Virus record (IMG/VR): IMGVR_UViG_3300049460_000121
Span: 75,468-139,467 of that record
Source of the DNA: a virus
Lineage: Duplodnaviria > Heunggongvirae > Uroviricota > Caudoviricetes
Length of the DNA stretch: 64,000 nt
Direction: 5' to 3' (one strand)
The translations under genes were made by a program, and so were the position numbers. The notes beneath the pieces were generated by a model that was not told the DNA's origin, searched no databases, and saw nothing but the letters and a program-made list of their open reading frames with translations. This document shows, in pieces, positions 1 through 64,000 of this stretch. How positions within the stretch are numbered: the stretch's first letter is position 1; every line of letters begins with the position of its first letter.

Positions 1-243
1 TTCGCGGATCTGGTTGTAGGAGACGTGGTCCAAGAACGGTTGAAGTGCGTTAATGTGTAAGCGATAGTAGTTCCGGCCGATGTCCGCCGATGCAAATACC
101 TTCGCTGCCCGGTAGGACTTCACACCCTCCGTGATCACCATTTCGAACTGAACCAACCCACGGCAGAAGGAATCAATCACCTTCTTGTGGATATGGCTAG
201 GCTCTGTGATCATGAAGCAGTGACTATATACATCGATCTTCAT
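1..243 (-). CDS. N-terminal part of a probable SF2 helicase (phiKZ gp75-like), truncated by the window edge
   Basis: ATG at 243 with SD GAAAGGGG, frame open to the window start (MKIDDIYSHCFMITEP...). Product is inferred only from position after the gp74-like gene. Confidence 0.5.
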   Translation of the reverse strand, partial: MKIDVYSHCFMITEPSHIHKKVIDSFCRGLVQFEMVITEGVKSYRAAKVFASADIGRNYYRLHINALQPFLDHVSYNQIRE

Positions 244-322
244 CTATCATCCCTTTCACCTAACACCTGTAGGACCCCCTGACGCCACCAGAGGGAGAAG
301 GCGGGTTACCCCGCCATACTAC

Positions 323-2290
323 CTACAGAGGTAAAATCAACGGGTCAAGCAGGTGCTGAGGCCGATCAGTGTTCAAGTACTGTCCAACTTTGGTCAACTG
401 TTCAGCGCCGCCCTGGTATGCAAACAACGCACCCAGAGAGCCACCATTGATGACCTCGTCGTATTTAGCGAAGCGGATAGGCTGACCTACCTCTGGGATC
501 TTGTAATGCCCAGTGCCGACGGCAGGCACCATAAGCGCCAACATAACAACTGCCAAATGTGTGAAATGAACATGTACCTTTGGCTGGATCAAACCGTGCA
601 GGTCCAGGAGTGCTTCCACCGGGTCCGTATACTGCCGGAGTTGGCGGAGCTGACCCAGGTGTCGGGATGAGTCATCGTGGGTGGACCGGATAAACACTTC
701 AACTTCTGCTGCGAAGTCTTTCATGCTGACGTGTTTGTTCGGCAGTTCAAAGACTGGTCGAGTGAAGTCCCAGTCACTCAGATCGATGTGGTACATCGCA
801 TCGTCCTGAATACTGAAGCCTTTCTTCAAGAACCAACGCAGGAACTCATTGGTCAAGTACGACATCCGTGCACCACGGCTGACCGATACGTGATAACGCA
901 CTGGTCGCTTGGTGTTGGAAGGGATCTCGAAGCTAATATCCCGGAACTGGGAATGTTTCGCCGCAGACATGCCTTCCTGAACGTCGGCCTTCTTGAGGAT
1001 AGGGAGTTTCGATGCACACGCTGCCCGAGCCTTTGGGGTGCTCCGCAACAACAACGTAATTCCCTTTTCCTTGAGACGCGGGTTGAGGATGATCTGGTTG
1101 AGTTCCTTGCCGGGGAGGATGTACTCCCGCTCACCAGAGTTGATCTTGATCGCTTCGGAGACCGTGGAGGATTCCGAGTGCTTCACCTTCAGTACCCGTT
1201 GGGATACCTCGGACTGCGTCTTGGTGGACGCGATGTGACCGATGTTGGCCCCGTACGGGACGTTATACGCCAGATCACCGTAGCACACGGAGCAGACGCA
1301 GTTCATGTGGCGGTGACGGCAGTTGAACGCCAGACGGAACTCGAGCTTCTGATCGATCAGTTTCCGATCAGTCTGTTCCAGTGCCCGCAGTTTCCCAGAC
1401 ATGGGGTCTCGGAAGTACAAGCCCAACATCGACTTGAACCGATCTGCCGTGACTTCGATCTCGGACAGGTAGTCGGCGCCGCAGTCACCCATCACCAACA
1501 GATCCACCCGCTGGGAGGTGAACTGGAGTTTACGGTTGGCGTATTCCGTTTGTTCCAACGGAGCGCCCGTAAAGATGATCGACTTACCAGCCAGGGTCGA
1601 TTCCATCATGGCTTCTGCCGGATCGTGGATCCCAGCAAAGTAGTTGCCCATGATTGGCGTCTTATAGATGAAGTCATCGATGTCGGTGTTTGCACCCCGT
1701 ACGCCGATGATCTGGAGCAACTGCTCCATCTTCATGATGCCACACCGCAGGTCACTGACCACCGGGTTGCGAGAGATCGACATGTCGTGGAGAAGGATAT
1801 CCTCCAGCAACTTCTGACCTTTCGCAATCGATGCATCATTCTTCTTGATGCCTTCCCGCGCCTCTTTGATTGGAGGGTGATTGTAAAGCCGCAGATAGTG
1901 GAACGAGTTCACACTCCGAACGTATTCGGAGTAGTCCACGATCGCGGTGTTGAACAAACGCTCTTCGGCCTTGTAAATCCAGTACCAGAGTTCCTCACGG
2001 TTGTAATTACCCGTGCCGTAGATCTCCTGCATGTCGCGGGCTACCGCTGACAGAAGACCCTGGACCACCTTGTTAGGCATCGGTCCTTTCGGAATAACGT
2101 GGCGTTTCAACAGCGGAAGTTGGTTGTACTGCTCGTGCGGAAGCCAGAGCATTTTACTGACCTCCATCCGAGCCGTTGTCACAACCTCGTTGGTACCATC
2201 ATCGAATTCCAGCATGAAGCGTTCGTTGTATTCGCATTTCCACATATCGCGTGGGGTATCGAAGAAATGGCGTACATGGAACTGACGCAT
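323..2290 (-). CDS. rpoC: Non-virion RNA polymerase beta' subunit, C-terminal part (phiKZ gp74-like)
   Basis: 655 aa; QIIGVRG, bridge-helix-like TEYANRKLQ, DCG and the CRH..CVCSVCYG zinc motif, NIGHIAS..QRVLKVKH; adjacent to the beta-C gene. Confidence 0.9.
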   Translation of the reverse strand: MRQFHVRHFFDTPRDMWKCEYNERFMLEFDDGTNEVVTTARMEVSKMLWLPHEQYNQLPLLKRHVIPKGPMPNKVVQGLLSAVARDMQEIYGTGNYNREELWYWIYKAEERLFNTAIVDYSEYVRSVNSFHYLRLYNHPPIKEAREGIKKNDASIAKGQKLLEDILLHDMSISRNPVVSDLRCGIMKMEQLLQIIGVRGANTDIDDFIYKTPIMGNYFAGIHDPAEAMMESTLAGKSIIFTGAPLEQTEYANRKLQFTSQRVDLLVMGDCGADYLSEIEVTADRFKSMLGLYFRDPMSGKLRALEQTDRKLIDQKLEFRLAFNCRHRHMNCVCSVCYGDLAYNVPYGANIGHIASTKTQSEVSQRVLKVKHSESSTVSEAIKINSGEREYILPGKELNQIILNPRLKEKGITLLLRSTPKARAACASKLPILKKADVQEGMSAAKHSQFRDISFEIPSNTKRPVRYHVSVSRGARMSYLTNEFLRWFLKKGFSIQDDAMYHIDLSDWDFTRPVFELPNKHVSMKDFAAEVEVFIRSTHDDSSRHLGQLRQLRQYTDPVEALLDLHGLIQPKVHVHFTHLAVVMLALMVPAVGTGHYKIPEVGQPIRFAKYDEVINGGSLGALFAYQGGAEQLTKVGQYLNTDRPQHLLDPLILPL

Positions 2291-2321
2291 TCGGTAACTC
2301 CTTGGTGAATGGTACTCCCGC

Positions 2322-4505
2322 TTAGTCGCGGGAGATGTTCTTGCCGGAAACGATCAACTGGTGGATAGCAAACGCCAGAGGGCGATGTCCACCCAACTTG
2401 AACTTCTCGCGGTCGATGACACGTTCGATGTTAGTTGGCTGTTCAGCCGTGAGGATGTTGTAGCAAACCTCTTTGTGGGCAGTTGGGTTGTTGTTCAGGT
2501 CCATGATGTCGGCGATTACTTCCGCCCCCATTGCATGAGCCATGTTCCGGACAGTGGATTCGTCCATAGACCGGGTTACGGTCTGACGGCCAGGCGACGA
2601 GTACTTGTCCTGGTTGGTAAGACGGGCAGTAGTGCCGAAGTGGCTGGTCTTGGAGGAACTGACACCCGACCAGTCGGTCGCAGTCTTTTCCAGGATCAGG
2701 TAGTAGTTCGGACCGATCAGGATTGGCTCCTTGGTCGTTACCATCTTCCCACTATGGTCACGGTAGGTAACGCAGGTGATCTCTGGCGCGTACGGTCCAT
2801 TCTCCAGCTGTTCCAGTACCTTGTCCATATGGACGCCGGACGTAGATGGCAGGTTGAAGTAAGTACCCCACGGCTCGTCACCGTCTTTGATAACCTGAGC
2901 CAAGTGACGCAACCAGCGCTCGGTAGTCTTGACGTGTGGCTTGGACAACGCCTTGAAGTTCTCGTTCGGTGCTACGATCTTGTACCAACCCATCAGGTAC
3001 TCGAACCGTTCATCCGCAATGTCGCGGTTGGCTGGGTCAAACACCACGTCGTTGATCTCATCCATGGAAATGTATCCCATGTCTGGCAGATCGAATACAC
3101 GACGGATACGCTTGATCACGTCCCGACCTGCCGCACCTACCATTTGTTCGTGGATCAGCCCTGGGTTCATCCGGTTACCGACTGATGTGCAGAGCGCCAT
3201 TACCTCAGAGCGGTTGCCATTCTGGTCGATTGGCATGTCAGCATCAGGACGCACTTCACCGGACACCCCCTTGTTACCGTGCATGCCGGTACCTTTGGAG
3301 CCTTCCTTTACCTGAGCCAGGTATTCGTACGTTACTTCAACACGATACTCGTCGAGCGTCTCGCCACGATAACGGCGGTTGACTTCCAGAGCAGCGGTTT
3401 GACCTTCATACGGCCACAGGCCTTCATCCAACAGATCTTTACCGCAGAAAGCGAATGCTTCGTACAACAAGGCATTCAAACGCATCGACAAGTTAGGACG
3501 GGCTGTCATGTACTTGCCGGAACGTTTCAGCGAGGTCTTGATGATTTCCATGTAGTAACGTTTGTCAGCCTGATAGTACCGGTCGAGTTGTTTCACCAAC
3601 TCTTCTGGCAAGCGACGATCGCGTACCGACTCGTTGCGCACTACCTTGATGTCAACTACCACCGCATCAGGCACGCCATACACTGGCGTATCCATCCCGT
3701 ACACCGGCTTCAACAGCTTCTTCGCCGACATGTACACAGCGTCCAGGATCGGATCGTATGGACGCATGGCACACAGCAGGCCATTGGAATGGATCTTATC
3801 GCCTACATCTGGCAAGACCTTACATTCAGTGGTGGTGCCGTAGGCGTTGATCGGATAGTGAGTCCGGCCAAAGCCAAAGGTCCGACTTTCATAGCCAGTG
3901 GTCTGAATACGCTTGGCGTACGATTCGCTATATACCAGCGCATCTTCAGTTACCGCTGGATCAGTGATCAGGATGACGTTGGTTTCCAACCCTGGCATGT
4001 AGTCACCGTCTTCGGTGACGTTAGGACTTCGCATCAGGATTGTGCCGGCTTCGAACGTTGGCTTGTTCGTGTTCCGCAACTTGTCCATCAGGTCTTCGTT
4101 TTCAACATAACGGAAACCATAGTGCTGGTGCATTACGTGGAACTTCGACAACTCCAGCACGTCCAGTTGGCCGGATTCGTAGTTCTCAAAGATAACGATG
4201 TCCAACGGGTTGATTTTGAACTCCCCGTGGATACCGTCATTCTTAAATCGGGGGATGACCGCCAATACCATCGCATCCACATCGAACTGGTGGCGGAAGG
4301 TGGCTTTGGCCAGTTCTTTCTCCAGCGCTGAACGCTGACGTTTACGGGTACGTCCTACCACGGACAATTCTTGCGTGCGGTTACCGGTGTACATCACCTG
4401 CCGTGCTGCGGACACGTAAGGGAAGTACGGGTTAGAGCCGCTCACCGGGACCATCTCAATCGGGATTTCTTTCGGCGGCAACATCTCTTGTGACGAGTCC
4501 ATCAC
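2322..4505 (-). CDS. rpoB: Non-virion RNA polymerase beta subunit, C-terminal part (phiKZ gp71/73-like), uninterrupted
   Basis: EDA motif, GSKGTGMHGNKGV (GDK..RHGNKG equivalent), NRMNPG, ILIGPNYYLILEK. Confidence 0.92.
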   Translation of the reverse strand: MMDSSQEMLPPKEIPIEMVPVSGSNPYFPYVSAARQVMYTGNRTQELSVVGRTRKRQRSALEKELAKATFRHQFDVDAMVLAVIPRFKNDGIHGEFKINPLDIVIFENYESGQLDVLELSKFHVMHQHYGFRYVENEDLMDKLRNTNKPTFEAGTILMRSPNVTEDGDYMPGLETNVILITDPAVTEDALVYSESYAKRIQTTGYESRTFGFGRTHYPINAYGTTTECKVLPDVGDKIHSNGLLCAMRPYDPILDAVYMSAKKLLKPVYGMDTPVYGVPDAVVVDIKVVRNESVRDRRLPEELVKQLDRYYQADKRYYMEIIKTSLKRSGKYMTARPNLSMRLNALLYEAFAFCGKDLLDEGLWPYEGQTAALEVNRRYRGETLDEYRVEVTYEYLAQVKEGSKGTGMHGNKGVSGEVRPDADMPIDQNGNRSEVMALCTSVGNRMNPGLIHEQMVGAAGRDVIKRIRRVFDLPDMGYISMDEINDVVFDPANRDIADERFEYLMGWYKIVAPNENFKALSKPHVKTTERWLRHLAQVIKDGDEPWGTYFNLPSTSGVHMDKVLEQLENGPYAPEITCVTYRDHSGKMVTTKEPILIGPNYYLILEKTATDWSGVSSSKTSHFGTTARLTNQDKYSSPGRQTVTRSMDESTVRNMAHAMGAEVIADIMDLNNNPTAHKEVCYNILTAEQPTNIERVIDREKFKLGGHRPLAFAIHQLIVSGKNISRD

Positions 4506-4540
4506 TATCTCCTACTGCTTTAGTGAATGAGGTTCAATCT

Positions 4541-4563
4541 GATAATGTATGTCTGCAATTTAA
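4541..4563 (-). promoter_or_regulatory. Phage early-type promoter (TACATTA core) upstream of nvRNAP beta-C
   Basis: Minus strand AAATTGCAGACATACATTATC; same core at 8 other intergenic sites; resembles the phiKZ early consensus TATATTAC. Confidence 0.7.
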
Positions 4564-4573
4564 AGGAGTATTC

Positions 4574-4909
4574 ATGGCCAGTACGTTAGATAACGCAATG
4601 ATCACAGTCCCGTCGGAATATACCCTGTCGGACGAGTACAAGGCGTTCGTGGAATCCATCATCCCCACACTGAGGAATGAGCCGTCCACAAACCTCTTGA
4701 CGGTGCCAGTGGAAACGGGCTACTTGTTCCGTTACGACCTGACATCCTTCTTACTCGATCAAAAAGTAGCCATTGAAGACCATCTGGTGATCATCCGGCT
4801 GAATGACCTTAACGGCCCTCAAGACTTCGACGAACACACCACCAAACTATTGATCCCGGATCAGCAGTTTCTTGGTCAGCTCAAACAAGTCTATCGCACC
4901 CGTATTTAG
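4574..4909 (+). CDS. Small conserved protein, possibly LysM/T4 gp53-like baseplate type
   Basis: SD AAGGAG then ATG 4574; 111 aa; YLFRYDL..IIRLNDL..P..LLIPD pattern; opposite strand to the surrounding operon. Confidence 0.55.
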   Translation: MASTLDNAMITVPSEYTLSDEYKAFVESIIPTLRNEPSTNLLTVPVETGYLFRYDLTSFLLDQKVAIEDHLVIIRLNDLNGPQDFDEHTTKLLIPDQQFLGQLKQVYRTRI

Positions 4910-4910
4910 A

Positions 4911-4960
4911 CAAAAGAAAAGTGGATAGAGGAGGGTTTGACCCCTCCTCTATTTATGCCG
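4911..4960. terminator. Bidirectional hairpin terminator
   Basis: ATAGAGGAGGG-TTTGAC-CCCTCCTCTAT between convergent genes; A-tract on the left, TTTATGCC on the right. Confidence 0.8.
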
Positions 4961-4968
4961 CTACCTGA

Positions 4969-6252
4969 TTACCAGGAACGGCCAGTTCCACGACGGCTGG
5001 TGTAACGGCTATTACGGCCGGTATCCCGCCCACCACGGCGACCTTCGTCACGACGGCCACGGCCGCTGTCACGATCATCGTCACGGTCCCGGCCAGAACG
5101 GCCCAGGATTTCTGCCAGAGAACGACCGCCGCTGTCATCACGCTCTTCGTCACGGCTGCCACGATCACGCTCACGATCGCGGTCACGCTCTTCCGGTTCT
5201 TCACGACGGCTATCACGCCAGTTACGCTCGCGAGTACCTTCGTCACGACGGTTGCGTTCACGATCACGCTCGTCGCTGTTGCGGCGAGGACGATCTTCTT
5301 CCACCAGGCCCAGGTCATCACCACCCAGTTCCAGCGCTTCCTTCTTCACCGCTTCATCACGCTCTTTGCCACGGTTACCCGGAAGAACCGGGATAGCACG
5401 GCCATGGGTCGCTGCGAAGTTGGTGAAGTCCACCAGTTGCTCAGTCCATGCCAGTTCAAACCGCAGACCGGACAGGCTGGAGACAGCTGGGGAGTGACGG
5501 TCAATCAACTTGTTCAGGTGAGTGGCCATTGCGTGGAACGACAGCAGCAACGAATGGAAGTATGGCGCCTCGCCGTCACTGGACGACTTGGTGAATGCCT
5601 TACGCTCTTCTTCGTTACCCAGGACGTATTCCAGCAGGTTGACGATCAGGTGCTTGTCCTTGGTCTTGCGAGCCATCTTCACGCCGAAGAACGTCGTGGT
5701 GTCTTCAGCACCAGCATCGTCCATGATCGGGAAGCTAACCACGCAGCTGCGCAGAGCACCGCCTTCGCCACCGTTCTTGAGGAACAGCGAAACCAGACGT
5801 TTCTCAGGAGCAGTACCCAGGGCATTGATTACCCGGACCAGAGTGTCCAGCGTCTTTTGGTCAGCTTCGACCAGCAGTTGCAGGAACTTCGCCGCATCAG
5901 CCTTCAGGCCTTTGTGACGTTTCTGGTCAATGGCCAATTCCATCAGACCGATGATGACTGCCTTGAAGGTTTCTTTCAGACGCAGCTGAACGTATTCCTT
6001 GTAGGCATTCAGGACAGGGCTTGGACCCTGGCTGATCTGCTCGGCCAACGGAGCGAACGCAATACGCCGTTCCCACTGACCGTCTTCCAGAATGGCAGCG
6101 GTTGGCAGGCAGAGACGTTTTGGGCCGATCGTTACGGGTTTGGCGATGTCATCTGCCAGATACGACAGGAAACCTTCACCACTGGCGTCGAATACACCAA
6201 CGTCTTTCAAGACATTGGCTTCGAACTCCAATACAACTTCTTTCTTTGACAT
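4969..6252 (-). CDS. Conserved nucleus-block protein (phiKZ gp70-like) with a long Arg/Asp/Glu-rich C-terminal tail
   Basis: 427 aa; lies between picA and nvRNAP beta-C; low-complexity RD/RE tail. Confidence 0.75.
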   Translation of the reverse strand: MSKKEVVLEFEANVLKDVGVFDASGEGFLSYLADDIAKPVTIGPKRLCLPTAAILEDGQWERRIAFAPLAEQISQGPSPVLNAYKEYVQLRLKETFKAVIIGLMELAIDQKRHKGLKADAAKFLQLLVEADQKTLDTLVRVINALGTAPEKRLVSLFLKNGGEGGALRSCVVSFPIMDDAGAEDTTTFFGVKMARKTKDKHLIVNLLEYVLGNEEERKAFTKSSSDGEAPYFHSLLLSFHAMATHLNKLIDRHSPAVSSLSGLRFELAWTEQLVDFTNFAATHGRAIPVLPGNRGKERDEAVKKEALELGGDDLGLVEEDRPRRNSDERDRERNRRDEGTRERNWRDSRREEPEERDRDRERDRGSRDEERDDSGGRSLAEILGRSGRDRDDDRDSGRGRRDEGRRGGRDTGRNSRYTSRRGTGRSW

Positions 6253-6268
6253 GGGGTATAGCTCCTAA

Positions 6269-7831
6269 TTACCAGACTGGCCGGCCGTCACGACGTCCGC
6301 GCGAATCGCGGCTGTCACGGGCGTCCGACACATCTGTGCTGAGACTGATGCCGCGGTTGATGTCGACATGGGACGGGGTGGAATCATCACGGGCGTGACG
6401 AACACCTTCGGCCAACTTGACGATCTCATCGGACAACAGGTCGACGGTTTGGATAGTGTTGCTGAGGGTTGGGGCTACCAACGAGTCAGCGGCGCTGAAG
6501 AATGGGAAGTAATGCTCCTCACCCCCGTCAAGACTGATCCAGATTTCGATATCCTGGTCAATGTTGGCGTTGATGGTGCAGTCAATATCCATCATGCCAC
6601 CGTGGCTGATAGCTTGCAGGATGACCGACTCAACCGTGGATTCGAAATACTCCAAGGTAGAGGTGGCTTCCAGTCCCTGTACAAACGGCGTGCAGCGCCC
6701 AGCCAGTACCCGAGGCTCGCCCATGCGGGCACGAGTGTTCAGGATGAGGTTGTCAACCTTCGAGTACATGGCGTTGATCATCACCACCGGAAGGCTCTGG
6801 GCAATGATGGTAGCTGCCAGGCATTCAGGGGAGTCCGAGTTCCAGCTACGCGCTTCGGACAGGTTGATGGAGGACTTCCGCATTTCGTACGGCGTGAACG
6901 GCATCTGTTCATCTTCATTGAACTCAGGATTCATGTCCATGAGCTCGCCAAAGGTGATGTAGCCAGAGTCCATGATGCCGCTGACGCGACGCAACTCTTC
7001 CAGGTACGGATCCACGTCCAGGCAGTTCTCAGGTGCCAGGTCGGAGGCCGAGGCCATGATCAGATCGTCATCTTCACGATCAAGATCGCTACTGCCACGG
7101 GCCGAGGTTGCACGGGAGTGTGCGGTCAGGGCACGAGACAGGAAGCGGGATGGGTCATTGTTCTCACGGGTCGATGCCCGCAGCTGAGAGCTAAAGGAAC
7201 CAGTGGTGTTCGTACCGATAGAACCGGACGACCGCAGATGGCTACCGAATGCAGACTCGGAACCTTTGCGGTTGAACAGATCCATTGGACGCAGGGTCAC
7301 TGGGGTCAGGTCAGTGCGACGACGCTCGCCATTAATAGCCGAACGGTTGAGGATCTGGTCATGCGCCTTGATAGACGGCTGCCAGATCTGACTGCCGCCA
7401 CGGTAAGTGGCTGCTGACATGTGGACGCGAGTGATCGAGTTGAAATACATCTTCATCTCAGGATCGAACTTCGCCCGGCCGGACAACTGGCTGTAGCCGG
7501 AGTGGTCGGTGTAGCCAACGATGTATTCGTAATGGCTGGAGGTACGGCTGGTTTGAATCTCAACCACCATCGCAAACATCAGACGGCGCTCGCCCCAACC
7601 ACCATCGATCTTTGAATCCATCTTGAAATCGATGGACGGAACGATCATGCCTTCGCTTGCAGAGATTGCACTGGCCAGACGCTCGGCGGTAACACTACGA
7701 CCATCATCGGTCAGGTTAACCACGCGGTCGATGTCTGACTGGGTGAAGTCGGTGTCGAAGGGACGAATCACGCCCTGCGCGGCACCATTGGTCTCCACCA
7801 CACTCAATTTCAACAGTTTCATGTTTCCCAC
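6269..7831 (-). CDS. picA: Phage nucleus protein-import factor PicA/Imp1 (phiKZ gp69-like)
   Basis: 520 aa; immediately downstream of the gp68-like gene in the conserved chimallin block; IDGGWGERRLMF, IVGYTD, DPEMKMYFNS. Confidence 0.75.
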   Translation of the reverse strand: MGNMKLLKLSVVETNGAAQGVIRPFDTDFTQSDIDRVVNLTDDGRSVTAERLASAISASEGMIVPSIDFKMDSKIDGGWGERRLMFAMVVEIQTSRTSSHYEYIVGYTDHSGYSQLSGRAKFDPEMKMYFNSITRVHMSAATYRGGSQIWQPSIKAHDQILNRSAINGERRRTDLTPVTLRPMDLFNRKGSESAFGSHLRSSGSIGTNTTGSFSSQLRASTRENNDPSRFLSRALTAHSRATSARGSSDLDREDDDLIMASASDLAPENCLDVDPYLEELRRVSGIMDSGYITFGELMDMNPEFNEDEQMPFTPYEMRKSSINLSEARSWNSDSPECLAATIIAQSLPVVMINAMYSKVDNLILNTRARMGEPRVLAGRCTPFVQGLEATSTLEYFESTVESVILQAISHGGMMDIDCTINANIDQDIEIWISLDGGEEHYFPFFSAADSLVAPTLSNTIQTVDLLSDEIVKLAEGVRHARDDSTPSHVDINRGISLSTDVSDARDSRDSRGRRDGRPVW

Positions 7832-7842
7832 TCCTTACTTAA

Positions 7843-9420
7843 TTAACGGACGTGATCATTCAGCTTGATCAGGATTTCAGCCAAGCGATTGCGGACGCTA
7901 GGCGAGATATCCAGGTACTCTGAAAGATCAGCGCGGTTGTATTCTACAGCGAGCTGTTTAGGGCAGTCGATGAACCAATCGGACCGCATGAACTCTTTGA
8001 TGATCTCTTCGATGCCCCGCACTGCCGAGTTGGCAATGAACAGTTGATCGTCACGCTTAGGATCAGGCATCAGGTACGGGTTGATAACATCCAACACGTC
8101 CCGGTGCGTTTGGCTAACTTTCGCCTTGCTGAGTTCAGTGGTGATTGCTGATACGTCCTTTCGGGCAGTCAGCATGATGGCCAAGTCCAGGAATCCCCAT
8201 TCCCAGAGAATCGTCTGCGCTACAGCCATGTTGTTCTTCAATGTTTCCATGTCGAACATGTCAATCACCACACCGGCGATAACAGTGGACATGATCCAAG
8301 CGGCCAGGCCTTTCTGGGCCCGTGTCGGGTTGAAGTCTTCAATGGTTGCGATGTGAGCGATAGCCGCTTGCAAACGCTCCGGTTGGTAGTTCGGATCGAT
8401 TGCGGCAGCGCAAGTGTGGTACTCGTTCACGTACAGCTGGATGAGAGTCAACTCACCGGCGGTAATCGCTTCCTTCATCTTGTACATCGACCAGACGGAG
8501 GAGTTATCCTCAACTGGCCCAGCTCCGCTCTTCTTCTCGGCGACTTGCTGTTTGAACTCGGTAGCCATGCGGTCAAACCGGCCATCGATATAGTTGTACA
8601 AGATCTTCATCAGGTGATCACGCTCACGCTCAATAGAGAGTGGGGCAATCGAGAGCTTACGGATAACGGCCAGAGCCAACAGGTACGTCGGGATTTCTTC
8701 CGACGACATGAAGTTCAGTGCCGCGGTGATGTCGTACGTGGTTTCTTTGAGATTAGCCCGAACGTACACGTCCAAGCGAGTAAACGCTGGGATCTTGTAG
8801 AACTTGCTGTTCATGATCAACTGGTAGGAGGTGAACTCCTTCATGTTGATGTTTGACTCTTTGCCTGCGATCGGCAGATAGAAACCCCAGATTGGGATCA
8901 TCAGACGCAAGCCCAATGCCACAGCCACCAGATCGATGTATTCCTGGAGGCGGTAGGTCAGGGACTTGTAGGTTGGGGTGATCTTGTCTTCAGTCACGTA
9001 ATCGTCCGACAGTTCCTGCGGTAGCCGGATCTTCGGATTGGTGACGATGAATTCGCGCAACTGGTCGAACTTGACGATATTGTAGATACCGTTGACTTCA
9101 CGCATGATGGCACGCGTCAGGTCGTCGATGTTGCAGTCTTTCGGGTTGGACTGAGTAAAGATACCTTCCAGCTTTTCGTAATGCAGGAACAGCTGGTCCT
9201 TCTGATCTTCGGACAAGTACTTCTGGAGAAACTGGTTGATCTCCGCGAACATGTCAAGATGGCTCCCAATCTCATCGTCCTCACGAACGGAAGCATTGGG
9301 ACGGGCGGTCGAGTAGCCTCCTGTTGGGAAGAACAACTCACCTTCCGTACCGGGTTCCCGCGTTAGCGACACCGCGGAGAAACTTCGTTCGGTGTAGGTA
9401 GAGATTTTAAATTCCATCAC
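7843..9420 (-). CDS. Non-virion RNAP sigma-like fifth subunit (phiKZ gp68-like)
   Basis: 525 aa, helical; synteny chmC-gp68-picA-gp70-beta. Confidence 0.75.
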   Translation of the reverse strand: MMEFKISTYTERSFSAVSLTREPGTEGELFFPTGGYSTARPNASVREDDEIGSHLDMFAEINQFLQKYLSEDQKDQLFLHYEKLEGIFTQSNPKDCNIDDLTRAIMREVNGIYNIVKFDQLREFIVTNPKIRLPQELSDDYVTEDKITPTYKSLTYRLQEYIDLVAVALGLRLMIPIWGFYLPIAGKESNINMKEFTSYQLIMNSKFYKIPAFTRLDVYVRANLKETTYDITAALNFMSSEEIPTYLLALAVIRKLSIAPLSIERERDHLMKILYNYIDGRFDRMATEFKQQVAEKKSGAGPVEDNSSVWSMYKMKEAITAGELTLIQLYVNEYHTCAAAIDPNYQPERLQAAIAHIATIEDFNPTRAQKGLAAWIMSTVIAGVVIDMFDMETLKNNMAVAQTILWEWGFLDLAIMLTARKDVSAITTELSKAKVSQTHRDVLDVINPYLMPDPKRDDQLFIANSAVRGIEEIIKEFMRSDWFIDCPKQLAVEYNRADLSEYLDISPSVRNRLAEILIKLNDHVR

Positions 9421-9438
9421 GGACTCCTAGGTGAGTGG

Positions 9439-9471
9439 TCACTAGTATAATGTAGCATTGTAAAGTTTTAT
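9439..9471 (-). promoter_or_regulatory. Early-type promoter with overlapping TGTAA..TTTA element upstream of the gp68-like gene
   Basis: TCACTAGTATAATGTAGCATTGTAAAGTTTTA, near-identical to the chimallin promoter at 18861-18894. Confidence 0.75.
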
Positions 9472-9555
9472 CATGAACGGGCATAATTTCCTCGATACAG
9501 GCCCCAAAGGGACCTGTACCTTAGATCGAGATACCGTGGTTTACTTGGTTAGACC

Positions 9556-10353
9556 CTAGAAAGGGATATCGTCGTCGAAGCTATCGGACGCTGGGGCCGG
9601 TGCTTGTTGTGGACGAGGAGCTTGTTGCTGATTGCCGCCGTTGTAGTTGTTACCGCCACCACCGCCGTTGTTTGGACGATTGTAGTTGTTACCACCACCG
9701 CCACCTGGACGTTGGCCACCGTTGGCCTGAGCATTCTGCATGCGCTCAAGACGTTTCTTCTTCTGGAACTCTGGTTCTTTCCAGTTCACCGCGAAGTTGG
9801 TGTTGTAGATGTCGCCCAACGCTTTGGCCCAACCGGCCGCTGCAACTGGGGAGGTGATCTTCAGAGGAGCCGGCTGGCCGTTCTGAGTGATCGGGTGGAA
9901 ATCACCTGGCTCGAATACGAACTCGACCAGTTGCATCTTCTTGGCAGCCAATGCGATGGTAACAACGCCATCGGCGCGCTTCTGAACCTGGGTCTTCGAA
10001 ATGATGACTCGGTCTTTGGAGCGAATGGACTTGCCCTGATCGCGGTCCCAGATGAACGGGTGACCCCAGTTCTCGACTTCGAACGAAATCTCGTTAGGGT
10101 AGGCCGCTACCTTTTCCAGAAGGATCAGCAGAGTGTTGAACTCTTTTGGATCCATCGGGCCCTCGATTTTCATCGGGTAGCCTTTCTCGGTTTTCATGCC
10201 GAGGTCGACTTCGATGCAAGGGTTGTTTTCGATCAACTTGATGCGCAGGCTTGGTGGGTATGCGCCTTCCTGGATTGGTTTGCCATACAGACGCAGCTTA
10301 CTGTCATCCATGCAGCCTGGGTCACGACGAGCTTTCTCTGGTGCGTTCGACAT
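9556..10353 (-). CDS. chmC: Nucleus-associated nucleic-acid-binding protein ChmC (phiKZ gp67-like)
   Basis: Directly upstream of the gp68-like gene; beta-rich core plus Gly/Asn/Gln-rich disordered tail ending DDDIPF; ATG 10353. Confidence 0.75.
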   Translation of the reverse strand: MSNAPEKARRDPGCMDDSKLRLYGKPIQEGAYPPSLRIKLIENNPCIEVDLGMKTEKGYPMKIEGPMDPKEFNTLLILLEKVAAYPNEISFEVENWGHPFIWDRDQGKSIRSKDRVIISKTQVQKRADGVVTIALAAKKMQLVEFVFEPGDFHPITQNGQPAPLKITSPVAAAGWAKALGDIYNTNFAVNWKEPEFQKKKRLERMQNAQANGGQRPGGGGGNNYNRPNNGGGGGNNYNGGNQQQAPRPQQAPAPASDSFDDDIPF

Positions 10354-10415
10354 TAATACTTCTCTTGACGAGTGGGGAATAGTGCAGTGCAACTAATGCG
10401 CACGACATGTAAAAT

Positions 10416-11273
10416 TTAAAAGCGGTAGAGGTCTTTCACCAGCGCTTCGAGTGCCGGATCACGATTCTGCTCCACACAATAGATGACGAAGTCTTTCGTC
10501 GTCATTGGTGTCCATTTGTTCTTCTCAGACAGCTCGATCAACTTCTGACGAACCTTGAGATTCATAGGAGTGAACGTGACGTTGTCACCGAACATTTGGA
10601 CCGTCATCCGGTCAAACGGAATGCGCTCCAGCTCTTTGCCGTCCTTTAACTTGGTGTTCCACAGGGATGGCGGCTTAACGGCGCCTGTGTGGGATTCCAG
10701 CAAAGTCAGGCTGTCAAACTTGTAACGCTCAAGTAGATCCACAGGATAGTGAGAAATCAACAGCACCTTGCTGTGGACCTCTGGAAACTTCCGGGTCAGG
10801 GTCAAATACGGGATATGGCCCTGGTACTCACTATCGATCACCTTGAGGACTTGTTCCTCGAAGATGTGTGAAGCTTTCTGCCCTGGTGACGTTGGGACCT
10901 TGAGGATCGCCTTGTTGAAGGTGTAGGTCAGGTCGTTGTAGCTACATTTATAGAAGGCTACATCAAACCGACCATCCCCATGCTCCACGCAGACCGTTTC
11001 AATCGCCCGCATCTCATTGACGATGTACTCAGCCACCGTCTGCTCAGTGAGGTGCTTGCGGTCCTCGGTCTTGATAGAACCCATCAGGTTACGGATCAGT
11101 GTCCGCATATTAACCCAGAGGGTGTCGTGGTCCTGGATAGGCGGGTGAGCGTTGGGGGCGTCTGGGAAGATGCCGATCAACGACTCAATAGCCAGGGACG
11201 TGGAGATGGAGATGGGAAACTGACCAACCGCCCGATTGGTCAAGAGTTCCCGCGAAACTGATTCTAAGGACAT
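10416..11273 (-). CDS. Conserved protein (phiKZ gp66-like), possibly flap/5'-nuclease (PIN-like) fold
   Basis: 285 aa, SD AGGAG; LWVNMRTLIRN, ISHYPVDLL, LLESHTG, QMFGD; the fold is a guess. Confidence 0.55.
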   Translation of the reverse strand: MSLESVSRELLTNRAVGQFPISISTSLAIESLIGIFPDAPNAHPPIQDHDTLWVNMRTLIRNLMGSIKTEDRKHLTEQTVAEYIVNEMRAIETVCVEHGDGRFDVAFYKCSYNDLTYTFNKAILKVPTSPGQKASHIFEEQVLKVIDSEYQGHIPYLTLTRKFPEVHSKVLLISHYPVDLLERYKFDSLTLLESHTGAVKPPSLWNTKLKDGKELERIPFDRMTVQMFGDNVTFTPMNLKVRQKLIELSEKNKWTPMTTKDFVIYCVEQNRDPALEALVKDLYRF

Positions 11274-11294
11274 GGGATCACTCCTAATGAGCGA

Positions 11295-11495
11295 TTATTG
11301 GTTACCCGGCCAAGTGACGGCGTCGGCTTTACCGGTGAAGACCATCCAGGCAAGTTTGATGCGGCGGACAATGCCGCCATAGCCCAGTGGTCGTGCTGGA
11401 ACCCATTGATTCCCAATGTTGACCGAATTACCTACCTCACCGGTAGTGGATTTGATCAGTTGGGTCAGGGTGTACAGGCGTGGGGTGTTCTTCAT
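11295..11495 (-). CDS. Hypothetical protein (66 aa)
   Basis: GGAGG SD, ATG overlapping the sbcD stop; WVPARP..RIKLAWMVFTGKADA. Confidence 0.65.
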   Translation of the reverse strand: MKNTPRLYTLTQLIKSTTGEVGNSVNIGNQWVPARPLGYGGIVRRIKLAWMVFTGKADAVTWPGNQ

Positions 11496-12679
11496 GCAGC
11501 CTCCGCGAGGATTCGTTTGATACAGTCGAGTACGGGTTTCTCTACATCTTTCACACGCGACCACAGGAGGTCGTTGATCGTATCAGGACGGATAGCCACG
11601 ATGACTGGCCGTTCGATAAGCTCGGTTGTGTCTGGCGTGTAGGCATCAGCTTCCACCACCTTGGTCGTGATGTTGAACTGAGGGAACCGGGCCTTGATCT
11701 CAGCCAGGGCTGCGTACACGGGATCCTCACGACTGATCTCCAACCGGATATGGCTACCGGATGGGAGGTTCTCACGACCCTCCAGGAACTTGTACGCAGC
11801 TTTGATCTGCACACCCTTGAGGTCGAAGGTCGAGAAGATAGTAGCGTCGTCATTGACGATGAAGAGTTCGTTAGCCGCTGTCCAATCTTTACAAATCGTG
11901 AACTGGAGGTGGCCTTTGTCCTCCTCCTCATTATGCCGCAAACGCTCAGGGGAGCCGGGCACAGTGATTCGCCCACAGGTGGTGTGGGTGTGGTGGTGGC
12001 CGATGTAGATCCGCTCTGTCACGATCGAGTGGTAGTTCTCCACATTGTGGCTGACCACGGTGCGGATTGGCTCTTGGTACGTGAACATGCCGTGCATAAA
12101 CGCATATTGTACCTGAGGGACTCCACGTTGACGCAGGAGCTCGTTTACCTGCATCCAGGTAACACTGGCGTCGTGGTTTACTTCGTCCGGCACATAAAGC
12201 GCCAGAGGCCCTCCAGCGTACAACTCATCAATCGCCAGCGTGCCGTAGTACTTGATGTCGAGGTTGATGTTCGACACTTCGTTAATCAATGGCAGCCAAC
12301 GCGACTGTTTGTTGTCGTGGCTAGGGGTACCTTCCAGAATCCGTACAGCGACGTTGTGTTTGGCGCACTGACGGAGGAAGATCTCGATCCACCTGGTGAT
12401 CAGCAATGCATCATCGCTGTCGTAGGTCAATCGTTTGTCGAATAAGTCACCAGTAATCATGATCATGTCAAGAAGCTTTAACCGCTCCTCGGGGAACATG
12501 GTCATCAGGGTCTTGATCACTTTGCTGGCGTGGACTCGTCCATGTCCCAAATGGACGTCGCTGATCAGCGCCACGGTATAACCAGCCGCTACTTCACGGA
12601 TGGCAGCAGTTATACCGTTGAGCTTAACGCGGAGGATGCGAGTCTCAGTAGATGAGGTCATCGTCTGAGGAGTCGTCAT
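11492..12679 (-). CDS. sbcD: SbcD/Mre11-like metallophosphoesterase nuclease
   Basis: SDVH, TGDLFD, GTPSHD, MHGMF, GHHH, PGS calcineurin-like motifs. Confidence 0.88.
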   Translation of the reverse strand: MTTPQTMTSSTETRILRVKLNGITAAIREVAAGYTVALISDVHLGHGRVHASKVIKTLMTMFPEERLKLLDMIMITGDLFDKRLTYDSDDALLITRWIEIFLRQCAKHNVAVRILEGTPSHDNKQSRWLPLINEVSNINLDIKYYGTLAIDELYAGGPLALYVPDEVNHDASVTWMQVNELLRQRGVPQVQYAFMHGMFTYQEPIRTVVSHNVENYHSIVTERIYIGHHHTHTTCGRITVPGSPERLRHNEEEDKGHLQFTICKDWTAANELFIVNDDATIFSTFDLKGVQIKAAYKFLEGRENLPSGSHIRLEISREDPVYAALAEIKARFPQFNITTKVVEADAYTPDTTELIERPVIVAIRPDTINDLLWSRVKDVEKPVLDCIKRILAEAA

Positions 12680-13295
12680 GGGTCTCTTCTGGTTGCGGGG
12701 CTGGTAGTGCCGCTTGTGTGGTATTGCGTTTCTTGGCCAGTGCCAGGATCTCGTCAGCTTGAGGTCCGAGCAGTTCTTCCATAGGTATCTGGTAGAACTT
12801 GTAAATATCTACCAACAACATAATCGCATCGGCGCGATGATGCATTTCGGTTTGAGGCTTATGGGCCTCGTAGATACCGTCTTCGATAGCCATCACACCG
12901 CGCATGTCGCCGTTGACGATCATATCGGTCTGTTGCTGTACGATGTGGTGGGTTGTGGTGAAACGACCCTCAGGCGGCGTTGTCTTGAGCTCAATGTCAA
13001 TGAATGCTGGTGGGCAGACAAACAGCAACTCACCGGAATCATTGACGATGTTCATCGGGTTGTTCAGGCCATCAGCCGTGTTCAACCAAACGCCCAGGTC
13101 TTCACAGACCTCGTTACGTACACGCTTGCGTACGATAGGCAGTATGACCGCCTGGAAGTACTTCTCCCGCACGTTACGGATTCGGGCTGAGCTACCGGCG
13201 TTGATCGCGGCAACCGCACTGTCGAAGCCTTCCAGGCCCCGACGTACGATTTCTTGATAAGTGTGGTCGGCTTGGGCTTGGGTGAATTGGGTCAT
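12645..13295 (-). CDS. Conserved hypothetical protein with acidic tail
   Basis: ATG 13295 after AGGA; overlaps the sbcD start. Confidence 0.7.
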   Translation of the reverse strand: MTQFTQAQADHTYQEIVRRGLEGFDSAVAAINAGSSARIRNVREKYFQAVILPIVRKRVRNEVCEDLGVWLNTADGLNNPMNIVNDSGELLFVCPPAFIDIELKTTPPEGRFTTTHHIVQQQTDMIVNGDMRGVMAIEDGIYEAHKPQTEMHHRADAIMLLVDIYKFYQIPMEELLGPQADEILALAKKRNTTQAALPAPQPEETHDDSSDDDLIY

Positions 13296-13311
13296 AAATG
13301 AATTCCTGTCA

Positions 13312-13337
13312 AGCTGGAGGGTTTTCACCCTCCAGCT
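13312..13337. terminator. Intergenic hairpin
   Basis: AGCTGGAGGGT-TTTC-ACCCTCCAGCT (GAAA tetraloop on the minus strand). Confidence 0.6.
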
Positions 13338-13355
13338 GTGATTGTTACGGCCTAA

Positions 13356-13955
13356 TTACTGAACCGCTGCTGCCACAGTCGCGGCTTCAGAGGATTTCAG
13401 CAGTTCTTCAGGACTGGCGCTGTCCAGCTTTTCGCGCAGAGCTTCGGTAGCCTGGAACATGTCGGTCATGGCTTCCATGTGCGCTTCGATGCCGGCGGCG
13501 GTAGTCACGTAGAAGACTAGACCTGGCTGCACTGCCTGAGACAGAACCAGCTTGGACAGCATTTCCAGAGGAGCAGCTTCCAGAGGCATTGCTTTCCAGA
13601 CCGGACGGGTCATCTGCACGCCATTCACTTCGTGCGGTTCCAGGACCAGCTTGCCTTCGGCGTCTTTGGCTTCTTCTTCGAACTTGACGAAGAACTCACC
13701 TTCGTTGATGCCGACGGTTGCACGAGCCGAACCGCGGTAGTAGGTGCCGACTACTACTGGACGGAACTGAGCACGCTCGTCCTTGGCACGACGTTCCTGA
13801 ACCAGGCCCAGCAGGAAGCCCAACAGGGATTCAGCCTGGATGGCCTTGTTTTCAGGGATGCTCAGCACTTCGGTCATGGTACCGGCTACGAAGGCACGCA
13901 GCTCTTCGGTAGTTTGTGGGAACGCGATCGGTGCAGGGGTTTGAACTTCAGACAT
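13356..13955 (-). CDS. Hypothetical protein (199 aa)
   Basis: SD AAGGAAG, strong phage-type codon bias. Confidence 0.75.
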   Translation of the reverse strand: MSEVQTPAPIAFPQTTEELRAFVAGTMTEVLSIPENKAIQAESLLGFLLGLVQERRAKDERAQFRPVVVGTYYRGSARATVGINEGEFFVKFEEEAKDAEGKLVLEPHEVNGVQMTRPVWKAMPLEAAPLEMLSKLVLSQAVQPGLVFYVTTAAGIEAHMEAMTDMFQATEALREKLDSASPEELLKSSEAATVAAAVQ

Positions 13956-13984
13956 GGTACTTCCTTAATAGGCGGGTTTTTTGA

Positions 13985-14410
13985 TTACGAGGCGTAAACG
14001 ATGGCACCATTACTAACGTTTACAATGGACTTGAGGGCTGAATCTCGAGTCGTCAGCGCGTACCCAACACTGGTGCTGGTGGTGCCTGCTGCTGTACTGT
14101 CGGTCACCGTCGCCTCAACTTTCAGGTTGATTCCAGGATCGTCCCCATCGTTCTCGACGGATACGTTCACTGTGGCGCTGGAGAAGAATTTTGCCAGGAA
14201 TTTCTGGAGTTCCGCTTGAACCTCACCCGGAATGGTTAGGTCATCATCCCCGTAGAGTTGAATGATCTTGGCCAAAGAGGTGATGTTGCCACGGTACAGA
14301 GTGGTCTGGCTATGTTTTGCGAAGAAGAAACAGCACATCAGGTAGTCGATCTTGATATCGATATCAGCGATGACCCCTTCCTTGCCTAGTCCTAGGATGC
14401 TCGTGGACAC
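13985..14410 (-). CDS. Conserved protein, possibly gp25-like baseplate/sheath initiator
   Basis: 141 aa; helix followed by three beta strands like T4 gp25; inference only. Confidence 0.5.
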   Translation of the reverse strand: MSTSILGLGKEGVIADIDIKIDYLMCCFFFAKHSQTTLYRGNITSLAKIIQLYGDDDLTIPGEVQAELQKFLAKFFSSATVNVSVENDGDDPGINLKVEATVTDSTAAGTTSTSVGYALTTRDSALKSIVNVSNGAIVYAS

Positions 14411-14447
14411 AGGATGATACCTCGGCCATGGAATACATCCTATTACG

Positions 14448-14494
14448 ACAAAAAAAGAAAGGGAGTAGGGGAGCCGAAGCTCCCCAGTCCTTTA
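14448..14494 (-). terminator. Intrinsic terminator (UUCG hairpin + U-tract)
   Basis: Minus strand GGGGAGC-TTCG-GCTCCCC followed by TTTCTTTTTTT; 27-bp identical copy at 49532-49558. Confidence 0.85.
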
Positions 14495-15115
14495 CAACGT
14501 CTTGCGGGTTGGACTGCCAGGATCCTGCTTGCCCCGGTCCAGAATCTCTGCGAGAGTCCGGTGGGTGTCGCGGGCGGCATCTTTCTCGTTCTGGTTGAAC
14601 TTGGCGTCGCCGTGTTCATCCACAATTCCAAGGTAAGTAACGAAAGTATCTTCGCCCTCTTCACCTTCGGCATGCACACCGTTGTAGATCTCACGGTACA
14701 TGTCGTGTTCCCGACCGATGCTGTCGCGCTCGTCGTCTTCGTACAGACCGTCGTACCCATCTGCCTGACCTTTATACCACAGGGCCCGGTAGCGTGGGAA
14801 CGCCATGACGATTGCGCGGTTACGCGGTTTGGCATTCTGGAAGTCGCCCAGGTCCACCAGGGGAAGAATGCGGTCTTCATCCCAGCGTTTACCGAAGCGA
14901 TCCCGCATACCTTCCACACGATCGCGGATGGAGCTGAAGTCGAAGTTGTCCAACGCTTCTTTCGCGCGGCCCAGGTACCGTGAAGCAAAGTTCCCAGCCG
15001 TGCGCGCGACTTTGTCGATACGATCCCGGAAGAACTCCAGGTCGTTACGCGACATCATCCCGTGTGTCGATGCGTGTATCACATCGGCGTCACCGTCGCT
15101 CACAATGTACGCCAT
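14492..15115 (-). CDS. Conserved protein downstream of nvRNAP beta'-N (phiKZ gp59/Imp3-like by position)
   Basis: 207 aa; YKGQADGY motif; synteny only. Confidence 0.55.
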   Translation of the reverse strand: MAYIVSDGDADVIHASTHGMMSRNDLEFFRDRIDKVARTAGNFASRYLGRAKEALDNFDFSSIRDRVEGMRDRFGKRWDEDRILPLVDLGDFQNAKPRNRAIVMAFPRYRALWYKGQADGYDGLYEDDERDSIGREHDMYREIYNGVHAEGEEGEDTFVTYLGIVDEHGDAKFNQNEKDAARDTHRTLAEILDRGKQDPGSPTRKTL

Positions 15116-15120
15116 GATAG

Positions 15121-16611
15121 TTAACCCTCCAATTCAACAGAATAATCTTCACCTTCCTCAAGTCTAGCGTTAATGGTTGACAATACCGGAGCCGGGATCA
15201 TCGCATGGTCGCTCACTTGGAAAGGTACGTCCAAGTCCATGATGCCAGTGCTAGGGGCCATCCGATCGAAAGCGCGGGCTGTGAAATTATCCAGCGCCAG
15301 TTGACCAGACATGTAGTCGCCGTCGAAGTCGGCGTTTGGTGCCTTGAGGCAGAGTACCGAGATACTGGTACTCAGTTGGTTCGGATCACGCTTGATGGTT
15401 CTGATGTAGAAGCGCTGAGTGGAGCCACGCTTCAGGGACGGGAATCGCGTGAATGTACACGGTATCCCTTTGCCGCCAGGCGTTTCCGCGATCAACTGAT
15501 CGAAGATTCGCTCCAGCTTGTGGTGAGTTCGTAGAACGTTGTCGTAGATGAGGGTGAAGATCTCGTTGGGAGTATAACCTTCTCTACGTAATTTGTTCGC
15601 AATGTGAAGTTTTAACGTTAAGACCGCAGTGCCCCAAGGAATGTCGAGTTCTTCGTGGTTATGCGGCGTGTGTTTGGAAGTGATCACCGTCCGGAAAGTC
15701 CAGTGCGGATCCACCCCGTAGGCCAACTTGCGGAAGATCCCCTTCTTCGGGAAGATCTTGTTCTTTTCGTTCTCCTGATAGTACATCACCAGGTTAGCCA
15801 GAGATCGAGCCACGCGGGACTCTACCTGAGACATGGAACGTTTGCGGGCACGTTCAGTGTTCGCAATGGACAGCAATGCGTTCAACGCAGGAGCCATTTT
15901 CGGATCCGCGTAGATTCTTTCCCCTACGGTCTCCAGAATGAACCCGATCTTACTCGGGAATGGCAGGTATTTGCAGAACACCACGTTACGGATCATGTCG
16001 ATAAATCGAAGCATTTCCTTCCCTTCTTTGTCAGCAAAGAAAGTCCGTGTGCGGCATAAAGCAGTAATGATGGCGTCAAAGTTGTCATGGAACGAGGTCA
16101 GACCACGTTTGAAACCCATACGGGTAACGACAGCTTCAACGGGACAGTCCTCTTTCAAGGCCTGATAAGACGGGTCCAAGAACCAGTCCAGTGCAGAGAA
16201 TCCATTCTTTAACAGCTTCTTGCGGAGCTGCGTATAAACGGTTAGGTTTAGGAATCCAGGGATCCCATCCGGTACGCGTACCCACACCAGAGGTTCAATA
16301 CTCTGTTCAGTTACGGGCAAGCATTCAAAACCACAGTTCGGACACATGCGATGAACCAGGTGCCCACCTTTTGTCTCGCGGCAGGGGCAGGAGGGAACGT
16401 TAGAGAACACGTCACCATCGTAGCTACTGTACACAAGACGGTTAAACCGGACTCGACCTTCTTCCGTCGACAGGTCAATGTCGTTTGCCAACACTGGCTC
16501 GGTACCCAAACGGCGAAACAGATCGTCGTAATCTACGATGATCGGATAGATGCCCTTACGTCCAATGTACCGGAATCGGGGCTCTGTAATATCGCCTGTA
16601 ATGAGTTCCAT
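15121..16611 (-). CDS. rpoC: Non-virion RNA polymerase beta' N-terminal catalytic subunit (phiKZ gp55-like)
   Basis: Zn ribbon CPC..CPNC, KKGIFRK, FRTVI, RFPSL, catalytic NADFDGD. Confidence 0.95.
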   Translation of the reverse strand: MELITGDITEPRFRYIGRKGIYPIIVDYDDLFRRLGTEPVLANDIDLSTEEGRVRFNRLVYSSYDGDVFSNVPSCPCRETKGGHLVHRMCPNCGFECLPVTEQSIEPLVWVRVPDGIPGFLNLTVYTQLRKKLLKNGFSALDWFLDPSYQALKEDCPVEAVVTRMGFKRGLTSFHDNFDAIITALCRTRTFFADKEGKEMLRFIDMIRNVVFCKYLPFPSKIGFILETVGERIYADPKMAPALNALLSIANTERARKRSMSQVESRVARSLANLVMYYQENEKNKIFPKKGIFRKLAYGVDPHWTFRTVITSKHTPHNHEELDIPWGTAVLTLKLHIANKLRREGYTPNEIFTLIYDNVLRTHHKLERIFDQLIAETPGGKGIPCTFTRFPSLKRGSTQRFYIRTIKRDPNQLSTSISVLCLKAPNADFDGDYMSGQLALDNFTARAFDRMAPSTGIMDLDVPFQVSDHAMIPAPVLSTINARLEEGEDYSVELEG

Positions 16612-16631
16612 ACTTCTCTCCGGTGGGACAT

Positions 16632-16672
16632 AAATAAAAAATAGAGCAGGAGGGGTTTCCCCCTCCGCTCCA
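16632..16672 (-). terminator. Intrinsic terminator after chimallin
   Basis: GGAGGGG-TTT-CCCCTCC hairpin with adjacent A-tract. Confidence 0.75.
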
Positions 16673-16696
16673 GGTTTACGCTACCACTAAAGGAAC

Positions 16697-18682
16697 TTAG
16701 TAGTAGTTGCCACCGCTGTACGGACGGCGACGGCGATCAGCGCTGTCGTCGGAACGATTGCGGCGAGTACGACCGATTTCGCTGGTTGCGTACTGGCTGT
16801 AGCCATCGTGACCGATCGAGCGACGAGTCGACAGACCATCGTTGGACGAAACGTGCGGAGACATCTTCGCACCATCCAGCGAGTCTTGCAGAGCGATCAG
16901 GTAGTCCAGGTCGAAGGCCAGTTGCTCGGCAGTGCCGGTAACGTGCAGACCAGGAACCACTTTACGCAGGATCGCGTAACGCTCAGCCAGGTTGAACTCG
17001 ATCGAACGACGGGTGTCTTCGAAAGTAGCCTGGAAGTCCTGTACCAGGTCCAGGTTCTTCTCGCCAACACGAGTCAGCAACGCAGGGACGTTCCATTCAC
17101 GGATGTCACGGCGGTTCTGGTTCTCGTCCAACCAGGTGCCCAGCAGGGTGCGGCTACCGGTAGTGTAGACCGGACGGTAGTCGTTACCCAGGTTACGCTT
17201 GGCCAACGCATCGCTGAAGCGATTGCCGGTCAGAACGTCTGCCGAAGCATGCAGCAGGTCGATCAAGTCGTCCAGCTCGGTGCCAGGCTCTGCGATCGCG
17301 ATGCGCTCGTAGATGCTCAGTACCCAGGACTTCTCGCCCGAGGATGGAACGGTCATGCCGAACGCGACGTCAGGCTTGACGGTCAGGTCGAGGTAATCGG
17401 CCAGATCGTTGTCGCTGATGTTCGGACCGATGTCCTTGGCTACGCAGGCAGCTTCTTCGTCCGGGTTCATCAGGAACAGATGGCCCAGGGAAGTCAGAGG
17501 CTTGAGACCTTCGGCCAGAGTGGCGCGAGGACGCAGCATGGTTGCCCAGCGGTAGTCGTTGGACTGTTGCACTGCCTGAGCGATCAGGAGTTGTGCCAGT
17601 TCCAGCGAGTACGGGAAGTCGCCCGAGCCAACAGAGTTGATGTTCAACACTGCTTGCCAGAACGGGCTCTCGGTATCACGACCACGACGGCGACGGCCGC
17701 CGAAACGACGCTGTTCGCTTTCGCCCTTCTCGTCGTAGGAGACGAACATGTCCAGGCCGCAGCGGATGTCGCCCATTTTGGTACGGGAGAACAGGTTGTC
17801 TTCGCCGTTCGGCTCGGAGTAGTACAGGTTGGTGGTCACGTCGCTACGAACAGGCAGACCCGAAGTGTCGATGATCTGCTTGCCGGTGTAGTCGAACGCG
17901 ATTTCCAGACGGGAGCCTTTACCCATCTTGTCCGGGCTAACGCGGAACTGCGAGGAACGAGTGCCCGACTTGGCGTCGATCATGTTCTCGCGGAAGCCGC
18001 AGATGGCCTCCATCGCGTTATCGTAGATGTGAGCAACGATCTGCTCCATCTCTTTCTCGGTACGGTGGGTGAAGGTGTCAGCCAGGATAACCTGATTGCC
18101 AACCACACGGGCAGTACCGCCAACGGCCGCTTGAGCCTGATCACGCACGATGTTGATGTACGTTTCGGTCAGGTGATCTTCTGGCAGAACCAGAGCGTCG
18201 AAGGTTTCGCCACGCTCAACCAGCGGACGGGTTTGCACGTCGCCGCTTTGCTCGATCAGCAGGATGTAGGTCAGGGCGTAACGCTCGGCACCGATGGTGG
18301 CCGGCAGAACAACCAACAGGCTGGATTGCGAAGAACGCGCCAGCGAGCCATCCATCGGGATGACCTTGAACAGGTTACGCTTGGTTTCAGCAGGAACGCC
18401 AGGCTTGTCGTAAGTCTTGGCGTTCTCGAAGGTATTAACCAGCAGAGACAGAACCGCATCGCTCAGGCCGCCCATGGATGGACGAGCTTGGAGGCGGGAC
18501 ATGTCAGCGAAGGTCACCTGAGTTTCGCGGTTTTCATCGCGACGGCTGCCACGGCTGCCACGGTCGCTGTCGCGGGAATCACGCTCGTCACGGCTACGAT
18601 CTTCACGCAGTTCGGAACGGGTGTCTTCGCGACGCGGCTCTTTAGCATTGTCCGGGGCGTCGGTTACAAAAGTATCGCTCAT
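16697..18682 (-). CDS. chmA: Chimallin, major phage nuclear shell protein (phiKZ gp54-like)
   Basis: 661 aa, very strong codon bias, immediately upstream of beta'-N; DTSGLPVRSD, LTGNRFS, GTW..RDIR motifs; disordered termini. Confidence 0.88.
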   Translation of the reverse strand: MSDTFVTDAPDNAKEPRREDTRSELREDRSRDERDSRDSDRGSRGSRRDENRETQVTFADMSRLQARPSMGGLSDAVLSLLVNTFENAKTYDKPGVPAETKRNLFKVIPMDGSLARSSQSSLLVVLPATIGAERYALTYILLIEQSGDVQTRPLVERGETFDALVLPEDHLTETYINIVRDQAQAAVGGTARVVGNQVILADTFTHRTEKEMEQIVAHIYDNAMEAICGFRENMIDAKSGTRSSQFRVSPDKMGKGSRLEIAFDYTGKQIIDTSGLPVRSDVTTNLYYSEPNGEDNLFSRTKMGDIRCGLDMFVSYDEKGESEQRRFGGRRRRGRDTESPFWQAVLNINSVGSGDFPYSLELAQLLIAQAVQQSNDYRWATMLRPRATLAEGLKPLTSLGHLFLMNPDEEAACVAKDIGPNISDNDLADYLDLTVKPDVAFGMTVPSSGEKSWVLSIYERIAIAEPGTELDDLIDLLHASADVLTGNRFSDALAKRNLGNDYRPVYTTGSRTLLGTWLDENQNRRDIREWNVPALLTRVGEKNLDLVQDFQATFEDTRRSIEFNLAERYAILRKVVPGLHVTGTAEQLAFDLDYLIALQDSLDGAKMSPHVSSNDGLSTRRSIGHDGYSQYATSEIGRTRRNRSDDSADRRRRPYSGGNYY

Positions 18683-18718
18683 GTTGCATCTCCAGATGTG
18701 TATACACGTTTTATTAGC

Positions 18719-18857
18719 GAGTGGGACTATTCCCAGAATTCAGTACGATTCCTTCGTATCGCTATTGAAGGTTCCCAGTGGGATTTCTACCGTCGTAGAC
18801 ACTGGGCCTACTCATCCGTTGTACTAGCGGACTGCGGGTTAACAACAGTTGCGGTCT
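18719..18857 (+). ncRNA. Candidate structured RNA overlapping the chimallin leader (antisense orientation)
   Basis: Nested helices whose G-U pairs form only on the + strand; see findings. Confidence 0.35.
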
Positions 18858-18860
18858 GTG

Positions 18861-18894
18861 TCACTAGAATAATGTAGGTCTGTGAATTTTTACA
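18861..18894 (-). promoter_or_regulatory. Chimallin promoter (early core TACATTA plus TGTGAATTTTTACA element)
   Basis: TCACTAGAATAATGTAGGTCTGTGAATTTTTACA. Confidence 0.75.
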
Positions 18895-19029
18895 ACGAGA
18901 TCCTTCATTCTAGGCAATACCACGATAGACGCAGCATTGGTGCTTGCCCGGTTGTTACACCAGGCTAGTTATTTTACATACTATACACACGAGTATGTAA
19001 ACTTTTACATCATTCAATGGATTACTGAA

Positions 19030-20106
19030 ATGCACACGAGTTTTAACCGCACCAACGGATTCGATGACAGTCCGTTTCAGTACGCCCGAATGACCTATCT
19101 CCAAGGTCGGGTAGCTGAGAACCTCAAGAAGTACACGGATCTCAGGCAGCAGGTATCTGGCCGCTTGAATTCCTCACACCTCCTCATGAAGCTCCTGTCC
19201 ACCCTCACCACTGAATTCCGTGGGGACCTGCTGAGTTACATCGATCGCGTCACGTCTGATTGTGAACGAATCTGCGGGACCCTCGGGATTACTTCTGCTT
19301 ATAGTCGTGGTCGTGTTCACAAGGAAGGGCACTTCTACGACAACTGCCCGGAGATCATTACCTTTGTCCGGTCAGAGAACTGGAACTGGATGGACCTCTG
19401 GCGAGATTGGCGAGCAGTATCAGCCATCGAAGTGTTGGAACACCCGGTGACAGAACTGACCATCTACGAACTGGGCGTCATGAATGAGGCCAGAACTTCG
19501 AAGCGTGGACTTGCGGTGGTAAATATCGACATCCCACTTCTGGCGTGTCAGTGGCGGATGTGGAAAGCCGCTAATCCATTCGACAACAATGAAACCTTCA
19601 TCACCACCGTACTGCTACCAGGGATGATGAAGAGCCACCTCGATCAGGTGATGTTCAACAAGATGCTGGTCAAGTGCGGACTCCGTAAGGAATGCTCCGT
19701 CAAGACCAACCTCCTGTTCACTCAGACCCCTACTGACACCCATGCCGACGAAATCATTGAGGATGCCTACAACAAGACTCTGTCGCGCCGTATGACGGCC
19801 AACCAGATACTTGCCAGCATTCCAACTCTTTATAGTCGGGACGCGTTGGAAGCAGGTGCGTTCCCCAATGTAACGCCTACCCACCAAATCCTCTGGGCTA
19901 TACTGACCCAGAAAGAGTCCCGTGCGGCTTTGGCCATCTATTGGGCAGATAAGGTGGGTGAGGAGAAGATGCTGCCTACGATGATCAAGTTGCGCCGTAC
20001 GGTAATCCGTGCAGAGCAAGACAAGACGTTCAGCGCAGGGCAGACTTCTGACAACGCCGCTTGGTTAGAAGACCGGTTTGTCCGTTACGTCTCTTCGAAG
20101 CTGTAA
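19030..20106 (+). CDS. Conserved probable virion protein divergent from chimallin (phiKZ gp52-like by position)
   Basis: ATG 19030; late-type TATG at 18994; AVVNIDIPLLA..W motif. Confidence 0.65.
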   Translation: MHTSFNRTNGFDDSPFQYARMTYLQGRVAENLKKYTDLRQQVSGRLNSSHLLMKLLSTLTTEFRGDLLSYIDRVTSDCERICGTLGITSAYSRGRVHKEGHFYDNCPEIITFVRSENWNWMDLWRDWRAVSAIEVLEHPVTELTIYELGVMNEARTSKRGLAVVNIDIPLLACQWRMWKAANPFDNNETFITTVLLPGMMKSHLDQVMFNKMLVKCGLRKECSVKTNLLFTQTPTDTHADEIIEDAYNKTLSRRMTANQILASIPTLYSRDALEAGAFPNVTPTHQILWAILTQKESRAALAIYWADKVGEEKMLPTMIKLRRTVIRAEQDKTFSAGQTSDNAAWLEDRFVRYVSSKL

Positions 20107-20711
20107 TAGCCTGGCCAGAGTGTCCCGAACGATTCGCTGTAGTAGCGACCAAAACCGCCAATCTTCTTGGCGGGTTCCAGTAGCCTGGCAGGGACGCCCA
20201 TGGCTTCGATGATGCCGGTACGGAGTTTAGCGTAGAAGTCCAGATCTGGAGCGTACATGGCCTTCAGGTCAGGAAGCACGAACGCGCAAGTACCCAGTGG
20301 GTCAGGATCAGTTGGGTCTAGTTCGAAGGCCGGGGTGTGGATATCTTCCAGTTTCCAGATCTTGCCGCCACAATTGATGGCACAGGACTTAACGCCTGGG
20401 TCAATACCGATGACGATACCCACGTCACCGGAGTCTACAGTACTCTCGGAGATGAAACCCAGTTCGTGTAGGCCGTGCTGGTGACGTACCGGCTTTCGGG
20501 TTGCTTTACGGGATACGGCGATACCAGGCTCCATTACGACGTCCCAACCAGTCTCGCGATTGAAGCGCCTTGACTTATCGAGAGAACTGAACCCCAGGGA
20601 GGTCGGTTTACTTCTGGCGTAACTGACCGCTCTGAGGCCTTCGATCAGCAAGGCCATCATGTCTTTCGACTTCTCCGCCTCATCTTCGTTGTATCGGTAC
20701 ACTTCACTCAT
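20085..20711 (-). CDS. Hypothetical protein (208 aa)
   Basis: ORF coupled to the upstream gene; 3' end overlaps the convergent gene. Confidence 0.6.
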   Translation of the reverse strand: MSEVYRYNEDEAEKSKDMMALLIEGLRAVSYARSKPTSLGFSSLDKSRRFNRETGWDVVMEPGIAVSRKATRKPVRHQHGLHELGFISESTVDSGDVGIVIGIDPGVKSCAINCGGKIWKLEDIHTPAFELDPTDPDPLGTCAFVLPDLKAMYAPDLDFYAKLRTGIIEAMGVPARLLEPAKKIGGFGRYYSESFGTLWPGYYSFEET

Positions 20712-21498
20712 CCGGATTCACCGTGTAGACATGTGTCAAATACGGGGAGGGGAAACTCTCCCCTTTATGCCGCACCTCTTTCATCGCTTCGTCCAGAGAC
20801 TTGGTTACCCCAGTATTGGCGTCGGTGACCGTAGCCCCTACAGACTCCCAATTCACCGGGAGTAACTCCTCGATCGGGATACCGCACTGGTGCTCAGGGA
20901 ATGAAGTCGCTCCCCGTCCACGGTACTGCGCCAATGGCCGATCCTTCATCCGCACCCCATGCTTCGCGATATCCAGGAACGACGGGAATTCAGGTACGGG
21001 ATGGTTGATGCCAAACGACAGCGGGTCCGGATTAGATTCCCAGGTACCAAGGAAATCCTTTACCGGGTTTTCCCTGGCTTCCTCGATCTTCTTTTTGATC
21101 CAATCGTTGTCGTAGAAGTAACAGTAGTATTTGGCGCCGCCGTACTCTCGCACTTCTCGACGGAAGTACTTACGCTGGTCCGGCTGGGGTTCAGACTGCG
21201 GCAACACCACCATTGGGATCCGCTCAGCGGCACTACGCCTGGCAAAGGCACCCGGTGTACACTCGCACGGGATAACCTTCTTACGCAGACCCTCAACGAC
21301 CTTGTAGTCCTTCACGACGCAGAAGGATTCGAGCTCACCCAACTCCCTGAGCTCAGCAGCACCACAACGACACTTGAAGAAATCGGAAGAAATCTTCTGA
21401 TTCAGGCCAACCAGGTAGCGACCCGCTGGGGTCGCCTCCAGTTTGCTCAGTGCCAGCATGTAGTCCGTATAACTCTTATCGTCATCCATTCCACTCAT
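20704..21498 (-). CDS. Hypothetical protein (264 aa), Cys pairs CRC/CEC
   Basis: ATGA overlap with the DNA polymerase stop. Confidence 0.65.
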   Translation of the reverse strand: MSGMDDDKSYTDYMLALSKLEATPAGRYLVGLNQKISSDFFKCRCGAAELRELGELESFCVVKDYKVVEGLRKKVIPCECTPGAFARRSAAERIPMVVLPQSEPQPDQRKYFRREVREYGGAKYYCYFYDNDWIKKKIEEARENPVKDFLGTWESNPDPLSFGINHPVPEFPSFLDIAKHGVRMKDRPLAQYRGRGATSFPEHQCGIPIEELLPVNWESVGATVTDANTGVTKSLDEAMKEVRHKGESFPSPYLTHVYTVNPDE

Positions 21499-23615
21499 GG
21501 TTCAAGCCCCAAGAAGTCGTACACCAGACGGAGGTTGTTGCGATCCACAATGAACAGGCCCATGGATTCCAGGATCCGGTAGAAACCGGAGTTGATCTGG
21601 TAGGCGAGTTTACGGATGTTGGCCGCTTGCTGGATCTCAACAGGTAGACCGCACTGACGAATCGCCTGAGTAGGCAACAGGATAGTGCTCAGGTCCTTAC
21701 GGTTGTACTTGGTACACCACAGCGCCATGCGCTCAGCGAACTCACGATCTTCCAAGTCTGCCAGCCATGCCTTGAGGGCCGTCTGGTTTTGAAGGTCGAG
21801 GGACAGCTTAACGCAAGCATACGGAGGCTCAGTCATCTTGCCGTACTTCGGACCGAACACATCCTGCCACAGTTCATGGTAAGGCATCTTCTTGCTGTCG
21901 GGTTTGATGTTGTCCGACTTCAAGAAGGTGTACTCACCGCGCAGGATAGACCGCACGCATTCCAACTCTGAGTTGGCCACCAGCTTCAATACTTCACCGG
22001 CGTTGAGCTTTCTGCCTTCGTTCACCGCATGGAGGGTGTCATGCATCAAGTCGGCAGTGGCTTTCAGGATGTGCTTCTGCGAAGTCGAACCACGCAGCTC
22101 CACGCCCTTGGTTTCCATCTCCAGCTCTTTATAGACGTTACCTTCACGCATGGACATGGTCGAGTAGTAGTGCTTCGCCAGATTCGTCAAAGCGAACTGA
22201 GGGAAGGCGAACTCGTTCTTCATCGCCAGACGGAAGGTCTGAGACTTCTCCACGCCAATGTTGGTGGACAGCTTGGCCAACGAGTGGGCAATGCACTGGC
22301 AGACCATGTAAGTGGCCAGGTACCAGATACGATCCTGTTCCTCACCACGGCGCAGGTTACCCGAGTACCATTCAACCCAACCTTCACAGGTAAAGATGGA
22401 GGAGTCGGTATCCGCCGCCAAACATACCCGGCGCTGAATGGATTTCAACGAGGCCACAGTTGGTGGGAGGTGGGAGGTAGCAAAGAACATGGTGATGAAG
22501 TCAGCGTAGTGATTCAGACCTTGCTGGACTTTCCACGCCACCTTACCGATCGTTTGCCAACCCGCTGGGTCGTTTGCCTTTACTCGGGCATACGTAGAAC
22601 CACGCAGGACGGTCGCACACAGGGCGTTCACGTACGCCAGGTCAGTCGGGTCCATGTCTTTGATTACGTCGTCTGTAACAACGTCTGGGACGTCGCTGAT
22701 GTCGATCGCGATAAGGGTGGTCAACATGTCACGAATGACTTTGTCGTTGTACTGGGCCAAGTGGAACATGTCGCCGGAGTAGCAGAAGATTGCCCGTTCC
22801 AGTTCAGTCATGCCTTCTACGGCCGAACGGATGATGGCGTCTTCGGTGGTGTCGCTCCAGTACAGGTCAGTCGACCGGGAGATCATCTTGCAGACCTGAT
22901 CCACGGTTGGGTAGACGATCCCGTACTTCTCGATAATGTCAGCGAACTGAGCCCGACGCTCGATGGTGCACACTGCTACGATGTTCGCCTTGGCGATCTC
23001 TGGCGAGTGGTAGTGACGGGAACCAGCCAGGAAGCGTTCTACCGTAGCGTTACCGTAACCTGCCGCTGCGCGGCACAGGGATGTCAGGCTGGAGTGACCA
23101 GTGGCGATGAACAGAGGGTTACCCTCAAAGCCACGCATACCGGACACGGAGTTGATACGGATCTTACGGGCGTTCTGGTCATAGTCGGCCAGTTGGCTGC
23201 CCAGGATGTCGCCTTCTTGCTTCAAGACGAACATGCGCTTCTTGGAACGCTTACGAGCGGCGATGTTGTCGTCCTGCCATTCGGCGGTTACGGACTTCTC
23301 AACTTCCGGACGCTCGTAGATCACCATGGACGGGGACAGAATCCGGTTGGTGTCGATGACTTCGTTTACATAGCCCAGAAAGGTGGTCTCTTCCGCTTCA
23401 CGGTGACCCGGCCCTTTACGTACCAGTTGGAGCATCTGTGGATCTTGAAATTCAAACTTACCGCCGCGGCGGGTCTCTTTCTTAACGTATTCGAGACACT
23501 CGGCCAAAGGCTTCTTTAATTGCAAGGAGATGTACTTGGCGGTTTGCTCGATGTAGCCCTGACGAATATCCAGGTTACGGTTATAATCGTCGAGGGGAAG
23601 AAGAAATGGGTTCAT
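21495..23615 (-). CDS. Family B DNA polymerase, polymerase-domain subunit of a split enzyme (phiKZ gp50-like)
   Basis: QNARKIRINSVSG (KxxxNS motif B), AADTDS (motif C), KHY, KGVEL; no exonuclease motifs seen. Confidence 0.88.
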   Translation of the reverse strand: MNPFLLPLDDYNRNLDIRQGYIEQTAKYISLQLKKPLAECLEYVKKETRRGGKFEFQDPQMLQLVRKGPGHREAEETTFLGYVNEVIDTNRILSPSMVIYERPEVEKSVTAEWQDDNIAARKRSKKRMFVLKQEGDILGSQLADYDQNARKIRINSVSGMRGFEGNPLFIATGHSSLTSLCRAAAGYGNATVERFLAGSRHYHSPEIAKANIVAVCTIERRAQFADIIEKYGIVYPTVDQVCKMISRSTDLYWSDTTEDAIIRSAVEGMTELERAIFCYSGDMFHLAQYNDKVIRDMLTTLIAIDISDVPDVVTDDVIKDMDPTDLAYVNALCATVLRGSTYARVKANDPAGWQTIGKVAWKVQQGLNHYADFITMFFATSHLPPTVASLKSIQRRVCLAADTDSSIFTCEGWVEWYSGNLRRGEEQDRIWYLATYMVCQCIAHSLAKLSTNIGVEKSQTFRLAMKNEFAFPQFALTNLAKHYYSTMSMREGNVYKELEMETKGVELRGSTSQKHILKATADLMHDTLHAVNEGRKLNAGEVLKLVANSELECVRSILRGEYTFLKSDNIKPDSKKMPYHELWQDVFGPKYGKMTEPPYACVKLSLDLQNQTALKAWLADLEDREFAERMALWCTKYNRKDLSTILLPTQAIRQCGLPVEIQQAANIRKLAYQINSGFYRILESMGLFIVDRNNLRLVYDFLGLEP

Positions 23616-23662
23616 CTATTGCTCCAGGGTACATTGCTCTACATTACGTAAGTACGCCCAGT

Positions 23663-23712
23663 AAAAAAAGAAAGAGCATAAACCCACCCGCGGTTAGGCG
23701 GGTGGGCTATAT
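23663..23712 (-). terminator. Intrinsic terminator
   Basis: CCCACCCGC-GGTTAG-GCGGGTGGG hairpin followed on the minus strand by TTTATGC and a U-tract. Confidence 0.8.
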
Positions 23713-23713
23713 G

Positions 23714-24106
23714 TCACAATGTCTCGATCGTGAAGTCTTCGATACCGTGCGCAATCATCATCGATCGCAGGGACGCCAGGGTGTTGTCGTCCGAGTTGCG
23801 GAGGGTGATGAGACGCACTGGATTCGCGTTCTCCGTGATGGAGGCAGGTTTTACCCACGGGATACCCATGTACAGGGTCTCGTTGTTAGCATTGATCAGC
23901 TTGGCGTAGCTGTAGCCCGTGTAGGAGTCCGGAACACCTGGTGGGAGGTACGGATAGTTCTGCATGTGTTTCGCGGCAGCATCGAAGCCCAGGGCGACTA
24001 CAGTCCCAGCGTCGAGGATACCGACAAAGCGGAGGTTCTTGTGACGAACACCTTCGTAAGTGTCGAAGGTTAACGTCTTATTGAGTGCATCGGAATTCAA
24101 CTGCAT
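23714..24106 (-). CDS. Conserved SH3-like beta protein (phiKZ gp49-like by position)
   Basis: 130 aa; H..YPYLP.G.PD..Y.Y..GIPW pattern. Confidence 0.65.
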   Translation of the reverse strand: MQLNSDALNKTLTFDTYEGVRHKNLRFVGILDAGTVVALGFDAAAKHMQNYPYLPPGVPDSYTGYSYAKLINANNETLYMGIPWVKPASITENANPVRLITLRNSDDNTLASLRSMMIAHGIEDFTIETL

Positions 24107-24437
24107 TGAAAGGTGTCTCCATTAACAGGGCGCTGAAGTAGCCGTGTTCGACCATCTCGAGTTTACTCACCAGTCCTACGGACAGGAATTCGAGCAGCTC
24201 GTCATGATCGATGTTGTCCCAGAGGGGATCCAGGTCAATACCCAGGCTGTCAAGGTAACCTTCACCTTGGACCAAAGATTCCAGGACAAAGTCCCAGCAC
24301 TCCTTGAACGCTACTGACTTCTGGGAGAGTCTCCGCGGAACCTCCCCAAGAACAGGGTCATTCCGCACGCAGTCCCAGACCAGCGTGGTTAACATCGATC
24401 CTAGTTTTGGGGAATGTCCCAGTATGTAGTAGCTCAT
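24078..24437 (-). CDS. Hypothetical protein, small-gene array
   Basis: 119 aa, overlapping operon member. Confidence 0.6.
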   Translation of the reverse strand: MSYYILGHSPKLGSMLTTLVWDCVRNDPVLGEVPRRLSQKSVAFKECWDFVLESLVQGEGYLDSLGIDLDPLWDNIDHDELLEFLSVGLVSKLEMVEHGYFSALLMETPFNAVEFRCTQ

Positions 24438-24458
24438 GATTATTGGTCCAGGGATACG

Positions 24459-24836
24459 TCAGATACAGGCCACCAGTACTCTGGCATGAATTTGACGTGA
24501 ATCGGAAATGGTTAATCGCACAAGATGGACGGCAGCAGCGCTTAGCCCGACATTCCTGAAGATACTCTCGAGCGCAGGGTAGTACTCATCCAATAAGTAG
24601 TCAGCTGCGATCTCGGCAGCGCCGATTGATTTGAAAACCTCATCACTCCGCAGTTCCCGAGCGAGTTTCTCGCGGTTAGCACCATTGGACATCCGCCGTC
24701 CCCAGACGGCTTGTTTCTGGATGATGAGGTCGGGACGATAGTTCAACTCGTCTAACCTGCCATCTAGATACCGAATGAGTGCTCGGGTCGGCTGAGTGAC
24801 ATCGACTATCTGAAAGTCAACATCACCAGTGGCCAA
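24459..24836 (-). CDS. Hypothetical protein, small-gene array
   Basis: Probable TTG start at 24836 after GAGGTGG. Confidence 0.6.
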   Translation of the reverse strand: MATGDVDFQIVDVTQPTRALIRYLDGRLDELNYRPDLIIQKQAVWGRRMSNGANREKLARELRSDEVFKSIGAAEIAADYLLDEYYPALESIFRNVGLSAAAVHLVRLTISDSRQIHARVLVACI

Positions 24837-25206
24837 TTTTCCACCTCGTATCAATGGACAGTAAAAGGAATGGCCCCGCTCTCTTGAACTTGGCCGCCTG
24901 GAGTGTGTAAATCGAGCCAAGTGAGTAGACGCCATATAAATGATCGGCTAGGACGCGGTACAGCTTCTGGGCTTGGGAGTAGGGTCCGATCTGGCAGTGC
25001 AGTTTCTCCCGAGGGATGTACGGCAAGAACAGACCCAACTCATAGCCCTTCTCGGCTGCCTTATCGCCCATTTGCTCCACATCTTCATGGACCAGGTCCG
25101 CCAACTGCTTCAGCGTGCGCTGAATGTCCTGAAGGGACACGAAGTCCCTGAGCAGGAGGTCGTGGATCAGGACAAGCTCACGGGTGGTTCTTGTTAGCTC
25201 TGTCAT
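24823..25206 (-). CDS. Hypothetical protein, small-gene array
   Basis: 127 aa, overlaps both neighbours. Confidence 0.6.
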   Translation of the reverse strand: MTELTRTTRELVLIHDLLLRDFVSLQDIQRTLKQLADLVHEDVEQMGDKAAEKGYELGLFLPYIPREKLHCQIGPYSQAQKLYRVLADHLYGVYSLGSIYTLQAAKFKRAGPFLLLSIDTRWKIGHW

Positions 25207-25516
25207 TCCAGGCGATCTCCACGAACGCTGACCGGTGGACTACCTCAACGTCGACATTCGACAGAGGATGCGTCACGTTCAAGACTGAGCTGAAGATCTT
25301 GGTGTTGTACAGGATCGTCAGTAGTCGGTTGATGTACAACTCCACATCGTGCAGTGTCACCTGATGTTCCCGGCTGATACTCCCCAATACCTCACGGTCG
25401 AGACCCATGTTGGCTTCTGCCGTCATGGTTATTACTTCACGGACGATTCGCTCAGCTGCGTCTTTATCCATGACTGGGAAATCGGGCAGCTCGAGCACAT
25501 AACGTTCTACTTGCAT
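25178..25516 (-). CDS. Hypothetical protein, small-gene array
   Basis: 112 aa, SD GAGGT. Confidence 0.65.
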   Translation of the reverse strand: MQVERYVLELPDFPVMDKDAAERIVREVITMTAEANMGLDREVLGSISREHQVTLHDVELYINRLLTILYNTKIFSSVLNVTHPLSNVDVEVVHRSAFVEIAWNDRANKNHP

Positions 25517-25523
25517 GCTTACC

Positions 25524-25928
25524 TCAGCTTATAAGGAAATGTCTCCCTGACCGACTGGACTTGACGTGGAGCAAACCCTCCTCGCAATAGCCGCAATCGC
25601 GTGGAAGTACATCGTGGATCATGTTCTTGAGATCTTCGTCGTGGATATACCGACGCTTGAACACATAGAACGTTGCATGAAAGTCGGACCAGAACCTGGC
25701 ATAACCTTCATGGTGGGGGTCTTTGTAACACACGCTCAATCGCTCGAAGGCGCGCATCACCTCGTCTTCAGGTGCCACCAGGCCAAACAGCATAATGGAC
25801 AACAGAAGACAAGGCAGTTCGCCATAGTTCGGGTAATCGCCCTGTTCCTCCAGAGCAGCGAGCGCTCCGGCAAGATCAGGTTCCAACGTCAGGACGAATC
25901 CTGGATATAGGTCTACGCTAGGTGGCAT
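25524..25928 (-). CDS. Hypothetical protein, small-gene array
   Basis: ATG 25928 after GAGGA (MPPSVDLYPG...). Confidence 0.6.
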   Translation of the reverse strand: MPPSVDLYPGFVLTLEPDLAGALAALEEQGDYPNYGELPCLLLSIMLFGLVAPEDEVMRAFERLSVCYKDPHHEGYARFWSDFHATFYVFKRRYIHDEDLKNMIHDVLPRDCGYCEEGLLHVKSSRSGRHFLIS

Positions 25929-26412
25929 CGACGAATTCCTCGTAAGTAAACTCGAGGAGTACCGACCGGTTTTTGATTTCGACATTATTCACCCTCATTG
26001 GGGCAAACTTCTTCACCACGTCGAAGACGCCTAGAAAGCGCTTCTCAAAGATGGAGAACCAAACATCTACCGCCATGGTCGCTCTCCCTATATCTTCGGG
26101 CGGAATAAACTCATCCGTCAGACGTTCTAGGAAGAACTCATCATCGTAGTAAACGTAGTGGATAAATGCCTTGAGGATAACATCGGCCTCAGCGCACAAA
26201 TCCATCTCGAGCGATTCAAACTCCAGGTCCTCCAGGTTAACGATGGCGTGGCGATACTCGGCTTGGCCTTGATACGGTGGAACGATGGTCCAGCTCTCGT
26301 TGGAACTGCTCCAGTGCCTTCTCGACCTCAGGGTGGATGAGTTCTCCCGCTTGCCGTCTGTGTCGGATAAATCGACTGAACGTTTGCGGCTCCTCCTTAG
26401 GTACTGTTTCAT
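25918..26412 (-). CDS. Hypothetical protein, small-gene array (start uncertain)
   Basis: Globular C-terminal ~110 aa; nearest upstream ATG at 26412 lies deep within the preceding gene. Confidence 0.5.
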   Translation of the reverse strand: MKQYLRRSRKRSVDLSDTDGKRENSSTLRSRRHWSSSNESWTIVPPYQGQAEYRHAIVNLEDLEFESLEMDLCAEADVILKAFIHYVYYDDEFFLERLTDEFIPPEDIGRATMAVDVWFSIFEKRFLGVFDVVKKFAPMRVNNVEIKNRSVLLEFTYEEFVDAT

Positions 26413-26779
26413 GATACTCGACTTCCAATAACGGCTTGTCGTAGATGAACTTCGCATCTACTACGGTGAAGCGCCGCATGTCACTCAGGGTCTTGTCTTT
26501 ATAAACAAAGTCCTCAAACTCAATCAGGACGTTGATCATATCCCTGCGGTCGACACGGTGGGGCCGTAGGTCTTCCAGGATGTCCAAGATGGTACTCCCC
26601 TCTCCGCTAAAACAACGGATAAAGGTTTCAATCAGGATGTCCTCGGTCGCCTTTTGGATCTTGAACAGGTCCATGTTAGACTTATTCAAGACATGCCGGA
26701 GTTGGTCGATAAAGTCACTACAGCCTATGCGGCAGTATCGAACCACTCTAGTTTGCTCTGATGCCGTACTCGTGTCCAT
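26237..26779 (-). CDS. Hypothetical protein, small-gene array
   Basis: ATG 26779 (MDTSTASE...). Confidence 0.6.
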   Translation of the reverse strand: MDTSTASEQTRVVRYCRIGCSDFIDQLRHVLNKSNMDLFKIQKATEDILIETFIRCFSGEGSTILDILEDLRPHRVDRRDMINVLIEFEDFVYKDKTLSDMRRFTVVDAKFIYDKPLLEVEYHETVPKEEPQTFSRFIRHRRQAGELIHPEVEKALEQFQRELDHRSTVSRPSRVSPRHR

Positions 26780-27281
26780 GGTCTCTCGTCCACTCTTCGA
26801 TCCGATAATCCTCACCCACTTCCACGCAGATACTGTTTCGTATCCGGCTGATGTGAACGATCCTCCAAGTAGGCAGGTCAATGTGGTCCAGGATGAAAAC
26901 AGACAACTTATCGGACATATCGGTCAGTATCTCGTTAACCTTCGGGATCTTCTCCAACAGGTAATGGAACTCGTTGATCAGGTCGTTGGTTCTTGCATGC
27001 TGGACCTGATACCGCTGGACCCGCTTTCTTTTGGACCCATACCGCTCATAACCCATCAGGTCACGGACTTCCGAGGAGGCACGCTTTGGACGTGCCCAGA
27101 GAAGTTGCTCAGTGATAAAGTCATCGACCATTTTGTAGATTAGGTCGGATGCATCGTTTTGCAGCTGGCGGCTCCCTTTCTCCTCGTACCGTAAGGCACG
27201 CTGATAGATTTGATTGGCAAATTCGCTAATGTCTAGGACGAATGAGCCTGTAGCATGTTCTAACGTCACGGAAATCTCCAA
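26748..27281 (-). CDS. Hypothetical protein, small-gene array
   Basis: TTG start; PTWRIV..GEDYRI motif. Confidence 0.6.
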   Translation of the reverse strand: MEISVTLEHATGSFVLDISEFANQIYQRALRYEEKGSRQLQNDASDLIYKMVDDFITEQLLWARPKRASSEVRDLMGYERYGSKRKRVQRYQVQHARTNDLINEFHYLLEKIPKVNEILTDMSDKLSVFILDHIDLPTWRIVHISRIRNSICVEVGEDYRIEEWTRDHGHEYGIRAN

Positions 27282-27576
27282 TGATCAAGGTATTTCTGTT
27301 GACCAAAAACCAGAGTTCTTCATCGCAAAGTCGCTCTCCAACGCTACGGGGTAGATACGTAATTGCGTCCAATCCAAACCGACGCACTGCCGCATCCAAC
27401 TTTCGAACATCGTGACTGACTGATTGACCCTTTTGCGGAGTCATCGGAGAACAAGGAATGCCGTAAGAGTGGGTGTACTCTTTGACCAACCAATCCTCGA
27501 TAACTCCAGCATGAATTTCGCGTTCGGGATCAATCAACCTGACGAGTTCGGATATGTCAGTGATGATGTAAGCCAT
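27226..27576 (-). CDS. Hypothetical protein, first gene of the small-gene array
   Basis: ATG 27576 after AAAGGGGG. Confidence 0.6.
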   Translation of the reverse strand: MAYIITDISELVRLIDPEREIHAGVIEDWLVKEYTHSYGIPCSPMTPQKGQSVSHDVRKLDAAVRRFGLDAITYLPRSVGERLCDEELWFLVNRNTLIIGDFRDVRTCYRLIRPRH

Positions 27577-27596
27577 AGATCCCCCTTTATACATCA

Positions 27597-27623
27597 GATA
27601 AGTAGATTCTGTAACTAATTACA
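27597..27623 (-). promoter_or_regulatory. Promoter of the small-gene array
   Basis: GATAAGTAGATTCTGTAACTAATTACA: early-core variant plus dyad element. Confidence 0.55.
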
Positions 27624-27720
27624 CGGGAAGGTGTCTGAGAGCCTCGCTGTGCAACGTTCGTTACAATTGGCTAGCGTGGTATAGGTTTGAGCCTGAACGC
27701 CAGCCAGTGGGGGAATCTGC

Positions 27721-27942
27721 TTACGAGAAGGAGGGATCGCCGAGGTCCTCGAAGGATGGGTCATCCTTGTTCAGCAACCCGCGGTGTTTCAGAGGATCGT
27801 AGGTCTCCTGAGGGAAAGCGCCGTGCCACGATTGACCGCGGCAGCAGGCGCACTTGAAACCGTCACCGTTGGACGGAGTCAGTTGAAGGGAGTCGATGGT
27901 GTTGCAGCACACGCAAACAAACATGGATCCGCCGTAAGACAT
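27721..27942 (-). CDS. Small zinc-finger protein (73 aa)
   Basis: SD AAGGA; CVCC...CACC..WH. Confidence 0.7.
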   Translation of the reverse strand: MSYGGSMFVCVCCNTIDSLQLTPSNGDGFKCACCRGQSWHGAFPQETYDPLKHRGLLNKDDPSFEDLGDPSFS

Positions 27943-28012
27943 GACGTATTCCTTTATAATGAAGTTAAGGGCACAAAGGTACCTGGGGTTACCAGGTACC
28001 GGTGCGTTTAGA

Positions 28013-29029
28013 TCACTCGAAGACCAGACCGGTAGCGTGGGTGACGGTTTTGGCGTCACTCAGCTTGGTGGTGGCTTGCTGGTTTTGCTTCTGCAAGGCA
28101 ACAGTGCTCTTCAGGGTGTTCAGGCGATCGAACAGGCCGGACAGGTTGTCCACCGAGACGGTGTAGAAGAAGTTGTTCTTGCTGTTGGCATCGGCCGGCA
28201 GGTAGCCAGTCTTGTCGTAGTCGGCGTCGATCTGAGGACCAACCTGATCTTCGCCGGTCAGCAGCGAGATGTACGCGATCGGACGGGCCGAGGCTTTCTG
28301 GATGTCTTCAGTCTTGGTGAACACGTCCAGCATGGCCAGACCTGGCTTGTTGTGGCTGACCAGGTGGAAGTCGAACATGTTCTGGATGTCGGCGCTGTCC
28401 AGAGCTTTGTTACGGCCAGAGGCCAACATGCCCAGCGAGCCCAGGACGAACTTCGGCACCAGGTTGTTGTCGATGATCGATTTGGTTGGACTGTTTTCGG
28501 CGTAGAACATAACGATCGGACGACCAACGCGTGCAACGGCTTGTTCCAGACCAGTCAGAGTGCCGATGGTGTTGGTGGTACGCTTCAGGGTTTCGTGGGA
28601 ACCGATGATGATCGCCACCGCCATCTTGCCCTGTTTCAGCAGTTCTTCCAGGATCAGAGGACCTGCAACGGAACCCGAACCACCGGATGCCGAGAACAGA
28701 ACCACGTTGAAGTCCTTCGGTTCGTGCGCCAGCAGGATTTGTGGCAGGACGCCCATGATCGCTTCGGCGTTCTTCGGGCGGTTGGAACCGGAACCATCCA
28801 GACCCTTCAGGGTGAAGGTGTGTTTGGACGGGACGTTGTGCAGGTTGGCGAACGAGGTGTCGATGTACGCGAAGTGCTCGCTGGCATTTTGCTCGTCAGC
28901 AGTCAGGACCAGATCTTCACGATGGCTGCGCAACAGGTTTATACCGGTCCCACCACAACTGTAAAACATAATGCTGCGAGTTTTCGGTTTGATCAAGTCG
29001 GCGTTGATTTGCTCGTTTACTGCGTTCAT
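28013..29029 (-). CDS. phuZ: Phage tubulin PhuZ
   Basis: CGGTGIN, YIDTS, GSGSNR, SASGGSGS tubulin signature, LDSADI T7 loop, C-terminal GLVFE knuckle. Confidence 0.95.
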   Translation of the reverse strand: MNAVNEQINADLIKPKTRSIMFYSCGGTGINLLRSHREDLVLTADEQNASEHFAYIDTSFANLHNVPSKHTFTLKGLDGSGSNRPKNAEAIMGVLPQILLAHEPKDFNVVLFSASGGSGSVAGPLILEELLKQGKMAVAIIIGSHETLKRTTNTIGTLTGLEQAVARVGRPIVMFYAENSPTKSIIDNNLVPKFVLGSLGMLASGRNKALDSADIQNMFDFHLVSHNKPGLAMLDVFTKTEDIQKASARPIAYISLLTGEDQVGPQIDADYDKTGYLPADANSKNNFFYTVSVDNLSGLFDRLNTLKSTVALQKQNQQATTKLSDAKTVTHATGLVFE

Positions 29030-29093
29030 GTAAAGCTCCACTATTTAATTGGCGGGATCTGATATGAAGATCCCAGGAAAAGAGGTTATTGCA

Positions 29094-29933
29094 ATGGATC
29101 CCGTGTCGACGGCAATAAATAACATCAAGTTTGAGGTCCCGCGTGAGATCCTGAACCAAGCGTTCATGCCCAAGCGTTATGACCCCACTCGACGTGTCCG
29201 GTATCAAGACAACGTTTTCGCAGCGTCCATCGATGAACTCATCCGCACCATCGTAGTTGAAGGTCGGGTGGCTATCGATGTCAACCTGTTGTCTGGCACC
29301 GAAATGGTTCTCCCACTACAAGCCGCGGTGATGGAACACATCGACCCTTGGAACGTCATCTACCGGTTTGGTAGCGATGTCACCAACGGCCGGCGTATCA
29401 CAGCGGTCTATGAAGTGTTGTACGGTATTACTCAGGGACTCAATGGCAACAACGTCTCTGGATTGACCATGCAGCGCAGCAGCCAAATGCTCAAGGTCGG
29501 TCGGGACATCCTCAACGCCTCGGTTGGCGTGAATACCGCCTCCACCTCTTACTGTCAGTTGGTTGGTCAGAACACCGTGTTGGTGAATGACGTAAACCAG
29601 ATGATCGCTTATGGTGGTTTGCGTTGCCGGTTGTCCCACGAACTGAACTTCAACGACATCAAACCGGTCTACTACCACGCGTTTGGCGAACTGGTGACGT
29701 TGGCCACGAAAGCCTACATCTACAACACCTTGGTTATCGACCTCGATGAGGGCGCTATCAAAGGCGGTGCATCCCTGGGCCGCATCCGTGAGATGGTTGA
29801 CCAGTACGCCGACGCGAACCAGATGTACAAAGAGTACCTGAACACCAAGTGGCAACGAATCGGCATGATGAACGATACCGAAGCGTACCGCAAAGTGATG
29901 AAGCTTGCTCTAGGCGCCAGGCCTAAGTTCTAA
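29094..29933 (+). CDS. Conserved probable virion (neck/head completion) protein
   Basis: SD GAGG, late-type TATG at 29063; LATKAYIYNTLVIDLD..GG..LG motif. Confidence 0.65.
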   Translation: MDPVSTAINNIKFEVPREILNQAFMPKRYDPTRRVRYQDNVFAASIDELIRTIVVEGRVAIDVNLLSGTEMVLPLQAAVMEHIDPWNVIYRFGSDVTNGRRITAVYEVLYGITQGLNGNNVSGLTMQRSSQMLKVGRDILNASVGVNTASTSYCQLVGQNTVLVNDVNQMIAYGGLRCRLSHELNFNDIKPVYYHAFGELVTLATKAYIYNTLVIDLDEGAIKGGASLGRIREMVDQYADANQMYKEYLNTKWQRIGMMNDTEAYRKVMKLALGARPKF

Positions 29934-29963
29934 TACCTCCGCATTATCAATCGCTTACACCTT

Positions 29964-29988
29964 GATAATGTACGACTGTATTAGTTTT
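29964..29988 (-). promoter_or_regulatory. Early-type promoter firing leftward toward phuZ
   Basis: Minus strand AAAACTAATACAGTCGTACATTATC. Confidence 0.6.
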
Positions 29989-30541
29989 GCGGTTTACGCG
30001 TGATGAATACACGACCTTGTTGGAGGGTGACGGTGTCGCCTTCCATCAGGGAGGTGTTTATGCCCAAACTGTCAATGCGTAGGTCGCGCTTGACGATACC
30101 CAGAGGAATATCGCCAATAGGCAGGTCAGGCACCGGTGCGGATTCTAGGGTCAGGACGTGACTAATACCCTGTTCGTTCAGGACGTTAATGATCTCGACC
30201 AGTTTCGGGCAGCTAAAGCCGTAAGGTGGAATAACTGCTTCGATGGTAGACTTGGCACGGTCCCAGTATTCAGTGATGGCTTCGGCGAACATGCGACCGA
30301 TCTCATCTTGCAGTGCTTCGCAGTCCACGTCTTTCAGGTAGGACAATGCACCCCAGCCGCGTATACGAGCACAGCGCTCCGAAGCCTGATCCAGATCAGC
30401 AAACATCTGAGTACCATTCGTAGACGGATCACCTTTGGCCCAGACGTAGCCGCCCATGCTATCGAAGTGGAACGGTCCCTTGTAGAAGCTCAGGCCAATC
30501 GCCCGAAGTTCTGGGTTTACTGCGTTTTCTTTCTTAGCCAT
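29981..30541 (-). CDS. Hypothetical protein (PF..GGYVW..IRGWG..QD phage domain)
   Basis: SD GGAG, ATG 30541. Confidence 0.7.
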   Translation of the reverse strand: MAKKENAVNPELRAIGLSFYKGPFHFDSMGGYVWAKGDPSTNGTQMFADLDQASERCARIRGWGALSYLKDVDCEALQDEIGRMFAEAITEYWDRAKSTIEAVIPPYGFSCPKLVEIINVLNEQGISHVLTLESAPVPDLPIGDIPLGIVKRDLRIDSLGINTSLMEGDTVTLQQGRVFITRKPQN

Positions 30542-30598
30542 GCGTGACTCCAACGGCAGAGGGGTGTTTTACGTACGATACCTCTGCCGTGTAAGTTT

Positions 30599-31138
30599 TT
30601 ACGCCCGGAGCAACACCAGCAGTTCGTCGGTGGTGGTCGCGACCTTATAGCCCTCAGTGGAGAGGTACTCTTTGGTGCTACCGAACTCATCGTCTTCAGC
30701 GAGGTAGAGTACATCCGCCTCAGGATCGACGACATCGTTAGGTGTCATGATGGACACCGTCTGAGCCGGTGTCTGGGTAACCGAATCTGCCAGATGTACA
30801 CCGTTGACCACGAGGTTCTGCTCAGCAGGCAGTTGACCGTTACCGACCGCATTTTGCAGGGCGATAGGATCGTGGCCAGAAGATTCCAGGCTAGGCTTGA
30901 CCGCAGGGGTAGGACCATCCTCTTCCCCGATGTCCAGCGTACCGTCACCTTTGATCAGGTAACCGGAGGCTTGCAGTGCCTTACGGACTTCTTCCTTGAC
31001 TGGAACGATCTTGCCCAGTACCGGATCTTCAGTGGTCTTAAGGTCGATCATCGAGCCACCGCTCGAGCGCATACCTGGTTCAGTGGCAGACTTCAGGGAT
31101 TCGAAACTCCCCTTGAGTAGTTCAGCATAATAGGACAT
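30599..31138 (-). CDS. Probable processed head protein
   Basis: Several S-X-E prohead protease sites (SFES, SLES, STEG). Confidence 0.55.
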   Translation of the reverse strand: MSYYAELLKGSFESLKSATEPGMRSSGGSMIDLKTTEDPVLGKIVPVKEEVRKALQASGYLIKGDGTLDIGEEDGPTPAVKPSLESSGHDPIALQNAVGNGQLPAEQNLVVNGVHLADSVTQTPAQTVSIMTPNDVVDPEADVLYLAEDDEFGSTKEYLSTEGYKVATTTDELLVLLRA

Positions 31139-31499
31139 GAATAGACCCTTGAGTCAGTGAGTTATGAATTCGTACGGTTTACCACCGCACTCATCTTATT
31201 CCAATCTATAAAGAGCATAGAGTCTGGGCCTACTACCCAGACTCTCTTACGGCTAAATAGAATTTAAGTATTCTGTAATATTTTACAACCCTATTAGCGC
31301 CTGCGGCGCTATATAGATAATCTAGTCTAACGGCGTTCGCTACGCTCTCTGGCCAGACTAGATTGAGTTATGCCTCATCCACTCCATCCCCCGGTATATC
31401 CTCATCGCTTCGCTCGAGTCTATACCACCCCCTTCCTCGCCTTCTCCAGGTTGAAAAGAGGTGAAACATACTATCTAGCCAACCGTGTCATTATTTACA
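31139..31499. other. Non-coding hairpin cluster, candidate replication origin / ssDNA structural element
   Basis: Four inverted repeats, GNA triloops on the minus strand, AT-rich tract, dyad TGTAATATTTTACA. Confidence 0.45.
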
Positions 31500-31542
31500 C
31501 AAAAAAAAGAAAGACAGGAGAGGGGTTGGCCCTCCCCTCCTG
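31500..31542 (-). terminator. Intrinsic terminator
   Basis: CAGGAGAGG..CCCTCCTG hairpin with adjacent A8 tract. Confidence 0.75.
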
Positions 31543-31555
31543 CCCTGCCTAGCCC

Positions 31556-32245
31556 TTAACGGGCTCGACGCGAGTTCCGCTCATCGCGCTCGTGACGTGG
31601 CGACACGCGTTGCATGTCCTCACGAGAGCTGTTGCGGTGAAGTGCTGGCATCCAACGTTCGCCCCGCGAAGGGCTGTCGTTGCGGTGATCGCCGTAGACG
31701 GCTTCGATGGCCAGTTCTTTGATCTGTTGCGGAGTGGCCTGGATGTTGCCGCCGAGACGACTGATCAGACCTTCAGTGAGGATTTCTTCCTGACCTTCCA
31801 GCGCGTACCAGACACCGAGGTCCAGCAGACCGCCGATGTCGTCATTCTGACCGTCTTCGATCAGCAGAGGACGCAGACGCGACGCGTAGAAGTCCAAGAA
31901 GTAGGAAACCTCCACTTCATCGATGTCGCGGATGGCGTGAAGTACCGTCTGCATCTGGAAGATGTCGAAGATCAGGGCGTGAGCCATGTTCTCCAAGAAC
32001 ACCTTCCGGACGCCAGCCACTTCCACGAATGTGGTGAAGGTGGACTCAGCCTGAGGTTGTTCGGCCGCAGTCCGGCTACGGACACCGAGGACGCGCTCAC
32101 CCAGACTGGCATCAGCACCAGGCTTGGCGGCCGCTTTATCGGCAGCCGATTTTGGACCAGGTTTAGCGCCTGGCTTAGGGCCTGGCTTGACGCGTTCTTT
32201 TGCGTCAGCAGCTTTAGCAGGTGTAGCGGTTGTCTTGCCAGCCAT
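31556..32245 (-). CDS. Hypothetical protein with KPG(P/A) N-terminal repeats and R/D-rich tail
   Basis: 229 aa, SD AAGGAG. Confidence 0.75.
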   Translation of the reverse strand: MAGKTTATPAKAADAKERVKPGPKPGAKPGPKSAADKAAAKPGADASLGERVLGVRSRTAAEQPQAESTFTTFVEVAGVRKVFLENMAHALIFDIFQMQTVLHAIRDIDEVEVSYFLDFYASRLRPLLIEDGQNDDIGGLLDLGVWYALEGQEEILTEGLISRLGGNIQATPQQIKELAIEAVYGDHRNDSPSRGERWMPALHRNSSREDMQRVSPRHERDERNSRRAR

Positions 32246-32254
32246 GACGGCTCC

Positions 32255-32737
32255 TTAGATTTTCACAGTGTCGCGGTTATCGAGGACGTCGGCAATCTGC
32301 TCGACAGTAACGCCCAGTCGCTGAGACAGGGATTGGATATCTTCGCCGGCATCTTCTGCCAAACGCACCAGATCTTCGAAGGACGCGCCTTCGAGCAGGC
32401 TAGCACGGTACTTCTCAACTTCGGCCTTGCACAGGACAAAGCCTTGAGCCCAGTCCTTATTGTCCAGCACGCTCATCAGGCGCGATTGCGCGCGCATCAG
32501 AGGAACGTTGTCCAGGACTACGTCCAGAGCTGCCTGACGTGCACGCAGGGCCAGATGGATGTCTGACTGGGTGACGCCAGTGGCGGTGCCTGTGTCCAGG
32601 GATTGATCGCCGTTGTTGCGGCGGTCACCTTCGTTGTTTTGCTGATCTACTTCGAAAGTCATGGCTGGTTTCTCCGCCGATGGTTGTTGAGTTGGTGGTG
32701 TGTAGGGCCGTTGTGGCTGCCCATGAAATTTCTTCAT
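32255..32737 (-). CDS. Hypothetical protein (160 aa)
   Basis: SD GGGAG, phage-type codon bias. Confidence 0.7.
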   Translation of the reverse strand: MKKFHGQPQRPYTPPTQQPSAEKPAMTFEVDQQNNEGDRRNNGDQSLDTGTATGVTQSDIHLALRARQAALDVVLDNVPLMRAQSRLMSVLDNKDWAQGFVLCKAEVEKYRASLLEGASFEDLVRLAEDAGEDIQSLSQRLGVTVEQIADVLDNRDTVKI

Positions 32738-32850
32738 ACTCTCGCTCCCTTGCCGTCAGGCATGGTTGATGCTTTACTTCGACCACGCCCAGCGTACTGA
32801 GCCGAAGAGGACGCAGCACAAAGGCAGAGGCTTTCACCCCCGCCTAAGTA

Positions 32851-33318
32851 CTATTGTTGGATAGCGTGGAACTGGTCGATGGGTTGGATATCCCAGAACA
32901 TACCTTCCCAGCTGAACGGCTTCGCAGGATACTCTTCACCGGTCAAGAAGACCAGCAGCTTGATGACGCCCGACTTGGTCGAGACTTCGTCGTGGAACTC
33001 ATCCAGGGAGAGCTCAGGACGGTAGTTCTCATGAACCTGGAGCATCATGGCTACGAAAGTACCACTTTCCATTTCGAGGCTGTAATGATGATCCGGCATG
33101 TACGCGAGAATGCGGAGATACTCCAGACAGCTCTCGGTAGACGACCAGCGTTTGGTCGGTGGGTAGGACATCCCGACGACAACGCGCGGAGCAGGGACAT
33201 CTTCGTTCATTGCAACAAGCCGCTGGCTCAGTTCTTCATCGCACATGAGGTTATCCAGGGAATGGTGTTTCAGAACGTGAGCGAACGCGCTTCGTTGGGC
33301 TACTTGAGTCTGATGCAT
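32851..33318 (-). CDS. Hypothetical protein
   Basis: GGAGG SD, ATG 33318. Confidence 0.7.
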   Translation of the reverse strand: MHQTQVAQRSAFAHVLKHHSLDNLMCDEELSQRLVAMNEDVPAPRVVVGMSYPPTKRWSSTESCLEYLRILAYMPDHHYSLEMESGTFVAMMLQVHENYRPELSLDEFHDEVSTKSGVIKLLVFLTGEEYPAKPFSWEGMFWDIQPIDQFHAIQQ

Positions 33319-33336
33319 GGTTACCTCCACGGTAAA

Positions 33337-33519
33337 TCAAACTAATGATGTGGTTTTTGCTGCGGCGAGCTTTTCGATATCGTCGCGGCGATCTTGATAA
33401 TGGTTTCGGCAGAGATGAAATGTCTCCGTTGGGATAGTTACCCTAACGGTAGCGAATGAGCAGCAATCTTCGCATTCAATGCCTTGGCCGGTACTAAGGG
33501 TTTCGGTTTTGATGGACAT
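33337..33519 (-). CDS. Small Zn-binding protein (60 aa)
   Basis: CEDC..LCRNH; SD AAGGAG; early promoter directly upstream. Confidence 0.65.
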   Translation of the reverse strand: MSIKTETLSTGQGIECEDCCSFATVRVTIPTETFHLCRNHYQDRRDDIEKLAAAKTTSLV

Positions 33520-33540
33520 CTTTCTTCTCCTTATCATGGC

Positions 33541-33562
33541 AGTAATGTACTGTCATAATTAA
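33541..33562 (-). promoter_or_regulatory. Early-type promoter
   Basis: Minus strand AATTATGACAGTACATTACT. Confidence 0.65.
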
Positions 33563-33586
33563 TTTCAATCGATTTTTGAGGTACTC

Positions 33587-34846
33587 ATGAGCAACGTCTT
33601 GCCGTTTGCAAAGGCCGGAGCGCCTTGCGTCAACAGTACCTTTGAGAAACACTGTTCTCACATCATTTTTGACGTGAAGTTTCTTACAAAGGTAAAAGTC
33701 TACGAGCAGCAGTTCGTAAACAAGAACGACACACACATCGCGTTCTTCGGCGGCAACCTCATGGGGGTTCATCCAGTTCGGTTTAAAGACGAAGATCGCA
33801 ACCGCTGGTTCAACGAAGTGATGGATGCGGACGAAGATTCGTTGGAGGATGATCTCCACGCCCTGACCGCGATCTTGCCACACCGCCACGTTTCCAGTGA
33901 CGTGATGAACCTGTCGTGTTTCTGGATGGCTCACAAGTTCCTGTCCAGTCCACACCTGACTCCTCTGCAACAGCATGAAGGGGCCATGGCCTCTATCCTG
34001 GTGGTGCAGTACAAGTTCATCACTTCGATCCTCACCGATTGGTTCCGCTACAACGCTGACCCGATTATCGCACAGGCGACCTACGCCGCCCTCAACAAGC
34101 GTTTCGGCTTGAAGGTGGCAGGTAGTTGGGGTGCCCTCCTGCGTATCCGTGCTGCGGCCGTAGTGGGTAAAGGTGAGTTACACCATAAAGAGTTGTTGTC
34201 ATTTCTTAACGACGACAAGGTTGTATATATGGTGAACGACACTCAAGGTCGTATCAAGGACATCCTGAAGAACATCCGGGACGTCTTCACCATCGTTAAG
34301 AACAGTCCTGAGATGCAGATCAGGTCCAGCAGCTCCATGATCGAGATGGATGGCGAATTGAAGGTCCGTGATAAGACCCGACTCGTGTCCACCTACATGC
34401 GTTACATTCTGGAGACCCTTCCGGATAAGAACAGCTTCATGGTGCCGGAACTCATCGATGTCATTGCCAAGACCGTCCCCACGATGCCTAAGAGCTCGTT
34501 GCAGGCGACTTTGCAGTACATGAGTGCCAACTCCTCTCCTCGTGCCGACAAAGACGTTCAGCAGCTTTGTACGGTCGTACTGCAACACGCCTTCAATTAC
34601 CTGGCTCGAAATCCTAACGTGATGGAGAACCAGAGTGACATCGGTGGGTTGCTGAAGAAGATGCGTGCTCTCTACCAGGCCAGTCGTACTACCGATCCGC
34701 AGATCATCGAGATGCGGGAACTGGCTGAAGGGATTGCCCGTCGGACTCTCAAGAGCAAGAACGGTGTCCTCATCGCAGCTGTCCGCAACGCAGTACTGCT
34801 GTACATCCTCCTCCGCACTTTCACTATGAAACACTATCGTCAATAA
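33587..34846 (+). CDS. Conserved phiKZ-like protein (probable virion-associated)
   Basis: 419 aa, SD GAGG; FFGGNLMGV, VSSDVMNLS, NDTQGRIK motifs. Confidence 0.75.
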   Translation: MSNVLPFAKAGAPCVNSTFEKHCSHIIFDVKFLTKVKVYEQQFVNKNDTHIAFFGGNLMGVHPVRFKDEDRNRWFNEVMDADEDSLEDDLHALTAILPHRHVSSDVMNLSCFWMAHKFLSSPHLTPLQQHEGAMASILVVQYKFITSILTDWFRYNADPIIAQATYAALNKRFGLKVAGSWGALLRIRAAAVVGKGELHHKELLSFLNDDKVVYMVNDTQGRIKDILKNIRDVFTIVKNSPEMQIRSSSSMIEMDGELKVRDKTRLVSTYMRYILETLPDKNSFMVPELIDVIAKTVPTMPKSSLQATLQYMSANSSPRADKDVQQLCTVVLQHAFNYLARNPNVMENQSDIGGLLKKMRALYQASRTTDPQIIEMRELAEGIARRTLKSKNGVLIAAVRNAVLLYILLRTFTMKHYRQ

Positions 34847-34858
34847 ATGGAGCGTCAC

Positions 34859-35200
34859 ATGACTCAACACTATGTCGGCCGTAAGATCGTAATGGCCTGG
34901 GAACAGGACAGTGCTGGCCAACCTGGCTTTCAGGTTAAGTATTCCAACGGTCATATTTCCTGGTCGCCGAAAGACGCGTTCGACGAATCCCACCTGGCTA
35001 TCGGTCACGTAGGTCAGTACACCTACGACCAACAGCTGATCATGGCCGACATGGTTGAGTTCCAAGCCCGTCTGGATGCGCTGCAAGGCGTTCAGGGTGA
35101 GTTGGCAGATATCGAGCGACGCGTACTCGAGCTGTACATGAACATCACCCAGAAGAAGGTTGACGCGTTCAGTAACATCGAACACGAAGTCGCCGTCTAA
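34859..35200 (+). CDS. SWSPK-domain protein fused to a helical domain; candidate anti-defence nucleotide sponge
   Basis: YVGRKIVMA..GFQVKY..G.ISWSPK..F motif plus a C-terminal helical hairpin. Confidence 0.55.
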   Translation: MTQHYVGRKIVMAWEQDSAGQPGFQVKYSNGHISWSPKDAFDESHLAIGHVGQYTYDQQLIMADMVEFQARLDALQGVQGELADIERRVLELYMNITQKKVDAFSNIEHEVAV

Positions 35201-35364
35201 TGGTCAGGCTCAGTCAGCTCGACCGTAGCAAGATCAAGCCACGTCCTCGTGAGTGGCACCTCCAACAAGTGCGGCGGTTCCAGGCGGCTCAAGAAGAGCT
35301 TGAGAAACGTTGCGCTGAGTTGGGTATCCCGGTTCCAGTCATGGTTTGCAAGGCGGTGGCGTAA
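35200..35364 (+). CDS. Hypothetical protein (54 aa; not in the ORF track)
   Basis: TAATG coupling at both ends: MVRLSQLDRSKIKPRPREWHL... Confidence 0.6.
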   Translation: MVRLSQLDRSKIKPRPREWHLQQVRRFQAAQEELEKRCAELGIPVPVMVCKAVA

Positions 35365-35687
35365 TGCATCAGTTCAGTATTCCGTTCAAACAGAAGACGG
35401 CCAACCTCATTGCTCTCGTGGGCGGTGATCATCCTGACTTCACTGACAGCATCGCTGATGTCAAACTGATTGCGGTCAAGGATGCCGAAGGTGAGTTGCT
35501 CGAAACTTCCCACATCGGTTTCAAAGGTGGTCCTATCAAACGTGAAGCCAGCGGCTACACCGTGGACGTAGGACCATTCGTGGTTCGTGTGGACTACCAG
35601 ACTGGTTTGGTAGAGATGTGGGGTGAGACCTTCCAAGACCTGACCCTGGTGCTCGGCGTTACGCTCGAGAACCTGAACCGCCGTTAA
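35364..35687 (+). CDS. Hypothetical protein (107 aa)
   Basis: ATG overlapping the previous stop. Confidence 0.65.
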   Translation: MHQFSIPFKQKTANLIALVGGDHPDFTDSIADVKLIAVKDAEGELLETSHIGFKGGPIKREASGYTVDVGPFVVRVDYQTGLVEMWGETFQDLTLVLGVTLENLNRR

Positions 35688-35694
35688 GTAAGCA

Positions 35695-35731
35695 GCATAG
35701 AGGCAGGGGCGGTAAACCCCTGCCTCTATGC
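35695..35731. terminator. Bidirectional hairpin between convergent genes
   Basis: GCATAGAGGCAGGGG-CGGTAAA-CCCCTGCCTCTATGC. Confidence 0.8.
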
Positions 35732-35733
35732 CG

Positions 35734-37893
35734 TTAACGTTTCAGGAACATGTTGTTCTTGAACCCACCAAACAGTTGGTCGCGATGTTTGGACTTCGCA
35801 GCCGCTTGCTTGTTGAACCGTGCTGTATCCGAGTGCTTGTCGATCGACACACCAGAATCCACCACTTCGACCGACTTCAGTTCCGACTTCATGACCTTGA
35901 GCTTGGTCTCCAAGTACTTACGTTCCATGTGGGACTTGGACTTCTCAACCCGCTCTTCCATATCCTGGATATCGTTGAGCAGACGCTCTTCCTTCATGAT
36001 GCGTTTGGTTTCTTGAGGCGATTCAACCGCCGCAGTCCGCAGACGACACAAGATGGAGCGGGTATTGATGCCGTAGTGATCCAGGTTACGAGCCGACCGC
36101 AGGAACCAGTGAGTCATGAGCCATGAGATTACATGGTCATCGTGTCCGCTGGAGGCGTGGTCGATGCGGCCCCGACGCTCTACCAGAGTCGAGAGTTCCT
36201 CAATCAACGAGGCGTCCCGAATCAGGGTGGCGGTAGTTTCAGTCGCCACTGGCATGATGTCGATGTACAGCGCTTCACGCAATGGCCCGGAAGTTGGGAA
36301 ACCAAAATCCGAACGGTACGGGAAGAACTTACGCTCCGTTGGGATGCCATGCGAGTACTCGCGATAATCGCGCTTAGCTGCGTCAGACAGCTCTGCGCGG
36401 TCGACAACCCGAGAGTAGATGCGACGGCCAGGGTCAACGCCATGTACCGGCAGATCGATCAGCAGGAAGTCCAGGATGGTGATCCAAGTAGACTTCGCTT
36501 CAGGGATGACCGTCATCTCTGTGAACTCCTGGATAAACTTGGAGAACCACATCGAGAATCGGATCAAGTTGGACTCAGACACCGAGAAGGCCAACAGCAC
36601 TTCACCCGTTTCGATATCCACCATGATACCGGACATGCTGTCTCGTCCGACGGCGTTGGAGGTATCGAGACCCAGTACAGACTTACGGCGTAGTGCTTCC
36701 GCTTTAGGTACATGGTAACGGATAATGTACGATTCGTTGGATTTGTCAGTAATCGGCTCTTGGTTCAAACTCTTCCGGATACGGTTGAGGACTTTCTCCT
36801 TGATCGGGTTACTGGCAGAACCGAACGTCCACTGCCCCAGGTAGTCTCGACGGATCTTGTCTCGGGACGCTGGTACAGTCGCGATCTTTTCACGCAACCA
36901 GGCATCACTGTAGCCCAACTGCAAGTGGTTGAACGAGATGTCGACGTAGGGTGCTTCCGACTTACTGTTAGCCCGGATAGTGGCCACGGCGTCTTTACGG
37001 TCAACGCAGTCGTAAAGGATCTCGCTGAAGAACATCGCAATCGACTTGATCTTCTCGAACACGTACTTACCAGAATCGGTGGACAAGTCACCGGCGGTAG
37101 TCGTGTACAAGATGCCGTGCATGGAACCGTTTGCGCGGGCTTCGTCGAAAGAGGCTGTGGTTGCAGCGATCAGGGAAGGAATCGAGATCTCTGCGTACGG
37201 AAGGAAAGGAACCTCGTCACCCGTTACCAGGGTTGGAGTTGTACCACGACCCACGCCGTTAGCTGCCTCAGGGTCACCCTGGGGAACATACGACTTGGTG
37301 CGGTTGCCACGAGACAGGGTGGTGAACTCATGTTGGTTGTCCGCGTCCTTAGGATGCAAGTACCACATCCATTTAGGCAGCAGGTCCCGCATCAACTTGT
37401 ATTCCTTGATCTCCTCTTTCCGAAGGTCGCCCTTGGTGAAGAGAATGTGCATGGAATCACGAGCTGCCACGTTGTGGAAGTAGTTCACCACAGCGCGGGT
37501 GTTCAGCGACTTACCGGTTTGACGAATTTGCTGGACGTAGGTAATGAACGAGTTCAGTACGCACCAGAACATGGCGATGTTACCGCGGTTAGCCCGCAGC
37601 GGGTGAGAACCACCACCAGATTTAGCAGGTACCCGTTGGATTTCCCGGAAGAAGTACCAAGGGTTCTCCTCACATTCCAGCATCATCATCTGGACGATGT
37701 GTTCCGGCAGGTTAGGATCGAATGGATCCCACTTCTGGAGTTCCGGTTGAATCAACGCCAGCATCATGTACCAGTGTTTGACGCCCATTGCCTTGTATTT
37801 CGCCGCCATCTTGACCCACGACTCGTTACGAGAAGAGGTGTCAACAATAGCGTTGGGATACTTGTCCCAATCCTTTTCGTACAAAATGGCCAT
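35734..37893 (-). CDS. terL: Terminase large subunit (phiKZ gp25-like)
   Basis: NPWYFFRE, Walker A IRQTGKS, GRGTT, Walker B GDE, TTTAG, nuclease GLDTS and GHDDHVISW. Confidence 0.92.
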   Translation of the reverse strand: MAILYEKDWDKYPNAIVDTSSRNESWVKMAAKYKAMGVKHWYMMLALIQPELQKWDPFDPNLPEHIVQMMMLECEENPWYFFREIQRVPAKSGGGSHPLRANRGNIAMFWCVLNSFITYVQQIRQTGKSLNTRAVVNYFHNVAARDSMHILFTKGDLRKEEIKEYKLMRDLLPKWMWYLHPKDADNQHEFTTLSRGNRTKSYVPQGDPEAANGVGRGTTPTLVTGDEVPFLPYAEISIPSLIAATTASFDEARANGSMHGILYTTTAGDLSTDSGKYVFEKIKSIAMFFSEILYDCVDRKDAVATIRANSKSEAPYVDISFNHLQLGYSDAWLREKIATVPASRDKIRRDYLGQWTFGSASNPIKEKVLNRIRKSLNQEPITDKSNESYIIRYHVPKAEALRRKSVLGLDTSNAVGRDSMSGIMVDIETGEVLLAFSVSESNLIRFSMWFSKFIQEFTEMTVIPEAKSTWITILDFLLIDLPVHGVDPGRRIYSRVVDRAELSDAAKRDYREYSHGIPTERKFFPYRSDFGFPTSGPLREALYIDIMPVATETTATLIRDASLIEELSTLVERRGRIDHASSGHDDHVISWLMTHWFLRSARNLDHYGINTRSILCRLRTAAVESPQETKRIMKEERLLNDIQDMEERVEKSKSHMERKYLETKLKVMKSELKSVEVVDSGVSIDKHSDTARFNKQAAAKSKHRDQLFGGFKNNMFLKR

Positions 37894-37933
37894 AAGTTGG
37901 TGTACGGCTGGGTGTTACCCCAGCCGTCTCCTA

Positions 37934-39649
37934 TCAGTATTTGTGAACAGTCACACCACTGACACCCAGCTGTAGATCGCCATTGATCATACGCTTGATC
38001 CACTTCAGGTAAATGGTGCCACCTTCCTGTACGTCGTTGACGAAGACAGTTTTGGTAGCCCACTGGCTGATAGGTAGCTCGAACGTGCGGGTGTTGGTTG
38101 TGATGATGACGTGCGTTGGCAGAGGTGCCGAGAGCTCGCTCGCGTTGTCGTACAGCGGGTTGATCGCCTGGTACAGCGCGGCCATCCAGTCTGCTTGAAG
38201 TACGAAGCCGTTCGCCAACTCGATGTTGGACAGACCACCGCCAGCATTGGTGACCTTGGCCATGAGGTTGTTACCGTACCAGTCTGGCTGGTTACCGGAG
38301 AACTTCATTTTCCAGTTGGTAAAGCGCTGACCGCCGTCACGCAGCAAGCTGACTTGGAACAATTGGACGTGGACGTAGTCGCCGTAGGACGGATCGATCA
38401 GCTTCATCCGCACACCGACCTTGATGGTCTGGATAGTGGTGAAGTCGATGCCGTTGAACGGAGAACTGTCCGGATGCAGGTCCACAGCGTTGCGAGGCAC
38501 CCGCACAGCCGTTTGACGGGTAGCGTCGTACAGCCAGTAGTCCAGGACATACCCGGTGACATCGCTGACCCAAGTCGGGAAGGCGTAGAGCTTCAGGCTG
38601 TAAGCTGGATCGGACTCGATACCACGGATCAAGTACGGTTCAGTCACACGACCGTTGGCAGTCTGACCTTGCAGGTACGAATATTCCTCGTTCTGCGACA
38701 GCTCGTAGGTCAGGGTCAGAGGTTGCTCGCGACCGCCCACGGTTGGAGACCAGTACTTCAGGCCATTCAACTTGAACTTACCATTCGCTTCTTCGTCCAC
38801 CACGTCCATGATGGCAGTGCTGCCATCGGTGTACGTGACTTGCCCACGCATGGCCAACGAGGCCACAGTGATGTTGACCGGCATCTCGATGACGTTCGGT
38901 TCGCTACTGGACAGACGGGAGCTGATCAGCTTGATCCCCTGCACGCGCTTCTGCGCTTCCTCTGGACGACGAGTCAGGTTGGTGTTGTGGATCAGGAGCT
39001 TGTCGTAGCCGATCGGAGTACCGTGGATGTTGTACGTCACCGCAGTGACCACTTCGCTGTCGTTGAGCTTACGGCTGGTGTAGCCCATCTTCGGCACTTT
39101 CTCAGCGACGTTGTTCAACGTGGTGGTCGCGTAGACTTCCAGCGGGATCGCGTCGTTGACGTACTCGTTGTTCACGTAGTACGCACTGATGACTTCACCA
39201 GAGACCGAGGTGTTCACACCTTTGAAGATGCGGATCTCATGCGCCTCAGAACCGCGGATGTGGAGTTGGTTATCCACTTGCAGTAGGTGTGGGAACACGC
39301 GAGTGTCCAGGTAGCAGCGCCAGGTTTCGCTAGCGTATCCGGGACCAGTGCCCAAGAAACGATCCAGCTCTTCTAGCGTAGGACCTTCGTCCTTAGGCTC
39401 CCAGATGGCCAACTCTGCGACGTAGGTGGTGTAATCCACCCGACTGACGCGGAAAAAGCCCATGGAGAAATCGTGGACGAGGTCATTTTCGTTCGGGACG
39501 TGTTTCCCCGACTCGGTCTTGACCACTTCATTGCCGCTGTCCAGCAACGAGTACTGGTACAGATCCTGAAGGTCGAACTGGAGCCGTCGACGATCTTTAT
39601 TGACGATAACGGAATCGCCGTTATCGAGGGGAATAGTAACTTCAGCCAT
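37934..39649 (-). CDS. Virion structural (baseplate) protein (phiKZ gp26-like)
   Basis: 571 aa beta-rich, Ig-like segment VTYTDGS; synteny with terL. Confidence 0.7.
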   Translation of the reverse strand: MAEVTIPLDNGDSVIVNKDRRRLQFDLQDLYQYSLLDSGNEVVKTESGKHVPNENDLVHDFSMGFFRVSRVDYTTYVAELAIWEPKDEGPTLEELDRFLGTGPGYASETWRCYLDTRVFPHLLQVDNQLHIRGSEAHEIRIFKGVNTSVSGEVISAYYVNNEYVNDAIPLEVYATTTLNNVAEKVPKMGYTSRKLNDSEVVTAVTYNIHGTPIGYDKLLIHNTNLTRRPEEAQKRVQGIKLISSRLSSSEPNVIEMPVNITVASLAMRGQVTYTDGSTAIMDVVDEEANGKFKLNGLKYWSPTVGGREQPLTLTYELSQNEEYSYLQGQTANGRVTEPYLIRGIESDPAYSLKLYAFPTWVSDVTGYVLDYWLYDATRQTAVRVPRNAVDLHPDSSPFNGIDFTTIQTIKVGVRMKLIDPSYGDYVHVQLFQVSLLRDGGQRFTNWKMKFSGNQPDWYGNNLMAKVTNAGGGLSNIELANGFVLQADWMAALYQAINPLYDNASELSAPLPTHVIITTNTRTFELPISQWATKTVFVNDVQEGGTIYLKWIKRMINGDLQLGVSGVTVHKY

Positions 39650-39688
39650 TGTCGTATCCAGGTTAGGGGAGGTTACCCTCCCCGATGG

Positions 39689-42331
39689 TTATTGACCTAC
39701 AGATTCCCAGGTCCGATGTGGATGAGGGTGGTCTTCCGCGTAATGCTCAAACCCTTCCTCAACGATGACCAAGTCACGATTGATCGACACGCGACCATCG
39801 AGCATGACTTCGATCACTCGGTCCAACAACCGATACTGGTAGATGTTGAGGGAGATCGGCTCATTCTCTGGGTGAGGATGGATGATGACGTGCTGGAGGT
39901 CTACTTCAACCTTCAGTGCCGGATCGTACTTGAGCAACCAGTCGTAACCGCGCATCCGCTCACGGAGCCAATCGAGGGTGTATTCCTCTTTGAACTCACT
40001 CATGTTGATCACGCCATCAATCATGTCGTAGATCAACTTGGTGCAGAGCGGACTGTAGACCCTATACCAAGCTGGGATCGGGTTAGGGATCTCACCAGGT
40101 TCCTGAGGGAGGGTGTAGGACAGGTAGTCCTCAATCTCTTTATCCACAGCCAACGAGGTGGCACGCCATTCGTAGGTGTCGATGTCCGTCAACCCTTTCA
40201 TTGGAATGATTGGGTTGGTGACTTGGTAAGGTGCGCCGTTCTTGATAGAGGTTGGCAATACTGCACCGTCCTCAGCCCAAGCCAGTTCACTGCGCGAATA
40301 CAGCTGACCACCGATCACCACACGGGACACTTGGTCATCGTGCAGGTTGAACCGGAAGTTCTTACTGACCTGACGATGGGCAATGAAGCCCCAGTCGTGC
40401 GCCAGTTCACGGTTGAAGTCCTTGTCGCAGAACCCACGCCCCCGCACAGTCACGTACTGGACACGATCATCCAGCAGGTACTCTTTGTTGACGATGCAGA
40501 TCTCAGGCCACGAGACGTAATAGTCGAGGTTCTCGATCAAGGTGCGTCCATTTAAGAACACGTCCACCTGACCAAATGGAATCTCAACCATGGCCTCCAG
40601 ATCAGTCTCGTCATCAGCGACGATCATGTCTTCTTTGGAGATCACGCTGAATGCCAGCGCACGGTCACGGTAGGACAGCTCAAAGTCCTTGATGTACGTT
40701 TGAGTATCGCAGCGGATCGCAGCTTTCTTCTGAGCGGTGTTGATCTTCCAACTCACGACACCGTTGACGACCTCGTAATAGTCGTCATCACCTGTCACGT
40801 CCACCCAGTCGTTGCGGGGGATGTTGTTCCAGATGGTGCAGACGTAGAAGCGGTAGTCAACTTCAGGGGAGAGTTTGTACTCCTCCACATCGTAGATCGT
40901 GTAGTCAGCGGCCGAGGCCTTACCGGTCAACGCTTCGAAGTACATCGCACTCGGGTTGTTAACGAGGTATTCCATTGAGTAATCATGCGGATACCAACCC
41001 AGCAGCAGACCAGCAGCGTTATACTCAAAGATGGTCCCCTTCTTCACGGTGTTCCACGGCAACATCAACCAACGGGCCAGGTTAGACAGCGGCACCTTCT
41101 GCGGCAGGTCTCCCACCAGGCGACTGATCGCATGGTAGCCCAACGCATCCCGTGCCAGTGGACGATCGATCTGACCGTCAAGCGCAGCGATCGCTTTGCA
41201 GTAAGCGCTGTTCTCAAGGTTAGCCGCTTGCCACACCGAGACGTGTGCGTCTTCGCCAATCATGGCGTTGATGCGTTTCTCGTACGGAAGCTTGAACAGC
41301 TCCTTAATGCGCTGAGCGTTGAACACCAACGGACGACGATAGCCGCCATGACGGATCACGACTTCCACCCGGAGGTCGTGGTAGCCCTGCCAATGCTCTT
41401 CGCCTTCAATGATGGAAGCGATGTTAGCGGTCGACAGCGAGTAGTCCCGGTGGGTTACCATCCGGACAGCGTCTTCGCGGTTCTGGTGGTAGTACAGGCC
41501 GTCATAGACGAACTCTGTGGTGTACCGCAGCAGGAAGAAGTCCACATCGTCCAGGTAGTCGATGACGGTCCCCAGTCCATCACGGGCAATCAGGTATTTC
41601 TCCTTATTGTCCAGGGTACTGATGAAGGACTTCAAGTCAGCGAGTGTGTACTCTTTGACTTCACGCACCGACAGATCGCGGACGTACTCAATGATGTCAC
41701 CCAACTTGCAGGTTACGCCGTTGATGTCCTTGACCCGCTTACCGTTGACGTACGCCATGGCGTAGCCTGGGCGAGCGGCTTTAGCCAGACGCCATTTCTG
41801 CTGGTAGGCGTAGAAGCCGTTCTGGTCTTTGAACGTGTAACCTTCGATCTCGATCCCTGCATCGATAGCCACGGCATCCGCACTGTCGAACCAGGCGTTG
41901 CTGCGCCAGCGGATATAAGGCTGACGCGTACCGAGGGTGTCGATGATAGGCATGTCGGGAATAGCGATCAACATGTTGCCATCGAAGGTGTATAGGAAGT
42001 AGCACTTGTGCGCCGGGATCCGTTTACCTGGACCCGTGTAGATATCGATCAGCAGCGACGTATTGATCGAATGCGCCCGAGCGGACACCCACTTGTTCCG
42101 GATCTCATCCATCCCCACGAGGAACGGTGGCAGATCACCGATCACGAAGACGTGGTAATAGGTGTTCACCGTTGGGAGGTTGTAGTCACGCCGACCGATA
42201 CGCACATTCGCATACGCACCCCAATGCCGTGTTACTCGCGTTGGGGCGACGATGTGTTGGCGGTCCATTCCTGGAGCACACCAGACATTGCGATTGACGT
42301 AGTCGACCAAGTAGTCAGTCGAACTGCTCAT
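39689..42331 (-). CDS. Virion structural (baseplate) protein (phiKZ gp27-like)
   Basis: 880 aa; NVWCAP, VFLNG.TLIENLDY; synteny. Confidence 0.7.
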   Translation of the reverse strand: MSSSTDYLVDYVNRNVWCAPGMDRQHIVAPTRVTRHWGAYANVRIGRRDYNLPTVNTYYHVFVIGDLPPFLVGMDEIRNKWVSARAHSINTSLLIDIYTGPGKRIPAHKCYFLYTFDGNMLIAIPDMPIIDTLGTRQPYIRWRSNAWFDSADAVAIDAGIEIEGYTFKDQNGFYAYQQKWRLAKAARPGYAMAYVNGKRVKDINGVTCKLGDIIEYVRDLSVREVKEYTLADLKSFISTLDNKEKYLIARDGLGTVIDYLDDVDFFLLRYTTEFVYDGLYYHQNREDAVRMVTHRDYSLSTANIASIIEGEEHWQGYHDLRVEVVIRHGGYRRPLVFNAQRIKELFKLPYEKRINAMIGEDAHVSVWQAANLENSAYCKAIAALDGQIDRPLARDALGYHAISRLVGDLPQKVPLSNLARWLMLPWNTVKKGTIFEYNAAGLLLGWYPHDYSMEYLVNNPSAMYFEALTGKASAADYTIYDVEEYKLSPEVDYRFYVCTIWNNIPRNDWVDVTGDDDYYEVVNGVVSWKINTAQKKAAIRCDTQTYIKDFELSYRDRALAFSVISKEDMIVADDETDLEAMVEIPFGQVDVFLNGRTLIENLDYYVSWPEICIVNKEYLLDDRVQYVTVRGRGFCDKDFNRELAHDWGFIAHRQVSKNFRFNLHDDQVSRVVIGGQLYSRSELAWAEDGAVLPTSIKNGAPYQVTNPIIPMKGLTDIDTYEWRATSLAVDKEIEDYLSYTLPQEPGEIPNPIPAWYRVYSPLCTKLIYDMIDGVINMSEFKEEYTLDWLRERMRGYDWLLKYDPALKVEVDLQHVIIHPHPENEPISLNIYQYRLLDRVIEVMLDGRVSINRDLVIVEEGFEHYAEDHPHPHRTWESVGQ

Positions 42332-42334
42332 GGA

Positions 42335-43228
42335 TTACCCCTTGATGAGGTTGTTGACGTTCTTGATGAACTCTTTGTGGTTGTCGCGACTGATCACGCG
42401 CTCAACGATTTTACCCAGACCAGTCTTGGAGTAGCCCCGATCATTCACCGCGGTATACACCATGGCAATAAAGGTAGGTGGGTATTCCAATGCAACCGCC
42501 ACCGCTTCACGATACGCCGGGCCGTAGGAAGCACCCAGAGCGATGTAAATGAAGCCAACGGTCAACTGCTCGAGACGTGGGCTGTTCATCACTTTCTTCA
42601 CCCAAGTCACGAAGTCCTGGATGTTGGTCAGAGGAGGAACTTCACCTACGACAGCGTTCAGTGTGATCGGATCCATCGCTGTCAAAGCACGAGCGGCACG
42701 GACCATAATACGGTCCTGCTCTAATGGTGTGGTGTGACTATCGACCACTTCGTGCAATTGCAAGAAGTAAATGGTCGTTAAGGCACGCAACATTGTGGTC
42801 TGACCGAAGTCTAGACCTAACCGTAAGCCCAGCGCAGACGTCACCCAACTAACGAACGATTTCAACGCGAAGTCGCCGACGTTCAGGAAGTCATGACGTG
42901 CCGGTGCGTCGCCATCAACCCAAAGCTTGGTCAGTTTGGCAGTGAGGACGGCGTGCTGGAATGCATCGATCCGCACCGCAGTACCATCGGGACGTAGCAA
43001 CGACCGACCGTCAAGTACGACGGTATTAGCGAGCGTAGGAATTTCTTTATTGGTGATGGCTTGTTGGAACGGTGGGAAATCAGTGACGCCTGGCGGTACA
43101 AGGGCGATACCTTCCACACCTGCTACCTTCACCAGTTTTTCATCGATCTCGAGTCTGCGGATGCCGGTTGCGATGTTTGTCAGAACGAACCGCGTACACG
43201 GTGTTGTTTGGTATGGGGTATCGAACAT
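42335..43228 (-). CDS. Virion structural protein (phiKZ gp28-like)
   Basis: ATG 43228 after GGAG; ALEYPPTF motif; divergent from sheath. Confidence 0.65.
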   Translation of the reverse strand: MFDTPYQTTPCTRFVLTNIATGIRRLEIDEKLVKVAGVEGIALVPPGVTDFPPFQQAITNKEIPTLANTVVLDGRSLLRPDGTAVRIDAFQHAVLTAKLTKLWVDGDAPARHDFLNVGDFALKSFVSWVTSALGLRLGLDFGQTTMLRALTTIYFLQLHEVVDSHTTPLEQDRIMVRAARALTAMDPITLNAVVGEVPPLTNIQDFVTWVKKVMNSPRLEQLTVGFIYIALGASYGPAYREAVAVALEYPPTFIAMVYTAVNDRGYSKTGLGKIVERVISRDNHKEFIKNVNNLIKG

Positions 43229-43395
43229 TGTTCGCGGTCTCCATGAAGGTTTGTAAAATATTAAAACAGCTGCTGTAGGAGCTGATTTAAAATAGTATGC
43301 GTACGCTGCGACATTTGGCGTATTCCACCAATGTGGTAGCGACCATACAATTCCTCGATTGTTCTGCGCGGAACTAAACTCCTGGGAGTATAAAC

Positions 43396-45447
43396 ATGTC
43401 TGTAAGTACTTACAGTTCTTTGCCACGGACGGTTTTCCGTGGTATCAAGGACGAATCGGCGGTCAACCTGGTTATGCCAGGCGAAAGCCTTCCGATCCGC
43501 GTGCCACTGTTTTTCACCCTGGCTGCCTGGGGCGAAACCGACAAAGCACGTTACGTGGACGGCGATGGTCAGGAATTGCTTTACGGCAAAGAGTTGACCA
43601 ACCCGCGTTCGAAATTCTTCACCCACCAGAGTCAGTTCATTCGCTCTCACTTCGCCGCTGGCGGCAAGGCGCTCTTGCAGCGTATCGTGCCTGCCGATGC
43701 GAAACGTGCGACTGCCCGCCTGTCCCTGGACATGGTTGCTGATGAGCTGCCGGTTTACGAGCGTAATGCTGACGGTACCTTCAAGCTCGACGCACAAGGC
43801 GCCAAGATCCTGGTTGTCGGCGAAACCATCGAAGGCTTCCGTCTTCAGTGGAAGATGGTCGAAATCCCAGCCAACGGCTTCGGCGTTGGTGTGGCTGGTG
43901 AAGGCGGTCTGGTTTCCGGTAAAGACGGTGCTATCTCCGTCCTGACTCCGGTCATCGACCTCAATGGTCGTCACATCGGTGAGAAAGGCAAGAACCTCGG
44001 TTTCCGCCTGAGCGCTCCGACTGTTAACACCGTTGATCCGGCTGACGCCGATCTGAGCGAAAACCTGGGCTCGTTCCTGTATCGCATCCAGATGGTTCAG
44101 CGTACCGACGCCAAGTCGACCGCTCGCCTGCAAAGCAACCTCGACGGTGGCAACTTCGTCGACTTCAGCCTGAAGAAAGGTGCCGTGGACCTGTCCACCG
44201 ACATCGAGTACTACGGTGCGAAGAACATCATCCGTTCGTACGAAACCACTGACCTGACTCAGTTCACCGGTTTCGGCAACTTCGAAAAGCTGAACATCTA
44301 CGATGAAGGCATTGCCGCCATCCTGGAACAGCTGAAAGATGCGGAAGAAGCGCACACCGGCGACGAGATCGCTGATGCGCACCTGCTCAACATCCTGACG
44401 GGTGTGGACGTCAACGGCGTTCCGTACAACACCTTCGTTGTTGAAGGTCCTCAGGCTGGTGGTCTGCTGTTCACCGAAACCTCGAACTACTTCCTGCAAG
44501 GCGGTAGCGACGGCACCATCGGTGTGGCCGAGTACAACGTCCTCGTTGACAACGTGCTGGCTGGTCTGTCCGACGCTGCGTTCCCTTACGCTGACATCGC
44601 GCGCATGCCGTACGATTCGGTTTGGGATTCGGGCTTCCCGGTTGACACCAAGTTGAAGTTCGCCAACTTCCACGCGATCCGTCCAGACGTGTTCATCCAC
44701 GCCTGCACCCAGGACGTGCTGAAGCCGCTGAACAGCGCTGCCGCGGATTCGTCCATCGGCGTGACCCTGCGTTCGCACTTCCGTGCATCGCAAGAGTCGG
44801 CTGAGTTCGGCACCAAGGCCTGCCGCTATGCGGTGGTAATGTCGGCTGGTCGTTTGATCAACGACAACTACGATGGTCTGGTTCCGTTCCTGGAATGGTT
44901 GCTGATCAAAGGCGCCGAGTACATGTCGTCCGCTGACGGCTCGATGAACTCCGACTTCGCTTTCGGGCGTGGTGAGCAGAACATCGTGACCCGTTACCGT
45001 GATCACAACGCCGGCACCAAGCTGGTTGGCTCCCGCAAGAACGATTGGGATAACGGCCTGAACTACGCTGAGTGGTTCGACATGTCTCGCCTGTTCTACG
45101 CAGGTATCCAGTCGATCTACGAAACCCACACCTCCATCCTCCACGGTTACCTGAACACTCAGATTGCTTGCAACCTGACGCGTATCGGTCACATCGTGTG
45201 GCGTGAGATGTCGGGCGACAGCCAACTGACCGACGAAGAGTTCCTGGACGCAGTTACCGCCAAGGTCAACGAGCGTACCACTGGCAAGTACGACGGCCGG
45301 GTGACCATCACTCCGAACGCCTACTACAATGCCCTGGACGAAGCGTTGGGCTTCAGCTGGCACCTGGACATCGGCATGGCTGGTGACAACATCCGCACTG
45401 TGCAGAACCTCGCGGTGATCGCACAACGTCGTCGTAACGAGGAGTAA
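43396..45447 (+). CDS. Contractile tail sheath protein (phiKZ gp29-like)
   Basis: 683 aa, high codon bias; GIKDES, LQGGSDG, WDSGFP sheath motifs; late TATG at 43296. Confidence 0.9.
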   Translation: MSVSTYSSLPRTVFRGIKDESAVNLVMPGESLPIRVPLFFTLAAWGETDKARYVDGDGQELLYGKELTNPRSKFFTHQSQFIRSHFAAGGKALLQRIVPADAKRATARLSLDMVADELPVYERNADGTFKLDAQGAKILVVGETIEGFRLQWKMVEIPANGFGVGVAGEGGLVSGKDGAISVLTPVIDLNGRHIGEKGKNLGFRLSAPTVNTVDPADADLSENLGSFLYRIQMVQRTDAKSTARLQSNLDGGNFVDFSLKKGAVDLSTDIEYYGAKNIIRSYETTDLTQFTGFGNFEKLNIYDEGIAAILEQLKDAEEAHTGDEIADAHLLNILTGVDVNGVPYNTFVVEGPQAGGLLFTETSNYFLQGGSDGTIGVAEYNVLVDNVLAGLSDAAFPYADIARMPYDSVWDSGFPVDTKLKFANFHAIRPDVFIHACTQDVLKPLNSAAADSSIGVTLRSHFRASQESAEFGTKACRYAVVMSAGRLINDNYDGLVPFLEWLLIKGAEYMSSADGSMNSDFAFGRGEQNIVTRYRDHNAGTKLVGSRKNDWDNGLNYAEWFDMSRLFYAGIQSIYETHTSILHGYLNTQIACNLTRIGHIVWREMSGDSQLTDEEFLDAVTAKVNERTTGKYDGRVTITPNAYYNALDEALGFSWHLDIGMAGDNIRTVQNLAVIAQRRRNEE

Positions 45448-45453
45448 TAGCGT

Positions 45454-46320
45454 ATGGCACGTTATAAGGAGACGTTGACCAACAAGGCCTACGCAGGAAC
45501 AGCACAGACTAATGTGCTCAACCTCGCAGTCCAAGGTCAGCAGGGCTATATCACCGATATGGCCTACTACCCTTCGGCTACGGATTACATCCGCAAGCCG
45601 TTGATCGTGAAGGTTCTTCAGGCACCGGTAGGTTTGACCTACATGCCTAACGCCGCGGCTTACATCGCAGCGTACAAGAACCTGATCGAGAACTGGATGC
45701 AGTCCTGGTCCGGTTTCAACCGCACCCTGGCCGTTTCGGTAAACGAAACCCAGATCGGTAACTCGGGTGAGTCCTTCCAGACTCCATCCCGTGTGGCTCG
45801 TGCTCGTTCGCAGATCACCTCGACCATCGTCGAGAAAGATCGTCGTCCAGTGATTCGCTTCCTGGAAGACTACACCCGCTACCTGATCATGGATCCGGAT
45901 GTGGGCCATGCGCTCCTGAGCGGCGTGAGCGACAAGTTCACCGATCAACTCGCCGACATCTACGGCGGTACCATCATCGCGTTCGAACCAGACAAGACTT
46001 TCCGCTACGTGGAAAACGCCTTCCTGGTCACCAACTTCTTCCCGTACAACGACATCGGTGAGAACATTGGTAGCCGTCAGTTGCAACAAGACGGTGAGAT
46101 CGCGACGTACAACCTGTCGTGGACTGGCTTCCAGAAAGTTGGTTACGCCGTGGACAAGTTGGCGCAAGCCTTCATGGACGCTCAGCGTGTTACTGGTATC
46201 GATCCTTCGTACCAGCCAACATTCGTCCAAGGTGTCGACAGCAACGTCGGCGCAGTGAAAACTGGTTACAGCGAACAAATCAACTTGCTGAAAAGCTCGC
46301 TGGTTTCGCCGGGTCAGTAA
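45454..46320 (+). CDS. Tail tube protein (phiKZ gp30-like)
   Basis: 288 aa directly after sheath; FEPD..ENAFLVTNFFP. Confidence 0.8.
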   Translation: MARYKETLTNKAYAGTAQTNVLNLAVQGQQGYITDMAYYPSATDYIRKPLIVKVLQAPVGLTYMPNAAAYIAAYKNLIENWMQSWSGFNRTLAVSVNETQIGNSGESFQTPSRVARARSQITSTIVEKDRRPVIRFLEDYTRYLIMDPDVGHALLSGVSDKFTDQLADIYGGTIIAFEPDKTFRYVENAFLVTNFFPYNDIGENIGSRQLQQDGEIATYNLSWTGFQKVGYAVDKLAQAFMDAQRVTGIDPSYQPTFVQGVDSNVGAVKTGYSEQINLLKSSLVSPGQ

Positions 46321-46393
46321 GTAAGGCCGGGACCTTTGGGGTAGCTAGGGCTACCCCTTTGGTTTTATAGGGAAGTCGCCTGAGTTTGCCAAC

Positions 46394-46711
46394 ATGACAG
46401 CATGCGAGCAGTTACATGCAGCGTTACGAGATCTGGAAGCAGACCTCAAGAATTATAAAGTGTATGGCAGTGCACTGGTCACATTGAGCGAAGATAGCTC
46501 ATCTCCTGAGCTACGGGAAATCTATCGCGCGGTGATTGGTCTCAAATGCCGTATACCGGTGTACACGAATGATTTCGATCAGTACAAGATCCCAGAAACG
46601 GGACACGCTGTGTTCGTAATCAAATTGACAGGGATGGTCTACATTCAGACCGTTGTCGGGAAATTGGTGTTGCCGTATGGATCAGGAGTGCTCATCAAGG
46701 GTAAGTTCTGA
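46394..46711 (+). CDS. Hypothetical protein (105 aa)
   Basis: ORF filling the gap before a terminator. Confidence 0.55.
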   Translation: MTACEQLHAALRDLEADLKNYKVYGSALVTLSEDSSSPELREIYRAVIGLKCRIPVYTNDFDQYKIPETGHAVFVIKLTGMVYIQTVVGKLVLPYGSGVLIKGKF

Positions 46712-46778
46712 AAAGAAACAAAAAAAGAACACATGCATACAGCCAGGGGATTTCTCCCCTGGCTGTATGCTCTATGCT
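46711..46778. terminator. Bidirectional terminator
   Basis: GCATACAGCCAGGGGA-TTTC-TCCCCTGGCTGTATGC with A-tract. Confidence 0.85.
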
Positions 46779-47494
46779 GAACGTGACAATAACGACATCA
46801 GTAACGATGATGGACTTGCTGGGTTGGGGATGCGCTTTGGAATACGTTTCCATCCACGGGGTATACGGTAATCCGTAGTGTGTTCTGCTTCGGGTGGTTG
46901 ATCATCGTCCACCATTCGCATATGCCAGTCATCGAACAGTCGGGGGCGTCGCTCCTCCCTCATCTCACGCAAGGAGTGGATGAGGCCATCAAATGCCTTA
47001 CCTAAGATATTGCGTCCACCGATACCTACGTGGATATCGGAATGACCACCTATACCTACGTTTCGTTGGGGACGGACAAACTCGCGAGGACGTGAGAAGT
47101 TGTAGCTCATACTCAGATCAGCACGAACCGGCAAACCCTCAATATCCTTCATCGGCTGGTTAGGCACTATCGCACCCAACATCCCATCGAGCAGGCTGGA
47201 GCGGATCGTAGCCTTACCCGGCTGGCGGGCGAAGTGGTCCATGTAAGTCTTGAACCCCATCGGGACTTCGTAATGGTCGAAGAGAGTCTTCTCCATCTGC
47301 ATCCAGAGCTTCAGGTCCTTCTCCACCGAACAGCGTAGAGTGAAGAACCCAGGCATTTGCCGATGGGGGAACGGGATAGGGTCTAAACTTTCCATCCCAT
47401 CCAGACGCAAGTGACCGTACTCCTGCCGATAGATCCGGCAGTGTATTTCCATCAAGGCAATCAGTGCCGGATCTATCGGTGTCAGCTCGCTCAT
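46772..47494 (-). CDS. Hypothetical protein (240 aa)
   Basis: SD AGGA. Confidence 0.65.
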   Translation of the reverse strand: MSELTPIDPALIALMEIHCRIYRQEYGHLRLDGMESLDPIPFPHRQMPGFFTLRCSVEKDLKLWMQMEKTLFDHYEVPMGFKTYMDHFARQPGKATIRSSLLDGMLGAIVPNQPMKDIEGLPVRADLSMSYNFSRPREFVRPQRNVGIGGHSDIHVGIGGRNILGKAFDGLIHSLREMREERRPRLFDDWHMRMVDDDQPPEAEHTTDYRIPRGWKRIPKRIPNPASPSSLLMSLLSRSA

Positions 47495-47503
47495 GGTCCT
47501 GTC

Positions 47504-47935
47504 CTAGGGTTGGACTTCCGACAATTGGTCGAAGTCAATTGCGTGTTGGAAACCGATGATGGCTACCGTGCGGTCGTCTTCATCGAGCTCTAGGTATTCT
47601 TCCTCATCGAACCAATCGTGATCGCCAAGGGTGACCTCGTACGTCCGATTCCAGATATCGATCTCGTAGTACAGATCGTTGCCAGCCATGCAGAATGGGG
47701 TGTACCCGTCCTCGATGCTGAGTGTCACCAACCCTTTGGCGTAATCGAGGGTCAGGATGCGCAGGTTGCGTGAGTGTTCAGCCGTTTGACGACCCGACTT
47801 GCTGACTCCGCACAGGTACCCGTAATGACGGACATCCATTGCCAGGAAGTTAGGGTTGTGTCCATCGAGCTCTGGTGGGAACGGTTGTTTGCCGTTGGTG
47901 GGGCGGGCTGGGATACGTAGTTCTTTCTGAGTCAC
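47504..47935 (-). CDS. Hypothetical protein
   Basis: AGGAG SD, GTG start. Confidence 0.6.
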   Translation of the reverse strand: MTQKELRIPARPTNGKQPFPPELDGHNPNFLAMDVRHYGYLCGVSKSGRQTAEHSRNLRILTLDYAKGLVTLSIEDGYTPFCMAGNDLYYEIDIWNRTYEVTLGDHDWFDEEEYLELDEDDRTVAIIGFQHAIDFDQLSEVQP

Positions 47936-48021
47936 GGACAACACTCCTAAGGCACAAGAAAAAAAGATACACCAGAGGATGCGGCCCCCGGTGTATCTGC
48001 CAGACTGACGTTACTCGATGA

Positions 48022-48810
48022 TCAGGTCCACGCGTTTAGCGTGCTGTGAACAAACGAGGTCTTGTCAACCAGCGAAGTTACGAAATGACCGCTGATACCG
48101 TTGGAGAATTCCACCAGGTCCATCAATTTCTTGCTGCTGCTCATTACGACGTACTTACCGTCAACCAGAGCAACAGTTGCAACTTCACCGGATTCGGCTT
48201 TAACGACGATGGTGTCCTGGACACTGGTGCCGTTCAGCGAAGCGTAGGTGTAAACGCCAGCCAGGGTGTTCGGTAGACGATTGGTCACGATCTGTGCGAC
48301 GTCAGTCATGCCGTCACGCTGGGTGTAGAAAGCGCGCAGATCGAGTTTGTCTTCGATCTTCTCCAGCGTCTTGTAGAAGGTTGCCTTGGAGGCGTTCGCC
48401 AGGGCGCTCTTGACTTCAGCCTTGGACAGTTGTTCGCGGATGGTTGCACCGGCTGGGGTGCTGAAGGTCTGAACGAATTCGATCAGGCCGGCAAAGAATG
48501 TAGTGGCGTCGATTTTACCGACACGGCTCCAACCCATGATCTTCTTGACCACGTCGCCGACGTAGCCTTGTTTCTGAGCCTGGTAGGTGGTGACGCCTTG
48601 TTCGATGTCGATGAGCTTGGACACACGGTAGCTTGCGTTAGCCGCATTGATGGTCAGATGTTCGGTGGTATCGCCCTTGAACAGAACCACGGTGTACGGG
48701 AAGACGCCTTCTTGACCACAGACACAACCTTCGACAGTACGGTCTGCCAGAGAAGCCAGGGTGACCCAGAGGGAGTGAGCTGCGAGAGGATTGCTAACAG
48801 TGATTTGCAT
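48022..48810 (-). CDS. Hypothetical protein (262 aa)
   Basis: Strong codon bias; flanked by hairpins. Confidence 0.7.
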   Translation of the reverse strand: MQITVSNPLAAHSLWVTLASLADRTVEGCVCGQEGVFPYTVVLFKGDTTEHLTINAANASYRVSKLIDIEQGVTTYQAQKQGYVGDVVKKIMGWSRVGKIDATTFFAGLIEFVQTFSTPAGATIREQLSKAEVKSALANASKATFYKTLEKIEDKLDLRAFYTQRDGMTDVAQIVTNRLPNTLAGVYTYASLNGTSVQDTIVVKAESGEVATVALVDGKYVVMSSSKKLMDLVEFSNGISGHFVTSLVDKTSFVHSTLNAWT

Positions 48811-48887
48811 GTTCGAAAGGAACCTTGTTCAATTGAGGGCATAAAGCCTGGGGAAGAACCCCAGGCCTGACTTGCGCTGACCGGCGA

Positions 48888-49349
48888 TTACTTGCCGCCG
48901 AACACTTTCTCGGCTTCTTCGCCCAGGTAGCTGACTACGGATTTGTAGTTGCTGGTGCGACGACCGACGCCGATGATTACGTCGGACTTGGCCACGCCGA
49001 ACTTGTTCCATTCAGCACCGGCAGCGGTACCGGATTTGTGACGGCTGTACGAAGTATCGATGGCGCTGTGGCCGAGCTTGGTGCGCAGGGTGGTGCGATC
49101 CAGGTCTTTGTCGACAACCATAGCGGCTTGCGACTTGTTACCGAAGGCCAGGGTCTGAGCCGATGCGACGTCGATCAGGAAGCCTTGGCTGTCCTTCAGC
49201 TGATCCAGGCTCAGCGACGGCGGCAGGTATTTGGCAACGATGTCTTCGAAACCAGGCATGTCGCCGGTTTTGGTAGCCACGTCGAGAACGGTGATTGCTT
49301 CCAGTTCTTGAGCCAGAGTCTTGATGTTGTCCGGGAGTTCTTTACTCAT
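48888..49349 (-). CDS. Hypothetical, probably highly expressed early protein (153 aa)
   Basis: SD AAGGA; own early promoter (49461) and dyad element (49417). Confidence 0.75.
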   Translation of the reverse strand: MSKELPDNIKTLAQELEAITVLDVATKTGDMPGFEDIVAKYLPPSLSLDQLKDSQGFLIDVASAQTLAFGNKSQAAMVVDKDLDRTTLRTKLGHSAIDTSYSRHKSGTAAGAEWNKFGVAKSDVIIGVGRRTSNYKSVVSYLGEEAEKVFGGK

Positions 49350-49460
49350 GATTCATTTTTCCTTGCAGGTTGTGATTGGGGACGAAATAGTGGTTGTTCA
49401 CTTCATACCCAGGTTTGGTAAAGTTTTACAGATGAAGTATCTAGCCCCACTGTGCAAGTC

Positions 49461-49480
49461 GATAATGTAGGGCTAAAAAA
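49461..49480 (-). promoter_or_regulatory. Early-type promoter
   Basis: Minus strand TTTTTTAGCCCTACATTATC. Confidence 0.65.
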
Positions 49481-49509
49481 GCTTTGCCTGAAGATTTACC
49501 ACTGCATCA

Positions 49510-49558
49510 AGGCAAAAGAAAAGGTGGAGCTGGGGAGCCGAAGCTCCCCAGTCCTTTA
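49510..49558 (-). terminator. Intrinsic terminator (UUCG hairpin), duplicate of 14468-14494
   Basis: GGGGAGC-TTCG-GCTCCCC plus U-tract. Confidence 0.85.
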
Positions 49559-49804
49559 GGCTGCTTTAGCCTTCTTGTTCGAGAAGCCTTTGAACAGCTT
49601 GTAGCTACCGTAGACAGCTGCGGCTGCGGCAGCTGCACCAACGAGAGCAGCAGCCACCGGGTGAGCCTTGGCGATGTTAGCGCCAACCTGAGCGTACTTC
49701 GCAACTGCTGCACCAGCCAGAGCGGTTTGACTTGCAGTTGCAGCAGCGTCAGCAGCTACGGAACCAGCTTCAACAACGGTACCAACGATTTCGATAGCGG
49801 ACAT
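49556..49804 (-). CDS. Small Ala-rich membrane-associated protein (82 aa)
   Basis: SD AGGAG; hydrophobic helix followed by a basic tail. Confidence 0.7.
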   Translation of the reverse strand: MSAIEIVGTVVEAGSVAADAAATASQTALAGAAVAKYAQVGANIAKAHPVAAALVGAAAAAAAVYGSYKLFKGFSNKKAKAA

Positions 49805-49874
49805 GGTGAATCTCCTAGAACTTAAATTGGGTCTTGCGAATTTGGGTTGGGGTATTACGATTTACCAGCGCAAC

Positions 49875-49997
49875 TTACTTCTTGCTGAACTTGGCCTTAA
49901 CCCGACCAACAACGTTGTGCTTCACGCCGAACTCATGAATGATGTCGACGGCTACGCAGATCACAGCGACTTTAACGATAGTGTTTACGATGTTCAT
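49875..49997 (-). CDS. Small hydrophobic/basic peptide (40 aa; not in the ORF track)
   Basis: GGAGG SD; MNIVNTIVKVAVICVAVDIIHEFGVKHNVVGRVKAKFSKK. Confidence 0.7.
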   Translation of the reverse strand: MNIVNTIVKVAVICVAVDIIHEFGVKHNVVGRVKAKFSKK

Positions 49998-50032
49998 GCT
50001 ATTGTCCTCCACGGACTAGGGTTGGGTATTGC

Positions 50033-50230
50033 TTAACTGCGGGTCCAGGTAAAGTTCGTTTCTACCGAATCCTTACCGAAGATCTTTTCCATCTCGTCAG
50101 CCAGGTTCTGGAAGGCGTCGATGATTTGTTTCTCAGCTTTCTTTTGCTGATAACGCTTCAGTGCTTTGTAACCAACGACTACCGCGCCAGTTACTGCCAC
50201 TGCACCTGCAACTATTTTGAGAGTACTCAT
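50033..50230 (-). CDS. Small membrane-anchored protein (65 aa)
   Basis: SD AAGGA; N-terminal TM segment then GYKALKR. Confidence 0.7.
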   Translation of the reverse strand: MSTLKIVAGAVAVTGAVVVGYKALKRYQQKKAEKQIIDAFQNLADEMEKIFGKDSVETNFTWTRS

Positions 50231-50266
50231 GGACGGTATTCCTTGATCAGTGTGATTGTTCATGTC

Positions 50267-50290
50267 TACTATGTATGACTCAAAATATTT
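50267..50290 (-). promoter_or_regulatory. Early-type promoter (variant)
   Basis: Minus strand ATTTTGAGTCATACATAGTA. Confidence 0.5.
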
Positions 50291-50457
50291 AGGATCGTAT
50301 TCTCTAGGCCCTACAGCGTACCTGTGACAAACGTTCTCTATTCAGACGGGCGTTTCCTTACCTTTATAGATAGCGCAGCGTATACGTGATCCTAGGGCTA
50401 TGCGGTGGTAAGGCAAAAAGAAAGGGCATAAGGCCCGGCACGATGCCGGGCTGTACG

Positions 50458-51027
50458 CTATTTACTGGTGTGCCATTCGCTGAAGTCAACAGGTCGTGGT
50501 GTCAACATCTCGAGCGTTGGCCAATTGACCACGTTGTACAGGATCCCCTGAGAGGAAGCCATACCGAACTTGACGCGGATCTCCTTACGCAGGACGCAGC
50601 CAGGCGGGAGTGGTAGGTCACCCCGAACAGGACCGAAGCTGTACTGAGCCAGAAACGAGAAGTCTTCCAGCTGGAGTACAATGATCTTGTCTTTCAGGCG
50701 CACATCGTGAGATGTCCAACGCTGTTCAGGATGGATACTGTTATAATCCAGACCGTGATTGACCATGACGGAGGTGAATGCAAACCCACGATCCCAGAGT
50801 TCCTTCACAGTCGCAGGATCTTCGATCTCTTCTACCACGCCATGTTTCTCGATCTCTTTCAACGCCTGGGTGACGACAGCGTTGTCCAGGTAGATCCTGG
50901 CGGCAGCCGAGACCTGGAGATCCGCATCGTGCATGTCGACCGGCACCAGCCCCTCGAACACTTCGAAGGTTGTGGACATATCCGGTTCAGCAACCCAATC
51001 AACCCCGTAGAACTTTTGGAAACACAT
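50458..51027 (-). CDS. Hypothetical protein
   Basis: AGGAG SD, ATG 51027. Confidence 0.65.
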   Translation of the reverse strand: MCFQKFYGVDWVAEPDMSTTFEVFEGLVPVDMHDADLQVSAAARIYLDNAVVTQALKEIEKHGVVEEIEDPATVKELWDRGFAFTSVMVNHGLDYNSIHPEQRWTSHDVRLKDKIIVLQLEDFSFLAQYSFGPVRGDLPLPPGCVLRKEIRVKFGMASSQGILYNVVNWPTLEMLTPRPVDFSEWHTSK

Positions 51028-51039
51028 GCAGCCCACTCC

Positions 51040-51080
51040 TAGAAAAAAGAAAGACACAGCAGGGGCCACCACCCCTGCTG
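51040..51080 (-). terminator. Intrinsic terminator
   Basis: CAGCAGGGG-CCACCA-CCCCTGCTG plus A-tract. Confidence 0.8.
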
Positions 51081-51092
51081 CGCTTATGACGG

Positions 51093-52016
51093 TTACTGCT
51101 TAGGAGTCAGATCCAGGATCTTTTCCATCAGCGCGTTCGCACGGTCGGTGTCTTCAGCAGACATCGCCACCATGTTCATCACGCCTGGACCGGTGATAGT
51201 GATGGTGCCGTTGACGAACAGTTTGATTTCAGTCTGGCCATCTTTCATGCTGGCTACCAGCGGCTTGGGGTGGTCGGCATCAAAGTGGAATTCGCCGCCC
51301 AGCGGGATGGAGCCGAAACCTTCCTTCAGTTTCAGGATCAAAGAAACCACTTGTTCGGCAGTGCTCGTCTGAGGCTTGCCGTAGTTCCAGAACGGATGAC
51401 CGTCTTGTAGCACTTCGACCCCGACCTTATCGTCACGGGTGACTTTCTGGAGGGTGTAGACGCCAGTCTCGATACCTTCGCGAGAAGTCTTGATGGTGAG
51501 CGTATCACCAGCTTCGATGTCGCCGAATTCACGCAGGCTTGCGGCCGCTTCCAGCCAGGACAGAGGATCGTACTGTTGGAAGAAGTGGGCGATGCCAGTA
51601 CCGTCAAGACCGGTTTCTAGCGCATGTCGCTGTACGGCTTCATTCATCACGGTGGCGTAGGGTGCGCCGGTACTCATCAGCGATGGGAGCTTACCCTTAT
51701 TGTGGGCGCGCAGAGTCATCATCGTGTCGACGAGCTCTTCAGCCGAGCGCAGGTTGTGCATCGGGTCATTGATCAGAGGCTTACCGCCCAGGTTCACGAT
51801 CAGGTAGTGGGTTTTGTGGTCATCGAGAGTCGACGACTGGATACGCAGCTCGTAGACGTGGTCCGGTTTACCCAGACCACTCACGTCGTATTCGTACGAG
51901 TGGGCGATGTCGACGATAGGTTGACCTGACGACTCTTGCAGTCGTGCAAACAGTGCTGGCCAGCCTGCGATATTGTTGATTTGGTAGTGGTTGTTCAGTT
52001 CGTGGTATTGCGCCAT
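51093..52016 (-). CDS. Hypothetical protein with internal duplication, paralog of 52138-52599
   Basis: SAEELVDTM..HNKGKLP and TEIKLFVNGTITI shared with the neighbour. Confidence 0.75.
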   Translation of the reverse strand: MAQYHELNNHYQINNIAGWPALFARLQESSGQPIVDIAHSYEYDVSGLGKPDHVYELRIQSSTLDDHKTHYLIVNLGGKPLINDPMHNLRSAEELVDTMMTLRAHNKGKLPSLMSTGAPYATVMNEAVQRHALETGLDGTGIAHFFQQYDPLSWLEAAASLREFGDIEAGDTLTIKTSREGIETGVYTLQKVTRDDKVGVEVLQDGHPFWNYGKPQTSTAEQVVSLILKLKEGFGSIPLGGEFHFDADHPKPLVASMKDGQTEIKLFVNGTITITGPGVMNMVAMSAEDTDRANALMEKILDLTPKQ

Positions 52017-52115
52017 GGTGACTCTCCTGTGAGGTCATAAAGGTAAATGTGCTGCAATATTGCAGCACATGAGCTAACGCTGAGTGCGGGGGTGCTCAAA
52101 GAGATTACGATGTTC

Positions 52116-52129
52116 TGTAAAATTTTACA
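52116..52129. promoter_or_regulatory. Perfect dyad TGTAAAATTTTACA (middle-promoter-like element)
   Basis: Best copy of a recurring intergenic motif. Confidence 0.6.
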
Positions 52130-52137
52130 TAAAACGT

Positions 52138-52599
52138 TTAGACAACCGAGGTCAAGATATTCTCAAGAGACTTGGTTACCATATCCGGATGACGCTCAGC
52201 CATCTCAGCCAGATGGCCGCCACGTTCGGACTTGATCACGATGGAACCGTCGAGGAACAGCTTAACCTCATCAGTCGCATCCTTGACCATCATCACGAAA
52301 GGCAACTTACCTTTGTGGTTACCTTCGTACAGATGGATCATCGACTCCATCACGTCTTCAGCCGAGATGGTCCACTTGGAACCAGGTTGGTCGAAAGACT
52401 TATCGTTGAGGTTGATGCGGTAACCCTGGACATCTTGCTCCGTGGTTACGTACAGATTGTAGGTCGCCTCGCCAGTGTTAAAGGTAAGGTCAGGCATCGC
52501 CTTACCGTTGACAGCCGCTCCAAGCTCAAGCAAACGACTATAGGCAGTCATGGCTTTGAAGACGTTGACGATTGGGTGGAAGTTCGTTACTTGCGACAT
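52138..52599 (-). CDS. Hypothetical protein, paralog of 51093-52016
   Basis: GGAG SD; SAEDVMESM..NHKGKLP, DEVKLFLDGSIVI. Confidence 0.75.
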   Translation of the reverse strand: MSQVTNFHPIVNVFKAMTAYSRLLELGAAVNGKAMPDLTFNTGEATYNLYVTTEQDVQGYRINLNDKSFDQPGSKWTISAEDVMESMIHLYEGNHKGKLPFVMMVKDATDEVKLFLDGSIVIKSERGGHLAEMAERHPDMVTKSLENILTSVV

Positions 52600-52635
52600 T
52601 TCGCATCTCCAACTATGGGTGGGGTGATTCATGAC

Positions 52636-52655
52636 GGTAATGTATTACCTAGATT
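52636..52655 (-). promoter_or_regulatory. Early-type promoter
   Basis: Minus strand AATCTAGGTAATACATTACC. Confidence 0.6.
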
Positions 52656-52663
52656 CTGTTAAC

Positions 52664-52701
52664 AGCATAAAGACATCAGCCGGCGCAAACCGGCTGATGT
52701 C
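52664..52701 (-). terminator. Hairpin terminator
   Basis: GACATCAGCCGG-CGCAAA-CCGGCTGATGTC followed on the minus strand by TTTATGC. Confidence 0.75.
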
Positions 52702-52718
52702 CTGTAACGCTAGAGGCC

Positions 52719-54074
52719 TTAGGCCTTGGCGGCAGCAGCCGATACCAGTTGAGCCGCTTTCACGGTCAGGTATACAGCGTGCTCGTAAACGGTGTCAGCC
52801 AGTTTGGAAACGGCGGACAGCGCTTTCTTGCCAGCAGCTTTCACGTCGGCAGGAGCGCCTTCGAACTTCTCGCCAGCAGCTTCGACGTTGCCGTCCATGC
52901 TGAAGTCGGTAGCGCTCGACAGAGCAACCAGGTCCTTGATGATCGCTTGCAGGTCGCCCATGCCAGCCAGGGACTTGGCGTCGGACGCTTGGTCCTTCGC
53001 TTGCAGTTCAGCGTGCTTGGCGTTGGTGTTGGCCTGAGCCTTGATCGAACCAGCAGCCAAACCACCAACGCCACCAACTGCGGCGCCAGCAATACCGCCG
53101 ACAGCAGCACCGACAACGGCGCCAACAGCAGTACCGCCGACCATGACAGCGAAGTTCTTCGGCAGGGTTTTGAAGTTCGCGATCTGGTAGTTGATGTACC
53201 AGTTAACGCCGCCCTTCTCGCCGCCGGAACGCTTGGCACCGGTAACTTCGTGGTTACCCAACAGGTGAGCTTCCAGACCGGTAGTCAGGCCAGCGCCGAT
53301 ACCTTGCAGCTTGGTCACAACAGCGCTGTGATCGCCTTCGCCGTGAGCGGAAGCCAGGGCAGCACCGATTTCGCTTGCAGCCTTGTTCACCGCGCCAGCA
53401 GCTTTGTGCAGCCACTGAATGTCGGATTCGATGGCAGCCTTGGCGTTGTGAACCGGTTCGCCTTTGACGATCAGGAATTTCTTCAGGCCGTCGTGGTGAA
53501 TCAGAACTGGAGTCTTGGCCAGGTCGCCTTTCTTGGCGGTCAGTTCAGCACCGGCCGATTGCAGGGCGGTACGAGCTTTGGCCAGACGGGCTTTGTCCTG
53601 ACGCAGGAATTGCATGATCGCGCCTTCGGTGGACAGGTCGCGGATGTTGTCGGCGAAACCAGTCACTACCTTGGAGGTAGCGCGGGCATCTTTGGCCAGA
53701 CCAACCAGTTGACCGTTGACGTCTTCGGCAGCTTCGAAGGAAGCGGCTTTCAGTTCCAGGTTGTTGGCGGACATGATGGTCGCGAATTCGCGGTGCATGC
53801 TTTCGGCAGAAACCTGAGCAACGGCAGCGCTGACTTCGGTTTGGTCAACAGCAGCTTGCTCTTCAGCGCGATCTGCCAGAACGTCGAGTTGTTCGGCAAT
53901 GGCTTCGGCTTTGTCAGCGTGTTCCAGTTTGGCGGACAGACCAGGCTCGCGAGCGATTTCCAGCTCGTCGTTCATCACTTCAGCCAACGCATCGCCGGAG
54001 CTCATTTCGACCGGCAGTACCAGTTCACCGGACTCGATGGCGTAGTCGCGCAGGAGGGAGTTCAAATCAGTCAT
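52719..54074 (-). CDS. Internal head (ejection/inner-body-type) protein with acidic propeptide and glycine-zipper segment
   Basis: AIES, SAES, SFEA, STEG protease sites; very strong codon bias; next to the protease gene. Confidence 0.7.
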   Translation of the reverse strand: MTDLNSLLRDYAIESGELVLPVEMSSGDALAEVMNDELEIAREPGLSAKLEHADKAEAIAEQLDVLADRAEEQAAVDQTEVSAAVAQVSAESMHREFATIMSANNLELKAASFEAAEDVNGQLVGLAKDARATSKVVTGFADNIRDLSTEGAIMQFLRQDKARLAKARTALQSAGAELTAKKGDLAKTPVLIHHDGLKKFLIVKGEPVHNAKAAIESDIQWLHKAAGAVNKAASEIGAALASAHGEGDHSAVVTKLQGIGAGLTTGLEAHLLGNHEVTGAKRSGGEKGGVNWYINYQIANFKTLPKNFAVMVGGTAVGAVVGAAVGGIAGAAVGGVGGLAAGSIKAQANTNAKHAELQAKDQASDAKSLAGMGDLQAIIKDLVALSSATDFSMDGNVEAAGEKFEGAPADVKAAGKKALSAVSKLADTVYEHAVYLTVKAAQLVSAAAAKA

Positions 54075-54103
54075 GGGGTTTCATCCATTCAATTGTGGAG
54101 TGT

Positions 54104-54892
54104 TTACCAACCGAAGCTCTTCGGTACGGCGATAACGGAGGGGTTTTCTACATAAGCTAAGCTGTCCAGAATCTGGACAAACGGGGCCACCGATTCGAAG
54201 CTATCTTCGTTCGCGTTTTCGGTCATACCATGGCGCAAACGGTCGATATTGAATTCGGCGTAATCCAGCATCCGGCAAACGTCGGACTTGGATTCCATGC
54301 TCGGTGTGTTGTACTTGGTCGCTACACCGATGCCAGGCTCGAACACGTTGTCCCAGGTGATAATCCGGTTGATGTGTTTTCGCATGTTGACGAAGTTCTT
54401 CGCTGCAAAGCAACGAATGGAGTAGTTCACGTCTTCGTACGGGTTTTCCAGCTGACGCCGGAATGCCTCTTCATGAGGACCCGAAGGACGGACTTCACCA
54501 ATGATCGCAACGACCTTCCGACCCTTCTCATCGATCACCGTGTCCATGGACGTACGGATGCGACGAATGTGGGACGAGGTGTTGCTCTCCATGATCTCGT
54601 TGATCCGGATGAACCACTCCTGATCAGACATCCCTGGAAGCCGGCGTGGGTGACCCCACTCGCTACGGCATCGGCCCTTCTGCATCATGTCGATGAATTG
54701 GGGATTGCGTTCGATATACGCCATGGCCGTAGCCGTGTCGTACAACCAACCGCCGTTACCGAATGCGCCGAAAGCCCCGAGAATGATCTCGAAGTAATCG
54801 TTATCCAGTTTCTTGAGGATGCCCTTCTTGCCGCTACCCGCCAAAGCAATGTTGCTGTAGCTGGTAACCTGATTTGTCGCGATGGCAGCCAT
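54104..54892 (-). CDS. Prohead serine protease (phiKZ gp175-like)
   Basis: SEWGHP, SHI, PSGP, YSIR, TWDNV.EPGI; C-terminal SMES/SFES autocleavage-type sites. Confidence 0.88.
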   Translation of the reverse strand: MAAIATNQVTSYSNIALAGSGKKGILKKLDNDYFEIILGAFGAFGNGGWLYDTATAMAYIERNPQFIDMMQKGRCRSEWGHPRRLPGMSDQEWFIRINEIMESNTSSHIRRIRTSMDTVIDEKGRKVVAIIGEVRPSGPHEEAFRRQLENPYEDVNYSIRCFAAKNFVNMRKHINRIITWDNVFEPGIGVATKYNTPSMESKSDVCRMLDYAEFNIDRLRHGMTENANEDSFESVAPFVQILDSLAYVENPSVIAVPKSFGW

Positions 54893-54903
54893 TGCTGTTG
54901 TCC

Positions 54904-55626
54904 TTATTGACGAAGCAACGTCTCAATTTTCTCAGGTCGATCCGAAGGATTCACCAATGCCGCAGTGATGCCATCGTTTGTATACGAGCCGCCTAATTTG
55001 GCTGTGACGTTGGTAGCGCCGACACTCACGTTCCGAAGAGGAATGTAAAGCGGTGTGAGGGACTCGGTATCCTTCTTCGCTTCAGGCCTTTGTCGGAAGT
55101 ACTTCGATGGATCTGCTGGATCCCGACAGAGGGCCGCTGAGACGTATTCCCAGATAGCAAAGTCAGCACCGATTGTCACACCGTTATACTTCTTGGTGTC
55201 GACAAACATTTTGGGGATATCTTCGTACCCGTAATACCAAGGGATACGACCTTTACCCAACATTTCGGTGTAGATGCGGTGGGGGAGGTTGTCGTTGACC
55301 ACCACATCGGTACTCGCGATAACAGCCGAACCTTTCTCGTAGAAAAGCTCGATATACGCCACATCATCAACGACGACCTTACCAATACGGTCCGGTTCAG
55401 TCCGGATCATAGCGGTCAACGTCGACGATGCGTAGTAGTTATCCTCCGTGATGATGGCCATGAAGCCGAGGATGTACGAGACATCCTCGATCTCAGCCAA
55501 GCCACGCTCAGAGAACCGTTCCGGGATATGAATCCGAAGCGGCTCCTGAGCGATGAGCTTGGTACCCACCTTCTTTAGAGCGCTATCAACGCGAGCCTTG
55601 GAACGTGTAAATTCCTTAGACTGCAT
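54904..55626 (-). CDS. Virion RNAP small subunit (phiKZ gp176-like)
   Basis: 240 aa, GRIPWY..Y, KLGGSY; synteny gp175-176-177-178. Confidence 0.7.
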   Translation of the reverse strand: MQSKEFTRSKARVDSALKKVGTKLIAQEPLRIHIPERFSERGLAEIEDVSYILGFMAIITEDNYYASSTLTAMIRTEPDRIGKVVVDDVAYIELFYEKGSAVIASTDVVVNDNLPHRIYTEMLGKGRIPWYYGYEDIPKMFVDTKKYNGVTIGADFAIWEYVSAALCRDPADPSKYFRQRPEAKKDTESLTPLYIPLRNVSVGATNVTAKLGGSYTNDGITAALVNPSDRPEKIETLLRQ

Positions 55627-55638
55627 CAGGACCTACCT

Positions 55639-57033
55639 TTATTCGGTGGTGGTGTCAACAACTGCGATCTGGCTGGCGACCCAATCGGAGATGTAACGCA
55701 GAGTGGCCAGGGTGCCGATCTCGCGTTGATCCAGACCAGGGTTCGCCTTCTCAACCGCCAGCATGGCAGCAACAACGCGACCCACGTCAGTGTGGCCGTA
55801 CCAAACGTTGCAGACAGCAGCAGCGATGATGATCGCAGGCTCAGCGCCTTGGGCAGGGCTTGCGTAGATGGCGTCAACGAATTCACGCAGACGGATCCAG
55901 GAACGACCGGCGTCATCGCCAGCCACTTGCAGGCCATTGCCTTCGCCGCAGACGTAAGCGTGGTCAGAGCGCAGGGATTCCAGAACACCCTTACGGATGA
56001 CCTGTTGCTTGCGCACTTCATGAGCCTGTTGACGGATGTTCTTGTCGCGGTTGTACGCGCCCATCATTTCTTTGATGGCTTCTTCAGTCACCATCAGCTC
56101 GCCACGGAACTTACGGCCCAGCAGCTCGTTACCGATAACCGCTTCAACCGACAGACCACGGGCCAACAGTTTGGCGTAAGCCTCACCGTTAACACGGATG
56201 TTGGTTGGGCTGTCGTCGCCAGTGATTGGGTACAGTGCCGAGGTGGCAGTGGACTGAGTCACACGGGCTACTTGAGTAGCGGCGATCTTGCCGACGTTGG
56301 CAGCGAAGATCTCGCGATCAGCGTTGTACTTGGAGAGGTTGCTTGCGACACCCTCTTTCGGTACTTCGATGTTCTTGAGAACGATCAGCAGTGGCAGGGC
56401 AGCATCAGGCGAAATACGCTTGACGTTCGACAGACCTTCCAGCGCAGCGACGACTTCGGTCAGGACCTGGCCGTTGTTTGCCATCAGCAGCTCGTCGAGC
56501 AGTTCGTTGAACTCGCCGTCATTGGTGACACGAACCAGTTCGCGCACTTCGTCAGGAGAGAACTTGCCGAAGAACGGGTTGCCGTCAACCGACTGAGGGA
56601 TGATCGAACCGTAGCCGCTCAGCAGACGCTCAGCAGTATCGGTCTTGAACACGTCCGGCAGGTACACCGGCAGAACGTTGTACGGGGAACGTGCCTGCGC
56701 TTCCGCAGCAACGTATTCGTCGAACAGACCGATCACGCGGCGGATGTGCGGCATGGTGGAGTTGCGGGCGAGGTCCAGAGTACGACGCACGGATTCGGCG
56801 GCCATGGTGACCACGGTACCCAACACACCGGCGTGTTCTTCGCCACGGGTCAGGTTGACCATTTCTTCGGCAGCAGCCGACAGGGTGTCAGAAGTGCGGT
56901 CGGTCAGTTCCAGAGGAGACTGGCGGCACAGCAAGGCCAACGGGGTATCGGGGATGGCAGCGAGCATCATGCCTTTGCTGGACGTATCCAGGGTCAGGTC
57001 AATAGCTGTCTTGGCGGATTGAGTGTCAAGCAT
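55639..57033 (-). CDS. Virion protein (phiKZ gp177-like)
   Basis: 464 aa, synteny. Confidence 0.65.
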   Translation of the reverse strand: MLDTQSAKTAIDLTLDTSSKGMMLAAIPDTPLALLCRQSPLELTDRTSDTLSAAAEEMVNLTRGEEHAGVLGTVVTMAAESVRRTLDLARNSTMPHIRRVIGLFDEYVAAEAQARSPYNVLPVYLPDVFKTDTAERLLSGYGSIIPQSVDGNPFFGKFSPDEVRELVRVTNDGEFNELLDELLMANNGQVLTEVVAALEGLSNVKRISPDAALPLLIVLKNIEVPKEGVASNLSKYNADREIFAANVGKIAATQVARVTQSTATSALYPITGDDSPTNIRVNGEAYAKLLARGLSVEAVIGNELLGRKFRGELMVTEEAIKEMMGAYNRDKNIRQQAHEVRKQQVIRKGVLESLRSDHAYVCGEGNGLQVAGDDAGRSWIRLREFVDAIYASPAQGAEPAIIIAAAVCNVWYGHTDVGRVVAAMLAVEKANPGLDQREIGTLATLRYISDWVASQIAVVDTTTE

Positions 57034-57217
57034 TGCCCTTCTCCATGATCGCTTTGGTCAGGCTGGCAGCTGCCAGGAGTTTGACGGACGACTGAGTGAT
57101 CTTCACCCCGTCCACCTCAGCGGCAATGTCGTTGCCAATAACTTCCAGCGCGATATCGCTGATCAGCTGAATGGCGTTCGCAAGTACCGGCAAATTCTTT
57201 GCTTCGTTCGGAGACAT
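57026..57217 (-). CDS. Small hypothetical protein (63 aa)
   Basis: GAGGT SD, ATG 57217. Confidence 0.6.
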   Translation of the reverse strand: MSPNEAKNLPVLANAIQLISDIALEVIGNDIAAEVDGVKITQSSVKLLAAASLTKAIMEKGNA

Positions 57218-57272
57218 ACTTACCTCGTAAATGAACATACCTCCAGCCCCGCAAGGAGCTGGAGGGGTTACG

Positions 57273-60200
57273 TTACTCGTCTGACCCGAAATACATCTCG
57301 TAGGCCAGTTCGCCGATGTAACGCAGGGTCGTGTTGGTGGTACCAATGATGAACGGACTGGTAATGATCCGGTCAATGAACGACTTGCATCCGAAGATCA
57401 TGTCGATCACTTCGCCTTCAACAGTCCGGTTGTCGCCGAACAGGATTTCCCCGACCGTAGACTTACCTTGGTTGCCCACAACGAGTTTGTCACCAACACC
57501 CATGCCAACTGGGTTGCTGATGTAAATCCGGATCAGAGCCTGATGCTCCTCCAGGTTATACCCGTCGATACGGACATTGCGATCGACCTCACCGGTTGTG
57601 TAGGTGTGGCCAAGACGCTTCGCTTCACGACGCCGACGTTTCTCGGACTCACTCACAATAATCTGCAAGCTTTCCGACATGTCCTCGTAACCACCGTTGT
57701 AGAAGACTTCGATCTTGGCGATCGTACCCACTACCGCAGCGCGAGGCGATTTGTCTGTCCAACGGCGCAGCGTCTCACGAGTGTCATCGTCAAACAACGA
57801 GGCGTCGCCGACAAGGTCGTCTTCAATGGTGCATAGAATTGTGTCTAAATCGACCGAATCCCCGACTTTGAGCAAGCCACTGATGTTTTGCTCGTAGTTG
57901 ATGGAGATCGATTTCGGCTTGGACACAACCGTACCCATCCGCTCAGCGAACGCTACCGACAGAGACGAGGAGTCTTCTACGGTGTACGTGGCTTCACGCA
58001 ATGCGATACGTCCCAGGCAACCCACCATGTAGTCCACACGGTGTTTGTCGAACGGAGACTCTTTGAAGAACCCGGTGTTGTAGGTAATGACGTCAAACTT
58101 CTTGACGGTATCGCCTTCCTTGAACTTCGAGACGAGTTGGTTCGGGTAGTAGGAACCTTCAGCCGTGGTGTGAACCAGACCGATGGGGTACCGTACCACG
58201 CTGTCCTTATACTCGACCGCGATGTGGGTATCGCTCAGCTCAATGACCTTGCCGGTGTCCGATGCAGTCGATGCAAACTCAGGACCCATACGGGACACCA
58301 GAGCACGCTCCATGCCAGTACGAATGCCTTGGGTTTCATAACCCACAGCCTGGATACCATGACCGTGTTGCACCGTGATGAAGTTGACCCGTTTAGGGTC
58401 GTCACCATCCGCTGCCGGAGACAGCAGTGCCGCTGTGGACATGATGCTCGCAGCACCATCGCGCTTCTTGTCGAAGAGACGAACAGTACCACGCACCGAA
58501 GTGATGTTGGAGTTAGGGGAGAGGTAGGTAATGATGCCCACGTCACCGGAGTCCACCGAACCTTCGGAGATGAAGCCCATGTCTTCGTCGGTGAACAGAC
58601 GAGCCTTCGCCGTCATGGCACGACGACTCCGACCACCTTTACCGCCAAACGTAATTACTTCACGTTCCCGCAGTTGGTGAATCGGGTTGATGTTGTTCAC
58701 TGGCGCTGTGGTTGGGTCCTTGATGATCTCATTCATGATCTCATTAGGGTTCACCACAATCGACGAGTTACCCGTAGCCGCCCGAGCGCTGTAAGCACGC
58801 ACCGAACGACTCAAGGTTTCGTAGATGTTACCAGCCACACGCTCGTAACCACGGACGCGCTCAAGCGATTCGACTTGCTGGTCCTTGTCCTTACGACGGG
58901 AAGGGACGTATTCGTCCGTAAGCAGGCTCACAGCACGGAACAGGAGTCCAGTGAAGGTAGTCGGCTCATTCATCCATTTCAGGATGTCTTCTGTAATAGG
59001 GTCAATGAACAGAGTGTTCATCATGTCGAGTTCGTTCAGGTAACGACGGCCAATGCCAGCACGTTCCAGGACAGCAGCGTAAACGTCTTTCTCATCGAAC
59101 AAGCCGATGTTGTACTCGCGGATGTGGGCGTGATACAAACTAAAGCCGCCCATGATCAACGAAGCGACGCGGTCGGTACGATCGAAGATCAGCGACTCGT
59201 TCTTGAAACGGATCGCGTATTCGTTCGGCCGCAGTTGCAGACGCTCACCAGCACCCACACGACGTGGTTTCAACTTCAGCAGCGACAACAGACCTTCAAG
59301 GCCCATCATGTACGCCAAGGCCACACCGATTGGAATCGACTTCGAGTAGATCTTGACCTCAGCCATGGTGATCGGAGCCTTGTCGACTTCGATACCCAGC
59401 ATCATCTCGAGCTTACCGAGGTCTTCACCTACATGGCCATCAGCGACCTGGTAGATGACTTCCTCAGGGTCCATGATCAGCGCACCTTTACGGTTACGAC
59501 CAACCAACACCCAACCTTTCTTCTCAAGCTTCAGATCAGATTCAGTGAACCCGAACTTCTGCACGCGGTGCTTGTAATCGAAACCGAACTTGTTCTGTCC
59601 GATGTCGAAGTACGAGATCTCAGTGGCCAACGTCGTGTAGATCGTCGGAACCTGGATCTTGTAATCCACGCACTTGGAGATGACCGCGTTCTTGATGTCA
59701 GGGTCCGCAGGGTTCTGGCACTTGTCCTTGATGATGTTCAGCACCCAAGCCGAGTAATCGAAACGCTTACGAGCGGAACGATCAACGAACACCTTGGCGT
59801 AGTAGCTGGTCAGAGCAACACGGGTAGGTCCGATCTTACGGAACGGCAAGTCAGCACGCTGCTTACGCATGCGGTAGCTGGTGCCATTATAAAGGAACGT
59901 CCCATCATCACGCAGACGAGGGATAGAGAACTTGACCGTGGAAGGCTTACCCACTGCCGGTACGAATCGAACCGTGTGGATCTCACGGTCGTTCATCGCG
60001 TCCTTTTCTTCCTCGATGCGGTAGTCGGTGATCGCCACTGGCGCCCGCTGCATCGACATCACAACGCGCAGGATGTCTTTCTTCATGACCTTCTGAATGT
60101 ACTGACGCTCCATGGCGTCAACACGACTCAGGCACAGAGACTTGTCGACCACGACAGCATCGTCAGTCAACACATCCGGCTCAACGATCACATCCGCTTC

Positions 60201-61514
60201 AGTCATGGTCATCGCTTCTTCAAGCGACTGACTGGAGTTGTACGGGTTGGTCAGCGACTTGAAGCTATCACTCACCCGGAACAGACGACGGTGTTCAGCC
60301 ACCGACAACACGCCTTTAGAGGCGAGCTCATCCGCTTTGTTACGGATAGCCTCACCTTCTTTAGGCGTCTCAGCGACTCGTGACAACATGTTGATGTCGA
60401 GGCTGGTATTCGACTTCACCAGTTCGTCATCTTCGTTGGTCGACTCAACCCCTGACTCGGCATCTTTCAGCCTGTCCAATTCATTGAGTTCGTCTTCCAG
60501 ACGCTTCATCTGCTCGGCATCAGTATCGTCGTTGCCAGAGATGAGTGCATCGTCTTCCGCATCCATCGCCTTGATCGTGGCTTCTGGATCTTCGTGGATG
60601 GTGTCTTCGTTGACTTCAGGTTCTGCCACCACTTCTTCAGCAATAGCCGAAGCCACAGGCGCAGCGGCCTGATGGATGATGGACATCAACTTCAATACAC
60701 GCAGTTCGAACAGGGTAGGATCCATCCCACCTTTCTTACCTTCGCCTGCACGGAAGCCATCTAGCCAACTCAGGTTAATAGCAACCCAGGAGTCGTTACG
60801 ACGAACGATGAAGTTGACCTTGCTGTACAACTCAGGAGAGAGCTTGGACAGCAGGGACTTCTCACGATGCTTACCGGCCCAGACAAACAGGTCAGCCAAC
60901 ATCTTCAGTTCTGGCGAGTTCAGCTTCTTCAGGTTCGACGGCGCAGGGTTAGCCGCAAACTCACGCAGGACCGTCAGGGCAGGCATGATAGCCGGCAAGT
61001 CGATCTCGATGAAGTGGGACCGTTTCGAATCAGGCCCAATCTCGTTGATCTTCTTCCACACCTGACTGTAGACGTTGTACCACTCGAAGTAACTCGCGCG
61101 GAAACTGATCGGGTAACGAACAAGGTGAGGAAGGAACGCGTAGTTGATGCAGACGAGACTGCGGGTGTCGTCCTCCAAGCGGACCATGTTCTTGAGCGGT
61201 CGGATCTGACGGTTCAGTCGACGGTACTCGGTCAGCAGAGTGTTAGGGTTGGCACCAGGTTTCGGGATTGGACCCCCGATGGCGTTCTCCATCTTGCTGA
61301 CGTTATCGACGTAGACGATACCAGGCACAACGCGCAGCAGTTCGTCGTTCATCCGAGGACCGAGACGAACCGCATCCGTTGTAACGAAGTGGAAGATCGA
61401 CTGCCGCGGCAGTTGCATCCGAGCGATCGGATACACCACCGGGGTATCGAAATGCGATCGACGGAAAAGCGTAAACCGCTTCTCATAAATCGCAGGTTGT
61501 AACATGTCAGACAT
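57273..61514 (-). CDS. rpoB: Virion RNA polymerase beta subunit (phiKZ gp178-like)
   Basis: 1413 aa; DDPKRVNF, EDS, GDKLVVGNQGKS, IDMIF. Confidence 0.92.
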   Translation of the reverse strand: MSDMLQPAIYEKRFTLFRRSHFDTPVVYPIARMQLPRQSIFHFVTTDAVRLGPRMNDELLRVVPGIVYVDNVSKMENAIGGPIPKPGANPNTLLTEYRRLNRQIRPLKNMVRLEDDTRSLVCINYAFLPHLVRYPISFRASYFEWYNVYSQVWKKINEIGPDSKRSHFIEIDLPAIMPALTVLREFAANPAPSNLKKLNSPELKMLADLFVWAGKHREKSLLSKLSPELYSKVNFIVRRNDSWVAINLSWLDGFRAGEGKKGGMDPTLFELRVLKLMSIIHQAAAPVASAIAEEVVAEPEVNEDTIHEDPEATIKAMDAEDDALISGNDDTDAEQMKRLEDELNELDRLKDAESGVESTNEDDELVKSNTSLDINMLSRVAETPKEGEAIRNKADELASKGVLSVAEHRRLFRVSDSFKSLTNPYNSSQSLEEAMTMTEADVIVEPDVLTDDAVVVDKSLCLSRVDAMERQYIQKVMKKDILRVVMSMQRAPVAITDYRIEEEKDAMNDREIHTVRFVPAVGKPSTVKFSIPRLRDDGTFLYNGTSYRMRKQRADLPFRKIGPTRVALTSYYAKVFVDRSARKRFDYSAWVLNIIKDKCQNPADPDIKNAVISKCVDYKIQVPTIYTTLATEISYFDIGQNKFGFDYKHRVQKFGFTESDLKLEKKGWVLVGRNRKGALIMDPEEVIYQVADGHVGEDLGKLEMMLGIEVDKAPITMAEVKIYSKSIPIGVALAYMMGLEGLLSLLKLKPRRVGAGERLQLRPNEYAIRFKNESLIFDRTDRVASLIMGGFSLYHAHIREYNIGLFDEKDVYAAVLERAGIGRRYLNELDMMNTLFIDPITEDILKWMNEPTTFTGLLFRAVSLLTDEYVPSRRKDKDQQVESLERVRGYERVAGNIYETLSRSVRAYSARAATGNSSIVVNPNEIMNEIIKDPTTAPVNNINPIHQLREREVITFGGKGGRSRRAMTAKARLFTDEDMGFISEGSVDSGDVGIITYLSPNSNITSVRGTVRLFDKKRDGAASIMSTAALLSPAADGDDPKRVNFITVQHGHGIQAVGYETQGIRTGMERALVSRMGPEFASTASDTGKVIELSDTHIAVEYKDSVVRYPIGLVHTTAEGSYYPNQLVSKFKEGDTVKKFDVITYNTGFFKESPFDKHRVDYMVGCLGRIALREATYTVEDSSSLSVAFAERMGTVVSKPKSISINYEQNISGLLKVGDSVDLDTILCTIEDDLVGDASLFDDDTRETLRRWTDKSPRAAVVGTIAKIEVFYNGGYEDMSESLQIIVSESEKRRRREAKRLGHTYTTGEVDRNVRIDGYNLEEHQALIRIYISNPVGMGVGDKLVVGNQGKSTVGEILFGDNRTVEGEVIDMIFGCKSFIDRIITSPFIIGTTNTTLRYIGELAYEMYFGSDE

Positions 61515-61527
61515 GGGGTGTTACTCC

Positions 61528-63240
61528 CTACGGAAGTTGGAGGCTATCAAGTACGGTAGAGAACTCACCTTCGATTGGCTTCGCGACGTGTTCGAAACGA
61601 CCGGTCAGGTTACGCACCACGAGGTCCGAGGTGTCGTAGCTCACAGATGCTCGTACCCGACCGTCTGGTTTGACCCATGCGTTACGCGTACCCAGATAGC
61701 CCTCGATCTCCTCCAGGGAGTCTTTGAGCATCAGGGTGGTCGCACTACCGGTGTCACCGTCGAAGTCAGCCCCAAGGCCTGCTAGGCGGCTTGGGTGTGG
61801 GGACTCAGAGTCGTGGTAGGTGGTCAAGCCTGGTTTCGGGTATTCCACAGCCAGGAAGTCATCGCCTTCCATCGCAGTCCACGTACTGTCGAGCTCTCTG
61901 CGCACTTCACCAATAGTAGTGGAACGGACATAGAGTCGGGACGGGTAGGTGGAGTCATCACCGGCAATTGGGTAACGTGTGATGGTGGTGAAGTGCTTCG
62001 CCCATTTGCTATAACCCGACAGGTAGATCAACTCCATCAGTGTGATGGGGTGAACGTCTTTTCTGTCGAAGCCTGGTGGGAGTTCGCTGATGTCGTGGAA
62101 GATACGGAAGGTGTCTTCGCCCAGATACACTAGAGCGAGGTAGCAACCCATGATCTCCACAGGACGATGGCGTGCTTCTACGTCGACGAGACTTTGGATC
62201 AATTCCCGCAGGCCGTCTTCGGTGGTCCACTTGTCCCGTTCATACGGAGGCAGACCCACCCAAGTGGTCGACAAGGTTTTCTTATCGATCAGAGGGATGT
62301 CACCTTCCATACCGCCCGAGACTTTCTCGAGCACACCGACGCGCAACCAGTGGATGACCAACGGCGCCATGGAACTGGCTGCCTGATAGACGCCCAACAC
62401 GGTGGAGTCGAAAGAAGGAACGTTCGGCGATTCCAGGTTTTGGCCCGAGGTGTTCATCGAGGTCAGTACGTTACGAGTACCGTCACGGACACGACGCGAC
62501 ATGAACTTGTCTTTAAAGAAGCCATCCTTGCCGCTGATGATCCCTTCAATATAAGCGTAGACTTCGTTCACGTTCATCTGGATGGAGCGGCGCACTGCGT
62601 CGTACGCAGAGGACTCCATGTCGGACGATTCGGTGATCGTGGAGGCGCTGGCAAGAATCCTGTAGTAGAAGTCATTGATTTCGTGTTTGGTTACGCGACC
62701 ATCTTCACCGGCTTCAACGTCGCGAAGACCAGCAGGCATGACAATGAACTGCTTCAAGGTCATGCGGTGACGCCACCGCTCAATAAAAGCAATACGACCG
62801 TTACGCGCTGGGGAACTGTTCTTGTTAAAGCGCAGTTGATCCAGATGCTGCATAAAGAATGAGTAGCCTGTCGAAGCATCATCACTGATACTCGCGACAA
62901 AGTCACCAGAGTCTTTATCGAACTTCGCCGTGCGTTTGCCGTCGAGGATCTCACGATAGAGTTCCTTGAGTTGGCAGAGTTCGCGGTAGATCTTTGGATG
63001 GAGCACACGTACTTTCAGGTTGATCTTGCCGTAGAGTTCATCGCGCTCTTTCGACCCAACCAGTCCGAAGATCCGGGTGGAGAACAAACCATCATCGTGG
63101 AAATCGGTACTGGCACCGTCGAAGATGTCGAGACGCGTGATCTCCGGAATCTGACGCAAGTCCTGAGGCTCTGCGTGGAGAATCCACAACATCACCGGGA
63201 GCATGTTCGTATTCATGCCGGGGAGTACATTTGTATTCAC
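61528..63240 (-). CDS. rpoC: Virion RNA polymerase beta' catalytic subunit (phiKZ gp180-like)
   Basis: GLFSTRIFG, PAGLRD, RYPI, GADFDGD. Confidence 0.93.
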   Translation of the reverse strand: MNTNVLPGMNTNMLPVMLWILHAEPQDLRQIPEITRLDIFDGASTDFHDDGLFSTRIFGLVGSKERDELYGKINLKVRVLHPKIYRELCQLKELYREILDGKRTAKFDKDSGDFVASISDDASTGYSFFMQHLDQLRFNKNSSPARNGRIAFIERWRHRMTLKQFIVMPAGLRDVEAGEDGRVTKHEINDFYYRILASASTITESSDMESSAYDAVRRSIQMNVNEVYAYIEGIISGKDGFFKDKFMSRRVRDGTRNVLTSMNTSGQNLESPNVPSFDSTVLGVYQAASSMAPLVIHWLRVGVLEKVSGGMEGDIPLIDKKTLSTTWVGLPPYERDKWTTEDGLRELIQSLVDVEARHRPVEIMGCYLALVYLGEDTFRIFHDISELPPGFDRKDVHPITLMELIYLSGYSKWAKHFTTITRYPIAGDDSTYPSRLYVRSTTIGEVRRELDSTWTAMEGDDFLAVEYPKPGLTTYHDSESPHPSRLAGLGADFDGDTGSATTLMLKDSLEEIEGYLGTRNAWVKPDGRVRASVSYDTSDLVVRNLTGRFEHVAKPIEGEFSTVLDSLQLP

Positions 63241-63295
63241 GATACAACGCTCCGTTTAAAGTTTATGGACTAACACCCCATTTTGAGAGGCTGTT

Positions 63296-64000
63296 ATGGC
63301 TAAGAAAGAAACAGTCAATTTCGACGATCTAAACCTCGACGACATTGACTTTGGGGGCGACTTCGATTTCAACACGGACGGTGAAATCAAGTTTGATGCG
63401 GATGATAGCCGCTCTCCAATTGAGTCGTTTACCACGTCTGTAAAAGATGGCCTGAAAGACCGAATCATGGACCGTGGTCTGATTCGTCGCCTTATGTCGT
63501 TCGCACTTCCGAAGGGCTATAGCCAGGCATTCAACGCATACGATTCCTTGTCGAACGGTGTCGCCGACATCTACAAGGATAATGCGGCTGAAATGCAGCC
63601 GTACATGGCCAAGACCAGCCGCTTCCTCAAACAGCAAAATCCGATGTTCAAACGGCTGTTGCCGAAGAATGCTCGGCAGGCGTTGGAGGACAGCGAGAAC
63701 GAAACCAGTTCGTGGTCAGGTGGTCAGGACGACAAGCTCAGCCAGGACATCGGTGGCATTGATAAGTTGCTTGGGATGGAAGCCCGCAACAAACTCGATG
63801 ACAACATCAGCGATGCTCGTCGTGAGGTTCGTGCTCGGAAGGAATTCAACACCACCACCGGCATCTCCATCGAGATGGGTAAGGCGATCGGTCGTCTGGT
63901 TCAATACCAAGACACCGTACTGATCAACTACCACCGGAAGTCGTTGGAACTGAAGTACCGCCACCTCGATGTGTCGATGCGGATGTTCCACGGCGCTGAA
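63296..64000 (+). CDS. N-terminus of a large tail tape-measure/cell-puncturing protein (phiKZ gp181-like), truncated
   Basis: GAGAGG SD, ATG 63296, open to the window end (MAKKETVNFDDLNLDD...); divergent from vRNAP beta'; TATG at 63264. Confidence 0.7.
   Translation, partial: MAKKETVNFDDLNLDDIDFGGDFDFNTDGEIKFDADDSRSPIESFTTSVKDGLKDRIMDRGLIRRLMSFALPKGYSQAFNAYDSLSNGVADIYKDNAAEMQPYMAKTSRFLKQQNPMFKRLLPKNARQALEDSENETSSWSGGQDDKLSQDIGGIDKLLGMEARNKLDDNISDARREVRARKEFNTTTGISIEMGKAIGRLVQYQDTVLINYHRKSLELKYRHLDVSMRMFHGAE

Follow-up and report, generated by a model that had tools for sequence, protein, structure and literature searches.

The messenger RNA of chmA, which encodes the chimallin nuclear shell protein, almost certainly carries in its 5′ leader a conserved RNA structure that is formed on the sense strand and built from the helices P1, P2/P2i and P3, as judged from sequence comparison. 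Two further pairings, PK1 between the P1 loop and the strand after P3, and PK2 between the P3 loop and a strand 14–28 nt before the Shine-Dalgarno (SD) sequence, are supported but weaker, and together they make a predicted double pseudoknot. The leader is apparently an undescribed family of pseudoknotted RNA, confined to a clade of uncultured viruses. The element bears on how nucleus-forming phages dose, export and place the message of the shell protein: it is defined and backed by covariation, and its natural deletion and reduced variants could serve as controls.

The stretch of DNA that was analysed (the window, 64,000 nucleotides) sits within a virus record of 267 kb. The identity of its chmA gene, already named as chimallin in the initial annotation, is borne out by a profile match of the product to PHROG 4795 (E 2.8e-41 across residues 19–638) and by matches to PF25677 and to the PDB entries 7sqt and 8fne. 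The gene is flanked by a divergent virion gene upstream and an nvRNAP (RNA polymerase) subunit gene downstream, the order usual in nucleus-forming phages, and the divergent arrangement is also present in relatives. ChmA is 22–29% identical to that of the closest cultured relatives, and metagenomes contain 32 ChmA relatives with 42–95% identity. We fetched the chmA loci of homologues and compared 26 leaders, whose ChmA proteins are 41–100% identical. The intergenic gap is 337–353 nt in close relatives, the leader is strongly conserved, and a common leader motif can be traced down to 41% ChmA identity. The features of the locus are the following:

16649–16666, minus strand: intrinsic-terminator-like hairpin 3′ of chmA
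16697–18682, minus strand: chmA, 661 aa, chimallin nuclear shell protein
18690–18693, minus strand: SD sequence GGAG of chmA, assigned from sequence and conserved in relatives
18698–18707, strand-neutral: perfect 10-bp loop-less palindrome directly before the SD, variable in sequence among chmA leaders
18717–18831, minus strand: conserved structured leader motif (P1, P2/P2i, P3, optional P4, PK1, PK2), from the 26-sequence alignment (model R1)
18717–18720, minus strand: predicted PK2 3′ strand UCGC, the same in all 26 sequences and able to pair with the P3 loop in each
18722–18735, minus strand: P4, a small hairpin that is optional and varies in sequence, missing from L032, L034 and L038-40
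18743–18746, minus strand: predicted PK1 3′ strand, 4 nt past P3 in 22 of 26 sequences
18751–18771, minus strand: P3 hairpin, 18771-67 with 18755-51, whose loop holds the PK2 5′ strand GCGA (18762-59)
18774–18806, minus strand: P2, 18806-02 with 18778-74, and P2i, 18799-95 with 18790-86, with a GACG loop; absent in the variant L043
18815–18831, minus strand: P1 hairpin, 18831-28 with 18818-15, with the PK1 5′ strand in its loop (18824-21)
18859–18898, minus strand: putative early (virion-RNAP-type) promoter, A-tract 18891-87 and core 18876-69, in a nearly invariant 40-bp block
18946–18997, both strands: back-to-back TATG elements, 18980-77 (minus, towards chmA) and 18994-97 (plus, towards the divergent gene), with a hairpin at 18965-46
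19030–20106, plus strand: divergent gene, 358 aa, PHROG 3938, matching more weakly a family of virion structural proteins

On the mRNA the motif runs in the order P1, P2 with its inner stem and GACG loop, an AA, P3, the PK1 strand, the optional P4 and the PK2 strand; palindrome and SD come next, and then the chmA start codon, 23–40 nt past the end of the fold. Among the unpaired positions, the AA between P2 and P3 and the P3 loop are invariant; together with the fixed 4-nt spacer before PK1 these bases point to tertiary folding or to contact with a ligand. No support was found for GACG as a known special tetraloop. There is no terminator between the fold and the start codon, and homologous leaders share neither a conserved anti-SD nor any conserved pairing with the SD. 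Pairing of the PK2 3′ strand with the Ser-Asp codons after the start was also considered and set aside; it is possible in some members, and in many the codons are missing.

For the covariation analysis, the 26 leaders were aligned with MAFFT on sequence only, the helix registers were set by script, and relatedness was treated by parsimony. In the proposed register 95.8% of cells are paired, against 32–46% in slid registers, and double changes occur at 12 of 25 pairs; none of 500 shuffles, which ignore relatedness, reaches the observed covariation values. By parsimony on the ChmA tree there are 26 minimal Watson-Crick switches; P3, with double changes at all five of its pairs, accounts for 12 and covaries more strongly than any other helix. 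PK1 has one compensatory change (L034) and one wobble (L027/L036), and its strands are replaced by a different complementary pair in L029-33 and L043. PK2 is invariant in all 26 leaders at a variable distance, which fits pairing but gives no covariation, and it is less certain for this reason. An out-of-sample member, L260, which was found after model R1 had been built, scores 104 bits, lies before chmA and keeps all helices, and carries a new G-U pair at a formerly invariant A-U position.

The initial annotation had also seen a structured leader here, and had placed it on the plus strand as a multibranch fold, either an antisense RNA or an extended leader belonging to the divergent gene. All of the pairing strings that it listed are present where it put them and can pair on the plus strand, and the leader sequence of the window, taken alone, does fold better as that strand (single-sequence energy −55.5 vs. 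−47.2 kcal/mol). However, about 6 of the 8 kcal/mol between the strands are due to composition, because shuffled sequences differ likewise (−47.1 kcal/mol for plus vs. −41.3 kcal/mol for the mRNA strand); the folding z-scores are modest (−2.1 and −1.4), and comparative folding favours the mRNA strand, for which the RNAalifold consensus has 13 pairs at −14.3 kcal/mol, as against 7 pairs at −3.65 kcal/mol for the antisense. In the plus-strand ensemble the helix said to close the junction (18719-25 with 18807-13) has pair probabilities of 0.02–0.04 and the arm at 18739-69 of 0.05–0.12, and across the 26 homologues both are broken at many positions; the helix at 18815-31 reaches 0.04–0.07. The sole stable helix of those listed is 18774-806 with its inner helix (0.9–0.99). 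Those parts of the plus-strand fold which survive are the ones that it shares with the mRNA-strand fold, and where it breaks there the mismatches are C-A.

In the homologues, wobbles read G-U on the mRNA in 42 cells against 1–8 A-C. Within the helix cores, the 42 G-U cells on the mRNA correspond to 22 minimal changes, compared with a single A-C cell and one change; a strand-neutral column rule gives 22 vs. 3 changes for the mRNA strand (nominal p 8e-5), and although a few flanking positions prefer the plus-strand wobble, counting all flanks still gives 32 vs. 11 (p 1e-3). The covariation among homologous leaders, proposed originally as a check of the antisense fold, is thus present but supports the mRNA strand. 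Nor does the plus strand offer a promoter motif for such a transcript, since the region 17901-18720 contains neither an early-type motif nor TATG, and the divergent gene, with its own TATG at 18994-97 pointing away from chmA, needs no long leader. The sequencing runs consulted consist of unstranded contigs, which bear on neither strand nor start. With the strand test, the unconserved helices and these promoter data against it, a structured antisense RNA or a long divergent-gene leader on the plus strand is hardly credible. What stands of the earlier proposal is a long, conserved and structured RNA that is possibly regulatory; its strand and much of its fold were wrong. A hairpin holding the SD, which was also part of it, can form in the window but is unconserved among homologues. 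Another window-specific hairpin, with an AGGA loop resembling a CsrA/RsmA site, was rejected, as it clashes with the covarying P3 and is broken in L011, L012, L022 and L023.

It is similarly very hard to credit that the signal comes from DNA, such as a cruciform or a cluster of operators, with no RNA structure. The inverted repeats do adjoin promoters, and the palindrome before the SD may be a DNA operator, as the mismatches in palindrome flanks (3 G-U vs. 8 A-C) show no RNA bias and do not separate an RNA dimer from an operator. On the other hand, one-sided tolerance of G-U and crossed pseudoknot pairings are not expected of double-stranded DNA.

Recognizable transcription signals lie upstream of the sense-strand RNA structure. 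Early promoters of the phiKZ type have an AT-rich core ~10 bp before the start, an upstream A/T tract and a strong strand bias (Refs. PMC11512511, PMC8244752). The same features are seen at the chmA leader, where the core and A-tract lie upstream of the motif, and genome-wide the early-promoter motif occurs 24 times on the minus and three times on the plus strand; the positions within the window are 4549, 9454, 18876, 29972, 49469 and 52644, all on the minus strand. About ten copies are found 37–49 nt before a start codon, and the chmA copy 194 nt before. The chmA transcript would start near 18862 (minus), and the motif at 18876 therefore implies a leader of ~180 nt, in agreement with the ~175 nt proposed at first. 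A few further copies stand 120–940 nt from the next gene, where they could indicate additional long leaders or small RNAs, and tandem motifs ~55–90 nt apart occur before chmA in L027, L028, L032, L034, L038, L046 and L178. Upstream of the early promoter, the two TATG elements, TATG being a start motif of nvRNAP (PMC4666361), are likely bidirectional middle/late promoters. Such a pair fits an additional chmA transcript of greater length, phiKZ chmA likewise having two promoters (PMC8244752), together with a short leader of the divergent gene. The whole element at 18946-18997 is near-symmetric, and its hairpin on the chmA strand is positionally conserved across the clade.

Unlike the structured motif, the palindrome before the SD extends to cultured phages. 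Of 37 Chimalliviridae chmA leaders, which are not all independent, 28 have a palindrome of at least 10 bp (10–22 bp) no more than 55 nt before the start codon, where shuffles predict 1.7; the leaders of phiKZ, Goslar and RAY are among the 28, as are the loci L200, L206, L250-L257, L183-L187, L202, L204 and L205. Within the genome itself, such a palindrome stands before 8 of 164 genes. About ten different central tetramers occur. Folded as hairpins, most of the palindromes are negligible, with energies of 0 to −4 kcal/mol and one at −7.9 kcal/mol, but those of 10 bp or longer are strong as dimers, at −14 to −34 kcal/mol. Self-complementarity that is conserved without conservation of sequence suggests dimerisation of chmA mRNA, and a co-evolving operator is possible as well. 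The palindrome can be mutated in model phages now, phiKZ included.

The motif itself has a narrow distribution. The motif occurs once per genome, with a single match of model R1 in the one analysed here. When 2.9 million viral contigs were scanned with two patterns and the matches checked by model or by context, those confirmed stood only before chmA in the same orientation, always downstream of the early promoter and ahead of the SD. In bacteria, 43 pattern matches were examined and none was confirmed, and blastn of phages and plasmids returned nothing real. Because pattern scans require exact short words, distant variants elsewhere could escape them; a loose scan gave mostly chance matches, L195, L259, L262 and L263 being of this kind. 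All 21 cultured nucleus-forming chimalliviruses tested lack the motif. Within the clade, L024 (73% ChmA identity, nested in the closest clade) has a leader of ~60 nt in which the promoter is kept and both motif and palindrome are gone (L024:161-235, on a single short contig), and L177 is without the motif. L043 retains P1, P3 and the pseudoknot strands without P2, and in L176 and L179 chiefly the GACG-capped stem remains. Together with its absence from the 21 cultured phages, these losses and reductions mean that the motif is not required for shell assembly generally; it looks old in the clade, repeatedly reduced, and accessory.

As to known families, no covariance model of Rfam 15 reaches its gathering threshold, the best E values being 5–9 in four members. 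Likeness to the TPP, SAM, cobalamin, twister and pistol RNAs was considered and has no Rfam support, and identity with the traM/qseM leader family was rejected, as model R1 gives no hit on the traM leader of pTiC58. Our literature search returned no paper that links chimallin to a pseudoknot or a structured leader; the data of one large phage-RNA survey (PMC10690425) may list it.

Our tentative preference, held at somewhat below even confidence, is that the leader fold is a protein-bound element which tunes the synthesis of ChmA. Transcripts from both chmA promoters would carry the fold, which would serve as a platform to which a protein binds. The most plausible candidates are unassembled ChmA and RNA-binding factors of the phage, ChmC for example; bound beside the ribosome loading site, this protein would tune the translation of the heavily expressed shell protein. 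The observations are of the operator type, namely a conserved structured 5′ UTR element of one gene near its ribosome-binding site, and the position of the fold 14–28 nt before the SD, without a terminator or conserved anti-SD, fits such a platform better than it fits a classical riboswitch. In PhiPA3, ChmC attaches to chmA mRNA close to the 5′ end and showed no sequence or motif specificity (PMC11077065), and by analogy we regard this as a pointer to a protein-bound leader.

Several known systems resemble this leader in part. In the T4 gene 32 operator one small pseudoknot precedes an unstructured tract rich in A and U, and this pseudoknot acts in tuning gp32 translation. Here too a phage 5′ leader has a pseudoknot ahead of the ribosome-binding site, and the protein encoded is abundant and assembles with itself (PMC535899, PMC3014915), and gp32 is an autogenous translational repressor (PMC535899). 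The chmA leader differs in having three to four helices and two predicted pseudoknots and in belonging to a different gene, and autoregulation is only proposed for it. The S15 and S4 alpha operon leaders are protein-bound pseudoknots that tune translation and overlap the SD or the start codon. They are comparable in joining a pseudoknotted leader to protein binding, which is proposed for chmA, whereas the chmA fold ends before the SD and, with E values up to 10 allowed, has no Rfam match to such leaders. Riboswitches with pseudoknots, and orphan candidates such as the traM/qseM leader, share the 5′ UTR position, two pseudoknots and invariant junction bases, but no expression platform was found in the chmA leader. 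The phiKZ chmA (PHIKZ054) leader (PMC8244752, PMC10914365) has in common with ours the early and middle promoters and the pre-SD palindrome; the matching early motif there lies only 80 nt before the start, the leader is without the motif, and the premature terminator is absent in the present leader.

Other functions of the sense-strand fold have to be weighed against protein-mediated tuning. A possible, though unlikely, role is that of an mRNA stabiliser or handling signal without feedback, which would shield chmA mRNA from host nucleases or label it so that it leaves the early vesicle or nucleus and is translated close to the shell. The sense strand, the 5′ position, the compact pseudoknotted fold and the lack of SD-switching pairing agree with it, the adjoining palindrome could pair two chmA messages at the dimer energies given above, and mRNA export is an open problem in nucleus-forming phages (PMC13282480); yet an export signal would be expected on many transcripts, and the genome has one copy of the motif and the model phages have none. 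A bolder scenario, which we consider rather unlikely, makes the double-pseudoknot leader a ChmA-bound, shell-sensing switch or nucleation platform, with the family-wide palindromes pairing chmA messages and so clustering shell synthesis where the lattice grows. If it were true, chmA mRNA would hold RNA-level instructions for building the phage nucleus.

An orphan riboswitch, in which a small molecule or ion would bind to the double pseudoknot and so control the translation of chmA in response to the state of the host, is improbable. A conserved fold in the 5′ UTR is what an aptamer would present, and the two predicted pseudoknots, the invariant loop and junction bases and the optional P2 and P4 around a fixed core are in line with it, but there is no Rfam match, neither a terminator nor a conserved SD-sequestering alternative was found as expression platform, the pattern scan did not find the motif in bacterial genomes, and the one gene context gives no hint of a ligand. 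Small ribozymes lie in a similar range of size and double-pseudoknot topology. This, and the many 5′UTR-derived short RNAs of phiKZ (PMC10914365), would speak for the leader as the source of a small RNA made by processing or of a self-cleaving ribozyme. We consider such a product very improbable, as the motif matches no Rfam ribozyme family and no known catalytic core, the leader lacks a terminator, and cleavage there would expose an essential message.

Some further observations concern chmA and its surroundings. The codons TTA, CTA and TCA are almost entirely avoided in all 19 chmA genes checked, an expected sign of very high expression. An open frame of 689 codons runs on the plus strand antisense to chmA (16808-18877); it was rejected as a gene, being a shadow of this codon avoidance with endpoints that differ among relatives. 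The ChmA proteins of the clade have long Arg/Asp-rich terminal tails (18500-18682 and 16697-16780 in the window) and an internal Arg-rich loop, which could bind RNA. The region from the DNA polymerase gene to the divergent gene (20085-21498 in the window) is highly variable in gene length and number among close relatives, with poor read mapping. Downstream of chmA in L177 (4020-5947) and L179 (4031-5944), a shortened RNA polymerase gene is followed by a gene for an HNH/NUMOD1 endonuclease, which suggests an intron as in phiKZ gp55-56.

Follow-up and report, generated by a model that had tools for sequence, protein, structure and literature searches.

What does a nucleus-forming jumbo phage encode where it encodes no protein? 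We investigated a gap at positions 31139-31555 of a 64,000-nt window (the whole stretch of DNA analysed here), which corresponds to bases 75,468-139,467 of a 267,467-bp IMG/VR virus record rated complete. The source phage is a chimallivirus-type jumbo phage, and the gap is bounded by two minus-strand open reading frames (ORFs), 31556..32245 (229 aa) and 30599..31138 (179 aa). A sequence-only reading had singled it out as the longest gene-free interval. This is true within the window, a spurious 60-aa plus-strand ORF being discounted; a 750-nt gap is present elsewhere in the genome. Judging from its anatomy and its relatives, the interval most likely encodes a structured non-coding RNA (ncRNA) of ~255 nt, from a single-copy gene that runs on the minus strand from G31467 to ~31212.

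The 229-aa and 179-aa flanking proteins found no match in Pfam, PHROG or GenBank phages (tblastn included), and a nucleotide search of GenBank phages with the interval 31139-31555 was equally empty. Since these GenBank phage searches gave no relatives of the locus, we sought them through IMG/VR. Searches for tRNA and tmRNA were negative. Rfam 15 gave no match at gathering thresholds over the 64-kb window, and at E<=10 on 31100-31600 returned only terminator-hairpin noise far below gathering scores (mir-like matches, and a CsrC 3' hairpin on the terminator T1). A sigma-70 promoter scan of the interval found nothing, as is expected for a phage with its own polymerases. In a limited literature search on chimallivirus ncRNAs we found nothing relevant, and the element family did not come up.

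The inverted repeats listed in the sequence-only reading are all present: AGAGTCTGGG/CCCAGACTCT in T2, the AT-rich dyad TGTAATATTTTACA in H6, TAGCGCC-TGC-GGCGCTA in H5, AATCTAGTCT/AGACTAGATT enclosing GCTACGC in H4, and GGTATA/TATACC enclosing GCTTCGC in H2 (Table 1). Taken from the minus strand, the sequences of the three apical loops are GCA, GUA and GAA, each with a C-G closing pair, as that reading had stated. In addition, we found a pyrimidine/purine helix (H1), whose apical mini-stem bears a GGAGA loop.

Table 1. Parts of the gap and of the predicted RNA element, in the order of the minus strand (window positions).
Feature	Position	Strand	Description
T1	31500..31545	-	Intrinsic terminator of the upstream 229-aa gene; GC-rich hairpin 31515-31542 and T8 run; terminator scan
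TGTAA-N4-TTACA copy	31486..31499	-	Minus strand TGTAAATAATGACA; probable upstream promoter element (putative function)
Promoter core	31467..31474	-	ATAGTATG with TATG (31470..31467), predicted; predicted start G31467
H1	31427..31462	-	Pyrimidine-rich 5' arm ACCUCUUUUC, purine-rich 3' arm GGAAGGGGGU; RNAalifold
H2	31393..31426	-	Hairpin GGUAUA...UAUACC with GA/GA internal loops and apical GC-GAA-GC; GAA loop 31411..31409
G-rich stretch	31365..31392	-	GGGGGAUGGAGUGGAUGAGGCAU; pairing uncertain
H4	31319..31364	-	13-bp outer stem around GC-GUA-GC; GUA loop 31343..31341; variable middle domain of the family
H5	31290..31317	-	UAGCGCC-GCA-GGCGCUA (31295-31311) and short basal extension
H6	31273..31288	-	AT-rich dyad (31274-31287); second TGTAA-N4-TTACA copy
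T2	31216..31245	-	10-bp hairpin 31219-31245, 3' arm running into TATG (31219..31216); terminator-like by scan
5' UTR of 179-aa gene	31139..31215	-	Conserved hairpin GUGCGGU...ACCGYAC; outside the RNA element

The interval is more structured than expected by chance. Folding of the minus strand gives a z-score of -5.95 with RNA parameters, none of 100 shuffles being as stable, and -4.05 with DNA parameters; the plus strand gives -3.21. In this genome the fold of the minus strand uses about 11 G·U pairs, four of them among the 10 pairs of H1, whereas C·A mismatches would arise in H1 on the plus strand. The same asymmetry is found in the relatives described below: the folding energy of the sense strand is below that of the antisense strand in 16 of 16 members, by 6-32 kcal/mol, and the z-score is below in 13 of them.

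We found the same locus in three IMG/VR contigs and one metagenome contig, and these close relatives are about 78-83% identical to the window over 6 kb. The core at 31295-31545 is 93-99% identical in every pair of close relatives, compared with 50-85% in the flanking genes. T1 forms the upstream edge of this conserved block and is 100% conserved in the close relatives L002, L003, L005 and L011. Exact-motif scans of IMG/VR and metagenomes recovered close relatives only, plus one chance match (L010). Two covariance models, one built from the close clade (R1) and one of the 5' domain (R2), were used to search 81 loci gathered around relatives of the phrog_2921 gene. The core protein of phrog_2921 is encoded at 33587-34846 of the window and is matched by 290 jumbo-phage records, the best match being that of Pseudomonas phage pPa_SNUABM_DT01 (44.5% identity). 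R1 matched 12 and R2 29 of the 81 loci. All of the matches lie on the strand opposite phrog_2921, 1.3-5 kb away from it, and all matching loci have a phrog_2921 protein at least about 44% identical to that of the window. The element is thus syntenic in a chimallivirus clade, between the terminase/phrog_2921 module and PhuZ, and is single-copy in each genome checked.

Two cultured phages are among the carriers. DT01 (MW735835) has one copy, at about 119,350-119,741 on the plus strand, with an R2 score of 97 bits, though the flanking proteins of the window have no tblastn match in GenBank phages. R1 gave a partial match in the 400-nt syntenic gap of DT01, and the homology seen on inspection consists of ATAGTATG, AAGGGGGU, a 34-nt hairpin and then GGGGGAUG. 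The stem of this 34-nt hairpin is entirely different from that in the window, while the GAA cap is the same. Phage EL gave a weak match of 16 bits to a diverged form that is convincing by eye: it shares TATATG, the pyrimidine/purine helix, an 11-bp H2 stem and the G5 tract. In EL (NC_007623) the element spans about 17,110-17,400 on the plus strand, within a gap of 650 nt that is bounded by the gp013/gp014 genes and by PhuZ. No homologue was found in the whole genomes of phiKZ, 201phi2-1 and Noxifer, nor in the gp32-PhuZ region of phiKZ searched with filters off. The element was not detected in the RSL2, FLC9 and RP12 groups either, where the syntenic gaps gave terminator-like matches only. We regard the element as a new family of predicted phage structured ncRNA, of a kind that is itself already known.

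The members share a common layout. Each starts with the hairpin and T-run of the upstream gene at the T1 position, and 20-30 nt further on has an invariant TATG, usually after TAT-N2. The purine arm of H1 ends in GGGGGU, and the apical loop contains GG(G)A. H2 abuts H1 directly, with 7-11 bp and a C-GNA-G cap (GAA, GUA or GGA). The G-rich stretch that follows has the consensus G3-6, several GG/GGG runs and GAUAGG, and nearly all members have a G5 tract immediately 3' of H2. Next comes a variable middle, occupied by H4 in this genome; a C-GUA-G hairpin is also found there in L070 and L048. The H5 hairpin, 6-9 bp, is located at +135 to +200 and has a GCA, GAA or GUA triloop, the exceptions being AUA, AGA and one GUUA tetraloop. 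Lastly, 30-100 nt past H5, there is a hairpin that usually runs into (C/T)T(C/T)TATGC, and the next gene follows after a 60-90 nt UTR.

Covariation was examined in an alignment of 8 sequences over the whole element (A7) and in one of 20 distinct 5' domains (A10), and for the middle and 3' domains we relied on scripts and on alignments fitted to R1. The statistics exclude two MAFFT alignments (A4 and A8), in which the short-H2 subgroup was misplaced. The pair counts are inflated and lean towards structure, since A7 and A10 were fitted to models: in A7, 94.4% of cells are paired compared with 37-45% when the partners are slid, and 51 of 90 pairs are changed on both sides, values reached by none of 500 shuffles, and in A10, 86.9% are paired compared with 48-61% when slid, with 13 of 19 pairs compensatory. 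The stem variants of H2 and H5 can be read straight from unaligned sequence. For H2, 94% of the A10 cells are paired and all five pairs are compensatory; the stem sequence is wholly different in other members, and the loop stays within its three C-G-closed forms. H5 stems have at least nine different sequences, each perfectly complementary. In H1, five of the eight outer pairs are changed on both sides in A10, with many C-G/U-G exchanges. H4 has 10 of 13 pairs compensatory in A7. Within the close clade, L003 shows T-A to C-G and G-C to G·U changes in H4, GCGUAGC becomes GUGUAAC in three relatives, and other stem substitutions convert G·U to A-U or G-C, pairing being kept.

The helices covary and are strand-specific, the minus strand alone being able to form them. 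The check suggested in the sequence-only reading, a syntenic GNA-triloop structure with covariation in relatives, thus came out positive, and this covariation supports its view that the minus strand carries a functional element which folds when single-stranded. Further downstream, GUAAAA-N3-UUAC of H6 is kept in L038, L026 and L034 with a basal U-A to C-G exchange, and T2 keeps its stem in relatives with a variable loop. The hairpin in the UTR of the 179-aa gene likewise keeps its stem, with a loop of GGUAA or UUACC, and has G·U here where relatives have G-C.

RNAalifold also proposed a closing stem (P1) pairing 31471-31480 with 31251-31260, which seemed compensatory in L003 and in A7. We rejected it as a family feature, a direct duplex test being significant only in the closest clade and perhaps in L034. 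The 5' arm of P1 overlaps the promoter core upstream of the predicted start.

Both TATG and the terminators lie on the strand that folds. All 21 aligned members (21 of 21) have TATG unchanged, and it is present in EL as well. In phiKZ, TATG is the essential late-promoter motif of the non-virion RNA polymerase, and transcription starts at its G (PMC7618050, PMC12809450). The element is predicted to begin at a TATG that matches this promoter and start site. The palindrome TGTAA-N4-TTACA occurs 11 times in the window, compared with 0.85 expected. In the upstream copy, 20 nt separate the GAC of TGTAAATAATGACA from the start-site G, and the spacing from palindrome to start is kept in L038, L026, L034 and L043. 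The arrangement of this motif, N16 and ATAGTATG is also found upstream of a 661-aa gene (16697..18682), at 18996(-). The second copy, H6, is probably the upstream promoter element of the 179-aa gene; should the RNA extend to T2 and end there, H6 would be transcribed within its 3' tail. Modules of a hairpin and (C/T)T(C/T)TATGC recur across the genome as a family that includes T2, and are predicted to combine a terminator with the next late promoter; T2 would accordingly join the RNA's own terminator to the late promoter that serves the 179-aa gene.

We then considered whether the unit encodes a protein. A small protein starting from the ATG inside TATG was rejected: the ORF is 4-45 aa long, and its frame shifts between near-identical relatives. 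The 60-aa ORF of the plus strand was rejected also, being broken in relatives by T-run indels. No ORF is shared among the members on either strand.

Another explanation for a transcribed and folded element is a cis-acting leader. The transcript from TATG would read through T2, and the element would be the long 5' UTR of the following gene, serving as an attenuator or as a stability, localisation or translation signal. Such read-through is possible because T2 has no clean U-tract, and in 201phi2-1 and phiKZ premature termination is common, as are sRNAs derived from 5' UTRs (PMC11512511). However, the downstream genes of the family fall into at least seven groups with no BLAST link between them, and even near-identical elements are followed by different genes; judged by gene content, the element is not tied to a neighbour gene. 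Moreover, the downstream gene in every member has its own hairpin and TATGC promoter module and its own separate 60-90 nt UTR, and in DT01 the element is separated from the next gene by a strong hairpin and T-run terminator. We therefore consider a cis-acting leader unlikely.

The conserved GNA caps are the most unusual feature of the family, and they are also what speaks for a function in DNA. The sequence-only reading had proposed a single-stranded DNA signal for priming, packaging or anchoring, or a replication origin, its premise being that GCGNAGC mini-hairpins have a much higher stability as DNA than as RNA. This premise is confirmed in the literature: GCGNAGC DNA mini-hairpins are extraordinarily stable and are found in the G4 origin, in RSF1010 ssiA and in the N4 early promoters (PMC13037366). 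C-GNA-G caps, the motif of such mini-hairpins, close the two or three triloop hairpins conserved across the family. Hairpins in single-stranded or supercoiled DNA could thus be an origin or priming signal of the G4/ssiA type, or a packaging or anchoring site. In favour of this, the element is single-copy, non-coding and 3-5 kb from the terminase gene, and no defined origin is mentioned in a 2026 review of jumbo phages. The stems of H2 and H5 would form in DNA too, since they are almost purely Watson-Crick.

As DNA, however, H1 would depend on many weak T·G pairs, and the opposite strand is unable to fold. The TATG promoter and the terminators frame the element on the same strand, and folding is weaker with DNA parameters than with RNA parameters. 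For a packaging site in double-stranded DNA, compensatory stem changes would not be needed. The skew profile, another check suggested in the sequence-only reading, argues against an origin: there is no cumulative GC-skew extremum or gene-strand switch at 107 kb, the minimum lying near 62 kb and the maximum near 152 kb with a tiny amplitude. We found no iterons or direct repeats beyond two chance 7-9-mers, and no second copy. The AT-rich tract is present only in the sub-clade of the window, where it coincides with the promoter-type motif TGTAA-N4-TTACA. C-GNA-G hairpins are not used elsewhere as a signal: genome-wide, 7 with stems of at least 5 bp were found compared with 7-10 expected, so that the hairpin cluster is a single-copy feature and not a general phage signal. 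A hairpin promoter of the N4 type, in which a 5-7 bp stem with a 3-nt loop serves a virion single-subunit RNA polymerase repeatedly for early transcription, is disfavoured on the same count, its shape being found in H5 only. As far as the account in PMC7598289 goes, chimalliviruses transcribe with multisubunit polymerases and not with an N4-type enzyme.

An origin could also be primed by the RNA itself, as in the models of ColE1 RNA II, T4 ori(uvsY) and the mitochondrial LSP/CSB. In that case the G-rich structured transcript would stay hybridised to the C-rich template as a persistent R-loop, from which the leading strand would be primed. The transcript is indeed rich in purines and in G (32-42% G), it contains two conserved G5 tracts, the AT-rich tract follows it in the clade of the window, and the single copy has its own predicted promoter. 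Against this stand the missing skew signal, the terminator after the element, and an Rfam search in which we found no homology to a known primer RNA. The compensatory changes also indicate selection for intramolecular folding of H2, H4 and H5, and not for hybrid formation.

With neither a skew extremum nor a strand switch, without iterons, with H1 poorly formed in DNA, with the framing of a transcription unit, and with hairpins unused elsewhere, we judge a DNA-level function to be quite improbable and an R-loop-primed origin to be very improbable. The proposal of a single-stranded DNA signal or origin is not supported by the TATG start, the same-strand terminators and the U·G pairs of H1, and the replication-origin reading is disfavoured. 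A tempting candidate for the still-undefined replication origin of nucleus-forming jumbo phages is thereby removed as unsupported. Expression as an RNA, which the sequence-only reading had itself set against its proposal, is what the anatomy of the element predicts.

We therefore favour an RNA, and consider it likely that the element represents a new family of phage ncRNA, probably a protein-binding scaffold. The non-virion RNA polymerase of the phage would start at the invariant TATG, helped in the sub-clade of the window by the upstream TGTAA-N4-TTACA element. The transcript would fold into H1, H2, the G-rich linker, H4 and H5 and end at the hairpin T2, and would then serve as a trans-acting scaffold or decoy. 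Putative binding sites for at least one protein would be the exposed G/GGA-rich stretches and the C-GNA-G-capped hairpins, of which there are two or three. In these capped hairpins the G and A of the loop are kept, as is the closing C-G, while the N and the stems vary. A kept G, A and closing pair on drifting stems is the pattern that would be expected of repeated protein-recognition sites or of GNRA-like docking loops. Since no Rfam family matches, the function of this RNA is read from its anatomy. A point against an RNA is that C-GNA-G triloops are characteristic of very stable DNA mini-hairpins, whereas as RNA they are only moderately stable.

Two more specific roles can be considered for such an RNA. 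Pseudomonas aeruginosa, which is the host of the cultured phages DT01 and EL, has a Gac/Rsm system, and the RNA could be a sponge for the host RsmA/CsrA that mimics RsmY/RsmZ through exposed GGA motifs. The first 125 nt of each member contain 3-10 GGA motifs, with a mean of 6.9 compared with 4.7 expected by composition, and the GG(G)A-containing apical loop of H1 is kept in nearly all members. However, this enrichment is about 1.5-fold and not significant in most members, and many of the GGA motifs lie within predicted helices. The core has no Rfam match to RsmY, RsmZ, CsrB or CsrC, the sole CsrC match being on T1, and a sponge would leave the conserved GNA triloops unexplained. A sponge is possible, but we hold it to be quite unlikely.

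The RNA might instead be an integral, trans-acting part of a machine built by the phage, with the GNA-capped hairpins as subunit-binding sites; a pRNA-like packaging component that docks at the nuclear shell, or a phage-nucleus ribonucleoprotein, would be examples. The single copy, the late-type TATG promoter and the fixed position between the terminase/structural module and PhuZ are compatible with such a role, and so is the stronger conservation of the element than of the neighbouring proteins. We regard this role as a tentative and rather improbable one within the ncRNA reading.

Nucleus-forming jumbo phages are intensively studied for their cell biology and for therapy, and their ncRNAs are barely known; the 2026 review of jumbo phages has one sentence on non-coding RNAs. 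The family is notable for its length, its many helices, its strong covariation and its better conservation than that of the surrounding proteins. Its position is kept across several genera, which include the two cultured P. aeruginosa phages DT01 and EL, so that it is open to direct testing. The repeated C-GNA-G hairpins will provide an unusual and precise handle for seeking a protein partner.

We compared the element with known systems. The GCGNAGC DNA mini-hairpins of the G4 origin, RSF1010 ssiA and the N4 promoters resemble it in their C-G-closed C-GNA-G triloops on short stems (PMC13037366), and the shape of H5, a stem of 7-9 bp with a 3-nt loop, resembles the N4 promoter hairpin. In contrast to these, the loops of the element lie on the sense strand of a unit that runs from TATG to a terminator, beside a G·U-rich helix that is poor in DNA. 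The RsmY, RsmZ and CsrB RNAs are similarly multi-hairpin RNAs with several GGA motifs, a terminator at the end and Pseudomonas hosts, but the core of the element has no Rfam match, its GGA content is raised only ~1.5-fold, and GNA triloops do not characterise the Rsm RNAs.

The pRNA of phi29 is a phage-encoded structured ncRNA of 120-250 nt that works in trans within a machine, and its gene is near packaging and structural genes. The element is alike in being a structured phage ncRNA, as predicted, with a gene near packaging and structural genes, a likeness drawn from general knowledge; it differs in having no match to pRNA in sequence or structure.

The closest comparison in setting is with phiKZ and 201phi2-1, in which intergenic and 5'UTR-derived sRNAs have been mapped by ONT-cappable-seq, at least one of them being conserved by position across genera (PMC11512511). 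There is no homology between these sRNAs and the element, the R2 search being empty in both genomes. The element is ~255 nt long, multi-helical and backed by covariation, whereas those sRNAs are shorter than 250 nt and mostly much shorter; it lies between phrog_2921 and PhuZ, whereas an sRNA of those phages lies upstream of a gp182-type tail gene. The likeness is in the form of the unit, which in those phages is short and non-coding, with a phage promoter closely followed by a terminator (PMC11512511). By sequence match, the element is predicted to be such a chimallivirus promoter-plus-terminator unit: without a conserved frame, it has TATG at its 5' end and a hairpin at its 3' end.

The palindrome TGTAA-N4-TTACA is present in 11 copies in the window when at most one mismatch is allowed, as against 0.85 expected. 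At two of these copies, 18996 and 31486 (both minus strand), ATAGTATG lies 16 nt after the palindrome. This shared arrangement suggests, at the level of sequence, a composite promoter in which TGTAA-N4-TTACA would serve as the upstream element of a TATG start, TATG being the phiKZ late-promoter and start-site motif. In intergenic DNA, TATG and CATA are equally enriched, at ~3.4-3.6 per kb versus 1.4 genome-wide. A whole-genome scan also revealed a recurring GC-rich hairpin module with the base GCATA(A/G)AG...CT(C/T)TATGC. Judged by its sequence, this module looks like a late promoter joined to a terminator, in some cases bidirectional.

We found other motifs ahead of genes. The motif (A)ATACATTA(T/C) is located 12-132 nt 5' of the start codons of eight genes (8 regions versus 0.66 expected) and probably represents a further promoter class. 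TTTATAG is found 5-28 nt ahead of the start codons of several genes, and TATAG is enriched 4.5-fold in upstream regions. A TTATAGA-like sequence follows the hairpin H5 of the RNA element in the members resembling Pseudomonas phage pPa_SNUABM_DT01, and follows the predicted terminator T2 in the present genome.

Positions of recurring motifs and individual features
Feature	Window	Elsewhere
TGTAA-N4-TTACA	16597, 18881, 18996, 27610, 30590, 31274, 31486, 43252, 43401, 49417, 52116	
GCATA(A/G)AG...CT(C/T)TATGC hairpin module	35636, 31138	9 more gene starts
(A)ATACATTA(T/C), examples	9420, 33537, 49349	genome 201471
TTTATAG, examples	46394	genome 12243, 46046, 212355
GUGCGGU-loop-ACCGYAC hairpin	31170-31192 (minus)	
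294-aa ORF	29049-29933 (+)	
Longest gene-free interval of the genome		G000:C1:227523-228272
RNA element homologue, L057		L057:4440-4760 (minus)
RNA element homologue, phage EL		L105:1500-1730 = NC_007623 ~17110-17340 (plus)

Around the RNA element, 31471-31480 (GGCUAGAUAG) is complementary to 31251-31260 (CUAUUUAGCC) over 10 bp, with compensatory changes in the close relative L003. This complementarity reaches significance in the closest clade only. The 5' arm of this complementarity overlaps the predicted promoter core, and the pairing could be a DNA-level feature or could be relevant to read-through transcripts. The 5' UTR of the downstream 179-aa gene contains a conserved hairpin, GUGCGGU-loop-ACCGYAC, whose stem is constant and whose loop is variable among relatives.

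Across the RNA-element family, the gene order terminase, phrog_2921 (a conserved core gene), RNA element and PhuZ is conserved. In Pfam, the 294-aa ORF hits DUF7484 (E = 4.8e-76). Simple ORF tiling puts the genome's longest gene-free stretch, at 750 nt, outside the window.

In phage EL, the gp013/gp014 genes and PhuZ flank the 650-nt gap that holds the homologue, and no feature is annotated in this gap. The H2 insert of the EL homologue is much larger, and there are additional small hairpins with the caps GAA, GAA, GGA and, in one case, UCC. In the L057 homologue, the middle domain contains three overlapping GCGUAGC units (GCCGUAGCGUAGCGUAGGG), and this triple GCGUAGC occupies the place of the middle hairpin, H4, of the present genome.
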